A stretch of 63,774 bases of DNA, filler included, from Octopus bimaculoides (Eukaryota): assembly GCF_001194135.2 (NCBI RefSeq). It is 8 parts of 8 records of this genome, joined end to end, with 100 filler letters (N's around TTAATTAATTAA, not from the genome) between each part and the next. Parts side by side here need not be neighbours in the genome. Positions count along the whole stretch, not along the records: positions 1 to 6,136 come from NC_068981.1; 7 more parts are not named here. One strand, written 5' to 3'. A model generated the notes under the pieces. That model saw nothing but the letters and a program-made list of their open reading frames with translations, ran no database searches and was not told the origin of the DNA. Of the stretch, positions 1 through 63,774 are shown one piece after another. The first letter of the stretch is position 1. Every line of letters begins with the position of its first letter. The translations under genes and the position numbers were made by a program.

Positions 1-288
1 CGTATATATGTATATGCATATATATGTGTGTGTGTGTCTGTGTTTGTCCTCCCAACATTGTTTGACAACCGATGCTGGTGTGTTTACGTCCCCGTAACTT
101 AGCGGTTCGGCAATAGAGGCCGATAGAATAAGTACTAGGCTTACCAAGAATAAGTCCTGGGGTCGATTTGCTCGACTTAAAGGTGGTGCTCCAGCATGGC
201 CACAGTCAAATGACTGAAACAAGTAAAAGAGTATATGGTGCTCCAGCATGGCCGCAGTCAAATGACTGAAACAAAAGAATAAAAGAAT
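1..288 (+). mobile_element. SINE family A, 3' half after its internal (TA)/(TG) microsatellite, with a duplicated 3' tail
   Basis: Same sequence recurs reverse-complemented at 50200-50357, 53848-54018 and 31575-31760. Ends in GGTGCTCCAGCATGGCC..TGACTGAAACAAGTAAAAGA, present twice (185 and 237). Confidence 0.85.
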
Positions 289-1270
289 ATATATATATAT
301 ACACATATCCACAATTATATATATAAGTTTAATCAATGTAAATAATGCAATGTGTTTGAAATATATACTTTATTAAAATAAAGTGACTGGTTTAGATATG
401 TAATAACGTATCAGTTAAATAATAAGCTGTAAGTTGGTTTCAAAACATAATCCTAAATGCATTTTATGTGGAATCTCTTTGCCAATATTGATTACTTGTT
501 GGAATTTGAGCCACTTACATTGTGATATTCATAGCACTGCCTGAATAGCTTAACAGCTTCACCTGATTATATTCAAGTTGCCAAATTTGAATTGGAATTG
601 TTGGAGTTTTAAAATATTACTGTTTTAAAATAAGATTGTTTTTCATTTTGAAGAATGATCTTTCTTGCCATGCTATTATATATGGATCAAATACACAAAC
701 AAATTACTTGTATTATAAATATGTATTCTTGACTTCATATGTAGAATTTATCATTGCTGTTGTTGTTGATGTTATAGTTTAGCAAACCTATGATTGAAAG
801 GCCCTCCAGCCTTGACGATCATATCTTCTTTTTTTTTTTTTTTCTGATCTCAGTGTATGTAGGATCATATTACCCAATGTCTCCTCTTTTTCCTAAAGAA
901 AGTAGGGTGCAATTTGAGCCAGATTTGGCTATTATTTCCATTATTTTGGCTGATCACATAGAGGCTCACTCTGCAGTTGTGTTGGGCATCAAAATGCAAT
1001 ATAGAATTCTCAAGAAAATGTATCTGTAACTGAGTATCAGTTCTATCTTGAATATATTTTACTCATGATGCCAACGTAATTGGAGAAGACAAAAATTCAT
1101 AAATTCTGAAAATTACCGCTTGTCCACTCTCTCTCTCTCTCTCTCTCCCTCTCTTTCTCTCTCTCTCTCTCACTCTCTCTCTTTCTTTTTTTTTCTGGAA
1201 AAAAATATTGGTCATAGTCAGAAATGAAGAGGGATAGTATATGCCCAAGACACAGTGTATATGCACATGA

Positions 1271-1301
<31 letters not shown>

Positions 1302-2314
1302 TTGTTGGTCTTATCTCTTTTGAATTTGGTTCAAAGTAAACTTCTTTCCAATGTATTACAATACATGATACAGATGTAGAATTTTATATTTTCTTAAGAC
1401 TTTTCACCGTCTTTCTTTTGTCAGAGGAAGTTCATCATAAGAAGTCTTAAATAATCTCTGTGTGTTTGTGTCAGTGTGCATATAAATTTAAGAAACTATC
1501 TTTCTGATTCAAGTAAATACTTCTGATATATTTGTTATATGTGTATAATTATAAATACTGGAGTGTATATGAAAGAACTTTTTCTTGAGGTGTTAGAATT
1601 CCCTGGGTATTTTGTGTTAAGTAGCTGTTGCAATTATCATTTATCTGAATGTTGCTCTGTGTATGATGTGTAATCAACTTCATCGTATTCCTCTATGTTT
1701 ACTATTGTCTCTTGTTCATTATATCATGCTGTCCTTGAATCACAGTACCTTACAGAGACAACAGACATAACAGTTTCTTAACATTATCATTGATCAGGAA
1801 TTTGATCAATTAGTCAGTAAAGCTAATAATCAGAAAATAAAAATTAGATGTCAGTGAAAGATAATCTTAGTATTTGCAACTTAATCAACTGATCATCACC
1901 TGATAGACTTTATAATAAATCATAGCTTTTGTATTATATGTAATATATGTATATAGCTACTAATATCATCCACAAAAGTAAGACATGATTTTTCTTCATC
2001 TTCCATTAAATCAACAGTGCATCTTCTCTACAATAATCGTTTTGAATGAAAATTCATTTATCTTGTAGAAAGTTTCTTGGTCTCTGTGGTCAGATCTATA
2101 CCATAAGGTATGATATAAGCAAAAATGTAAAGTAATTATTTGTGTGTTCGTGGGAATGTTTGCTCTTCTATGCATGGGTTTACTTAGTTTATCTAAATAG
2201 TTTTCCTTTCTTTTAGATTAAGTTCTCAAAAGCAGCTTATTTCTCTAGATATTTAATATCTTTACTATTTATGTAGTGGCTAAAAATATTTTCATAAATT
2301 GGAATATATATATA

Positions 2315-2358
<44 letters not shown>

Positions 2359-3547
2359 AACCCTATATCACTGGGACCAAACATTTAATGTTGCTAATTG
2401 ATTAAATGAGAAACTTTCTGACATGTTTTAGTGTTGGATAAATTTAAATATGTCATATTTTTAATCTTTGCATTGTCTTGATTTAAACAGTAACTATTTA
2501 TAAGCAGGAATTTGAATAGAATTATCTAAATAATTACCAAATTTTTCAAACTAATGGAAATGTTTAAGAAAATTTAACTTCCTTTTTAGTATGTAATTAT
2601 CTTTAGTATTTTCATCAATTGAGTGCAATGTGTGTAGACAATTTTTTTAAAGATTTGCTTTACTTTTTCTGCTGGAATAGCTTTAATGTTGTATGTATAA
2701 CAAAGAAAACATAAGGCAGAAGTATAAATATGTTCTTTTAAAATCAGTACATTGCTTTATGTAAATAAAATTCTAGAAATGATTTTTAGCTAAAGTTGTA
2801 CACAATAAGTCACATGAAAATTTTAGCCTTTGTTTCAAACACTTAAGTTTTAAAGCTATCTCTTACCAGTGCTTAGCCTTAGGATTTCTGTTTACTTAAT
2901 TTCCCTCGTGATATTACAGCACATTGGTGACACAATGAATCTGTAATGTCCTTACAATAATAACCATGAAAATGACAGCATGGACAGAGGTTGGATGTTT
3001 GATGTTATAATTGTTCTCTAAAAATACAATGAACAAAAATATTAAACTCATGAATATATCATGTGTTGATTATTTCATTTTTTTTGCATTTATTTGGTTA
3101 AAATTTACCAAAATAACCCACTATCTAATGTATAATTATGTCAGTATTAGAGAAAAAGATTTTAACTTAATCATTTTTAAGTTTGTGTGTGACTCAGCTA
3201 ACAGCTTTTATATCACAATTTTTGAAATAAGCCTGTCTTTTTATTGGTTACTCCAAAACAATGGAACTATACTTATAATCTTTGCCAGACCTCTACATAG
3301 TGGTAAGAGACACATAGAACCTTATACTGTTGAACAGGTATATTTAGCATGTTAAGGAATGAAGAATCATTGTGAAAGGCTATCTACTTAACAGATAGTT
3401 TTTTTACAGTGGTCCAGAATGTGTGTATATGTATTTGGGGCATCAACCCAGTGTGACAAACTGCTCTGGAATGCAGAAAATGAAATTTAAACTTAGTTTC
3501 AGCAATTAAAATACTACAGTTCTATATTTAAGAGATAAGGAATTATG

Positions 3548-3751
3548 TACATTATTTACATTTGATGGATATTTGTCCTCATCCTGTTTGTTGTTAACAC
3601 AACGTTTCAGCTGATATACTCTCCAGCCTTCATCAGGTGGCTTGGGGAAATTTCGAACCTAGGTTCTTATTCCTAAGGTATTTTTTGATATCATTATTAT
3701 TATTATTATTATTATTCAGGTCACTGCCTGGAACTGAACTCAGAATCTTGG
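3548..3751 (-). mobile_element. SINE family C, inverted copy truncated within the tRNA head
   Basis: Reverse complement of 3790-3979 and homologous to 35208-35583. Stops at GAATCTTGG, so it lacks the A box. Confidence 0.9.
3596..3640 (-). ncRNA. Minimal type I hammerhead ribozyme fold in SINE C
   Basis: Minus strand reads CAC CUGAUGA A GGCUG-gagaguauau-CAGCU GAAA CGU U GUG: canonical core, stem II, palindromic ACGU in place of stem III, stem I CAC/GUG. Confidence 0.7.
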
Positions 3752-3979
3752 CATATGGCGTAGTGGTTAAGAGCGCAGGCTACTAACCCCAAGGTTCCGA
3801 GTTCGATTCCAGACAGTGACCTGAATAATAATAATAATAGCATTGAAAATACCTTAGAAATGAGAACCTAGGTTCGAAATTTCCCCAAGACACTTGATGA
3901 AGGCTGGAAGGTATATCAGCCGAAACGTGTTAACAACAAACGAGATGAAGACAAATATCGGTCAAATGTAAATAATGTA
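3750..3979 (+). mobile_element. SINE family C, near-full-length copy: tRNA head + (AAT)n + hammerhead-containing tail
   Basis: A box TGGCGTAGTGG at 3756-3766 and B box GAGTTCGATTCC at 3799-3810. AAGGTTCCGAGTTCGATTCC resembles the T-arm region of tRNA-Arg. No T4 run on the sense strand. Confidence 0.9.
3890..3931 (+). ncRNA. Damaged hammerhead fold in SINE C
   Basis: ACAC UUGAUGA A GGCUG-N10-CAGCC GAAA CGUGUU: C3U change and a 3-nt deletion after GAAACG relative to the other copies. Confidence 0.5.
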
Positions 3980-5440
3980 ATTAAAATACTCTTGACTGCT
4001 ATAATAATCTGCTGTATATAACATTACAAATACCTAAGCTGCAGACTTCAATTAATTAACATCCTATATTAGTATACATACATTCACACATTTTATTTAT
4101 TTTCTGTCTCTTTTGACTGAGATGTTACTATTTCTGGATTTTGTTTTGTGCATTAATTCACTGTGTCCAGTTCTATGTCCTATTGTGCCAATATTTTTTA
4201 ATTTCACAGAACATCATCTTAATTAAATGTTTTTGTTGAAACATTATGGAAATTGTTCAGATTTTGTTGTTGTTTTTCTTACAATTTCTACCAAATGTGT
4301 TATGTTGAAAGGTAGAGCTTTCAAATATGTAATTACTATAAAACGGTTCTCTTGAAATTTTGTTTCATCAAAGTTATGTGGAAAAGTTCTGTTACTTTCT
4401 GTATGCATGTCAGTGAATGTTTTTAAAATCTTTTACGAAAATGTAATAGAAACAAAATTTCAAAGAATCATAAATAAAATTTCATGAACTGTTGAACCTT
4501 TAAATTCTGTATTTGATGTTAGATACGCTTAAGTAAGGATCATTATTATAAATCCTCTCTTGTTATAGGAGAAGCTCACACTGATAAGGTTATAAATATA
4601 TGTATTTAGATCTGAGTTCCAGTTTCTATAATAAAACAATAAGTTTGAAGATTCAGTAGCCATGAGAATAGTAAATTGCTCATGATGTACATGTTTATTA
4701 ATTAGTTGGTTAATGACATTTGTTTAAATATCATACTATCAGAAATATGACACATTTAATGAACTAACCCCTTTTTTAAAATAGCAAAAGGAAATCTAGT
4801 TGAAAGAGGAAGGTCAAGGCGTAGTAGAATGGCAGACTGACTATTTTGCTGTATCTGATATAGTACATTGTCATTATCATCCTTTACAGCATCAGCTGAA
4901 AAGGTTGTCATGGATCAAGTTGGTTCTTCTTAAGTGAGTCAGAGATTGATGTCTCACTTGTGCATTTCATTTTTGGCATGTTGTCTGTAACTGGATGTCT
5001 TTCTCTATCATGAACCACTTTTCAGAGAGTATTACCCAGAATTTATCATAAAGAAGTTACTTTGTCTTCAGCAAAACTAAAGAATCTTCTCTATTCTATG
5101 TTGCCAGCACCAAACATTTACAAAAGTGATAACAAAGGATCAGAGCAAGAAGGTGATGGAAGAGAGAGTAATGGAAGAAAATGAGAGAGAGAAAATTGCA
5201 TGATGGTTGCATGATAGAAGTGTAAGTGATAGGATGGGTAATAGAAGGAGAATACTAGAAGTGAGAGATATGGAAGAAAAAGGTTAGTATTTTCTTCTAT
5301 TTTTAAAATGGAAGGGATTAATGTAACAAGGACTGGCTGTTATTTCTACTTGCTTAGAAATGCAGCACAAATTAACTTAATTCTGATACTAATAAAGACA
5401 AAATAAACAAGGCATGATGATTGATATGTTATAATTATTT

Positions 5441-5709
5441 TGTGGTGAGATGGAGGAAGAAGACAACAAGAAGCAAAAGGACAGAATGAAACGTTGGACC
5501 TTACCTTGCCGACCACAGCGGAGTACACGATCGCTCCTGATCAGAACACGTCTTTCTCGTAACGTTGCTGTTTTCTGACTGACTCCACGTGCTAGCCTTC
5601 GACCGCGTGTCGCCTACTTCCGATCTGACCCTTCCAGTCTGGCTTCACCTCTGTTTGCCTCACCCCTCTCCACCACAACACACAGCTCATCACAGCCCAT
5701 AACACCACA
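5441..5709 (-). mobile_element. 3' LTR (269 bp) of a Ty3/gypsy retrotransposon
   Basis: Bounded by a 7-bp terminal inverted repeat TGTGGTG (5441-5447) / CACCACA (5703-5709). Preceded on the minus strand by a purine-rich tract AGATCAGGGGGTCG (5710-5723) and by the end of the pol ORF. Confidence 0.8.
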
Positions 5710-5772
5710 CGACCCCCTGATCTATAGATCATTCTACCGGCTCTCCCACACACTCCTCGCTCCCGAACTACC

Positions 5773-6136
5773 TTAATTGGTCTCATAATCAGCCAACCAG
5801 GGAGGAGGGTACCGCTGCCTCTGTGGTCGCTGTGCGACCCCGGGACTGGCCTGAGTTCCTGGCGTGCTGCCTTCATCATCTTGCCTACTGCTGCTGTCTT
5901 CATCATCCTGCCCACTGCAGCTGGTTCCATCCTCTGAAGCACTGACAATCTTCCGCACATCCAAAACATGGCGTGGCATACCATCGACTAAGACGTTGTT
6001 CTTTGAATTGATGGAGGTTATAGTTCCTTTCCCCCATTGTGATGTGCACCGTGCATTTGGGGGTTTTACCCAAACTTCTTCCCCGTTCTGCACGAAGGTG
6101 TGCTCTTCTCCCCGGAGTCGCATTGATGCAATACAC
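5773..6136 (-). CDS. Ty3/gypsy pol C-terminus (integrase C-terminal region), cut off by a scaffold linker
   Basis: GEEVWVKPP..W.KG.I....VLVDGMPRHVLDVR and terminal RPQRQRYPPPWLADY are typical of gypsy pol ends. PPT and LTR follow directly. Confidence 0.8.
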
Positions 6137-6236
6137 NNNNNNNNNNNNNNNNNNNNNNNNNNNNNNNNNNNNNNNNNNNNTTAATTAATTAANNNNNNNN
6201 NNNNNNNNNNNNNNNNNNNNNNNNNNNNNNNNNNNN
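6137..6236. other. Artificial scaffold linker (44N-TTAATTAATTAA-44N)
   Basis: Exactly 100 bp with stop codons in all six frames; identical structure occurs 7 times. Confidence 0.97.
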
Positions 6237-6881
6237 ACGTACATACATACGTGCATAGATAAATACATATATATACATATATATTTATACGCACATATAA
6301 ATTATAAAATATATAAAAATTAATTAGAATACTCGAAGGAATACACAAACATATTGACATAGATAAAAAACGAAAACAAGTCATACGCACGCATACATGA
6401 AACTCATGAAGACCTATATATACACTCACGTCCATACACTCGCAAACATACGTACTTACAAGCCCGTATGTCTTCATCAAAGTATGTATATATACATGTG
6501 TGTGTGTGTGTGTGTTTGAAGAAGAAATGTAATAAATTTCCATGATTATGCATTCATAGTATATTGTATTATATTATATGTATGTTTTTTTGTATGTATA
6601 TTTAGATGGTGAGATATATACATATACGCACAAACACAAACACACATACACATGTATACATGTATATNNNNNNNNNNTATATATATGTATTTGTATGTGT
6701 ATACGTATATACTTAGAGAGATAGTGATGGGGACAGATAAACCAGTAGGTAAATGTATATACATGCATGCAGACATATACATACCGTTAATAATACGTAC
6801 ACACGCTAAACGTATCGTGTATGCTTTTCCATTTTGGCTTTCAAATTTTTATTCCTATATTAATATACATACCTACCCATC

Positions 6882-6942
6882 TACCTACCTACCTACCTAC
6901 TTACCTACCTACCTACCTATATACTTACCTACCTACCTACAT
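6882..6942 (+). repeat. (ACCT)n microsatellite
   Basis: Visible tetranucleotide array. Confidence 0.9.
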
Positions 6943-7041
6943 ACCTGATAAGTACATACCTCCGTACATACATATATATGCATGTATATATATATGTGCG
7001 TGTGTATATAAATATACCTATATGTACATATATAAATATAT

Positions 7042-7082
<41 letters not shown>

Positions 7083-8250
7083 NNNNNNNNNNNNNNNNNN
7101 NNNNNNNNNNNNNNNNNNNNNNNNNNNNNNNNNNNNNNNNNNNNNNNNNNNNNNNNNNNNNNNNNNNNNNNNNNNNNNNNNNNNNNNNNNNNNNNNNNNN
7201 NNNNNNNNNNNNNNNNNNNNNNNNNNNNNNNNNNNNNNNNNNNNNNNNNNNNNNNNNNNNNNNNNNNNNNNNNNNNNNNNNNNNNNNNNNNNNNNNNNNN
7301 NNNNNNNNNNNNNNNNNNNNNNNNNNNNNNNNNNNNNNNNNNNNNNNNNNNNNNNNNNNNNNNNNNNNNNNNNNNNNNNNNNNNNNNNNNNNNNNNNNNN
7401 NNNNNNNNNNNNNNNNNNNNNNNNNNNNNNNNNNNNNNNNNNNNNNNNNNNNNNNNNNNNNNNNNNNNNNNNNNNNNNNNNNNNNNNNNNNNNNNNNNNN
7501 NNNNNNNNNNNNNNNNNNNNNNNNNNNNNNNNNNNNNNNNNNNNNNNNNNNNNNNNNNNNNNNNNNNNNNNNNNNNNNNNNNNNNNNNNNNNNNNNNNNN
7601 NNNNNNNNNNNNNNNNNNNNNNNNNNNNNNNNNNNNNNNNNNNNNNNNNNNNNNNNNNNNNNNNNNNNNNNNNNNNNNNNNNNNNNNNNNNNNNNNNNNN
7701 NNNNNNNNNNNNNNNNNNNNNNNNNNTGACATGACACGATAGGAATAGAAAGTTCCAGTAACCTGTGGGAAGGTTTCTGTGTACAGTAATCACAAAATTT
7801 ATTTTCCCTTGATGTATTCGCGTAGCTTGACAAGCGTCATCATTTGTGCATTACTTTAAAAATAAAATACTTAATTTATTTGAAACTACTTTCATAAAAC
7901 ATAACACCATTATAGTAAAATATAGAATATATATGGTATGCGTGTACTATAATCCCTTAAGGAAAACATGATATCGTAGGTAGAGATCGCTAATTACTAT
8001 TTCTGATATCATCTATGATCTGTTGCTAAACAGTTATATAATACTACATCCAGAGTATAAGCCTAAGCTATATTTTGTAATGTAAGTGGATACTGTGTTC
8101 ATGCTTGGGTTTCACCATTTTATAGATGCAAATATCAAAATTCTCCAAACTTCCGCGTAAGTGGTTCTCAACTGCATTATATTGTTATATGCACAATACT
8201 TGCTGTTGTGTATCAAAAGACATGAGTATTCATTGTAAAAGAAAACTAAA

Positions 8251-8495
8251 GTTCCCTCCAGCACATGTAGATTCACAAGGGCCGGTTTCTCGGGTTCTGA
8301 GGTGTATAGATTCCCAAATTTGACCGGACGCCGGTCCGTTGCAGGATAACTCCTTTTTATCGAGCTAAATAGACTGGAGAAACGTGAAATGAAGTGTTTT
8401 GCTCAAGAACAGAGTGCATTGTCCAGTCCAGGAATCGAAACCCCAGTCTTACTATCATGATTCCAACATCCCTAACCACTGAGCCACGTGACTCC
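8251..8495 (-). mobile_element. tRNA-derived SINE family D, diverged
   Basis: Minus strand TGGCTCAGTGGTTAGG (A box), GTTTCGATTCC (B box), then TGTTCTTGAGCAAAACACTTCATTTCACG, shared with 39585-39620 and 42720-42750. Confidence 0.7.
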
Positions 8496-9019
8496 ACAGT
8501 ATACATTGAATGAGTCAGAAATTGCAGCGCGTTCCGTCCAAAACCATTGAATTATATTCAGAATTGAAATGGGATGATTGTATGTGTAGCAGCATCATAA
8601 TTCAAGACATGAAAACTGCTGTGTATCAGCCACATGATATAGTTGAAGTTGTTTTCTGGTTATAAAGGGAAATCTTATTATGTGATAACTTCAGGTATAT
8701 GCAGAGCAGCTAGGAAATATCGTCACATATTTTGAGGTCAAATGGTTGTGATGCATTCGAGGGTTTGTTGTATGTTGTAGAAGACAAGATAAGGTGACGT
8801 ACAATATTACTTCAGTGAGGCGAATAATATATATATATATATATATATATANNNNNNNNNNNNNNNNNNNNNNNNNNNNNNNNNNNNNNNNNNNNNNNNN
8901 NNNNNNNNNNNNNNNNNNNNNNNNNNNNNNNNNNNNNNNNNNNNNNNNNNNNNNNNNNNNNNNNNNNNNNNNNNNNNNNNNNATATATGTTGTACTAAAC
9001 TGATCAAATAATATTTATT

Positions 9020-9352
9020 GTGTTTACATTTATTGAGATTCCGAAGGGAGGATTACTCTGCTCGTTGATCCCCTGTGTATGTAGCGGATTCGATTCTTTA
9101 ACCACTACTGTGGTAGATCCATGTTGCGTCAGTCCAGATGTTTCCTTCTGTTGGGTTTTTTTACGCAGATACACCATTAAATGGCGGTTTGCCAGGTCTT
9201 TCACCATATTACCCACTTTTGCTTGTTGGGTGGAATAAACCAACGCGAAATAGAGAGCTCTACTCAATAACACAATGCAATGTTAGGTCCAGGAGTGATA
9301 ACCAAAATCTCACAATCATGAGTCCAACATGCTATCCAGTAAGTCACGTGGT
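9020..9352 (-). mobile_element. Degenerate family D-type tRNA head joined to a different body (possibly LINE 5'-UTR-derived)
   Basis: 9290-9352 is homologous to the head at 8420-8495; the downstream body differs from the other family D copies. Confidence 0.45.
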
Positions 9353-10224
9353 TTTACTAGAAGCTGTAATAATGATGACTGTTTGCATCATACTTTAAGG
9401 TCTGAGCGGTGTTTGTAATTAATGTACAGAGCAATTAAATATATTTTAGTTACATAACAGGATCTGTAGGCATAGAGATTTAATCGTGTACCGTGTTAGT
9501 TAGATATGACGAGAAGAATTCTATCGCTGATATCTTCATGTCGGTACATGTCTCAAATGAGGCCGGCATGTCAAAATCATGCTAAATCATAAATAATTAT
9601 TTCTAAGATTGGAACAAGGCGACATGGAGCGAACAAGTGATTATATTAGTCCTTAGTTCTAGAGTGGCTCTTAATTAATTATTGATAAGTTAATTAGCGC
9701 CCGTTTGATGTTTTAATTGCTACCCAGGAGCACATAGGTAGAGTGTTTCTGATATTGAATTTTATCATAGATCAGTAGATGGTTCGTTAGAAAGGTACAC
9801 CCGATTCTTGAATAAATAACTTACTGCTGCAAACTGTTTTAATATGTTAAATATTGATACACCTTTCAAAGTGCTTTTCACCATAGAATTTTACAACAGA
9901 ATGAATCTGCTGTCGTGGTGAAAAATTGATACAAAACTGAGTATGGTAGCATGTGAAATAGGTAAATATAAACAAACACTTATGCAAAATCTTTGTGGAA
10001 ATTATTTCATCAATCACGGGAAGATGAAAGATTAGATTGAATCCAACGAGATTTGAAAAGTGGATGTAAACGGGTGGAAGATAAATAGCCGTGTATATGT
10101 TTTTCTAATGCTACACCGATTTCAGCAATCCTTTACACTTTTAAGAGCAAAAATCAATGAACACTAAAGGGTATCCGCTTCTCAAAAATAGAATGACATA
10201 AAAGAAAGCGAATAAATAAGTAAA

Positions 10225-10226
<2 letters not shown>

Positions 10227-10261
<35 letters not shown>

Positions 10262-10327
10262 TAATAATAATGATAATAATGATAATGATAAAAAAAAATA
10301 ATAATAATGATGATGATGATGATGATG

Positions 10328-10373
<46 letters not shown>

Positions 10374-10453
10374 TAATAATCATCCTTTCTACTGNNNNNN
10401 NNNNNNNNNNNNNNNNNAAAAAAATAATAATAATGATGATGATGATGATGATG

Positions 10454-10499
<46 letters not shown>

Positions 10500-10505
10500 T
10501 AATAA
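10227..10505 (+). repeat. (AAT)n/(GAT)n compound microsatellite, partly duplicated across an N gap
   Basis: The same block ending CATCCTTTCTACTG appears on both sides of the gap. Confidence 0.9.
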
Positions 10506-10605
10506 TCATCCTTTCTACTGGAAGCAAAAGGCTTTAAATTTGGGGGAAGCGATTAAGTCTATTACATCGACCCCAATGCGTAACCGGTACTAATTTCTTT
10601 CTGCC
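10505..10605 (-). mobile_element. SINE family B, 3' fragment
   Basis: TTACATCGACCCCAATGCGTAACCGGTACTAATT matches the family B central/tail region (38060-38110). Confidence 0.55.
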
Positions 10606-10713
10606 TGTTATAAAACTTAAAAACTGTCATTCCATCAACGTATGGACGCTGGTTACTCTCGTTCATAGTTTACGTTTAGTTTCTGAATTTTTTAATTTGT
10701 AATCAACTTTTGT

Positions 10714-10758
10714 GTTGAACTTGACAAAGACAGACGTACTGTCGAAATATTGTTCAAC
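10714..10758 (+). ncRNA. Minimal type I hammerhead ribozyme fold with U3-A8 core, followed by AATAAA
   Basis: GUUGAAC UUGACAA A GACAG-acgua-CUGUC GAAA UAU U GUUCAAC: 7-bp perfect stem I, 5-bp perfect stem II, palindromic AUAU in place of stem III. AATAAA at 10760-10765. Confidence 0.75.
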
Positions 10759-10840
10759 GAATAAAACATTTATATAATCGTATCGCGCTATTCGTCATGA
10801 CTATTTACCTTCGTGAAGAGTTACGTCAATCCTTTTAAAA

Positions 10841-10897
<57 letters not shown>

Positions 10898-10900
10898 TAA

Positions 10901-11114
10901 TGTTTTCTACTATAGGCAAAGGGCCTGAAATTTTTGGTGAAAGGAGCCAGTGGATGAGAGCAATCCCAGTACGCAACTTGTAGTTAAATTATCGATGCCG
11001 AAGGAAGAAAGTCAATGTCGACCTCGGTGGAATTTGAACTCAGAACGTAAAGGCAGACGAAATACCGCCAAGCATTTCGCCTGGCGTACTCGCGTTTCTG
11101 CCATCTTGCCGCCT
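10901..11114 (-). mobile_element. SINE family B, full-length, between two (AAT)n tracts
   Basis: Minus strand AGGCGGCAAGATGGCAGAA..GAGTTCAAATTCC..GAGGTCGAC..TCCTTCGGCATCGATAA. Homologous to 37795-38325 and 22941-23150. Confidence 0.85.
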
Positions 11115-11130
11115 GAATAATAGCAATAAC

Positions 11131-11177
<47 letters not shown>

Positions 11178-11181
11178 TAAA

Positions 11182-11219
<38 letters not shown>

Positions 11220-11539
11220 TAGGAACATTACAACAAATCTCAAAACGGATATTCCCCAACGCGCCCCCGTCCCCCACCAAAAAAAGAAACACACTATAAA
11301 ATGAATATCAATTCCTCCAAATACGTCATCTTCATGGAATACTTTATAAGTTTTAGCATTGATGTTGTTGTTAATGTTTGAAATTATACGGCAGCTACGT
11401 GTAAAGAAGTCTTAATAAAACTCCCCACTAGATCACTATTATATATCTCGTGAAATGCTAATAGCTGTGTGTTAATCACTTTTCAATTATCTTATTAATT
11501 CTAAATCAATAATAATATTAATAACGGTGAATATAATAT

Positions 11540-11565
11540 CGATAATAATAATAATAATAATAATG

Positions 11566-11615
<50 letters not shown>

Positions 11616-11783
11616 TATTATTATTATGATTATAACACTACGAAAAATAATATCAATAATAATAGTAATAACAACATTAACGAATGTCTTCTTCTTTTTC
11701 TTCTTCTTCTTACCACCGACACCACCACCACCACCACCATAATCATCGTCGTCATCGTCCTCCTCCTCCTCATCATCATCTTT

Positions 11784-11831
<48 letters not shown>

Positions 11832-11950
11832 GCCACCATCACCATCACCACCATCATCATAATCATCATTAGCACCGTCATCGTCGTTATTATTATTATT
11901 ATAATAATAATAATTATTATTATTATTAATATCATCGTCATCATCATCAA
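11540..11950. repeat. Compound trinucleotide array (AAT, TTC, CAC, CAT, ATT)
   Basis: Visible; source of the poly-I/D/H pseudo-ORFs. Confidence 0.9.
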
Positions 11951-12832
11951 GAACAACAAACAAAACGACAGCAAAGGCAACATCAACAGCAAAAACATCA
12001 ACAACGGTAACAACAACAATGATAACAAAATAATATTCTCAACAGTAGCAAGAAAGGACGACTCTAAAAACCCAATGAAAAAAAAAAAACTAAAAGAAAC
12101 CATGAAAACAACATCAAAAATAGAATAATATAAAATATAAATAAATAAGAAAAGAAATAATAGAAAAAGCAACGATGTGCCCCTTGTTTATTATTCCCAA
12201 CTATATTCTGAGGCTTATTTCATTAGCACCAGAAATTCATATTTGAAGTTAATGTATATAAATTCAATAATGGATTCTTTGCTTAAAGCGCAACGACGAA
12301 TTTATGAGGTTGGCAGCCATTTTGTTTTACAAATATTTTTTTCTCTCTCTTTTTAATTTTGCGCACTGCCTTCGCTTCCAGCAACAAAATTCCACACAGA
12401 TGCACGCATGCATAAAGAAGCGCCAACACAATAACAATCGTTTCTAAACACTACGCAACCATCTTTTATATAGGAATATATTGACTTCATTATGCTTGAA
12501 AACACACAAGCAAGGACAGGTTTGGTGCATATACACACGTGTAGGAAGCATAAACCCCCATTCTGGAGACAACACAGGAACGCTAATACTGAGCATACAT
12601 ACATATACGTTTGTGTGTATGCGTGTGTGTATATATGTCCGTGTTGTTAGCTGTGCCTGTTTATTACATACAAGCCTATATATATATATATATACGTACA
12701 CATACAAAATAAAATCAGTAAGTCAATAGATATTTGCGTATGGAAATTAATTGTTAGTCTTCACGTATTATATACACACGTATAAAAGCATACGTCCACA
12801 TATACATACATATATACATACATACATAGGTA

Positions 12833-12867
<35 letters not shown>

Positions 12868-13172
12868 NNNNNNNNNNNNNNNNNNNNNNNNNNNNNNNNN
12901 NNNNNNNNNNNNNNNNNNNNNNNNNNNNNNNNNNNNNNNNNNNNNNNNNNNNNNNNNNNNNNNNNNNNNNNNNNNNNNNNNNNNNNNNNNNNNNNNNNNN
13001 NNNNNNNNNNNNNNNNNNNNNNNNNNNNNNNNNNNNNNNNNNNNNNNNNNNNNNNNNNNNNNNNNNNNNNNNNNNNNNNNNNNNNNNNNNNNNNNNNNNN
13101 NNNNNNNNNNNNNNNNNNNNNNNNNNNNNNNNNNNNNNNNNNNNNNNNNNNNNNNNNNNNNNNNNNNNNNNN

Positions 13173-13206
<34 letters not shown>

Positions 13207-13589
13207 GTATATGTGTGTTTGTGTTTGTGTGTGTGTGTGAGACAGAGAGTGTGTATGTGTACACGTGTTTTTTTTTTATACATAATATATACATACAAAT
13301 GAAATTCGAAGTGCAGAGCAGATGGTAAAACGTGTGTGTGAATCAACATCCTCCCTTGGTTCTCTGTAGCCTATATATTTGGCGGTTGTTTCTCAAATGT
13401 ATTTTCATTGAAATAAAAATACCATAAATGCATAAATAACCAATTTCATTAGATTTGTGTTTTGATGCACGTTTAATATCTTGTCGTTTTATTACATTGA
13501 ATAGGAATGAAACATTTGAGGAGAGAGACTAAGAGAGATGCTGTTTGATGGGGCCAAGGAAAGGAATTCAAAGCAGCAACAGAGAGATC

Positions 13590-14345
13590 GGGAGAGAGTG
13601 AGAGAGAGAGAGAGAGAGAGAAATAATGTTTGATGAAGACAAGGAAATGAATTGAAATAACAAAAGAGAGAGCTAAAGAGATAGAGAGCTAGATGGAGAG
13701 GGAAAGAAAGAGTGAGTGAGTGAGAAAGAGAAAGAATGAGAGAGAGAGAGAGAGGGAGGAAGTGACAGAGGGAGAGAGAGATGGTGGCAGTGGTAGGGTG
13801 AGGGCGTAGTTGAGTTTTGACAGACGAACAACGAAACGTGAAGATGAAAGATGAAGGGAAGACAGAAAAGAGGCGGGAGGAGGAAGACCATGATAAAGGA
13901 TGGAGTGTGATAGAGAGAGAGAGTGATGTCAAGGGAGAAATGACGCGAGGGGAAATACACAGAAAGAATGTGAGCGAAGAGAGGGAGAGGGAGAGGGAGA
14001 GGGAGTGGGGTGAATGATACAAAGAGAAATAGAGAGGGAAAGAGATAGACTAGAAAGTGCGGTTCAGAAAAGGAATAGCTGGAAAGAAAAGGTTGAGTGG
14101 AACGCTCCAAAGTGGGAGGTGGCGAGAGGAGCAGTATGAGGAAAAGAAAAGAATGAGAGAGGATCAAAGAAGGACAGACAAAGGAGAAGCATTGAAGGAG
14201 TGAGAGAGAAAGAGAGAGAGGTATTGAAGGACAGACAAACTGAGATACAAGTGAGGAAGAGGGAAAGAACAAATGGAAGAGGAAAGAGAGGAGGACAAAG
14301 GATAGAGTGGGGGACGAAGAGCAAGAAGATGAGAGAGGGGATAGA
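13590..14345 (+). repeat. GA-rich polypurine low-complexity tract
   Basis: About 750 bp of strongly purine-biased + strand with (GA)n runs. Confidence 0.85.
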
Positions 14346-14385
14346 ATGAACAAGAAAATGAGGCAAGCGAAAGAGGAAGAATATA

Positions 14386-14423
<38 letters not shown>

Positions 14424-14611
14424 GGCGCAGTAGTGGGTGTGTGCTAAAAAGTTTGCTTCCCAACCACCTGGTTCTGGGTTCAGTCCCACTGCGTGGCACC
14501 CTGGACAAGTGTCTTCTAACATAGCCTCGGGCTGACCAAAGCCTTGTGAGGGGACTTAGTAGAGGGAAAATGTAAAGAGCATGTTATATACATACATACA
14601 AACATACATAG

Positions 14612-14701
<90 letters not shown>

Positions 14702-14802
14702 GTATTTATATGTTTGTGCGTCTGTACTTGTTCCCCCACCGTCTCTTGACAAACGATATTCGTTTGTTTACGTCCGCGTAATTTAACAGTTCGACAGAAG
14801 AG
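14424..14802 (+). mobile_element. SINE family A: tRNA head, internal (TA)n, start of the 3' half
   Basis: GGCGCAGTAGTGGGTGTGTG..GGGTTCAGTCCCACTGCGTGGCACC; after the (TA)n it resumes homology to positions 40-115. Confidence 0.85.
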
Positions 14803-16424
14803 GGAGAAGGAGGGAGAGAGGGAGGGAGATGTGGGTGAAATGAGTAGAATTGAAACTGAGTGGAACTGAAGATGACTTTTCCTCCTTCTCAACAAAAGAG
14901 TTAAAAGGGAAGTGAAAATCAGATGAAAAAGAATTTACGTCTGGCGTAAATATTGCTGACAAATATCATATATCAGGAAAAAATTAGACTTATTACAAAA
15001 CCGACTTTGCATTAACGTTGTTCTGAGGTCTTAGATTCAAATCCGTTAGTGGCACTTTTACCTTCTCCTCCGTATTTCAACTTATTTCAATCTTTGCTTC
15101 ATAGGCTTTCATTCTCTGAGACGTATTGCAGATTTTATTTTATATGTCGTATTATACCTGCGCTGTAAGCATAAATATTGAAAGTTATGTGAAGTGAGTT
15201 ACTTAATATTTAAATATCAAAACAAACGAGAAGTGTCATACTAACTTCCAGCATGCCATCTACGACTTTATAGCTTATATATTATCTATAAACATCAGAA
15301 TATTTGTCGTCACATATCATTGATATTTTTTCTCCTGTTACTGTTGTTGACACATTTACCATGCTATATATAAAAGTGAGAACCCGCGATTAACTTTATC
15401 TTTCATCTTAAGAGGGTCGTTAAAATAAATACCAGTTGAGTACCCGAATTGATGTAACCAATTAGACGTTCTCCTCAAGGTGTTTAGTATTGTGTCAGTA
15501 TTAGAAAGAATACTTGAAAATAAGAATCCAGCAGTCATTTCGATTAGCGGAAGAGGAAACAGAAAATATCTACCTTGTAGAATCTGATAAAAATTTGACG
15601 GTCGTTGATAAACTCTCGAGGCGTCCGGACAAATCAATATCTTAGCCTCTATAGAATGTAGTTCGCGACAGCAAATCCCATCATATATAGATAATATATA
15701 GGTTGCTCGAAAGTTTTAACTTTAAGCTTTGTTCTCTTACGTTATTGGATTGAAAGCTTCTATGGTTTAACTCACCCTTGGCACGACGCCCAATCAAAAC
15801 GTATCGGGACTGATGCTATAAAAAAAGAAAAGTACAATACAAAGGAAAATTCGGCATATAATATCCTTCGAAATAGTCTCCTTCCGAAGTCACATACTTT
15901 ATCGATGTTTCCATTGAGGGAAGCATTTCAATAACTCCTCTCTTGGGGAGCAGCTGCCTTCTTTTACTATCTTGAACTATTGTTCCTTTCAAGTTGTGTT
16001 TTTACTTTTCGAAATGGAAAAACATCGCAAAGAGCGGGATCTGGGATGAGCTGTACTTAGCTAAAATCTGCTGCACGTCAAGTCTGTTTTGGCACAATCT
16101 TGGTAGACATACGTCTCATACACAAATCTTCTGAGTGTGAGAACATGGCATGAAGTGAAACTTCACTAATATACAAATCCTCATGCAACAGTGATTGGCC
16201 GGTCTTTCCCAACCTCTGTAGGAAGAAATTGCAGATGAAATCGATAACACTGGGTCTTCGATTACATTAATGGTCTATCTCCTATCCATTTACTTGACCA
16301 ATTTTGTTTGCTACAACAGCACAAATATATATTTTGTTCGTATTAGAAACTTTTACTCGAACAAATCGACACCAATAGACACTATCAAATTCTCTCACAA
16401 ATCTTTGATCCTTTCGGGAATTTT

Positions 16425-16525
16425 AACATAAATAAGACACGTACCCAAGGTGTCAGGCAATTAGACTGAAGCTGCGACCATACGTGTGAGAAATAAGCTT
16501 CCCAAATGCATAGCCACACCTGCAC
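16425..16525 (-). mobile_element. SINE family A head, degenerate
   Basis: CCCAAGGTGTCA..AAGCTTCC..ATAGCCACACCTGC is the reverse complement of the family A head. Confidence 0.5.
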
Positions 16526-17461
16526 ATAATAAAAAATCTCGATATCTAAGGACAATAAAAATGATGAAAAAAAACAACACAAAAAAGCAAGAGAAAAGAA
16601 AGGAAACAAACGAAGACGGCTTTCAACCAATCCAATTCCATTGACAATACAGTGTTCAACAACCCGAGATGACAAGCAGGGAGATCCAACCCGGGAGTTC
16701 GTTGTTCTAAAGTAACCTTGTTAACCGTTCTGCAAGGCTGTATCCATAAGAAATTAACACACTCTTCAATTATGTATAAAGGGTGATCATTTAATGAGAC
16801 AGATCTGCTAATGAGACTGGCGAATTAATGAATTTGATTACAAATGTAATCTCTTTGATCCTTCACCGTTCTTGTCTCAAGGGGATGATCTCGTTAAATC
16901 AGTGATGCTATTAAAACTCAGCATTACAATCCAAACGATAAACTCATCAATTATCTAACGAGTGGGACTATTTTCTGTCGTAATATCCCGATATTTCCTC
17001 CTGGATGCCTTTAATCCCGATCCACTCGCATCTTCCAGCCCCCTATTTTAGACCGTATCGGTGTGTAAGGGTTTCTTTTCTTGTGTACACGTTTAATCAT
17101 TAAATTTAACAGTCTTCAGCAGATATTAAATGGACAGCAGCGACAAAAACAGCAAGAAATACGACAGTTCAGAAACGGAAATAAAATCAATTTCGATAAC
17201 TAGAAAAGAGATTCCCGCTATTGAAAATGTCGTCTTTGTTGCTGCAGCTGTTGCTGTTGTTGTTGTTGTTCTTGACGTTGCTGTAATCGCTGTTGTTGCT
17301 GTTCAAGTAGACATTAATACTGTACTTGCAGAATCTATGACATTTCGCAGATATTAAAAGTAGTCTTCATGTATTTATTGCTGTTGATTTCGGCACATTT
17401 ATTTTTTTAATTGTTTCTCATGATGTGGTAGTTCATAATTATATATCTGTTTCACTTTTAA

Positions 17462-17722
17462 TTTTACTTCTTTCAATTACTGGACTACGGCCAGGCTGGG
17501 GCACGATATTCTAGCGCCTTAGCCGAACAATTTACTTACAGGCAGAGAAACAAAGCATCACCAGTTGTCAAGCAGTGTGAGATAAACACACACACACATA
17601 GTATATATGATATACACACATATATACGTATACATATATATATGTCATATATATATATATATATATATCAATATATATATATATAATATATACTTGTATA
17701 TATCTATGTGTGTGTGTGTATG

Positions 17723-17757
<35 letters not shown>

Positions 17758-17898
17758 NNNNNNNNNNNNNNNNNNNNNNNNNNNNNNNNNNNNNNNNNNN
17801 NNNNNNNNNNNNNNNNNNNNNNNNNNNNNNNNNNNNNNNNNNNNNNNNNNNNNNNNNNNNNNNNNNNNNNNNNNNNNNNNNNNNNNNNNNNNNNNNNN

Positions 17899-17932
<34 letters not shown>

Positions 17933-18250
17933 ACAAAAGAGGGTGTGGTATTTCCACGCAGGAAAAAATATAGGAAAAGGTGTTGTTGAAAATGAACCTA
18001 AATTTCAACATTTACGAGGTTTGGAAATTTAGGTGCATTTTCAACATCACATTTTCCTATATATATATTATATAGAGAGAGAGAGACAAGCTTCTTTTCA
18101 GTTTCCACCTACAAGGTGACTCCCACAGGTGTTTCCATAACTCCGGATTATCACCACTTAGACACTAGTACAAGGTGCCGAGAAATGTGACTGAATTGAA
18201 TGTCAGATGGTTGCGAAGCGAACGTCTCAACCACACAGACATTCCTACTT
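17462..18250 (-). mobile_element. SINE family A, degenerate, spanning a microsatellite and gap, with a small hairpin inside
   Basis: Tail-like segment at 17462-17580 and head-like segment at 18090-18250. Confidence 0.55.
17969..18061. mobile_element. 93-bp hairpin/MITE-like element bounded by TA
   Basis: Left arm TATAGGAAAAGGTGTTGTTGAAAATGAACCTAAATTTC; reverse complement of right arm TATAGGAAAATGTGATGTTGAAAATGCACCTAAATTTC; short central loop. Confidence 0.65.
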
Positions 18251-18494
18251 CCATAATGCATAATCCGCCCCATTCCCCACCAGCGATATAGAAACTTAAT
18301 CTTTACTGTACTTTAGTGAAAAACTAGGGAATGTGCATTATTTAAAACCATTTCGAAATGTGGAAATAGTCAGTAACATTTTTCAGCTCATAAACATTCT
18401 TCTGGGTGATGGTCTGTCACTTATAATTTGTTGATGGATTCCTTTTAAATTTATAGATTTCATTCGAGAAAAATTGCGAAATTGTTAACGTAAG

Positions 18495-18495
<1 letters not shown>

Positions 18496-18549
<54 letters not shown>
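18496..18549 (+). repeat. (ACT)n microsatellite
   Basis: Visible. Confidence 0.95.
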
Positions 18550-18550
<1 letters not shown>

Positions 18551-19009
18551 AACTGTGTAACATATCTTCCAGAGTAGGATTCCTCATGAAGATTTGAATA
18601 AAACAGCAATAAAGATCCATCCTAAAATTTTTGACGCAGACGTCCATTATTCGGGAATCAGTTACTTCTGTTCACTGCTTTTGTTGGTGTGTCTTATTTT
18701 TATGTTACGATCATTAAATGGACTTGCAAAATATTTAAAACTTGATTTTTTTGCTCCGTGCTTTGAAGTTAGCAGCAGATCCACGACTTTTGTTGTTGTT
18801 ATGTTTTTGTTTTACGGCATTACACTCATCAGCAATGTAATGAATTCATTCTTCTGTGATTGGTTGAGACTAGGCGGTCATAATTTGAATTTCAAAAATG
18901 AGAATAATGGCTCAGAAAATTTGGCATGATGAAAGAATTCATGAATTTGCTGATATATTTCTTTCAGTTTTAAATTGACAGTCTTTATATTACTCGCATT
19001 ATCTATCCA

Positions 19010-19445
19010 CCACCTTAAACATGGCTATGGTTCAGTATTTCGGCACACAACAACCTGGTTTCTAGTTAAGATATAGTGCGTGTAAATTGTGGTAGATGTC
19101 TTCGACTGTGAATGAATTTTCTAGGCAGAGTGTGTGCGGAAGCCCTCGGGTATATATATATATATNNNNNNNNNNNNNNNNNNNNNNNNNNNNNNNNNNN
19201 NNNNNNNNNNNNNNNNNNNNATATATATCTGTATGTATCTGTATGTGTGTCTGTGCGTATACATTTATGCGTTTGTGTCTTTGCGTTTGTGTTTGTGGCA
19301 CACAAAGCCATCCAGTGTTGTATTTTTAACTCTACGTACCATACATAAAATCCAGTTCTTGTGTCGATTGAGTTGACCAAATACTTCAAGATGCTGCTCC
19401 AGCATTGCCACAGTCCAATGAATGAAAAAAGTGAAAAGTTAAAGG
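19010..19445 (+). mobile_element. SINE family A, old copy spanning a (TA)n gap
   Basis: GGAAGCCCTCGGGTATATA before the gap; GCTGCTCCAGCATTGCCACAGTCCAATGAATGAAA tail at ~19393-19430. Confidence 0.6.
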
Positions 19446-19849
19446 TAAAAATAAAAATAAATGAAGATAAATCTAGGATTTGCAATCTTCACGTTTGGCA
19501 AAAAATTTCCCTCTCACTTAAAATATGATATATTTTTCTTCTGTGACGCAATAAAGATTTCGAAATATCTATCTGTTTCACATTATTACATTTCCTTTTC
19601 TCACAGGGATTCAAGATTTATGATATTGTTTTAGACAGATAATGATTATCATTTCAAGATTTAGTGAAACCGTTGCTTGAAACATCTCCAGGCTACACCA
19701 TATTTTAAGTGTAATCATTTCACGCACTCCTCTTCTAGTTTAAGTATAACGCGTGATATTGTAAATCGTGCATTTGCTAAATTTAGAGGAGGCTTGAGAG
19801 GAATGCCTCTGAAACCTCAATCAGGGCAGCTCTATATTTTGGCTAATCT

Positions 19850-20530
19850 TAATTTATTTTGGTAAATCGACATCTTTATTGATATCTATTCTTTTAATTG
19901 TATCTTTATTTATCTAAACCAATTTTTTTTGGTAATATTAAATTGTTCATCAACACCACTTTCAACGATTACATGGTTCGCTTAATCTAATGCATCCGTA
20001 ACCCCCTCAAGAATAGTAAAAATACATTAAATCTCCATTTTAATATCTCCCTGATTCCCTGCAAATCCAGCACTTACATCGGTGGCAGTATCTTCAATTT
20101 GTCTTATTGTCCTGCCAGACAAAGTACCTCTACATTTTACGTTATGCTAGCAAAAGTATAGCTTAACCATTCACGTCAATTCTATAATTGCACAGAGACA
20201 TATTGTCACAAATTTTCCGTTGGGTAATTTCAATATTCATAGCAGCATTTTTTCCTACAGTTACTGCAGAATTTATGTATGCTTTAGTAGAAAGGCACAC
20301 GTATATTGCGCCATTGACCCTAGATGTTTCTGTTTTAGGCGTTCGTATATCTATTTTCAATATATTATCCCTGAAATATTCAGTTGTATAATGATGCTTT
20401 AATTTAAATTCCTTCACTGGGAGTATTATTAAAGATACGTATATACTTGTCCTAAAATGATCATTTCTCCGTTTATTTTGATTTTCTTTAAATTGCTCTC
20501 ACTTATTTTTTTCCAGGCGAAGCCATTAAG
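19850..20530 (-). pseudogene. Decayed hAT (Charlie/SPIN-like) transposase N-terminal half
   Basis: Minus-strand peptides in the expected order across frameshifts: MASPGKK..KKIK, KEFKLKHHYTT (cf. KEYNLKRHY), LSGRTIRQIEDTATDV (cf. SLSRRTV.RRIE), SGVDEQFNITK (cf. RG.D..F.+TEE). Confidence 0.55.
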
Positions 20531-21039
20531 ACTTTTGTTTGTTAAAATAAAAGTAGTTATTGAAATTATTATAACAATCTACTCTCATTTTTCCCTAGTA
20601 GTATCTTTATCATATTACGAATTAGCGAAAATCAAAACAGCTCACAACTCACCTATAGAAGGAATTTTCTTATTCGGCAGATTTAAGAATAACTTACTAA
20701 CACGAAATGATGATATAAAAGAATGCGCACGTGCCTACATGGTAGACATAAAGAAGCTATATGTTTCAAACAGGATCTAGCGAAATAGATATAACATCGG
20801 AGAAAATGATTGGAAGCATTTCCTTTTACATATTACGTCATGAGATTAAATTTAACCAATGTGGATGGTGCCATTTCTCTTTTGGGATCAATAAGGTGCC
20901 AACCATGAAGTCGAATTGATGTAATGAACTTGCGTCACTACATTCAATTCTTTTGGCCCTGTGCCTCAATAGAAAAGCATTTAGGAATGTGAAGTCAATT
21001 ATCTGGCACTTCCTATTCTCTTTATCTACTACTATTAAA

Positions 21040-21480
21040 TCAGGACTTCAAGCTTCTATTACTCTATCAGTCTGAAGGTTGAAGTCCTCCAACATCTTAT
21101 ATTTCTTACTTTCTAGTAATCTACTAGGTTCATGTACATACCATTTATCAGTATGATCAAATCCTAGCTTTCTATATAAGTTCCAGTGGCTTGCTCTTCC
21201 TAGATTGTCATGACTTTTCTTGTATTCTTTCTGTGCCAGCATACGACATTCGCTTACTATATAAGTAACACTTTCCTCTTTTGATTTGCATAACCAACAT
21301 TAAGAATCTACTTGGTTTTTATCCAATTAGTCCTTAATGCTAAATATTCTGCTGCAACTAACAAACTTTCTGTCTCCCTCTTCAGCTTTCATTTCTGCAA
21401 CCATAGCCATGTCTCCTTCCTACTATTTGCTACAACTATCTTTGGGAATCTACCGCGCAAACCTTCTCCTGCCAGTCATA
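21040..21480 (-). mobile_element. R4/Dong-like non-LTR fragment (zinc-knuckle to RLE region)
   Basis: KLKRETESLLVAA and LAQKEYKKSHDNLGRASHWNLYRKLG..WYVHEP..DFNLQTDRVIE; homologous to 48955-49880. Confidence 0.8.
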
Positions 21481-21689
21481 TAACGTTTGTTCTATTTCTC
21501 GTTTTAAACTCTGTTTGCTTTTACTTTTTCGTTTCTCTATGTCTTTATATGACTCTAGCATCTGTGACTCTAGGACTGCTTTGAGGAGCCTGTATTTATA
21601 TATATATATAAAACTTATTTGGAAAAAGGATGCGTGGCGTTCGTTCATATAATCATATACATAATATATATATATATATACACACACAT

Positions 21690-21800
21690 ACTAAGTGCTA
21701 CCTTCAGTCTCCATTCACACGGCTTTTGTCGGCTCGAGATTATAGTAGATTTTGCCACTCAGTAGGCCTGAACGCGGAACCATGATGTTGAGAAACATCT
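21690..21800 (-). mobile_element. SINE family A, 5' half, degenerate
   Basis: CTGAACGCGGAACCATG..CCGCACAGCCAC. Confidence 0.55.
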
Positions 21801-22940
21801 CTTGCCGCACAGCCACGCATGGTCCTTATCAGGTTTTATTTTAATAGTGAATTTCTAGCAAGTTAAATTATCCATTCCTTGTTCCATTTGTTTTTTTGCT
21901 TTACCTAACTTGTCTATGAATTTATTGAACAGCATATTTTCTATCCAACACAGTATAAAATATTTGGGATTATATTGATGTTGGTTTATAGCTTTGTTAT
22001 TGATGTCTCTTTAAATATTTTTTTCCTAGTCGTTTCCAAATTTGAAACATGAAAGAAATGCTCATGTATTCTTCGGTTGTTGTTGTTGTTTAAACCATTT
22101 TCTTTTTATCACATAATAATATCCTGCATAACATTGTTAAAACGACCAATTTTAGTCTGTATTTCACTCTCAGGATGTCTGCTAGAGATTCGATTTTATT
22201 TTCTTGGAATATTTAGTTCCTGCTTGGTTTTTCCGTATCAGACCATTCCTTTGTATAGTCATCGAACCAGATTTCCTCCAATAATGCCATGGATACTAAA
22301 TAAATTAGGTCATTTATATTTTTTGATGTTCGGGTTCGTTTCTGTGGAAGTAATTCGTTGGGTAGATGAAAAGACGGTGGAGAGGTGGGTAGGTACCTAT
22401 TGCATTTAGCTATAATTTCCCGAGGATGGATTTTATTCGTAGCCTGGGGAGGAACTTCCGTCGATCCAAGTTTATTGATTTCCTGTTTCTATGGTCAATT
22501 CCATAGTTTTTATATTGTTGTGATAAATTTTACTCAAAGTTAACTCTAGTTAATCTGTTCCCGATATCTGCTTTTATTTGTTCTTTTTTCTTGTGGTTAC
22601 TGCGGTGGGGGTCGAGGCTATAACATCTCATTTAGTTGATTGTTTCCATGGTGATTACCAGAAGGTTTATTATTTTTTTTACTCTTCTCTTATTGGTTTT
22701 GATCAGTTACCAGCACTGTGTTAGTTTTTAGCTGGCTAAGTTGCATTCTTTGTGTTGTGAGGTTTTTGTGGTGTTTTACTAGTATTACGCAGGGGTCATT
22801 AGGGTTAACCCGCCAAAGTTTATGGGTTTTGTGCATAGCTAGTAACGTTGTCATACTTTCATTGACGTGAGACAGCTTCTCTTTCATAATCAACATAAAC
22901 CTCATCGACGTCATCATCATCATCATTGAACGTGTATTTA

Positions 22941-23150
22941 TTTTATCGAAGGGACGAAAGGCAAAGTCAACCTTGGCAGAACTTGAACACCTAAAGACGG
23001 ACAAATTACTTCAAAACATTTTTCCAGGCGTGCTAACTGTTCTGCCCGCTCGCCCCCTTAATGATGGAATTTGATCTCAGAGCGTAAAGCCGGGCGAAAT
23101 ACCGCTAGGCACTTCGTCTAGTATGCTAGATATTCTGCCAGTTCGCCATT
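22941..23150 (-). mobile_element. Two tandem SINE family B 5' portions
   Basis: Head motif GAA(T/C)TTGA..GACG..AAAT..GC..GCTA..TTCTGCC..TCGCC occurs at 22979-23059 and 23066-23150. Confidence 0.7.
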
Positions 23151-23152
23151 TC

Positions 23153-23159
23153 AATAATA

Positions 23160-23227
<68 letters not shown>

Positions 23228-23265
23228 CATAATAATAATAATGATGATGATGATGATAATAATAA
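23153..23265 (+). repeat. (AAT)n/(GAT)n microsatellite
   Basis: Visible. Confidence 0.95.
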
Positions 23266-23589
23266 CTCGCTGAAGTCTGTATGATGTTATATTATTTCAA
23301 TCCCTGTTTGTTGTGCCCTGAACCTGAACGTGGGCGGATCCAGGATTTGTGTGTCCGGTGTTAATAGCATGGATGCTGTAATGGGTGAAACGCCCATGCT
23401 TGGTTATAGTGATTAGTACAGATTTTAATGAAGGTCGTCATCATCATAATCATCATCATCATCATCATCGTGAACCACCACTTCCTCCTTCTCCTCCTTC
23501 CGCTCCTCATCTTCCCCTTCCTCATAAACATCATTATCATCGTTGTCACTGCCATATTCCTCATTATATCAACATCTTTAGGAAACAAG

Positions 23590-23810
23590 TAGAACCCTTA
23601 TTGACAGCGGTCAAAATATTTTGCGGCATTTCGGTATCGCCTACCGACCAACGATCTCTGCATTTTAGCATTCACTGTGATGTTTAGGTTCTGAATTCCA
23701 ATTCCATCGGTGTCGGTAAATAAGCACAACTCGAAGAACTGCTGTCGATGTAATCGATATCCTTCCTCCGCTGAAAATTACTTGCCTTGTACCTAAATTA
23801 GAAAGAAAAA
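23590..23810 (+). mobile_element. SINE family B, old copy
   Basis: GCGGCATTTCGG..GTTCTGAATTCC..GTCGGTAAATAAGCAC..GTCGATGTAATCGA..CCTTGTACCTAAATTAGAAAG. Confidence 0.5.
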
Positions 23811-24522
23811 ATATATCGAGCTATATTTGTTCATGTTCTTAAAATTCTGTGTTCAAATCTCATTCAAGTGAAATTTGTTTTTCATCCGTTCGGGAATATA
23901 ATGATCAGAAATGAAAACACTGATGAGGTACGGATGTCAATGAAAATGGAATAACCTCCACCGACCCTCGCATTAAATTGGTGGAACTGTGTTTACATCA
24001 TAGTTGGCTTTATATCATGCGCAGGTCTACATTGTGTGCAGCCATCCTTTAATGGAGATACCCGAAAATAGAAAGAAAAAAAAAACATAAAACGACTTGA
24101 AAGAGTAAGTGACAGAGTTTTGTATGGTTAAAGATATATCATACTTTTTTTCATTTTTTAATTTCTTCAATAATAGAAAAAGAAGGAATAAAATGGATTG
24201 AATGAATATGAGAACTAGTTATTTTACACCGGAATATATATATGAAGAAAGCAAGTTGCCAAACTAACATCGTGTCTATAAATGTGTGTGNNNNNNNNNN
24301 NNNNNNNNNNNNNNNNNNNNNNNNNNNNNNNNNNNNNNNNNNNNNNNNNNNNNNNNNNNNNNNNNNNNNNNNNNNNNNNNNNNNNNNNNNNNNNNNNNNN
24401 NNNNNNNNNNNNNNNNNNNNNNNNNNNNNNNNNNNNNNNNNNNNNNNNNNNNNNNNNNNNNNNNNNNNNNNNNNNNNNNNNNNNNNNNNNNNNNNNNNNN
24501 NNNNNNNNNNNNNNNNNNNNNN

Positions 24523-24572
<50 letters not shown>

Positions 24573-24839
24573 CACATAGAGACAGACAGACAGAAAGACG
24601 GATAGATAGACTGATAGGTAGATATGTATACGAGTGTATAAATGAATATATATATTTATGTCTGTACGTGTATGCCTGTGTTAGGTTATTAATTCGAAAA
24701 GAAAATATATTTTAAATGCGCATAATATATATTATGTACATATAGATATAAGCAATATTCATTCCAGTATTCACACATGCTACGTATATATATATATACA
24801 TATATACATATGTGTGTGTATAGATATCGATATATACAT

Positions 24840-24888
<49 letters not shown>

Positions 24889-24889
24889 C

Positions 24890-24951
<62 letters not shown>

Positions 24952-26890
24952 TTGATATTATTTTAAACTGTCGTGAGTCCAAATTTGGCCAGATGCTTTC
25001 TTTTCAATATTTAATTTTGCTTACAATAGCCGCTTCTTTTGATCAAAATATTTTATCACTAGCTGCTTCAGATGAAAATTATCAAAGTATGGTACAACGG
25101 GTTAGCATTCTCACTGAATATATCATACATGCATGGAGTTACGATTTTATGCAGCCAAGAAAACATCATTGTTAATTTGAAACTTTTATTAATGTAAAAA
25201 GAAATGAAATGGCGGAGCTATATTTTCATTCTCTGGAAAAGCAACGTTTTGGGCTTCCGACACTTTTGCATAATAACAACGTTATAAGTTCCATATGACT
25301 ATATGTCTTCGGTACTAAAACGCGTCCATCTCTTCAAGTGTTAGGAAAATGCTGAGAGGTTAGAGGCAAATTCGATATCGTTTCTAGCTTTTAGATCTCT
25401 GGTGGACAACTCAGACATGTGGTCATAATGCTGAAAAACATTTTCTCTAGATCTATTGCCACATCTTACATGCCAGGTAGGTTCTGGGACAAATTTGATG
25501 GCAGGTTATTGTATAGTACGTTTTGTGATATTAGTTTCCGTTGGATAGTAGGGCACCACATTGAAATGGGTCAGTGTTGTGTGCAAGCATTTTAATTATC
25601 GTTGACTTAGACTACAGATACATTAGAGGCAGATGTCATTAAATAAAATACTTTGGATATGAGATCGGAAGAGCAGCTTGGGTGGGTTTTCGTCTATGCA
25701 GACAGCAGGAACTGAATACAATGCACTTCCTTGTGGAACGGCTGCGAATATCTGGATTGTCGTTTGCCGATGCTACAGAGCGGACGTTTCGAAACGGTTG
25801 TAGGGATAAACATTTGACATAACGGAATATAAGAAAACAAAGAAAATAAAAGGCACCGGAATATAGAGGTTGTTATTCTGGGTATTTCCACCAGGACTGG
25901 AAGAGAAATGATATACAATAAGACTCAATTCTGAATGATGTTGAGAATTTACATACAAATAATAATATACACACGTAGATAGTTATCTATATTTAACACA
26001 CATATGTATATATATATGCGTTATGTATGCATGTACGTGTGCGTGTACATATATATCTTTTTATCTTTTATTTTTTTAATTTTTTTCTTTTTATTTTTAT
26101 AATCCTTTCCTTATTTTATTCTTCTTAACATTCCCGATGACCAATCCTTCCCAATGCCCTGTCACTTACCTTCTTCCTCCTCTCTATCCTCCACACTACC
26201 CTACAACTACTTTCCTCTATCTCCTCATTAGCCTCTCTTTCCCTTTCTTTCTCTTTCTTTCTCTGATTCCTTCTCCTTTCATTTTGCTCAATAGCCACTT
26301 CTCGTGTCATTGTCTCATAAAACAACCACCTCAATATAAACACACCATTCCCGTGAAAATACTAATCATACTTTTCTATAACACTCCCTGGATTTACCTA
26401 AGATTTTTTCCTAAGGACATACAGATTAACACCCATACGATCCGAAAAATGAACTGTGAATTTTATTTCTTTATTTCCTTACTCCCTACTCCTTTACTTA
26501 TTATCTGTGAATTTTACACGTCTAGATCTCTTATCTGATTATTTCCATGCCTTGACCTTTCATATTTTCTCTTTTATTCCCTGATGAAAGAATACTCCAT
26601 ATTCAGGCATATACGCCTATCACTTGAGATATCCCAGAAACAGCTGTAAGATCTCAACTGATTCAAGAATAATAATGTATATGACTTGAGATGTTTGTTA
26701 TACCTTGGCGTTTGTTTTCTTCTTTCACAAATATATATATATATATGCTATATCGGAAACCTAAAATAGTTCAATAGTTCACTTCTCGGTTACAAGCTTG
26801 GAGCCCTGGCAACCCGTTACAGCACTTACCAAGCGTAATTCGGTTACATCACACAGTGAAGTAAACGTCCATATTTGTATATATATATTG

Positions 26891-26943
<53 letters not shown>

Positions 26944-27043
26944 NNNNNNNNNNNNNNNNNNNNNNNNNNNNNNNNNNNNNNNNNNNNTTAATTAATTAAN
27001 NNNNNNNNNNNNNNNNNNNNNNNNNNNNNNNNNNNNNNNNNNN
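26944..27043. other. Artificial scaffold linker
   Basis: 44N-TTAATTAATTAA-44N. Confidence 0.97.
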
Positions 27044-27130
27044 TTGCACCATATGATCTCTACCTTACATAGGGGATAAACCCTAAGTGGGGGTGGGAAA
27101 TCTTTAGAAGTGTTCATGGGGGACAGTCAC

Positions 27131-27252
27131 GGTACTGGTGAGGAAGATATGAACTTCCGGTACTGATGTAGAAGATATGAACTTCCGGTACTGATGTAGA
27201 AGATATGAACTTCCGGTACTGGTGTAGAAGATAGGAACTTCCGGTACTGGTG
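27131..27252 (+). repeat. 28-bp minisatellite, 4.3 copies (GGTACTGATGTAGAAGATATGAACTTCC)
   Basis: Units start at 27131, 27159, 27187, 27215 and 27243. Confidence 0.9.
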
Positions 27253-27488
27253 GAGGGGTGGAAGGGCGGGTGCACCAAACCCGCGCGGAGCAAGGAGTTA
27301 ATCGAAGGGGGAGGAGAAGAGATATAGAGAGGGAAATAGACATAGTGAAATAGATATCGGGAGAGACAGATTAAAACAGAGAGGGAGTGAAATCGAAGGA
27401 GAAGGATTAAAAGAGAGAGGGTTATTCAAAAGCATGAGGTATTTTAGGGATTTCTATCGCTTGGACACAGTANNNNNNNNNNNNNNNN

Positions 27489-27525
<37 letters not shown>

Positions 27526-27544
27526 GTATGTATGCTAGGCAACC

Positions 27545-27935
27545 AATCACTACACCTTCAAACCATATGTACTTGGTTTTCATATGGTTAATCTTCAGAT
27601 CAACTGCCAAACTTCTGAAATCCAGTTCATCGAGCATGGTCTACAGCTGATTGGTGCTCTCTGTTATCAGCTCTGTGTCATCAGCAAATCTTAGATGGAT
27701 GAGCAGTTCTGTGTTTATCTTTATGCCTCTGTTCCAGTTCGTGTCTCATATGACCATCTTGAGACATGCTGTGAAGAGCCGAGGAGAGATGGTGTCTCCT
27801 TGCTTGACACCCTTCTTCACTGGAATATTCACTGATGAGGATAATAGGGCCACATTCATTGTACACCAGGTATTCACTTCCTTAAGGAGGGTGATATACT
27901 ATGACATCACACCTTGTTTCCTGATAGCTTGCAGT
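27545..27935 (-). mobile_element. RTE-clade LINE RT fragment (inverted segment)
   Basis: Minus translation LQAIRKQG..IPVKKGCQ/GDTISPRLF..HLRFADD (27677-27688)..LKINHMKTKY, with stops and a frameshift. Confidence 0.85.
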
Positions 27936-28345
27936 ATTATACTCATGCAAGACTTGGGCCTTGATGAAGAGAGAACAACATCTGCTTATGCCACAGAGAG
28001 CCATAGAAAGGGTGATGCTGCGAATGTCACTAAGAGATCACATTCGGAATGAGGAGATCAAGGATAGAACTGAAGTGAAGGACATTGTTGCAGAATACCA
28101 TCATGCAAAGCTACAACAGGCTGGTTATGCGGCAAGGTTCACAGACAATCGGTGGATATCACATCGGTATCTGCACAAGTGGAAGACACCACTCGGAAGA
28201 CTTCCAATCAGGTGGGAATATGATTCAAGAAAAATGTTTGGAGCAATGTGGAGGAAAATGGTGAAAGCACAAGGGAATGAAGTAAATGCTGTGGCAAGTG
28301 GAGCTGACTTGGCCAATCACCCTGGTCAATCCAGGTGACCAGATG
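27931..28345 (+). mobile_element. RTE-clade LINE 3' end (forward segment)
   Basis: AVLYSCKTWAL..QRAIERVML..SLRDHIRNEEIKDRTEVKDI..AGYAARFTDNRW..GRLPIRW is the RTE C-terminal pattern; ends in (TATG)n. Confidence 0.85.
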
Positions 28346-28393
28346 ATATGTATGTATGTACACACATTTATGTATATGTATGTATGTATGTAT

Positions 28394-28471
<78 letters not shown>

Positions 28472-28474
28472 CCT

Positions 28475-31400
28475 TATCTTTTCTTTTATCTTTTACTGGT
28501 TTCAACCAGTGGCTAAGGCTATGCTGGGGAACCACCTTACAGTGTGATTAGATTTCTTTTCAAATGAAGTATTGTTCCTGATGAAGTAGTGAGCTGGATG
28601 GAGCTGCTCTTCTTTGTACCTCCTGTTGTGATTTGGGCTTACCTGGTATCTCAGATAAAAAATTTTCCAGATGTTCTTTGCAGATCTCCACATATACACT
28701 TTGCAAATATCTGAGGCTGTTTGGCAGAGTGGTGAATAGTTGCGGACTCTTGAAACCCAGGCTGTTACAATACTTTGTCCTTATTCTAGATGGAGGAGAA
28801 AGATCTTTGGTATTATGCAGTGCTGTCCATGTCAGTTGCTAGTATAACTTTCAGTTCTAAAGTTAGAGATAGATCTTCTGGCATCTTCTATATGTACATC
28901 ACTACACATCTTTCATGCCTTCTTCCTAGGGAGTAGAGCTTCAGTTCCTTTAGAAGCTCATCTCTTGCACTGAGTCAATCACCTTTGTATAGTGGCACTG
29001 GACTGCCTCAAGTTCAGTCACAAGTTTGACATTCTGCAGTGACCACAAAAAGATATCCAAATGACTGAGAACAAAAGTTCATATGAGTAGCATGATATCC
29101 TTCTTGGTTTGAATGATCTCAGAATCCATCCAGCTACTTGCCTGCAGTGTTGCCATCTTGGTAATATGTACATGAAAAGTTGCATCATTACTCATGTGGA
29201 TTGTGATGTCATGCACTGACATGACTCTGGGATTGCATTACACCCTGATTCTGTGTATTCGAACTGTAGTCTGTTTGTGGGCCAACAGTAGAGTGCTTGA
29301 AACTTATCAGCATTGAACTGCATGTTATTTTCATTAGCCCATTTATATACTGCATTCAGGTTGTTTCGCAGTTTTAGGATATCAGGGTCCTTGACCACCT
29401 GTGACACTTTTGTATCATCAGCATAGCTAGTGAGAGAGATTGACTGTATGGCTGAAAATAAATCTTATAGAGCCACCACAAACAGTAGTGACCCAGTATA
29501 GTTCCCTGAAGGACTTTGCTGAAAATTTAAGGCACCATTGACTGCAACTGTGTGATGTTTGCCTTTTAAAAAGTCATGCAACCACTCACAATTTTCCAGT
29601 AATATTAAGGTCATGGAGTTTGTGACATATCACATCCACATTTGAGTGGTTGAGCTGATGTTTCAGTACTTAGTTATAATGCTGTAGTAGCTGGATAAGA
29701 TATCTCCTCCCAAGACAGAGACAATGTTTAATGTTTGTGAGCAAGTTATTTTCTTCCTGGAACCCGACAAACCTCCTTCTCACAATGCATTCCATGACCT
29801 TACTAACATGTGAGATCAGAGAGAGATAGGCCATAATTTTTAGCATCTGCTCTGTTTCCTCCTCCTTGGATAGAGTATAATACACTTTCTTTTAACATTT
29901 CAAGGAAACTGAAAAAGCATCTGCAGTAGTTTTTCAAAAGCTTTCTTGTATGTCCTAAAAAGAACAACAGGAAATTCTTCTGGACCTATTGCTGAATTTG
30001 TGTTCATCTCATCAATGACCAATATTATATCTTCCTCCTTTGTCAATGTAATTGATGGCTGTTTCTTTTCCATGTGGAATTGCAGTGTTGAAGAACTCAT
30101 CAGGCTTGCTTATTTGCATATTTCCCTGGGGAAAGGTGAAGACACTTTGGAACTGTTTCTATACCACTTCACTTAATCTCCTTAGGTCAGCAGTTTGTGA
30201 GGCATTGTCTTCAAGCAAGTGGCTCTATTTCAAAGTGCACTGTTTCGGATTCTTTTGCAAACTTGTAGAAAGTTTTTAGGGTACATTTTTATATTTTCTA
30301 CTATCCTGGCTTCTCCTTGTTCCTTTTCTTTTTCATGGGAGAGTTTGAGTTTACTTTCAATCTCTAAGGGTGCCTCTTTGAGGTGGGTTTTTTTTGCTGT
30401 CATTAAGTTGTTTATTTAAGCTGTTGGACATCTTTATTCTCCATCTCATAAGAAGTCTCCTGTCTCACACAATGATGCTTTTGTATGTATTGGCTATCTT
30501 TTCTGGGACAAATTTAATGCATATGGCCTGCATTATTGACATGAATTCTTTAAGTTTTATGTCTATATCTTGAATAGTAAGACTTTTAAGTCAGTTTTGC
30601 TGAAGTATCTGTTTTTCAATTGGCTTCCAATCAGCCTTGGAGAAGTTTAAACTGGATAGTGTTTGGGTGCCATCTTAATTACTTTTGGACTATACATTGT
30701 TAGTTCTATCATATTGTAGTCTGAGAAAATTGTCAATGATAACTTCATACTGTGAATAAGTTCCGCATTGTTGGTGAAGCAGAGGTCTAAGATGTTATTG
30801 TATCAGGGTGGAGAGAATATGGTTTGCTCTGTGAACATAATTTTTGTGAGACCAAGCAGAGATTCTTTCTGCTTGATTGTACTCTTTGCATGTCATTCCT
30901 GTGAATACATCACTTTCCAGGGATCTGATGTTTAGGAAGTTGAAGTCAACCATCAGATGTACATTAATGCATTGATCTAGTTTTGCAAGTACTTTTATTA
31001 AATTTGACATTGAGATTTGAGGTGTCAAATGGATGATAGACTGTGCATAATACCACATCAAGTTGCTTCAAATGTACTATGAGTGTGTCACTGACTGAGT
31101 TTGAATGTGACAACAGGGTTAGTGGTGTGACATCTTCACAGATGTACAACACAACTTCACCATGACTTCTTTTTCTTCTGTCTATATAGAATACAACATA
31201 CATTGGTATGTGTATGTCTGCATCATTTATATCTGTAGACAGATGTGTCCCTGAAAGTGCAATGCATATTGATTGCTTGCAGAAATATTTCTCAGATACA
31301 CAACTTTTCATTCGTTGTTTTGTAGGAGGCCTCTGATATTCATTAATAGAACTGGTATGATGGTCAGCTTTGTGGCAATCCTGGGTTAGGGTTAGGGTTA

Positions 31401-31480
31401 TTATTTGTGGTGGTCTTGTATGTGGGTGTGCATGGCTTGTTTGCAACCATGCCAATGACTGTACTGTCTTTTGTGTCACA
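28475..31480 (-). mobile_element. Decayed CR1/L2-group LINE: APE endonuclease, RT and 3' tail
   Basis: Endonuclease motifs IALSGTHL..DRRKRSHGEVVLYI, MVDFN, NNILDLCFTN (~30770-30800). RT motifs NSAIGPEEFP, LSLISHVSKVME, QGTILG, YADD (29414-29425), WANENNMQFNADKFQ. Many stops and frameshifts. Confidence 0.9.
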
Positions 31481-31574
31481 CTTAAAAAATTCTGCTGCTC
31501 TACACACACACACACACTGCTGCGCAGATGCATACACATACATCCAAGCTTGTTTACCAGTGTACATATATATA

Positions 31575-31866
31575 TTTTTTATCTTTTACTTTTTCTGTCA
31601 TTAGACAGGCTATGCTAGGGCACCGCATTGAAGAATTTTAGTCAAATAAATTGACCCCAGTAATTATTTTATTTTTCAATTCAGTACTACTTATTCTATC
31701 AGTCTCGTTTGTTGAACCACTAAAGTATGAGGACATAAACACATCAGACACAAAGACACACAAACATATACTGGATGGGCTTCTTTCCGTTTCCATCTAC
31801 CAAATCCACTCACAAAGCTTTGCTTGATCCAAGGTTTTAATAGAAAACACTTGTTGAAGGTGCCAT
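31575..31866 (-). mobile_element. SINE family A, head cut off at the RTE tail junction
   Basis: Tail TCTTTTACTT..GCTATGCTAGGGCACC; body GGGCTTCTTTCCGTTTCCATCTACCAAATCCACTCACAAAGCTTTG; stops at AAGGTGCCA. Confidence 0.8.
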
Positions 31867-31869
31867 ATA

Positions 31870-32950
31870 TATGATGATGATTGCCATTTCTTTACAGAAC
31901 AAGGCCATCTCTTCAATTAATAAATACTGTCATGAGATCTTATATGACTAGCAAGCCCTGCTCTTGACAAACAAACTCTACTGCAGATCTTACAAATATT
32001 TTTAAGCAGAAAAGTGTTTGGGATTGTAGTTAAGTCCTGTCTACGAAGTGCTCATTTCAAGATAGATTGTTCAATTCTTTGAGCTGCAAATGCTTTACAT
32101 CTATTGTAGATCATTTGTTTCCAAACAGATCAATCTTGCGTCATCTGCTCCCAGTCTTTAACTTTCACATTAAGATTCTAAAGATTGCTTCTGGCAACAT
32201 CCCTAAAACGTTTCTTAGGTTTATGTCTCGGACGTTTGCCACACTGCAACCCCCTGTAAAACAACTGCTTTGGCAACCTGTCATCCTGCATCCTAGCAAG
32301 GTGCCCAACCCAATGCATCTGATTGTGTATGAGGATCATTTCAACACTGGATGTGTTAGCTTGCTGAAGAACAATGGTGTCTGGTGTTAAAGACTTTCAT
32401 TTGATGTCTAGTATCCTTAGAAAGTCTGATGGAATCTTTCTAAAGCCTTGATGTGGCACTGATATGTCATCCAGCTCTCATGAGACCATTAAAATGCAAG
32501 ATTCATATATACTAAGCTTGGTTTTGAAGGTGATACCTCTATCAGATCACACACGATTTTCAAGCCTTCAAAATGCTTTGTTGGCTTTTTCAATTCTCAG
32601 GTTTATTTCAGAATCAAGGGATCCATCTCTAGAGAGAGTGCTGCCGAGGTAGATGAATGAGTAAACCACATCTAATCTTGCACCCTGGACAAACTGTTAG
32701 GTTCCACATAGGGTTGGCCTGGTTGCTGAGAGAACTTGATCTTTGTTTTATTTAAACTGATGGTAAGTCCAAAAGCAACAGAAGCTCTAGAGAAGAGATC
32801 CTGCATGTCCTCCTTGGTGTGAGCAACAAGAACTGCATCATCAGCATAAAGGAACTCTTGAACAAGGGCCTGGATTGTCTTCGACTTTGCATTAAAGCGT
32901 TTAACATCAAAGACCTTACCTGTGGTTTTGAAGTGAATACAGAGGCCAAT
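31870..32950 (-). mobile_element. RTE-BovB-like LINE, 5'-truncated
   Basis: GLCIHFKTTGKVFDVKRFNAKSK..QEFLYADD (32837-32848)..FSRASVAFGLTISLNKTK..QPGQPYVEP; C-terminal CKICSRVCLSRAGLASHIRSH zinc finger; (ATC)n tail. Confidence 0.88.
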
Positions 32951-32954
32951 ATAT

Positions 32955-33140
32955 ATATCATCATCATCATCATTGTAATATAGCATCTGTTTTCCATACT
33001 AGCATGGTTTGGAAGAGTTCACAGGATCTGACAAGCCACAGGACTGCATCATGCTCCAATGTCAGCTTTGGCATGGTTTCTACAGCTAGATAACATTTGT
33101 AATGTCAGCCACTTTTCTGTGTGGACTGGGTGCTTTTTTA
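32955..33140. mobile_element. Degenerate dispersed repeat (probable SINE tail)
   Basis: (CAT)n followed by TTTCCATACTAGCATGG..GGTTTCTACAGCTAGAT; recalled as an octopus repeat, no second copy in this window. Confidence 0.35.
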
Positions 33141-34383
33141 CAGCACTAGTGCAACTAACAAAATAAAGAAAAAGAGAAAGGAAAAGCCACTCAACAGAAT
33201 TGGGGCTAATCTGAGAGAATTGGAGGTAACTTTATGCTAGATGTTGAAAGGTGCTAAAGTGCTAGGGGGTGCTGAAACATTCCTGGCTTTAAGGGTATCA
33301 CCAAAGGCCTGGTTGGAGGTCCAACCTTTTGAGTTCTTTTACAGGGCTTAGAAAAACTGAAGGACTACTGCAAAAAGTGTGTGAATCTGAGAGGAGAACA
33401 TATTGAATAAGATGATAATTAACTGAGACTCCTGGATTTTCTTTTATCCAAAGCCAGGAACATTTTGCAGCCCATCATATGGTGGAGAGACAAGCGATGT
33501 TTGGTGATAAGGTGCCAGAGGTAACGATGTTACTGATGAGGTGTCAGAGTGTACTCTCAAGGTACAAGAAGTTGAGTATAACAGAGAACATGAACAGAGG
33601 ATCAGTAGTGCAAACTTGGGTAAGTTGACAAGAGCATGAGAAGAGTGACATATGGTTAGAGATGGAAGCAGAGGTGAAAGTAGTGAATAAGGGTGGAGGT
33701 ATGGTTGATGGTGAATATCAGTATGGAGTGGGGAAAGCGAAGAATATAGAAGTGGCTCAGAAAAGAAGAATGTGACAGGAAGGGTGGAGAAAAGCACTAT
33801 CTTGTATTCTTTAGTCCTTTCATCTGCAAATTATTTTTGTAATTTTTTATATCATTTGCTTTTATTCAGTTATGCATGTGCCATTTTATTCAACACATTT
33901 TAAATTTGCTTAAATAAAGGATGACAAATCTTTTAATGTAATTAATGTATGTGCATTCATACATGAAATTCTTCAGTAATGAATAACACTATAATACTAG
34001 TCTTTTTTTTTACTTTTTACTGACCAAATTACTGTAATCATGTCCAATTCTGACCTTCCTTACATTGTAAATACACTGAGTGAATCTTGTGTATATATTT
34101 AGACTTGAATCATAGATATAAACAAGATGTTCCTTTATCTGATGAGTTAGCTTTCTTTATTTGCATTAATTTGTGAATATACAATTCTATTGTCTAAAAG
34201 CAAACATACATATTAATGCAAACATGTGTATATAGAGAATGAAATATGAAAGTTAGAAAGAATATGAGAAATAGATTCAATTAGAGAGCATATATTTCTC
34301 TCTATGCAGAGAATCTCCCTTTATTTATAGTTGTTTGAGTAAAGAAAGAGGCCCCAGGATTTAATTCAAATATTTTGCACTAA

Positions 34384-34500
34384 AAGTTTGGTCCCACTCC
34401 TGAACTATATGGCTGTTATATTGACGACTGTATCGGTGCAACCTCACTCTCCCGTGAACATCTAGACTCCTTCCTCTCTTTTGTCAAATCTTTCTATCCA
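34384..34500 (+). pseudogene. Penelope-like element RT catalytic-motif fragment (too short for the ORF track)
   Basis: The frame starting at 34390 reads GPTPELYGCYIDDCIGATSLSREHLDSFLSFVKSFYP; YIDDC.G..FV..F.P is the PLE RT motif-5 context. Confidence 0.75.
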
Positions 34501-34788
34501 CATACATACTCTCTTACACACACATGCACCTTCGTTTTGGGATCACTACTACATTGTTATCTCTCCTTCTTAGCTCTCCTGTGTGACCCTTCTGTCTGGC
34601 ATTTGCCATGATAGATTACTAACCACAACACACATTTTTTTCTCTCCTTCTTTTCTTCTGTGTTCCTTTCTGTGGAAGAGCGTAAGCTCAAAATGTTAGA
34701 CTTTTTCAATTCTTGAGCGTTATGCTAATACATCTGTTTGTTTTCTACACCACGTGTCTTCGTCTTGTGTTTTTTTGTGAATTTTCCA
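34500..34788 (+). mobile_element. Penelope pLTR-like repeat, copy 1
   Basis: Homologous to the reverse complements of 46965-47400 and 55791-55960 (e.g. CACCTTCGTTTTGGGATCAC; TAATACATCTGTTTG..GTCTTCGTCTT); contains a decayed hammerhead at 34666-34701. Confidence 0.7.
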
Positions 34789-34896
34789 TATATATATATA
34801 TATATATATCCAAATATATATGTGTGTATATATATATATATACATATACATAGATATATATATATGTGTATGTATATATACATATATATATATATA

Positions 34897-34996
34897 NNNN
34901 NNNNNNNNNNNNNNNNNNNNNNNNNNNNNNNNNNNNNNNNTTAATTAATTAANNNNNNNNNNNNNNNNNNNNNNNNNNNNNNNNNNNNNNNNNNNN
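34897..34996. other. Artificial scaffold linker
   Basis: 44N-TTAATTAATTAA-44N. Confidence 0.97.
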
Positions 34997-35207
34997 ATAT
35001 ATGTGTGTGTGTGTGTGTGTGGGTGTGTGTCTGTGTGGGTGTGTGGGTGTATGTATGTGTGTGTATGCATGTATATATATACATATGTATATATATATAT
35101 ATATAGGATTTACTATTCGTAATGAGATTAAAAAAAACAAGGCTGTGTGCATTATAGGACATTTATAAATAGGTCTTACAGCTCTTTCCATTAATTACAT
35201 TAACTAC

Positions 35208-35373
35208 ATTATTTACATTCGACGGATATTTGTCCTCATGTTGTTTGTTGTTAACACAGCGTTTCGGCTGATATACTCTCCAGCCTTCTTCAGGTGTCTT
35301 GGGGAAATTTCGAACTGGGTTCTCATTCCAAAGGTATTTTTCGATGTTATTATTATGATTATGATTATTATTA

Positions 35374-35460
<87 letters not shown>

Positions 35461-35583
35461 GTTGTTATTGTTATTGCTATTGTTTTTGTTGTTGTTGTTG
35501 TTCAGGTCACTACTTGCAATCGAACTTAGAATCTTGGAGTTAGTAGCCCTCGCTCTTAACCACTACGCCATATGCCCGTGGGG
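35208..35583 (-). mobile_element. SINE family C, full-length, with expanded internal (AAT)n
   Basis: Minus-strand head CCCACGGGCATATGGCGTAGTGGTTAAGAGCGAGGGCTACTAACTCCAAGATTCTAAGTTCGATTGC; tail matches 3548-3700. Confidence 0.9.
35253..35298 (-). ncRNA. Hammerhead fold in SINE C, one substitution at U16.1
   Basis: GACAC CUGAAGA A GGCUG-gagaguauau-CAGCC GAAA CGC U GUGUU. Confidence 0.6.
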
Positions 35584-35584
35584 A

Positions 35585-35631
35585 TAATAATAGTGATAAT
35601 AACAACAACAACGACAACAATAACAACAACG

Positions 35632-35681
<50 letters not shown>

Positions 35682-35706
35682 GACGATGAATACCATGACG
35701 ACACGG

Positions 35707-35751
<45 letters not shown>

Positions 35752-35790
35752 CGACGATCATGACGACGACGATGATGGTAATGGTAATAG
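35585..35790 (+). repeat. (AAT)/(AAC)/(GAT) compound microsatellite
   Basis: Visible. Confidence 0.9.
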
Positions 35791-37442
35791 TACTAGTAAC
35801 ATAAAAAGAAAAGAAATTACATCAAACACTGACGCTAAAACATTCATACACGCGCAGTTATATGCACGGATAACTGACGCGAACAGCAGAGTTTGTATTT
35901 TTGTGTATCTGAATTATAGAATGTAAGCATATTTTCACGTTACATCTATGTTTGAACAGGAGCATTAAATTGCCTCATTGCCTTTTTTGTAATGCTGAAA
36001 GTGGCTCTGGACAAATGCGCCATCTCCAAATTAAACTATTATACAAAGTTTTGATAATTAGGTTTCCGGCAGAAACGTTTATCTTTCAATAAATGATATT
36101 GACTTTACGGAAGCAACAGATGTCTCTCAGTAAGTATTTTGAACATTGAAACAACAAACAGACTTATGTAAATGCTAAACATATATCTTAAGAGATATTG
36201 GCTTTCTATTACCATTGTAAATAATCTCTCTGCAGTTAATTTCTTTGACGTTCCGTATAATCTTATTAACGTAATTCACCTCTTGATACGGAAACAAGAG
36301 AATGCAGTATGTTACACACCCGTATATTACATCTACCAGGCAAGTATCATCACCGTCTTTACAAATTGTCTCAATAAACTCAGAAAACTATCATTGATTA
36401 AGTAAGTGAATAAACCGCAATGGCTACAGCTTCGGCCATTCTCTGCTCTACTCACTTTTATCTTTTATAACACTTAATTTGTTTTGGATTTTCATCGAGG
36501 TGCACTGGTGCTCTGCTGTTCTCTACTTTTATCTTCTCTTTCCGTTTCGTTTGCGGAAGTCATATTTCCAAAATGTCGGTTTCTTAGCTGTTCATGCTTC
36601 CAAGTATAAACACTAACCACATTCTAATTTTTTATGTGTTATTCTATCTTCGTTTTTATCCGTTTTTTTTTTGTTCTGAATATATTTTCGACTTCTTCCT
36701 AGAGGGCGATTAAATCCTAGTATATTCAGAATTTAATATCTGACCAGATTATATTTAGTGGCAAAGAAAAAAGGGAAATATCTTCCGGCTTGTTCTCTTG
36801 GAAGTTTCTTTCAAAATTGCCGGAGTAATATCCGTAGTTCCGACAGATAAACTTTACGATTTGAGAATATGTAAATATTGACTTCTATGTACTCTAGAAC
36901 TTCTATCGGGGGAAAGAGTCATAACTCCCACGATCGGAGACGAACGTCTCATGCGTGCCTAATAATTTATGGAGAAACGTCAAACACTCAGCCACGTAAT
37001 TCGAAATCATTTTTGTTCGGATCAGTTGATGAATTAGAATGTAAATCTTCCACCTTCATGTGTATATGCACAATTCATTATTTTAGATTGTTATTTATTA
37101 ACCGGAAAGTACCTCAAAAGTATTGAGACATACTAAGTCCACACAGGCTCAAACACATACAAAAAGAAAACACATGCAAACACATTTCTTATTGCGAATA
37201 TTAGGATATATATTTATGCGATGTGTGCAACAGTTGTATGATAACAGATTAGATATCTTCATATTTGAGACATATCCCAAAAGTTAGTTTTATAAGTTTG
37301 GTTTCCTGATAAACAGATACATGTGCAAGAATGGTACGGCATAACGTTCAGAATGGTACGGTATAGTTATACTTAAATACACACGCACACATATACATAT
37401 ATGCGTACACGTGCATATGTATGTAAGCACATAAAAATACAC

Positions 37443-37480
<38 letters not shown>

Positions 37481-37794
37481 ACACATATATATATCTTCGT
37501 ATGTATGTGTATAGCTGTAAGTACGCTAGTGCGTTTACACACATACACACACACGCACGTATATATAGGCGCATACAAGACCGTACATACAGCCTCAGAT
37601 AGATGTTCATAGATATATTAACGCTCATTTATGAATATGTGAATTTCAAGTTTTAATTCGTTGACTAAGCCAATTAATTTTATTTACATGCCTAATTATG
37701 GAGGTGTCTACACATTCTAACGTACGCTTTCCTTTCTATACCTGGGCATAATGTTTGTTGTGCGTTTGATAGTTTTGACATATGTGGCAAACAA

Positions 37795-38325
37795 TCTTTT
37801 GTACAGTAGGTACAAGGCCAATACTTTTTCGGAAGGAGACCTGTCAATCAGGTCGACCCAATTACGCAACTGGCACTTTATCGACCCCGAAACCCGAAAG
37901 CATGAAAGGTAAAGTCGACCTCGGCGGAATTTGAAAACAGAACGTGAAAACAGAGGGAAACACGCTAAGCAATTCGACCGGCGTGCTAGCGTTTCTACCT
38001 GATCGGCGTTTTATTATATTCTTTTCTACTCCAGGCACAAGGCCCTAAATTTCTGGAGAGGGGAGCCAATCGATTAAATCGACCCCAGGACGCAAATGTT
38101 ACTTAATTTATCGACGGCGGAAGGATGAAAGGCAAAGTCGACCTCGGCGGAATCTGAACGTGACGTCAGACGAAATGCCGCTACGCATTTTGCCCGGTGT
38201 TCTAACGTTTCTACTCTCTCACCGCTTTATTATATTCATTTCTGCTCTTGTAACAAGGCTCGTCAGTCGAAATACCACTAAGCATTTCGCCCGGCTTGCT
38301 AAAGTTTCCTCCAGCTCACCGCCTT
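37795..38325 (-). mobile_element. Head-to-tail trimer of SINE family B; third unit internally deleted
   Basis: Units ~37795-38010, 38012-38228 and 38229-38325; both junctions read TTTATTATATTC. Confidence 0.85.
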
Positions 38326-38870
38326 ATATGAGGCAGTAAAGGGAGCAGATTTGTTTTGTGTGTCTGTTGAAGAGAAAAAAAGATATAGTGGTTAAGAGAA
38401 TAAATATGAACGCAAGATTTACATAATTAAGAAAAGCAATGTAAGTATAGTAGATTATATATGTATATATGTGAGTACAGTATATTAAATACTAACTGTA
38501 TTACGTGCATATATTTGTAGACATGGCCATATAACAAGACACGTAAACGCACATAGTTAAATGAGTGTGGGTGAGTGTTAATATGTAAGCGGAAGTAGAT
38601 GGGGACAGTGGTTACATTTTATTATTTTATATGAAATTGATTGTTTAAAATTTATGTATATCTCAAAATTACTCCACCACGAAGAAAAGAAAACAAACAA
38701 ATTGTTAGCAAGTTGGTGATTCAGTAAGCAGGAATTTCGTATGGAAGTACTGAACTGAAATAATTTCAGGTATGCTGAAAATTGGCATACGTCTAACCTT
38801 TAAGAAAATGCAATTAATTCAAGTGTTTCAAATAGTTTTATGAATATAAATAGAATTCCTAAATAGTATA

Positions 38871-38871
<1 letters not shown>

Positions 38872-38928
<57 letters not shown>

Positions 38929-38945
38929 ACACACGCACAGACGCA
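38872..38945 (+). repeat. (CA)n microsatellite
   Basis: Visible. Confidence 0.95.
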
Positions 38946-39519
38946 CACATGTGAATATATATATATGTGTATGTATGTATGTCATTATTCATTTTATTTC
39001 AAGATTTCTTGCCAATAGAGAAAGAACTGGTTTCTAACCTAGATCCAAGGTTCCTTCATTGGAATTTCAACATCAACAACAGGGTATTTTTGTATGCATG
39101 TATATATGAATGTATGTATACATGAATGTATGTATCTATGGATTCAATCAGGAACTGAAAGCAGCGCTAGTGTTCTACACACTATCGGTCCCACATAGCG
39201 TTGATGACTTGCCGCTCGTCCCTTCCAGGAGCGATGGATATCGATATTTTGCCATTTTTGTGGTTTATCAACATCATGTACCAAAATCAGTCCGGGACGA
39301 ATCGTATCGCCAATCGACGTCTGTATAGAAATAGAATATGAACAATTTGCTACTAAGCCACAGCGATGCACGTGTAAGATTATATTCCATCATGAATTAA
39401 AATCAATCACTTGTGCTGTAAACATAATCAACCTTTCGTTATCAGTGTAGACATTTTGCTTGTCCACCACTTCACAGCGTTTAGCGCTTTGTGGACGACG
39501 ACTTCTTCAAAGCACCTGA

Positions 39520-39845
39520 AAGTTTTAGAGCGTCGAGCTTACGATCGCGAGGTTGTGAGTTCGAATCCCGAAACGGGCTGCGTCTTGTGTTCTTGAGCAA
39601 GATACTTTATTTCACGTTGCTCCAGTTCACTCAGCTGTAGAAATGAGTCGCAACGCCACAGGTGCCAAGCGGTATCGGCCTTTACCTTTCCCTTAGATAA
39701 CACTGGTGGCGTGGAGAGGGGAGGCCGGAATGCATGGGGGACTGGAGGTTTTCCATAAACAACCTTGCCGGGACTTGTGCCCCGGAGGGTACCTTTCTAG
39801 GTGCAATCTCATGGTTAGTCATGACCAATGGGGGTCTCAAAAAAA
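39520..39845 (+). mobile_element. SINE family D, near-full-length
   Basis: B box GAGTTCGAATCCC; TTGTGTTCTTGAGCAAGATACTTTATTTCACG core; 3' body shared with 48248-48368; A-rich end. Confidence 0.8.
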
Positions 39846-39879
<34 letters not shown>

Positions 39880-39966
39880 GAAAGAAGGTTTGAAAATGCA
39901 CTTATTTTTTAAAAATATTTATTTACTTAACCGGTTTCACTTTCTTAGAGAAAGATTATCAAAAGT

Positions 39967-40150
39967 CTTTGAGAATAATAAAAAATGTTAAAAAACAGTT
40001 TGAGTATTAAAATGCATATATACATTCTTTGATGATAAAATATATTTAAAGTATAAAGCTTTATACTTTAAATATATTTTATCATCAAAGAATGTATATA
40101 TGCATTTTAATTCTCAAACTGTTTTTTAACATTTTTTATTATTCTCAAAG
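39967..40150. repeat. 184-bp spacer-less palindrome abutting an N gap
   Basis: 92-bp arms centred on AAAG|CTTT at 40058/40059; one mismatch (GAGTATT vs GAGAATT). Confidence 0.9.
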
Positions 40151-42067
40151 NNNNNNNNNNNNNNNNNNNNNNNNNNNNNNNNNNNNNNNNNNNNNNNNNN
40201 NNNNNNNNNNNNNNNNNNNNNNNNNNNNNNNNNNNNNNNNNNNNNNNNNNNNNNNNNNNNNNNNNNNNNNNNNNNNNNNNNNNNNNNNNNNNNNNNNNNN
40301 NNNNNNNNNNNNNNNNNNNNNNNNNNNNNNNNNNNNNNNNNNNNNNNNNNNNNNNNNNNNNNNNNNNNNNNNNNNNNNNNNNNNNNNNNNNNNNNNNNNN
40401 NNNNNNNNNNNNTATATATATATATATCTATACACATATATATATATATATATATAATATCAAAAATATAATATAATATAATATAATATACCGGTAATTA
40501 GTAAGGTAATTCTCCAAATCTTTTCCGGTTTTCTCACAGCTAGGTTTACAAATTATGTTATTTTCCGATTAGTATATATATCACGTAATCATTTTCAAAA
40601 GATAAGAAGTTAGACATATATTCCGTTGGATTATACTACCGTTAACAATATAGGTTTCATGGAGTATTTAATATATAATATGATATAATATACTATAATA
40701 TAATATATAAAGGCGTCTGTGTGCATTTGCGTGCGCAATTATGTACATCATAACATGTTTTGCGCATGTATATTCTGCATTTTTTTTCGCTTTGTTCAGC
40801 ACAGAGTTAACTCGATATCATGCTCAATAAAATCAATTCGATCTGTTAGGTCGTGACCATAATATATCGTGTTACTACTCTTTTACCCGTTAATTGTTTC
40901 AGTAATATACAAATAGAGAAATCAATGATACAATTCGTGAACAGAAACGCATAAACAAACTTACGGAACGATCTGTATGCTTGCATATATATGTGTGTGA
41001 TTATCTGTGCCCATGTCTGTGTGCGTGCTTGAATACAAGTGTATGTATGTGCGTATAGTTGTAATGTGTGTGTATGCATGTGTGTGTGTGTGTTTGAGTG
41101 CGGGTGTAGTATGAATGCGTGTGCGCATGTGCTTTTTTGTGTCTAGCTGAACCATATAATTTTAATTCAATGTTCTATATTTATATAAAAAAAAGCAACA
41201 ACAGGCAAGGTTCTTCAAGCCTTGCTAAAACAAAATAAATAACAAACAACTAAAGTACATATTTGCCCTTGCAATGAGGAAAGTAATTTTGTCTTACTTA
41301 AATAGACAATTAGTAGCACACATTTTACGTGATATCTTCCGTTGCCGAAAAATTTTAATGTTTACTAATTAGTAACAATTGTAAACTAATAATCTGGTTA
41401 GAGAATCTANNNNNNNNNNNNNNNNNNNNNNNNNNNNNNNNNNNNNNNNNNNNNNNNNNNNNNNNNNNNNNNNNNNNNNNNNNNNNNNNNNNNNNNNNNN
41501 NNNNNNNNNNNNNNNNNNNNNNNNNNNNNNNNNNNNNNNNNNNNNNNNNNNNNNNNNNNNNNNNNNNNNNNNNNNNNNNNNNNNNNNNNNNNNNNNNNNN
41601 NNNNNNNNNNNNNNNNNNNNNNNNNNNNNNNNNNNNNNNNNNNNNNNNNNNNNNNNNNNNNNNNNNNNNNNNNNNNNNNNNNNNNNNNNNNNNNNNNNNN
41701 NNNNNNNNNNNNNNNNNNNNNNNNNNNNNNNNNNNNNNNNNNNNNNNNNNNNNNNNNNNNNNNNNNNNNNNNNNNNNNNNNNNNNNNNNNNNNNNNNNNN
41801 NNNNNNNNNNNNNNNNNNNNNNNNNNNNNNNNNNNNNNNNNNNNNNNNNNNNNNNNNNNNNNNNNNNNNNNNNNNNNNNNNNNNNNNNNNNNNNNNNNNN
41901 NNNNNNNNNNNNNNNNNNNNNNNNNNNNNNNNNNNNNNNNNNNNNNNNNNNNNNNNNNNNNNNNNNNNNNNNNNNNNNNNNNNNNNNNNNNNNNNNNNNN
42001 NNNNNNNNNNNNNNNNNNNNNNNNNNNNNNNNNNNNNNNNNNNNNNNNNNNNNNNNNNNTATATATA

Positions 42068-42103
<36 letters not shown>

Positions 42104-42639
42104 TTTATGTATGTATGCATGTATGTATGTATGTATCCACAAACAACTTTGACTAACGTCAAAGCAACTTCTGCATGTATGAGTGTTGAAAGTATGGACA
42201 GGGAGGATCTGCATCGGCATCGATCCCGGACCGGTACGGCTACCTGGCGGCCCCGGTGGCACCATCCCACACAAATACACCGGGCGTACAGGTACGGTCG
42301 CGATCGTAGCGTTTGTTGGTACAGAAGAGCGCGTGGTTGTTCCCCCTGGACGGGTGGCTCGCCCACGAAAGTCGGAGGTCCCGCAATTGTGCGTAGACCC
42401 TCACCTCGCTCGTGATGGACGGGTCTTGTTGTCACAACCGGCTATCTGTTTCAATACAGCATATCCGTAATAGACATTATCTTCGTGCGAATACGCCAGT
42501 AATTTGCCTTTGACCAATGTGCTTACATTAAGTATGATAAACATAGGAGTATTTTAATCTAAAACTGATAGCATTGGATATTTAGTATTGTTATCCACAA
42601 CATTCGTGGATGCTTAATTACTCTTTCCAAAATTGTTGA

Positions 42640-42960
42640 ACGCGCGCGGGCAAATGGATTATATCTTGCACTCACGTTCACCATTTCGAGGGTTCCGATC
42701 CCGGACCGGGCGGAGAACTTGTGTTCTTGAGCAAACCACTTGATTTCCCGCTGCTAGTGATATAGTGGGGGCGGCATGTCGAAGCATACACCAAAAGTTT
42801 CCTCTGCTTGTCGTAAAGGGTGACTAAAATATGTCGAGGAAGGATTTGCTCACCAAACTTGTAATGCTCTCACCAGAAACGTCCACCCAAGCAGACCCAT
42901 TGGCTGGATGCTTCTTCGTCTGAATAGGGCAAAGGTGTCATACACCTGGAGTAGGGAATC
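42640..42960 (+). mobile_element. Family D-type tRNA head fused to probable RTE 5'-UTR sequence
   Basis: GGTTCCGATCCCGGACCGG..TTGTGTTCTTGAGCAAA, then TTTCCTCTGCTTGTCGTAAAGGGTGACTAAA, recalled as a motif at RTE-type 5' ends (not verified). Confidence 0.4.
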
Positions 42961-43009
42961 TCCAAATAATGGTGAATGCAGAGACGCCTTGTTACACTGA
43001 CTGCTCCCA

Positions 43010-43069
<60 letters not shown>

Positions 43070-43130
43070 TACTACTACTACAACTACTAATACTACTACT
43101 ACTACAACTACTACTACTACTACTACAACA

Positions 43131-43194
<64 letters not shown>

Positions 43195-43205
43195 TTACTA
43201 CTACT
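43010..43205 (+). repeat. (ACT)n microsatellite
   Basis: Visible; source of the poly-T/L/V pseudo-ORFs. Confidence 0.95.
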
Positions 43206-44171
43206 TCTGTATTAGGNNNNNNNNNNNNNNNNNNNNNNNNNNNNNNNNNNNNNNNNNNNNNNNNNNNNNNNNNNNNNNNNNNNNNNNNNNNNNNNNNNNN
43301 NNNNNNNNNNNNNNNNNNNNNNNNNNNNNNNNNNNNNNNNNNNNNNNNNNNNNNNNNNNNNNNNNNNNNNNNNNNNNNNNNNNNNNNNNNNNNNNNNNNN
43401 NNNNNNNNNNNNNNNNNNNNNNNNNNNNNNNNNNNNNNNNNNNNNNNNNNNNNNNNNNNNNNNNNNNNNNNNNNNNNNNNNNNNNNNNNNNNNNNNNNNN
43501 NNNNNNNNNNNNNNNNNNNNNNNNNNNNNNNNNNNNNNNNNNNNNNNNNNNNNNNNNNNNNNNNNNNNNNNNNNNNNNNNNNNNNNNNNNNNNNNNNNNN
43601 NNNNNNNNNNNNNNNNNNNNNNNNNNNNNNNNNNNNNNNNNNNNNNNNNNNNNNNNNNNNNNNNNNNNNNNNNNNNNNNNNNNNNNNNNNNNNNNNNNNN
43701 NNNNNNNNNNNNNNNNNNNNNNNNNNNNNNNNNNNNNNNNNNNNNNNNNNNNNNNNNNNNNNNNNNNNNNNNNNNNNNNNNNNNNNNNNNNNNNNNNNNN
43801 NNNNNNNNNNNNNNNNNNNNNNNNNNNNNNNNNNNNNNNNNNNNNNNNNNNNNNNNNNNNNNNNNNNNNNNNNNNNNNNNNNNNNNNNNNNNNNNNNNNN
43901 NNNNNNNNNNNNNNNNNNNNNNNNNNNNNNNNNNNNNNNNNNNNNNNNNNNNNNNNNNNNNNNNNNNNNNNNNNNNNNNNNNNNNNNNNNNNNNNNNNNN
44001 NNNNNNNNNNNNNNNNNNNNNNNNNNNNNNNNNNNNNNNNNNNNNNNNNNNNNNNNNNNNNNNNNCATGAAGTTAATACAAAAAGTGGTGAATTGAATGC
44101 GATACTGTTTCTGTTGCGTATCACACATGAGATATTAAACATTTTTCTAACTGAAATAATTCCATGGGTAC

Positions 44172-44174
<3 letters not shown>

Positions 44175-44238
<64 letters not shown>

Positions 44239-44500
44239 CGTATGTTCATGTGTATGTTATGCGTGCATGGGATTGCGTGTGTGCGTGAGCGTGTATATGC
44301 GTGTATTTGTTTTATGTGTATATGAGTGCGTGCATGTATGTCTGTGCGTGTATATGCTTCTGTGTGTTATATGTGTGTATGTGTGTGTTATGTGGTTTTG
44401 TCTGTGTGCGTGTATACGTGCGTTGTGTATCTGTGTTTGTGTGTGATCGTGTGTGTGTGTGTTGTGTGTGTGCCTATGTGTGTATATTTGTGAGTGTATG
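44175..44500 (+). repeat. (TG)n pure then degenerate tract
   Basis: Visible. Confidence 0.9.
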
Positions 44501-45399
44501 TGGTTTTAGTGAAACAAAATTATTGTTCCATAACTATTAGCCGGTGCTTTTCTTGACAACTATTGCGTGTGGAAAACAAAATGAATTTAACGACCTTCGG
44601 CAATTGGTTTTAAAGATGAACATTTTTATTCATATTTTTCCTTTCTGAATAAGATATAAATAACGAACAAAAATGTTGCATATAGAATTAATATTTCAGT
44701 GACACTTGTCCTAGTATCCAAAGGAAACAAACTGTTTTTGCATTTAAACTATTGTCTATAACTAGTCGTATACGACTTTTTAGCTTTAGAAAAAAAATTT
44801 TATTTGCACAGGAACATTACTTAGAAAAAGAGAATTAAAAGTAAACCCCAAAACAGCGGAACAAAAATAAATCCTCTCATTTCACAATGTTACCAAGGTG
44901 TCACATTGCCATATCTGTATACGTCAATTCATTTGTACCTCAACATCTGATCATGCGCATTGCAAAATATCGCAGTCTATAGTTATTACCCACTCTTTTC
45001 ATAGGATTAGTCAGGGAGGATTTTAAATGTGCATGTAAATTTTAAAGCATAAATTACAAGAAAATGGTGGGTGGTTGTTTTAAAACGCTTATATATACCC
45101 CAATATTGGGATATACAAATATAATTTTGAAGTACTGCTTCAGGGTTGTGTTGTAGCAGTACTTTCAACAAATGCCATAATCTAATCTCTCCATGAAATG
45201 TCCTGTCACACAGGAGGTTAATACCTTGAATGTCACTTAGGTCATTGTTAATGAAATCTTCTTCACTTGTCACATGGACGTTCTTCTGGGAGCGTTAGAC
45301 ATTCCCATTCTCCATGTTTTTATTTTGTCTTCAACTTAACATTCGGTTCGTAAACGCGAAACATATTTTGGAAGATATGATGTACTAGTTACGAGACGA

Positions 45400-45800
45400 A
45401 GGCCGGAAGATATAACTGTTGTCTGTTGGCGATTCTCTTAAAATTTCCAACACGATCGTAGACATTTGTTCTGAGCAGATTAGATTACTCATAACGGTAT
45501 TGATCTCCAAACACATCCTGCTTCGCCAGTAAAATAACTATGGTTAAAAGCCTTAATTACCGAGATCGGCTCACTGCTGTTTGTCTCTATTCTTTTGAAC
45601 GCCTATGACTCAGATATCCTATAATATACGTATGAAAAATCCTGGATAGACATGTTGCAAACTTCAGTATAGAGCTCGAAATCCCGAACAGTAAGATTGT
45701 ATTGTAGCAGTGATATTTAAAGATACTCTGTTGTCCAGCTGTCTACCTAAAGAAATCAGAAATATAAAAGGGTTCTCTGCTGAACAGAAATATTACGGAA
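45400..45800 (+). mobile_element. Highly decayed CR1-group LINE 3' fragment
   Basis: FVLSRLDY; LNYRDRLTAVCLYSFER..IIY.MKILD..VANF, matching the Y.ERL..L.LYSLERR pattern. Confidence 0.5.
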
Positions 45801-46290
45801 ACAAAAAGAAAAAGAAAGAGAAAACATTGCATATCCATTCAAGGATATGCCGGGGGAAGATCAGCTTTACAAACTGAATCATAGATCAAATTTCAGCCAT
45901 AAAACGAGAGCAAAACTGAAGGAAAATATATTAAATCAGTACACCAGCTCAGCCGCACATCTACGATTGGAACCGTTTGAATAAGAAAGAATTAATCGAA
46001 CGTACACTTGTTTAAATATCAGTCTGTATGAAGATGTATTAGAATTTAATTGAAAATCCTTGATAGAATTAAGTGTTTCATCACTAATATTAAATGTGTA
46101 AGTTGCAAGAGGAATCGTCTGACGTTAGTAGACTTGAGTGGCGTCAACGTTGTCTCCCGTGTTTAGTATGCTCTCCATCTATCCAACTTTCGCTTGGTGA
46201 GGGGAGAAATTGGTATATTCTGTATTAAACGAAGCTTTTGCATAGAACATGAAAGGTGCAGGCTTCGATTCTAAGATAAGGATATGTATG

Positions 46291-46362
46291 CCCACGGGCA
46301 TAGAGCGTAATGATTAAGGGCTACTAGCCCCAAGATAGCGAGTTAAATTACAGGGTGCGCAT

Positions 46363-46402
<40 letters not shown>

Positions 46403-46420
46403 TAATAATAATAACGATAA
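46291..46420 (+). mobile_element. SINE family C head + (AAT)n, degenerate
   Basis: CCCACGGGCATAGAGCGTAATGATTAAG..GCTACTAGCCCCAAGAT..TGAATAATAAT; confirms the family 5' end. Confidence 0.7.
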
Positions 46421-46864
46421 TAATGATATATATATATATATATATATAATATATATATATGTATGTATGTATGTATGTATGCATGTGTGTATATATACAG
46501 TGAGCAGAGGCGTCCAGTACTGAAGAGAGAGACAGAGAGAGAGAGTGAAATAGCCTGAAACCAGACTGGTATGCTGGTACCGTCGCTAGAAAGTGGTAGG
46601 AGTTCGTACCCCTGATTGCAATATATCCGATGCAGCTGTGCATTATGAACCAGTTAGAAGAGATGTCATTTGGGGGTTAATATATCGCAGTAAAGTCCTT
46701 TCAAACAGAAGAGTCATGTTGAATTGGCTACGAACATTACCACAGCGATCATAGAGACATCTTAGAACAAGATTTTTACCTGTTATACACATACACATAG
46801 ACATACATACACACACACATACACACACACACACACACGTATATATATATATATATATATATAT

Positions 46865-46964
46865 NNNNNNNNNNNNNNNNNNNNNNNNNNNNNNNNNNNN
46901 NNNNNNNNTTAATTAATTAANNNNNNNNNNNNNNNNNNNNNNNNNNNNNNNNNNNNNNNNNNNN
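46865..46964. other. Artificial scaffold linker
   Basis: 44N-TTAATTAATTAA-44N. Confidence 0.97.
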
Positions 46965-47400
46965 AACAACAAGCAAGTGTACTAGTTTGACGCCCGGGAA
47001 AGTGAAAAAGTCTTTTACGTTTCGAGCCTGCGGTCTTCAACAGAAAGGAATAAGAGAAAATAAACAGAGAGAGAATTTTAAAAAATTGTGGATTTAGCGG
47101 TCAATCAAGGCGACTGATTAAAGAAAAAGTGTGACGGAAGAGGTTGAAAGAAGGGAAGATAATAAAGTATTGGTGACCCTAAAACGAAGGTGCGCGAGCG
47201 TATGTGTATGTAAGAATGTGTGTGTGTGTGGATAGGGGCTAGTGACGTTGACGTTTGTGGATGTGTGCGTGTGTAAGAGCCTTCGTCTGTAACGTGTAGT
47301 GTGTGGATACGCGGATGATGGTGTGTGGTGTGGGTGCTAGGAAGTGGTCAGTTCTAGTGTGTGTGGAGTGGTGTGATGTGGGAGTGGGGTGGGACGTCTA
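46965..47400 (-). mobile_element. Penelope pLTR-like repeat, copy 2
   Basis: Homologous to 34500-34730; hammerhead-like fold at 47012-47047. Confidence 0.65.
47012..47047 (-). ncRNA. Hammerhead-like fold with CUGUUGA core
   Basis: CUUU CUGUUGA A GACC-gcag-GCUC GAAA CGU A AAAG. Confidence 0.5.
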
Positions 47401-47844
47401 TATATAAATACATCAATAAGCCATATATATATATATATATATATATATANNNNNNNNNNNNNNNNNNNNNNNNNNNNNNNNNNNNNNNNNNNNNNNNNNN
47501 NNNNNNNNNNNNNNNNNNNNNNNNNNNNNNNNNNNNNNNNNNNNNNNNNNNNNNNNNNNNNNNNNNNNNNNNNNNNNNNNNNNNNNNNNNNNNNNNNNNN
47601 NNNNNNNNNNNNNNNNNNNNNNNNNNNNNNNNNNNNNNNNNNNNNNNNNNNNNNNNNNNNNNNNNNNNNNNNNNNNNNNNNNNNNNNNNNNNNNNNNNNN
47701 NNNNNNNNNNNNNNNNNNNNNNNNNNNNNNNNNNNNNNNNNNNNNNNNNNNNNNNNNNNNNNNNNNNNNNNNNNNNNNNNNNNNNNNNNNNNNNNNNNNN
47801 NNNNNNNNNNNNNNNNNNNNNNNNNNNNNNNNNNNNNNNNNNNN

Positions 47845-47903
<59 letters not shown>

Positions 47904-48247
47904 GGAGAGAGAAGAGAGAAAGACATAGAAACGGTGATGTCAAAAGTGAATGGGAGAATGAGATCACTAAAGATGCAGTGACATCACAAACTTTGCTACA
48001 TCTTCAAATTCTTCCCTTTCCCCCTCTATGCGAGTTTCAGTTTCCATATCGAATATATATATTATCTAATAAACACAATACATGTTTTATGTGCTTGTTA
48101 TAAAACATTGTTTGGCATGCTCTAAGCATATGAAATTAATAGTAGCACATAAAAATTTAAATTGTGTTTATTAGATGATATTTATCTTTCGCCAGATGGA
48201 ATACTTTTCTGCTGATCTTACCATCACCGAACAGTACTCTATATATA

Positions 48248-48424
48248 TGAATGACCATGAGATTGCACCGAGAAAGTCCCCTCTGAGGCACAAGTCCGGA
48301 CAAGGTTGTTTATGGAAGACCATCAGTTGCCCATGTATACCAGCCTCCCCTCTCCACGCCACCGATGTCATCGAACAGCCTACCTCATGACTGTAAGCCG
48401 GATGCTCTAACCACCAAGCCATAT
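48248..48424 (-). mobile_element. SINE family D with internal deletion
   Basis: Head TGGCTTGGTGGTTAGAGC..GTTCGAT joined directly to ACATCGGTGGCGTGGAGAGGGGAGG; the central part seen at ~39560-39695 is missing. Confidence 0.75.
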
Positions 48425-48954
48425 ATCAATGCAACAAACGGACAGTTTAATATTTGTTCGTTGTACATGAAATGACGTACAACCATTGGATGACGTACAT
48501 TCGTTGTACTTAAATGGAGTACAAGTTGAGGTAAAGGACACATAATATCATTTACTATCTGGGTGAGCCCGCGCGCGCGCGTGTGTGTATGTATATGTGC
48601 ATATATGTATGAATAAAATATTTAATCCATAATCGTTACTCCGACGTAAGCGAAACAAAATATATTTTGTCGGACTAATGATTATCAATATTATTCACTC
48701 CAAGCCTTGTCTCTGAGTATTTTATTCCATGTGGCCGGATATAGCTTTTTTTTTAACTTGTCGGCCCTGGAATGCATGTATAAAAATACACACATTGATG
48801 TGTGTAAGCAAACATACTTACAAACATTCATGCATATATATTTATTATTTGAATGTTTACACACGCACACACACACACACACAGAAACATAAATATTTTG
48901 GTTTGGCTCAAGTTCGGTTTTTATTATCTGTAACCTTATGTATCCACAAATTTT

Positions 48955-49880
48955 CAGCATTCTTTCAAGTGCTTAGAACCCTCCTGATAATCTTTGTTGT
49001 CCCTAAGAGAAAATTTTTATTGGAGCTCTACAGGGCATTCTCTTTCACTTCAGCCATTTGTCTATATTTTTGCTTACTTTTTCCCAATGCACCAATTATT
49101 ATAGGCACGACCTTTACTGTTCGGATGCACCAAATTCTTGCTATTTCAAATTTTAAGGGATTGTATTCTTTCTTTTATTGTTTGTTTTTCTTCCTCTTTC
49201 TTTACATTCTGGAATCAAACGAGCATGATGTGTCGATAAGTAAGCAACTTCACTTTTCATTATCTATAATTGTTATGTCTGGTCTATTATTTTCTAACTT
49301 CTTGTCCGTTTGAATAGGAAAGTCCCACAAAATCGACTCGGTAATCGTATCATGTATTTCCAACTTCAAATCCCCATTTCTGGCACAATTTCCAGTGTAA
49401 AACTGTTACAACCTGGTCGTGCCTCTATTTCTTATATTCTTTATGTGCCAGCTTGGGGCATTCTTCTACTGTCTCATTTCAAGTTCCGCAGGCTCTACAT
49501 TTTTCTGACACATTCGCTTCATATATATCTTTTCTCAAATTGTTTTTATCGCTTGATCTTGGGCTGCTACAATTAGGCTTTCTGTTTCTCTCTCTTTATC
49601 GCCCCTTTTTTAACCAAACCCGGATTTTGTTCCACATTCGTCTTCAGTGACTCTCCAAAGTTAGCCATGCAGAGGCTTCTCTTCGATCTTTCTGACGTTC
49701 TCCCTTTGTGTTTCATTCTTGTTCTTTTCTCCTATTACGCGCTTCGTCATCTATTCTTTATTTACTATCTTTAATAGTTTTTTCTGTGCTGCTCTGTAAA
49801 TACTCTACTAGACGTTTTCTTTCCATCTGTACAATTCTTCTACTACTATTAAGCCTCTTCCACTCTGGTCTCTCCTCAAA
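48955..49880 (-). mobile_element. R4/Dong-like non-LTR retrotransposon 3' region (RT end, CCHC, restriction-like endonuclease)
   Basis: KPLHG, ETESLIVAAQDQA, KCRACG..ETV, CPKLAHKEYKK.RHD..LHWKLC, LWDFPIQTDK..NNRPDI..IDT, VVPIIIGALG, LLGTTKIIRRVL; decayed. Confidence 0.88.
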
Positions 49881-50199
49881 TACCGCCGGTTGATATCAGC
49901 TTTCGGATGGTCGGCTACATACATCGTCAACAACTTCCTAGTTTTTTCTGTTAAGTTTCTTTATTCCGTTTAACAAACTTTGAAAGCGTCGAATATGTTG
50001 GTGTTTTATAGACAAGAAAGTAAATTTCGAACCCAGTATAACTGGAGATGAGTTGCTTCGTTTGTCTATGACTTTCAGGAGTTTTAACACCCAGTGTTAT
50101 TAGGGAGTCGTCCCCAAAGCGCCAAGCCGCAGCAATCCGGCGAACAAGTAAAACACACATATTGAGTACATGCGCCGGTCGATAATATATATGTTATTT

Positions 50200-50357
50200 T
50201 TCTTTTATTCTTTTACTTGTTTCAGTCATTTGACTGCAGCCATGATGGAGCACCGCTTTTAGTCGAGCAAATCAATCCCAGGACTTATTTTTTGTAGGCC
50301 TAGTACTTATTCTATCGGTTCCTTTTGCCGAACCGCTAAGTTACGGAACGTAAACAC
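50200..50357 (-). mobile_element. SINE family A 3' half, running into a gap
   Basis: Close reverse complement of 75-235. Confidence 0.9.
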
Positions 50358-50989
50358 NNNNNNNNNNNNNNNNNNNNNNNNNNNNNNNNNNNNNNNNNNN
50401 NNNNNNNNNNNNNNNNNNNNNNNNNNNNNNNNNNNNNNNNNNNNNNNNNNNNNNNNNNNNNNNNNNNNNNNNNNNNNNNNNNNNNNNNNNNNNNNNNNNN
50501 NNNNNNNNNNNNNNNNNNNNNNNNNNNNNNNNNNNNNNNNNNNNNNNNNNNNNNNNNNNNNNNNNNNNNNNNNNNNNNNNNNNNNNNNNNNNNNNNNNNN
50601 NNNNNNNNNNNNNNNNNNNNNNNNNNNNNNNNNNNNNNNNNNNNNNNNNNNNNNNNNNNNNNNNNNNNNNNNNNNNNNNNNNNNNNNNNNNNNNNNNNNN
50701 NNNNNNNNNNNNNNNNNNNNNNNNNNNNNNNNNNNNNNNNNNNNNNNNNNNNNNNNNNNNNNNNNNNNNNNNNNNNNNNNNNNNNNNNNNNNNNNNNNNN
50801 NNNNNNNNNNNNNNNNNNNNNNNNNNNNNNNNNNNNNNNNNNNNNNNNNNNNNNNNNNNNNNNNNNNNNNNNNNNNNNNNNNNNNNNNNNNNNNNNNNNN
50901 NNNNNNNNNNNNNNNNNNNNNNNNNNNNNNNNNNNNNNNNNNNNNNNNNNNNNNNNNNNNNNNNNNNNNNNNNNNNNNNNNNNNNNNNN

Positions 50990-51052
<63 letters not shown>

Positions 51053-52135
51053 ATATTTGTATATATATGTATATATAATAAATGAAAAACGAATGTAAAT
51101 AAACAGCGACAGATAAAAAGCATATACGTATATGACATAGAGAGTTCCTAATTCTTCATCAGTTATCAACCAAAATGGTAATACACAGTTTCGCACCATT
51201 ACTGATAAGACTGAGGACTTCCCTTATTGGAGGTGCCTGCGAAAGGCGCAAAGAATGTCGGGCCTCAAGCAAAGAAAACAACAGAATATACATACGAAAG
51301 TAAAAAAAATGTGTATTTAAAGACGATGGACAAAGACGAAACAAGCAAAATACGGCCTTAGGGCCAAAAAACAGGAATGGTGGGTAACGCTTAGAAGAAA
51401 TCCTGAAGGATATAGACAACAGCAAATAGAAAGTGAGAGAAATTTTTTTGTGTCTGAATAGCTACTGGCTGTGCCGAGTATGGCCACAACCTTAGGGCTG
51501 AAACATATATATATATATATATATATATTATGCAAAAGTGTCATAAGTCTAAAACGTTGGATTTTCAGAAAACGAAAAAATAGTTTCACCACACCATAGC
51601 AAAACCGTTGTACTACACTTTGACAATTTTTGACAGCTTGGCATCTGAAGCAGCTGGAGATACGATAGTTTGACCAAAAGAACCGGCTATTGCAAGCAGA
51701 AATAAATATTAAATATATACATAACATGTACAAAGCTATAAATTTGTAAACTGCTGCCTTTGAGCGATTTAAACATTTATTGGTTAATAAATAAATATCG
51801 ATGATAAATCATTATCAATTCAATATATTAGTTGAGAGTCCACCAGTAATATATTCTTAACAATTCAATATATTGTGGATTTATCGGTAATATCCTGCAT
51901 CTATTTAATAGGTTGTAGGTCTATTTGTAATATGGTACTATCGATTCAGTAGCTTGCCGTTACCAAGCTTTCATCAGTATCAGAAATCATTATTTATAAA
52001 TATTGATAATAGACGAAAATTGCAGAGTAAGGAATGAAGTCTTGGTGGATCTAGACGCTGAAACTGCTTCGCTTTTCGGTTTTCCACTTTACCTGACGAG
52101 AAACTATATCATTTCACTATAGTCAAACCCAAACC

Positions 52136-52538
52136 CAGCGCTGGATTAACATTAAGCAAAATAAGCACGTGCTTAGGGCATGAAGGGAAAGTGGAGCAAC
52201 AAAGAAATGGTAAATGGTTTACAGCACAAAATAAATCACTTTAAACTTGACAAAACAATATTCAAGATGTTTTATCTCTACTAAGTATAAAAGCAGATGT
52301 GTTATGTAAAATTAATTTTGGGGATCTGATCAAAGGCATTGCAATTTTAAAAATGCAGGAGAAAACTTTTCAAATACAAATAAAATGGAAGTATACAAAA
52401 ATTAACAGTTTTCCATTGTTTCGTTTTGAAAAATATGATTTATTTTATTGCTTGTTATTGTTTGTATTTTGAATTACAAATGGAGCACCAAACGTCTTTT
52501 AAGTGCTCAGGACCTCTGTGGGTCTTAATCCAGTCTTG
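52136..52538. mobile_element. hAT-type MITE (403 bp)
   Basis: TIRs CAGCGCTGGATTAA (left) and CAAGACTGGATTAA (reverse complement of right). 8-mer GTCAAACC right of the element (52539-52546) and left of it (52122-52129, followed by an extra CAAACC). Confidence 0.7.
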
Positions 52539-52967
52539 GTCAAACCCTATTGAAATAACACGGTATTCTCTAAAACGAAAAGAAAGAAAATAAGAGATAT
52601 ATATAATCTTAAGTATATAATGCCCTGAACCCCCTACTCCACCCCTCCACCTAGAAAAACCAAAGAAACAAACGAAAGGCTATGGCTTTTACAACTTCGC
52701 TCGTGATTTTCTTCGATTGAAAGTTTGCTTGTAATTTACGATCACTGAGAATGCGAATGACATGATTTAGAAACTTGTATGTGTTAAAACGTTATGCATG
52801 AATACAAAACATATAAATGTGTGTGTGTGTGCATGTATGTATGCTTGTATGTATTTATGTGTGTGTTTATGTGTGTTTGTGTATGAAGAAATATCTTTAA
52901 TACTATATTACACACGTACTCACACACACGCATATATATACATGTATATACATACATAGACACATAC

Positions 52968-53010
<43 letters not shown>

Positions 53011-53110
53011 NNNNNNNNNNNNNNNNNNNNNNNNNNNNNNNNNNNNNNNNNNNNTTAATTAATTAANNNNNNNNNNNNNNNNNNNNNNNNNNNNNNNNNN
53101 NNNNNNNNNN
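53011..53110. other. Artificial scaffold linker
   Basis: 44N-TTAATTAATTAA-44N. Confidence 0.97.
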
Positions 53111-53847
53111 AAATCCAGGAAGTGTTCTACATATACACGCATATACGCATGCATGCTTGTGTACGTACATGTCGCAGGTAGACAATTCAGTGCTCTGGAT
53201 ACGTTAGTATCCGGGGCTATGTCTACAGGTGCATGCTCCTTTAAACATAACAACATGCTGTTTGCAACCTACAGAAATCTGTGTGGTCTGACCTGCGACA
53301 AAGAATATTTACTTTTAGCAAGGGGATAGCGGCGTCGACATTGTTGACTGGTATATTACTCAATCCTCTGCTATCGAAACATACCAGACCTCATCGAAGA
53401 ACAGGAGAAAAATGCCAAAAAAAAAAAAACATGCTAGAAACAACTGTTTATTCGCCTCAGAAAAGGACAAATAATACAATGTTGTTGTTTGTAGATACGA
53501 AACAAGTGCGATGAGCAGTGTTCAAACGTCATTCACCATTGAGCTGTGAACGTCATTCACCGTTATTCTATCGTAGCTGACTTAGGATTAAATAACGGCG
53601 TCAGTATAAACTACACATGAAACACTTAACAGAACATTAAACAATGAACGTGATGCTCCAGGATGGCCTGAATCACTACACTAAATGTCCAAATATTCAC
53701 AAATCGTCTTCAGAGTTCACTTTTACTTAGCCCCAGATCGACCCTGATTCAGCAGACATTAGAGCAAAGAAGTTCTTGACCCTGGTTTTCCTTCAATGTA
53801 GAATACAGCCAAGAAACACAATTCCTTCCTTTTGTTTCACGGTATTT

Positions 53848-54416
53848 TTATCTTTTATTCTCTAATTTGTTTCGGTCATTAGACTGCGGCTATGCTGAGG
53901 CACCACCCTGAAGAATTTTAGCCAAACGAATCGATTTCAGTACTTTTTTTTTCTATTTTGTAAAGTTTGTACTTATTCTATTGATCACTTTTGCTGAGCC
54001 GTTCGGTTGTGGGGACGAAATGAGTTTGCTTCCCAGCCACATGGTTCCGGGTTAAGTCCCACTACGCGACACCTTGGGTAAGTGTCTTCTACTCTAGCCC
54101 CGGGCCGACTAAAGCCTTGTGAATGGATTTGATAGACGGAAACTGAAAGAAGCGCGTATTTGTGTGTGTCTCTTTCGGACTGTCTCGTCGGTTTCGACGT
54201 ATGACGACCTGACAACCTACTCTTTCTGCGTTAGTCACAATGAATATGTCGAATGTCTATATTACTACGGGCTTCTTTCTGTTTCTATTTACTGAATCCG
54301 CTCACAAAGCTTTGGTCGGCCTGAGAAGATACTTTCCTGAGGTGACATGCAGTAGGACTGAACCCGGAGCCATGTGGTTGGGAGGCAAATTCTTACAGCA
54401 CAGCCACCCATGCGCC
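53848..54416. mobile_element. Rearranged SINE family A cluster: 3' half (-) 53848-54018, 5' half (+) 54023-54170, 5' half (-) 54267-54416
   Basis: Each block aligns by eye to 14424-14570 or 50200-50357. Confidence 0.8.
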
Positions 54417-54589
54417 TGTATAACTTATATTTGCGGGAGAATAGACTGTTACTTCTTGTAGGCCAGTCGATCACCTAGAAGCTGCCTCTTTAGGTCATTA
54501 TGGTTGTAAATGTAAACACATTGCAGCTATGTTGGAAATGCTGTTTGCTGTCGTTTTATTCTAAAGTCGCACGAGGATGAACTCATGAG

Positions 54590-54601
54590 CAAGATGGCGG
54601 C
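54590..54601 (+). promoter_or_regulatory. YY1-type motif CAAGATGGCGGC
   Basis: Exact match to the YY1 consensus, in non-repetitive CpG-retaining sequence. Confidence 0.35.
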
Positions 54602-55006
54602 ACAGCCGTTAAAAAATTATTCCTTTATAAACACAGCATGAGCATTTCAGAAATATTCCCTGTACTGAACGGCATTCGTACATTCATATTGAGTATTGGG
54701 ACGGAAGATATGCACTCTTTAGTTCCGGAGAGCAAGGTGTGGTTTCGAATTGACTGCGCAGTTTCGAGTTTATAGACGCACCTGTCGGTTTGCGTTGAAC
54801 GTTTTTCAATGTTTGCGATGTGTTGGTGTTTTAGTTATAGAAATGCACAACATATACGCACAGAGGCGGCACACACATACATCACACACACACGCACACA
54901 TAGACACACACGCGTACACACTCGCACACACACACACACGCACACACACACGCATACCCACAGGAAGGAATGCAGAAGAAAACGGATTGTGAGGAAATAA
55001 GAGACA

Positions 55007-55015
55007 ACCGGAAGT
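55007..55015 (+). promoter_or_regulatory. ETS/GABP-type motif ACCGGAAGT
   Basis: Consensus match ~410 bp from the YY1 motif. Confidence 0.25.
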
Positions 55016-55246
55016 ATAATAAGCGGTTTTATAAGTTGTGAAAGTTGTAACTCCTGTGAGATGTTAAAGTATTATTTATCTGTCTGGGTGAGATTATCGA
55101 TAATCTGTTTTTTTAATAAACACGGATATATACAAAAGAATGAAAGTTAGTTCGGTGCAGGCGTGTGGCAGCTTGGGAGAGAATCATCTAATACATCGTC
55201 TGATTAAGATGGAATTTGGTAAACAGGAACAGTACCGAAGCCCAGC

Positions 55247-55287
<41 letters not shown>

Positions 55288-55377
55288 CACATATACTTAT
55301 ATATGTGTATATAAATAATCATACACACACGTATGTAGGCGCACATATACATTTTCTTGGCTGTATTCTACATTTTA

Positions 55378-55448
55378 CAGGAGTGGCTGTGTGGTAAGTA
55401 GCTTGTTTACCAACCACATGGTCCCACTGCGTATCACCTTGGGCAAGT
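55378..55448 (+). mobile_element. SINE family A head lacking its B box, running into a gap
   Basis: CAGGAGTGGCTGTGTGGTAAGTAGCTTG..CACATGGT|CCCACTGCG; the TCCGGGTTCAGT segment of other copies is missing. Confidence 0.75.
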
Positions 55449-55790
55449 NNNNNNNNNNNNNNNNNNNNNNNNNNNNNNNNNNNNNNNNNNNNNNNNNNNN
55501 NNNNNNNNNNNNNNNNNNNNNNNNNNNNNNNNNNNNNNNNNNNNNNNNNNNNNNNNNNNNNNNNNNNNNNNNNNNNNNNNNNNNNNNNNNNNNNNNNNNN
55601 NNNNNNNNNNNNNNNNNNNNNNNNNNNNNNNNNNNNNNNNNNNNNNNNNNNNNNNNNNNNNNNNNNNNNNNNNNNNNNNNNNNNNNNNNNNNNNNNNNNN
55701 NNNNNNNNNNNNNNNNNNNNNNNNNNNNNNNNNNNNNNNNNNNNNNNNNNNNNNNNNNNNNNNNNNNNNNNNATATATATATATATATAT

Positions 55791-55960
55791 AGTGAGAATT
55801 TACAACAAAAAAAGACGAAGACGAGTGTGTAAACGACAAACAGATGTATTAGTTTAACGCATGGGAAGTGAGAAAGTCTTATACGTTTCGAGCCAATGCT
55901 CTTCGACAGAAAGGAACACGAAAATAAACAGGGAGAGAAGATAGAAAAAGGTTTAGTGGC
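55791..55960 (-). mobile_element. Penelope pLTR-like repeat, copy 3 (3' end)
   Basis: Homologous to 34640-34788. Confidence 0.7.
55878..55913 (-). ncRNA. Hammerhead-like fold with CUGUCGA core
   Basis: CUUU CUGUCGA A GAGC-auug-GCUC GAAA CGU A UAAG; perfect 4-bp stem II. Confidence 0.55.
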
Positions 55961-56483
55961 TATCTGAAAGATATCACCATGCTAGAGATACAGTCAAAAC
56001 TTGACTCTAAAGCCACATCAAGGAGAAAAGACATATAAACAAATAAACTAATATCCAATAATTTTTTGCTAGTTTCTTTGTCTATTTGTCTTTTCTCCTG
56101 GTGTTGTATGAATACTTAATGTGGTTTTATAGTCAAGGTTTGCCTGCTATCTCTAGCATGATGGCATCGTTTAGATACCCTAAATTACAATTTTGATAAG
56201 ATTTTTATTCCCATGCTGGCCACTTTATATGATCGGTATTTTAAATAACGATCTTATTCTTAAGACAGCATGTTCTCTGTCTATCGCCTTACGTTCTTGG
56301 AGATTTTAGGTATAATTATACTAATGTGTCCACCTGTTTTAATTTAATTTAATTCTATGTCTTTATGCAGCTGAGGATTGCTCTGCATTTAAATTGATGT
56401 AATGATTGCATTGTTCAGTTAAATAGAGTTACTTGAAACGATCGTACTGCATTACCTCTGGATATCCTTGTTGCTTATTTTTG

Positions 56484-56519
<36 letters not shown>

Positions 56520-57321
56520 TATATATATATTCATATNNNNNNNNNNNNNNNNNNNNNNNNNNNNNNNNNNNNNNNNNNNNNNNNNNNNNNNNNNNNNNNN
56601 NNNNNNNNNNNNNNNNNNNNNNNNNNNNNNNNNNNNNNNNNNNNNNNNNNNNNNNNNNNNNNNNNNNNNNNNNNNNNNNNNNNNNNNNNNNNNNNNNNNN
56701 NNNNNNNNNNNNNNNNNNNNNNNNNNNNNNNNNNNNNNNNNNNNNNNNNNNNNNNNNNNNNNNNNNNNNNNNNNNNNNNNNNNNNNNNNNNNNNNNNNNN
56801 NNNNNNNNNNNNNNNNNNNNNNNNNNNNNNNNNNNNNNNNNNNNNNNNNNNNNNNNNNNNNNNNNNNNNNNNNNNNNNNNNNNNNNNNNNNNNNNNNNNN
56901 NNNNNNNNNNNNNNNNNNNNNNNNNNNNNNNNNNNNNNNNNNNNNNNNNNNNNNNNNNNNNNNNNNNNNNNNNNNNNNNNNNNNNNNNNNNNNNNNNNNN
57001 NNNNNNNNNNNNNNNNNNNNNNNNNNNNNNNNNNNNNNNNNNNNNNNNNNNNNNNNNNNNNNNNNNNNNNNNNNNNNNNNNNNNNNNNNNNNNNNNNNNN
57101 NNNNNNNNNNNNNNNNNNNNNNNNNNNNNNNNNNNNNNNNNNNNNNNNNNNNNNNNNNNNNNNNNNNNNNNNNNNNNNNNNNNNNNNNNNNNNNNNNNNN
57201 NNNNNNNNNNNNNNNNNNNNNNNNNNNNNNNNNNNNNNNNNNNNNNNNNNNNNNNNATATATATATATATACACACAATGAGGTGGCTTGTTAGCAATTT
57301 TTCAACCGAAGGGCGAAAATC

Positions 57322-57720
57322 CGTGGTCTGATCAATAAGCATTCGGACTGTTGCCATAGAAACGACACTAAATCACGTAGAGTGGCCGCAGTCAAATGGC
57401 TGAAACAAATAAAAGAATAAAAAATGTCTGCCTGTCTGCCTGTCTGTTTGTCTGTCTGTCTGAATGTATGAATCATTGCACCCAACCGTTATTGTGGTTT
57501 TTGAGTCCTGAATAGTACCCTCAGTCACTTTACCGACGTATATACGAGGTCTGGTCAATAAGTATCCGGTCTGTTGCCATAGTAACGAAGTTAAAGCACG
57601 CAAAGTAACGCCGCTTGGCAAAGATCGACCTTGAATTCTGCTGTGCATGCGCACTAAGTTTTAACGTTCCAGCTCACTTCCGCTGTCTACAGCAGTACTT
57701 GGAAGGAAAGTGTGTAGCTA
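57322..57720 (+). mobile_element. Mariner-like left end TA|CGAGGTCTGGTCAATAAGTATCCG (57545), an upstream degenerate direct copy (57322), and a SINE A tail between them
   Basis: TA + CGAGG.. is typical of mariner-family TIRs; the 45-bp copies align; no right TIR found. Confidence 0.55.
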
Positions 57721-58424
57721 CATAGCAAAGTCCACAAAAATATCCTCCAGACCAGGTAGCAGTAATAAACGGAGGGACTAATTAGATAACTACTCTCGAA
57801 CGCATGACAGCGTACGTTTGCGTGTGTATGTATGCATACGCACACATCACAAAGATATGGACGTTTACATTTGTGTCTGCACGCGCGTGTATACATACGA
57901 GTGAGAAAATATAAAGGCACATGTGTATGTACATATAGAAATAACTTTAAACCTCTGGACAGACGCTGGAAACTACCGAACGATAATGAAATAAGGTGCA
58001 CGATGACCATAACGGCGCCATTACCAACCAAAACACCGAGACAAGTTACAACCGAACGATAACGAAATAAACAGGATATGAGAAACTCTTTAACTGGTTA
58101 GGCTTTCAATTATATTTCATGCAACAATAAATTAACAGATTATTAAACATGTCAAGCGACAACAAAAACAGAAAAATGATAAAAAACGAACGGGATATCA
58201 GAAAGAAGAAGGAAAACGAAAACATAAAAGCAACGAATTAGTAAATATGACAACGGCGGAGCAAGCGGATATAGGCAGCCATAACTGTTGGTTAAACGTC
58301 GTTTGAAATGGAGAAGGAAGATAACTCAAATGTATGTATGTATATATATATATATATATATGCGTGTGTGTGTGTGTGTGTGATTGTATATATGTATATA
58401 TATATACATATATATATACATATA

Positions 58425-58490
58425 TCCAGGATTCGAAATCACAGTCTTACGATCATAAGTGTGACACCCTAACCACTAAACCAAGCGCAT
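58425..58490 (-). mobile_element. Solo tRNA-like SINE head (family D type)
   Basis: Minus strand TGGTTTAGTGGTTAGGGTG..GATTTCGAATCCTGG. Confidence 0.6.
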
Positions 58491-58533
58491 CAATTTATTC
58501 CTACATACATAATAGACACCCATATGCGCATAT

Positions 58534-58581
<48 letters not shown>

Positions 58582-58770
58582 GCACGCACGCACGCACACA
58601 TCCATATATCTATACCTATAAATGTGACATGGGCGTTTCTTTCTTGTCTTGGGATTCACGGTCAAACGGCTGGGTGGAAATGCGCGAAAAATTACATACA
58701 TGTGCAGAATAATCCGGTGATGATGCTGGGCTTTGTATTTTTTTCATAGCTCCCACGGTTACTGAGATAA

Positions 58771-59241
58771 TCTACTATAATAATATTCTTGTGTTTATGA
58801 ATGAGAAAGGAAGGGGTGATAGATGAATAAGGAAGGAAGAAGTGATGTCATACTTAGTAGTGGGATGATGGAAATTGTACGCTGAAAAAATAAATCAAAC
58901 AACGTTTCAACTCTGTGTGAATATATGTGTGTGTGTATGTAAAAGGTGGGTATTTGAATGAGTGTGTGTGCATGCGTGTGCGCGCACAATGGAAGTGGGA
59001 TGGTTCATCTTTGTTCGCTTAGTATTTGGGTTCATTTTTTGATTTGGTTGAATATTGGTTGTTCTTTTTTTTCTGACAGAAAAATGTCATTCTAAAATTG
59101 TTTTTTTTTTTGACAGAAAAATGTCATTCTAAAGTTGTTTTTTAACGTAAACGTGCCCAGAGAAGTCGAATGCTTACACAGAGCAGGTTTTACAGCCACA
59201 TCATCGAAAAACAAACGGGTGAAACCGGGCTTAGCTGCTAG
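58771..59241 (+). mobile_element. Non-autonomous Helitron (471 bp)
   Basis: A|TCTACTATAATAATA at the 5' end; GC-rich imperfect hairpin CGGGTGAAACCGGG then CTAG|T at the 3' end; no TSD; internal ~36-bp tandem duplication at ~59065-59135. Confidence 0.6.
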
Positions 59242-59263
59242 TATACATACATACATACATACA

Positions 59264-59363
59264 NNNNNNNNNNNNNNNNNNNNNNNNNNNNNNNNNNNNN
59301 NNNNNNNTTAATTAATTAANNNNNNNNNNNNNNNNNNNNNNNNNNNNNNNNNNNNNNNNNNNN
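59264..59363. other. Artificial scaffold linker
   Basis: 44N-TTAATTAATTAA-44N. Confidence 0.97.
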
Positions 59364-60334
59364 GAATGGACATAAGAAGAGCAGGATCGGAAAATCGTGT
59401 AATCATAAATATATGCACATGTATGTGTAAGTGTGTGTGCGTGGGTGCGTGTGTGCATTGTATGTGTTAGCTTATGTGTATGCGCGTATGTGTGTGTGTG
59501 TGTGTGTGCGTGTCGGTAGTGGTGGGGGAAGTGGTACCTATGTGTATGTGCGTGCGTGTGTGTGAGTGTGTGTGTGTGTGTGTGTACGTGGTGGAGGGGT
59601 TAAGCGCGGGCGTGCGTGCGTGTCTGACGGCGAGATAGCAATGGGATAATCCTCTCTCTTGTTTTGTTTTTTTTGCGAGCAGGGATTTCGAAGTGTCGGT
59701 TGAATAGCTCAGTGGCTAAATGCTATATCTTACGCTCTATTCAATCACAACTCTTATTTAACAGACCACGATCCGTGACCATCCCTGCTCAGTATTTTGA
59801 TACACCGAGCGGAATGATTGAATATCCGCGTGTCTGTCTGTATGTGTGTCTCTGTGTGTGTGTGTGTGTGTATATGTGTGTGTGCGTATGTGCGCATATG
59901 TATGCATGTGTGTATGTATGTGTGTATGTGTGTGCGGTCATTTTGGAAACAATAAACCCAGACATTCAAACACACACAGACACACACACACAAATATACA
60001 TTCCTTGAAAAGCACAGACACATAACAACATTGATACCCCAAATACAAATATATCCACCAAATGAACACACGCATGTAAGGACACACAAACATACATTGC
60101 ACATACAAAAATACAAAGTTATTTACTTACACAGATACACATAAATAACCCCAGATACAGGCATCCGCGTGAATGCGCTCACAATCGCACACATGTTTAC
60201 CAATGTGAAAGACACACCATACTTACATAAGCATACACTCAGACAGATTCTCACACATATACGCACACAAATATAGATACGGTATACATAGAAACAAAAG
60301 TACAGAGCATATAATTTTTCCAAACCCTCTCTAC

Positions 60335-60424
<90 letters not shown>

Positions 60425-60470
60425 CTCTGCCTGTCTGTCTCTCTGTCTCTCTCTATCTCTCTATCTATCC

Positions 60471-60518
<48 letters not shown>

Positions 60519-60616
60519 NNNNNNNNNNNNNNNNNNNNNNNNNNNNNNNNNNNNNNNNNNNNNNNNNNNNNNNNNNNNNNNNNNNNNNNNNNNNNNNNNN
60601 NNNNNNNNNNNNNNNN

Positions 60617-60699
<83 letters not shown>

Positions 60700-60700
60700 G
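60335..60700 (+). repeat. (TCTA)/(TCTG)/(TC) compound microsatellite with gap
   Basis: Visible. Confidence 0.9.
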
Positions 60701-60821
60701 TGTGTGTGTGCCTATATATCTTTCTTTCCACCCAATGTTTTTCCCTCCATCATTTAAGCTATGAACCAACAAATATTCGCATAAACATACACAAACAAAA
60801 CACATCATACTCGCATGCACA

Positions 60822-60855
<34 letters not shown>

Positions 60856-60970
60856 GACAAACTCACACGCGCACACCCACACACCAACTCCCCCACACAT
60901 ACACACACACAAATATATGCTTGTCTATTCACCTTTCCTTTTCTCTCCCTCTCCTTTCATAAATATTTGT

Positions 60971-61028
<58 letters not shown>

Positions 61029-61029
61029 C

Positions 61030-61062
<33 letters not shown>

Positions 61063-61156
61063 GGTGATGGATAAATAGACATATATGTTCATATATATAG
61101 ATATATATATATATATACATTTGCCATATATATATATATATATATACATTTGCTAC

Positions 61157-61238
<82 letters not shown>

Positions 61239-61789
61239 TCTTTTACTTGTTTCAGTCATGACATTCACACACGTCCTCGCAAAAACGAGTGGTGGGTAGA
61301 AAAGTAGGAAATGTAATGGCGTTGAATAGAGGAAGAGAGAATAATCAGAATCCATTCTCTCTGCAATCACAAAGAATGTTACGAACAGTGGCTCTCAGCT
61401 GTACTGTTTGATGGAGTGCACGTGACGGCGTTACAGCAGAGTCGGTAGGTAAGAATGGGTGAGAGGGGTGGGAATGAAGTGTGCGTGTGAGGCGGGACGA
61501 GATGTGGGTGGGCCTAGATGAAAAGGGGAAGGGGCCAGATAAGCCTCTTTTTTCTTTTATTTTGTTTTGCTTTGTTTTGTTTTCTTTGAAAGGCCTGTGG
61601 CATGACTAAAGCGATTTAGACGTACATGCCAATTTAACCGGAAGTGATTGACCGGAAACTATTCATCTATTCTCACAGAAAATTACGCCATGACATTATT
61701 TGTTTTCTTCATTGCCATACTAAGTTAGATATCTTATTCAGCGTCGCCGTGTGAAGTCAAATCGCATAAACACACTAACACTCTACCCT

Positions 61790-61803
61790 TCTCTCTTTCT
61801 CTG

Positions 61804-61835
<32 letters not shown>

Positions 61836-61837
61836 CA

Positions 61838-61879
<42 letters not shown>

Positions 61880-61884
61880 GTCTG

Positions 61885-61919
<35 letters not shown>

Positions 61920-61945
61920 GTCTATCTATCTATCTGTCTATCTAC

Positions 61946-62039
<94 letters not shown>

Positions 62040-62059
62040 GTCTATCTATCTATCTGTCT
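61790..62059 (+). repeat. (TC)/(TCTA)/(TCTG) microsatellite
   Basis: Visible. Confidence 0.9.
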
Positions 62060-62159
62060 NNNNNNNNNNNNNNNNNNNNNNNNNNNNNNNNNNNNNNNNN
62101 NNNTTAATTAATTAANNNNNNNNNNNNNNNNNNNNNNNNNNNNNNNNNNNNNNNNNNNN
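62060..62159. other. Artificial scaffold linker
   Basis: 44N-TTAATTAATTAA-44N. Confidence 0.97.
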
Positions 62160-62427
62160 ATATTCTCTGTTAATACATGTTCGTTTGTTTTTGTTTTTAT
62201 TTATTTATTGTTCGTGTGTTTATATCTACTTTTTGTGTATTTAATTAAATTTTGTTAACGTATGTAGTATTCAATTCCATTTGTTTATCTATGTATTGTA
62301 TTATATTTTGTTCATATTGTTATTGGTTTATGGGGAACGTATTGTCATATGTTGTGGTTTGTGGTTTGTTAGGGGTTTGTGTTAGAGTTCCATTCTAGTT
62401 TCCTATTCAGGCTAGGTTTATCTTCTA

Positions 62428-63496
62428 TTAGTTTCCGTTAGTTTCCGTTAGTTTCCCTTACTTTCCATTACTTTCCGTTAGTTTCCTTTAGTCTCCGTTA
62501 GTTTCCGTTACTTTCAGTTACTTTCCGTTACTTTCCGTTACATTCCGTTAGTTTCCCTAACCTTAGCTCTAACCCTAACCCTAGCCCTAACCCTAACCCT
62601 AGCCCTATCCCTAACCCTAACCCTAACATTAACCCTAACCCTAACGCTAACATAAACCCTAACCCTAACGTAAGTTTCCGTTAGTTTCCGCTATTTTCTG
62701 TTAGTTTCCGTTACTTTCCGTTATTTCCGTTTGTTTCTGCTAGTTTCCGTTACTTTCTGTTAGTTTCCATTAATTTCCGTTATTTCCGTTACTTTCCGTT
62801 ACTTCCCGTTACCTTCCGTTAGTTTCTGTTAGTTTCCCTTATTTCCGTTAGTTTGCGTTAGTTTCCGTTACTTTCCGTTAGTTTCCGTTAGTTTTCGTTA
62901 ATTTCCGTTAGTTTCCGTTACTTTCCGTTAGTTTCCGTTACTTTCCTTTACTTCCCGTTACTTTCCGTTAGTTTCCGTTACTTTGCGTTAGTTTCCGTTA
63001 TTTCCCTTATTTCGTTAGTTTCCGTTAGTTCCCGTTACTTTCCGTTACTATCCGTTACTTTCCGTTAGTTTCCGTTGCTTTCCGTTAGTCTCCGTCACTT
63101 TCCGTCATTTGCGTTAGTTTCCGTTACTTTCCGTAAGCTTCCGTTAGTTTCCGTTACTTTTCGTTAGTTTCCGTTAGTCTCCGATATTTTCGTTAGTTTC
63201 CGTTACTTTCCGTTAGTTTCCGTAAGTTTCCGTTACTTCCCGTTAGATTCCGATAATTCCCGTTACCTTCCGTTAGTTTCTGTTAGTTTCCGTTAGTTTC
63301 CGTTACTTCCCGTGAGTTTCCGTTAGTTTCCGTGAGTTTCCGTTACTTTCCGTTATTTCTGTCAGTTCCAATTACTTTCCGTTAGTTTCCGTTAGTTTCT
63401 GTTACTTTTCGTCAGTTTCCGTTACTTTCTGTCAGTTTCGGTTAGTTTCCGTTAGTTTCCTTTACTTTCCATTAGTTTCTGTTAGTTTCCATTACT
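62428..63496 (+). repeat. 10-bp satellite (GTTAGTTTCC / GTTACTTTCC) interrupted by a telomeric block
   Basis: Blocks 62428-62555 and 62671-63496; G and C variants interspersed. Confidence 0.95.
62556..62669 (+). repeat. Degenerate interstitial telomeric repeat (CCCTAA)n, ~19 units
   Basis: CCCTAA units mixed with CCCTAG, CCCTAT, CATTAA and CGCTAA variants. Confidence 0.9.
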
Positions 63497-63525
63497 ACGG
63501 CTCTAACATCAAAAATTTCATCAAA

Positions 63526-63774
63526 CAAGGTCAGGGACAAAGGGTCAAAGATCAGAGGAAAAGGGTCAAATGTCAGGGCCAAGGGTCAAAGGTCAGGGGC
63601 CAAGGGTCAAAGGTCAGGGACCAAGGGACAAATGTCAGCGGTCAAAGGTTAGGGGCCAATGGTCAAATGTCAGTGGCCAAGTGTCAAAGGTCAGAGGCCA
63701 AAGGTCAAAGGTAAGGTGCCAAGAGCCAAATGTCAGGTGCCAAGGGTCAAATGTCAGGGGCCAAGGGTCAAACG
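63526..63774 (+). repeat. 21-bp tandem repeat CAAGGGTCAAA(G/T)GTCAGGGGC built from three 7-mers
   Basis: About 12 diverged units running to the window end. Confidence 0.9.

What the first reader, a model, noticed from the sequence alone, without database searches (positions are those of the whole stretch)
3548..3979. tRNA-headed SINE with a Penelope-type hammerhead ribozyme: candidate Penelope-mobilised SINE
Seen: SINE family C (copies at 3548-3751, 3750-3979, 35208-35583; head only at 46291) is a Pol III tRNA head, then (AAT)n, then a tail. The tail consensus is GACAC-CUGA(U/A)GA-A-GGCUG-N10-CAGCC-GAAA-CGU-U-GUGUU, on the sense strand about 50 nt from the 3' end. Each copy has a different lesion (C11.1U; C3U plus a 3-nt deletion; U16.1C), so the three-copy consensus is an intact minimal type I hammerhead. 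Known: such minimal hammerheads, with a palindromic tetramer instead of stem III, are a hallmark of Penelope-like element (PLE) pLTRs. SINE tails usually come from the element that mobilises them, and the usual partners are LINEs. Inference: this SINE captured a PLE pLTR and may be retrotransposed by PLE RT/GIY-YIG machinery, or behave like a retrozyme with its own Pol III promoter.
Basis: partly seen in the sequence, partly recalled or inferred. Interest (0 to 1): 0.9.

Follow-up and report, generated by a model that had tools for sequence, protein, structure and literature searches.

The report
Octopus SINE with Penelope-type hammerhead
A short octopus repeat joins a tRNA-type promoter to a decayed miniature self-cutting RNA motif typical of Penelope retroelements, and it sits in the genome the way Penelope elements insert, so this may be a first short parasite of Penelope elements rather than of LINEs.

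Summary
Window 3548-3751 (minus strand) and 3750-3979 (plus strand) hold two copies of one ~230-nt repeat, 89% identical. The full copy has perfect Pol III A and B boxes, an (AAT)n linker, and a minimal type I hammerhead about 48 nt from the 3' end.

A relaxed min-HHR descriptor hits once in the piece, in copy 1, against 0.0003 hits expected by chance. [quoted passage not shown]

- The copies lie head to head.
- The inverted copy is 5'-truncated and abuts the 5' end of the full copy.
- The pair, together with a 32-bp extension on one side only, is flanked by a 12-bp target-site duplication (p<0.001).

That is the published PLE insertion architecture, and it supports PLE mobilisation independently of the motif.

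Weak points:
- There is only one locus, and both copies are dead.
- ARAGORN and Rfam recognise neither a tRNA nor a hammerhead.
- No octopus PLE or further SINE copy could be retrieved, so the decisive comparison of the tail with a PLE could not be run.

Verdict: probably a new variant, a Pol III-headed SINE partnered with PLEs. Confidence is moderate.

The parts
3504..3515 (.). Left copy of the target-site duplication, AATTAAAATACT
   Evidence: 12-nt exact direct repeat with 3979-3990. None of 684 control window pairs in the piece reached 11 nt. Shuffle p = 0.0008.
3516..3547 (.). 32-bp extension between the left TSD copy and the 3' end of the inverted copy. It is present at this end of the insertion only. 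It may be a PLE-type 'tail' or transduced 3' flank.
   Evidence: No similarity to the SINE or to anything else in the piece. Its length and one-sidedness match the 30-40-bp extension described for PLE insertions (PMC8557442).
3548..3751 (-). SINE copy 1: inverted and 5'-truncated (lacks the first ~39 nt of the head), with a complete 3' end
   Evidence: Alignment and BLAST against copy 2. Decayed B box AGTTCAGTTCC at 3730-3740, (AAT)8 at 3693-3716, 3' tail at 3548-3595.
3596..3641 (-). Near-intact minimal type I hammerhead in copy 1. CUGAUGA lies at 3630-3636 and GAAACGUU at 3601-3608. The predicted cleavage is after U17, between 3601 and 3600 on the minus strand.
   Evidence: Only hit of the relaxed min-HHR descriptor in the piece, with 0.0003 expected. 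The two-stem HHR fold is -12.0 kcal/mol against an MFE of -12.6 for the repaired 46-mer. Lesions: G10.1-U11.1, and one C-U mismatch in helix I.
3750..3979 (+). SINE copy 2: starts at the first base of the tRNA-like head and ends at AAATGTAAATAATGTA
3756..3810 (+). Pol III type-2 promoter: A box TGGCGTAGTGG (3756-3766) and B box AGTTCGATTCC (3800-3810)
   Evidence: The composite pattern occurs once. Expected 0 in 20,000 with the strict pattern and 0.001 with the relaxed one. ARAGORN and the Rfam tRNA model do not call a tRNA.
3824..3839 (+). (AAT)5 linker between head and 3' module
   Evidence: At the same place in copy 1 it is (AAT)8.
3864..3875 (+). Perfect 12-nt palindrome GAACCTAGGTTC. It overlaps TTCGAA and GAAATTTC and is also present in copy 1 at 3655-3666. 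It may be an RNA dimerisation site.
   Evidence: The 27-nt block around it is identical in both copies.
3889..3931 (+). Dead hammerhead remnant in copy 2, with C3U and a 3-nt deletion that removes 16.2, 16.1 and 17
3932..3979 (+). 48-nt 3' terminal tail downstream of the hammerhead
   Evidence: It is present and complete in both copies, so neither template had been cut at the ribozyme.
3979..3990 (.). Right copy of the TSD AATTAAAATACT. Its first base is shared with the last base of copy 2.

Best explanation
Positions 3516-3979 are one old retrotransposition event of an octopus non-autonomous element of about 230 bp.

The element has three modules:
- a tRNA-derived Pol III promoter, with the A box at +7 and the B box at +51;
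- an (AAT)n linker;
- a ~135-nt 3' module that carries a PLE-type minimal hammerhead 48 nt from the 3' end.

Proposed mechanism (inferred):
1. Pol III transcribes the unit from its internal promoter.
2. The 3' module mimics the 3' end (pLTR region) of an autonomous Penelope-like element. The PLE reverse transcriptase and GIY-YIG nuclease therefore copy the RNA into the genome by target-primed reverse transcription.
3. Both nicked target strands prime on the 3' end of SINE RNA. This gives a full copy, an inverted 5'-truncated copy joined to its 5' end through 2 nt of microhomology, a 32-bp one-sided extension, and a 12-bp TSD.

As a monomer the hammerhead has only the palindrome ACGU in place of helix III, so it should not cut itself. 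Both copies keep the 48 nt downstream of the predicted cleavage site, so their templates were uncut. The motif is most likely an inherited PLE module that serves in recognition or dimerisation, and it could cleave only in RNA dimers.

Both copies here are mutationally dead, with about 5-6% decay per copy, mostly transitions and several at CpG sites.

Shown: the anatomy, the statistics of the motifs, the TSD and the architecture. Inferred: Pol III transcription, the PLE origin of the tail, the PLE machinery, and the role of the ribozyme.
For: - Two inverted copies with the exact boundaries given.
- The A/B-box composite is unique in the piece, with 0 hits in 20,000 simulations.
- The min-HHR descriptor has one hit against 0.0003 expected.
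- The hammerhead stems fold at near-MFE energy.
- The motif shows the four features that Cervera & de la Pena give as non-descriptor hallmarks of PLE min-HHRs. They also report pairs of min-HHRs 100-700 bp apart on opposite strands, as seen here (PMC4209133).
- The 12-bp TSD encloses the whole unit.
- The host is an octopus: an ORF in the piece is 94% identical to an O. bimaculoides protein.
- Octopus genomes carry recently active Penelope families (30 families) and 893 unclassified SINE families (PMC13282606; PMC8967140).
Against: - This is a single locus, and neither hammerhead is intact.
- Rfam hammerhead models give no hit even on 66 nt at E<=10.
- No tRNA cloverleaf is detectable.
- There is no stem covariation, and with two copies none could be tested. 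Substitutions in the HHR (5 in 46 nt) run at the same rate as elsewhere.
- No PLE sequence from octopus could be obtained, so tail-to-PLE homology is untested.
- A relaxed descriptor would give on the order of 100 chance hits in a 2.7-Gb genome (my extrapolation).
- The 3' terminus ...TGTAAATAATGTA(A) resembles the short-repeat ends of L2/CR1-type LINE partners (own knowledge).
- The 32-bp extension could be Pol III read-through flank. An 11-12-bp TSD is also compatible with LINEs.
Confidence: 0.55

Rival explanations
1. An ordinary LINE-dependent tRNA-SINE with a CR1, L2 or RTE partner. The hammerhead-like string in its tail is fortuitous or irrelevant. The head-to-head pair arose from two SINE RNAs primed at both strands of a LINE-made break.
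For: - SINE tails normally come from LINEs, and octopus has abundant RTE, CR1, Dong-R4 and L1-Tx1 LINEs.
- The terminus ends in TGTA(A)-like short repeats, as in L2-type partners (own knowledge).
- An 11-12-bp TSD fits LINE TPRT.
- Rfam sees no hammerhead.
- Across a TE library of several Mb, I estimate about 0.2 chance descriptor hits (my extrapolation).
Against: - The motif carries the extra PLE-specific features.
- Classic twin priming inverts a non-overlapping 5' segment of one RNA. Here both arms carry the complete 3' end (Ostertag & Kazazian model, own knowledge).
- The one-sided 30-40-bp extension and the inverted 5'-truncated copy are stated not to occur in LINE TPRT.
Confidence: 0.2
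2. Not a SINE. It is a fragment of a longer element, such as the 3' end or pLTR of an autonomous or non-autonomous PLE that happens to contain a captured tRNA-like stretch. The '5' end' of copy 2 is then only a truncation point.
For: - Cervera & de la Pena interpret most dispersed single min-HHRs as truncated PLEs.
- PLE insertions are heavily 5'-truncated.
- The A box starts only 6 nt from the 5' end of copy 2, which is short for a Pol III start (own knowledge).
Against: - Copy 2 begins at about tRNA position 2, exactly where a tRNA-derived SINE should begin. The A/B boxes have canonical spacing.
- There is no ORF and no RT or GIY-YIG remnant near the unit.
Confidence: 0.12
3. A retrozyme-like element. 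Pol III drives multimeric transcripts that the hammerhead cuts into units. These circularise and are reverse-transcribed, as proposed for Schistosoma Sm-alpha and for metazoan non-LTR retrozymes.
For: - Sm-alpha-type elements combine a Pol III promoter with a hammerhead (PMC6765202).
- Non-LTR retrozymes are proposed to be PLE-dependent.
Against: - There is no head-to-tail tandem in the locus.
- The helix III is minimal rather than canonical.
- Both copies start at the promoter head and end at the same 3' terminus, not at the ribozyme cut site. They retain the 48 nt 3' of the site.
Confidence: 0.08
4. A post-insertion DNA-level inverted duplication (palindrome formation) of a single SINE copy. 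On this reading the architecture says nothing about the integration machinery.
For: The arms are only 89% identical, so the event is old and its details are blurred.
Against: - Arm similarity stops exactly at the element's 3' terminus on both sides. One arm is truncated precisely where the other begins.
- The TSD encloses the whole unit.
Confidence: 0.05

Closest known systems
Minimal type I hammerheads (min-HHRs) of Penelope-like element pLTRs (Cervera & de la Pena 2014; Lunse, Weinberg & Breaker 2017)
   Same: - The CUGANGA...GAAA core.
- One unpaired nucleotide between 9 and 10.1.
- The G10.1-C11.1 pair.
- Helix III reduced to the palindrome ACGU.
- A helix I of about 5 bp with no defined loop 1.
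- Occurrence as dispersed motifs and as pairs on opposite strands a few hundred bp apart.
   Different: - Here the motif sits behind a tRNA-type Pol III promoter in a 230-bp non-coding unit, not in the pLTR of an RT/GIY-YIG element.
- Helix II is 6 bp (5 Watson-Crick pairs plus G-U), against 7-8 bp in Schistosoma.
- No intact copy is available.
Schistosoma Sm-alpha / Sj-alpha SINE-like elements (Ferbeyre 1998; Laha 2000)
   Same: A short non-coding retroposon with a Pol III promoter and a sense-strand type I hammerhead.
   Different: - The schistosome ribozyme is a canonical, efficient HHR, and the elements occur as tandem repeats processed from multimers (PMC6765202).
- The octopus element has a min-HHR, no tandem here, and copy ends that are not at the cleavage site.
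- Sequence similarity was not tested.
Metazoan non-LTR retrozymes, proposed to be non-autonomous PLE derivatives (Cervera & de la Pena 2020; Li, Clavereau & Pollet 2026 preprint)
   Same: A non-coding, HHR-bearing element presumed to depend on PLE machinery.
   Different: Retrozymes are head-to-tail tandem repeats of 170-400 bp with type I HHRs, expressed as circRNAs, and have no internal Pol III promoter. None of that was seen here.
Non-autonomous PLEs (Chlamys MRC1 in Chlamydomonas; short non-autonomous Penelope elements in Heliconius)
   Same: Short elements that share the 3' end of an autonomous PLE and give PLE-type complex insertions.
   Different: Those described have no tRNA-derived Pol III head, and Chlamys and Naiad elements mostly lack HHRs.
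Classical tRNA-derived SINEs with LINE-derived tails (for example UnaSINE1/UnaL2)
   Same: A head-body-tail build, internal A and B boxes, a TSD, and 5' truncation.
   Different: The tail bears a PLE-type ribozyme, and the insertion has an inverted 5'-truncated twin plus a one-sided extension.

Membership tests
PLE-type minimal hammerhead (min-HHR) | Conserved core C3-U-G-A-N-G-A9, G12-A-A14, A15.1-U16.1, H17 | tested here: met
   All are present in copy 1 (3596-3641, minus strand). Copy 2 has C3U and lacks 16.2, 16.1 and 17.
PLE-type minimal hammerhead (min-HHR) | Unpaired nucleotide between A9 and G10.1 | tested here: met
   CUGAUGA-A-GGCUG in both copies. Feature taken from PMC4209133.
PLE-type minimal hammerhead (min-HHR) | G10.1-C11.1 closing pair and an extended helix II | tested here: met
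   Copy 2 has G-C. Copy 1 has G-U through CpG to TpG decay. Helix II is 6 bp (GGCUGG/UCAGCC).
PLE-type minimal hammerhead (min-HHR) | Helix III replaced by a palindrome at 15.2-16.2 | tested here: met
   A15.1-C-G-U16.1 = ACGU in copy 1. It is deleted in copy 2.
PLE-type minimal hammerhead (min-HHR) | Helix I of 4-5 bp | tested here: inconclusive
   Copy 1 has 3 contiguous pairs, then a C-U mismatch, then G-U. The 5' strand of copy 2 (GACAC) would give 5 bp with GUGUU. No covariation can be assessed with two copies.
PLE-type minimal hammerhead (min-HHR) | Located in the pLTR or 3' region of an element encoding RT plus a GIY-YIG nuclease | not testable with these tools
   There is no PLE ORF in the piece, and no octopus DNA is reachable in any collection.
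PLE-type minimal hammerhead (min-HHR) | Self-cleavage as a dimer | not testable with these tools
   This needs in vitro transcription of dimeric constructs.
Rfam hammerhead families (Hammerhead_1, _3, _II, HH9, HH10) | Match to the curated covariance model | tested here: not met
   No hit at E<=10 on 6,136, 481 or 66 nt. My reading is that these models include a helix III that min-HHRs lack.
tRNA-derived SINE (SINE2) | Internal Pol III A and B boxes at tRNA spacing near the 5' end | tested here: met
   TGGCGTAGTGG at +7 and AGTTCGATTCC at +51 of copy 2. The composite is unique in the piece, with 0 hits in 20,000 simulations.
tRNA-derived SINE (SINE2) | Recognisable tRNA-like sequence or cloverleaf in the head | tested here: not met
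   ARAGORN finds nothing at default down to 70% thresholds. The Rfam tRNA model gives no hit on the head alone. Only the D-arm, the variable loop and T-loop-like stretches are visible by eye.
tRNA-derived SINE (SINE2) | Many dispersed copies, each with its own TSD | tested here: inconclusive
The piece holds only the two copies of one insertion event.
tRNA-derived SINE (SINE2) | 3' tail shared with an autonomous partner | not testable with these tools
   No octopus LINE or PLE sequences are available. Tail k-mers are absent from the octopus transcripts held in the PMC9115989 supplements.
PLE-type insertion architecture (Evgen'ev & Arkhipova 2005; Craig et al. 2021) | Inverted 5'-truncated copy immediately adjacent to the 5' end of the unit | tested here: met
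   Copy 1 (3548-3751, minus strand, lacking ~39 nt) abuts base 1 of copy 2. Feature taken.
PLE-type insertion architecture (Evgen'ev & Arkhipova 2005; Craig et al. 2021) | [quoted passage not shown] | tested here: met
   There are 32 bp (3516-3547) between the left TSD copy and copy 1, and none at the right end. The nature of this segment is unknown.
PLE-type insertion architecture (Evgen'ev & Arkhipova 2005; Craig et al. 2021) | Partial head-to-tail tandem forming a pLTR | tested here: not met
   There is no direct repeat of the unit in the locus.
PLE-type insertion architecture (Evgen'ev & Arkhipova 2005; Craig et al. 2021) | Target-site duplication of variable length | tested here: met
   12 bp, AATTAAAATACT, p about 0.0008.
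Non-LTR retrozyme | Head-to-tail tandem repeats, each with a type I HHR; unit ends at the cleavage site; circRNA | tested here: not met
   There is no tandem. Copy ends lie at the promoter head and 48 nt past the cleavage site. circRNA is not testable.

The most novel reading that the evidence does not exclude
Octopus harbours genuine SINEs with a tRNA-derived Pol III head that are mobilised by Penelope-like elements rather than LINEs, through a captured pLTR module that includes the minimal hammerhead. That would be the first SINE-PLE partnership. Part of the octopus-specific SINE expansion, and part of the thousands of 'orphan' min-HHRs in animal genomes, would then be PLE-driven SINE tails.
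Probability: 0.45. Interest if true: 0.75.

Novelty: new variant of a known kind. Interest (0 to 1): 0.62.

Why it matters
SINEs are textbook parasites of LINEs, and in the library I could search no paper describes a Pol III-headed SINE that depends on a Penelope-like element. Octopus genomes are unusually rich in SINEs, at about 11.6% of the genome with 893 unclassified families, and the partners of these SINEs are largely unknown.

A SINE-PLE pair would matter in three ways:
- It would add a third class of autonomous partner for SINEs.
- It would explain some of the thousands of dispersed min-HHRs now written off as truncated PLEs.
- It would offer a small, tractable template for studying what the PLE reverse transcriptase recognises, and why PLE integration makes inverted and tandem structures. 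The function of the PLE hammerhead is still unknown.

Tried and rejected
- **More copies or a partner PLE.** Exact-pattern scans of viral, metagenome and prokaryote-genome collections with a conserved 20-26-mer of the SINE, and with the 3' end of the other octopus SINE in the piece, found nothing.
- **Protein search with SINE-derived ORFs.** A search with antisense SINE ORFs concatenated across frames gave no hit.
- **Source genome.** The O. bimaculoides protein 94% identical to the window's integrase-like ORF has no contig on record. Contigs L001 and L002, fetched through more distant homologues, share nothing with the window. No octopus DNA was reachable, so I ran no further search on a PLE probe.
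- **Metagenome pattern scan.** The pattern CTGATGAAGGCTG-N8-14-CAGCYGAAACGT found 9 eukaryotic-looking contigs in two or three repeat families. They lack helix I under my descriptor, have no PLE ORF nearby, and have no tRNA or Rfam hit. I set them aside as uninformative and possibly selected by the pattern itself.
- **Full-text search for sequence strings.** Strings from the element matched no paper. Tail k-mers are absent from the octopus transcript supplement of PMC9115989.
- **Supplements and papers not held.** Supplements of the key PLE and HHR papers are not held. Lunse 2017 and Ferbeyre 1998 are not held.
- **Covariation analysis.** Not attempted, because two sequences cannot show it.
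- **Rejected: classic twin priming.** Both arms contain the same 3' end.
- **Rejected: nested insertion of one copy into another.** The missing head of copy 1 is not found beyond copy 2.
- **Bacterial-type promoter and terminator scan.** Run once and irrelevant here.
Full report
**What is there**

The 6,136-bp piece is AT-rich animal DNA with microsatellites. An integrase-like ORF at its right edge is 94% identical to an Octopus bimaculoides protein, so the host is an octopus.

At the finding's coordinates there are two copies of one ~230-nt repeat: 3548-3751 and 3750-3979. They are 88.9% identical over 189 aligned bases. Of the 21 differences, 17 are transitions and several are CpG decay.
- Copy 1 lies on the minus strand.
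- Copy 1 lacks the first ~39 nt of the element.
- Its truncated 5' end is fused, through a 2-nt GG overlap, to base 1 of copy 2. The two copies therefore sit head to head with both 3' ends pointing outward.

**The head**

Copy 2 starts with TGGCGTAGTGG (3756-3766), a perfect Pol III A box. AGTTCGATTCC (3800-3810), a B box, follows at tRNA spacing. The composite pattern occurs once in the piece. It occurred in none of 20,000 simulated sequences with the strict pattern, and the relaxed pattern is expected 0.001 times.

The head is not recognisable as a tRNA by the available tools:
- ARAGORN finds nothing, even at 70% thresholds.
- The Rfam tRNA model gives no hit even when given the head alone.

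By eye, the acceptor, anticodon and T stems do not pair. 'tRNA head' is therefore justified as a tRNA-type promoter with tRNA-like stretches, not as a tRNA fold. An (AAT)n linker follows in both copies.

**The hammerhead**

Copy 1 (minus strand, 3596-3641) reads GCCAC-CUGAUGA-A-GGCUGG-AGAGUAUA-UCAGCU-GAAACGU-U-GUGUU. All core nucleotides are intact. Position 11.1 is U where copy 2 has C; this is a CpG to TpG change that leaves a G-U pair. Helix I has one C-U mismatch that copy 2 does not have.

Copy 2 (3889-3931) has C3U and a 3-nt deletion that removes the cleavage site. The third copy lies outside my piece.

I wrote a relaxed version of the min-HHR descriptor with these terms: the core; an optional bulge after A9; helix II of at least 4 bp, closed by G10.1 with C or U at 11.1; a palindromic insert of 0, 2 or 4 nt; U16.1; H17; and helix I of at least 3 bp. 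It hits only copy 1 in the whole piece on both strands, against 0.0003 hits per simulated sequence. The two-stem hammerhead fold of the repaired 46-mer is -12.0 kcal/mol against an MFE of -12.6.

Rfam's hammerhead models do not detect the motif at any window size. I attribute this to the missing helix III, but it remains a negative result.

Cervera & de la Pena (PMC4209133) list features that emerged in PLE min-HHRs without being part of their descriptor. All are present here:
- the G10.1-C11.1 pair;
- a palindromic 15.2-16.2;
- a short helix I.

They also report pairs of min-HHRs 100-700 bp apart on opposite strands, which is this locus's geometry.

**New evidence: the insertion architecture**

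The 12-mer AATTAAAATACT occurs at 3504-3515 and again at 3979-3990. The right copy starts at the last base of copy 2. None of 684 control window pairs in the piece shares 11 nt or more, and the shuffle p is 0.0008.

This target-site duplication encloses one unit, 3516-3979, made of three parts:
- a 32-bp segment with no similarity to anything else in the piece;
- the inverted 5'-truncated copy;
- the full copy.

Craig et al. 2021 (PMC8557442) describe PLE insertions in these terms. PLE insertions are frequently 5'-truncated. [quoted passage not shown] Their TSDs are variable in length. [quoted passage not shown]

Three alternatives do not fit this locus:
- Classic L1 twin priming inverts a non-overlapping 5' part of one RNA (own knowledge). 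Here both arms carry the complete 3' end.
- A nested insertion is excluded, because the missing head of copy 1 is not found beyond copy 2.
- A DNA-level inverted duplication would not stop exactly at the element's terminus on both sides.

**Mechanism**

Best reading, at about 0.55:
1. Pol III transcribes the unit from its internal promoter.
2. The 3' module is a captured PLE 3' end (pLTR region) that includes the min-HHR.
3. The PLE reverse transcriptase and GIY-YIG nuclease copy the RNA by target-primed reverse transcription from both nicked strands. This produces the head-to-head pair, the extension and the TSD.

Both copies keep the 48 nt downstream of the predicted cleavage site, so the templates were not cut. 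Published min-HHRs are also inactive as monomers. I therefore infer that the ribozyme is retained as part of the recognised or dimerising 3' module rather than as a processing device for single-unit transcripts.

A perfect 12-nt palindrome, GAACCTAGGTTC, lies 13 nt upstream of the ribozyme motif (24 nt upstream of its start) and is identical in both copies. It could promote RNA dimerisation. This is speculation.

**Comparison with known systems**

The element works like a SINE and like a non-autonomous PLE at once. The closest precedents are:
- The schistosome Sm-alpha and Sj-alpha elements. These have a Pol III promoter plus a canonical, active hammerhead, occur in tandem arrays, and are processed from multimers (PMC6765202).
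- Metazoan non-LTR retrozymes. These are now argued to be PLE derivatives.
- Non-autonomous Chlamys and Penelope elements.

None of these combines a tRNA-type head with a PLE min-HHR tail. No paper in the searchable library describes a SINE-PLE partnership.

Octopus genomes have both recently active Penelope families and hundreds of unclassified SINE families.

**Limits**

- The evidence rests on one locus and two dead copies.
- There is no covariation, no intact ribozyme, and no PLE sequence from the same genome.
- Every route to more octopus DNA failed.
- Extrapolating, the relaxed descriptor would give on the order of 100 chance hits per octopus-sized genome. The motif alone is therefore not proof.
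- The case rests on three things coinciding in one unit: the motif with its PLE-specific details, its place in the tail of a promoter-headed repeat, and a PLE-type insertion structure.
- A LINE partner with a fortuitous motif remains the main rival, at about 0.2.

**Verdict**

I rate it a new variant of a known kind, with interest 0.62.

Noticed in passing
window 50-290: A different octopus interspersed repeat (…CCCGTAACTTAGCGGTTCGGCAA…GGTGCTCCAGCATGGCCRCAGTCAAATGACTGAAACAAG…). Its last ~39 nt are duplicated in direct tandem (184-222 and 236-274, 97% identical), and it runs into a (TA)n tract. The duplicated 3' end could be a template-switch or partial-tandem insertion. From memory it looks like the very abundant octopus SINE; I did not verify this.
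   Followed up: partly
window 5773-6123 (minus strand), GC-rich block 5400-6136: A 116-aa ORF running towards the edge of the piece. It is 94% identical to the O. bimaculoides uncharacterised protein A0A0L8HD67, and its distant homologues are named Pol polyprotein or integrase-domain protein in sea slugs. It is most likely the C-terminal end of an LTR-retrotransposon integrase and is unrelated to the finding.
   Followed up: partly
window 335-347: AATGTAAATAATG is identical to 13 nt of the SINE's 3' terminus and lies just after the (TA)n tract that follows the other repeat (E = 0.04). It is either chance or an extremely 5'-truncated copy.
   Followed up: no
window 3655-3666 and 3864-3875: A perfect 12-nt palindrome, GAACCTAGGTTC, overlapping the palindromes TTCGAA and GAAATTTC. 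It sits inside a 27-nt block that is identical in both copies although they are 11% diverged overall. It may be an RNA dimerisation or hairpin element upstream of the hammerhead.
   Followed up: no
window 3508-3511 (minus strand): The first T4 run downstream of copy 1 in its sense orientation lies inside the TSD, 32 nt past the SINE end. The 32-bp extension could therefore be Pol III read-through from a source locus, primed on the A-run of the target, rather than a PLE 'tail'.
   Followed up: no
L003-L011 (JGI/ENA metagenome contigs): Two or three repeat families in unidentified eukaryotic hosts carry CTGATGA-A-GGCTGC...GCAGCY-GAAACGT, the same strings as the octopus motif. They have no helix I under my descriptor and no tRNA, Rfam or PLE ORF nearby. 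They may be divergent min-HHR families or artefacts of pattern selection.
   Followed up: partly
window 1116-1195, 1270-1300, 2300-2356: Long (CT)n, (TG)n/(TA)n and (TA)n microsatellites. They give weak spurious Rfam miRNA matches.
   Followed up: no
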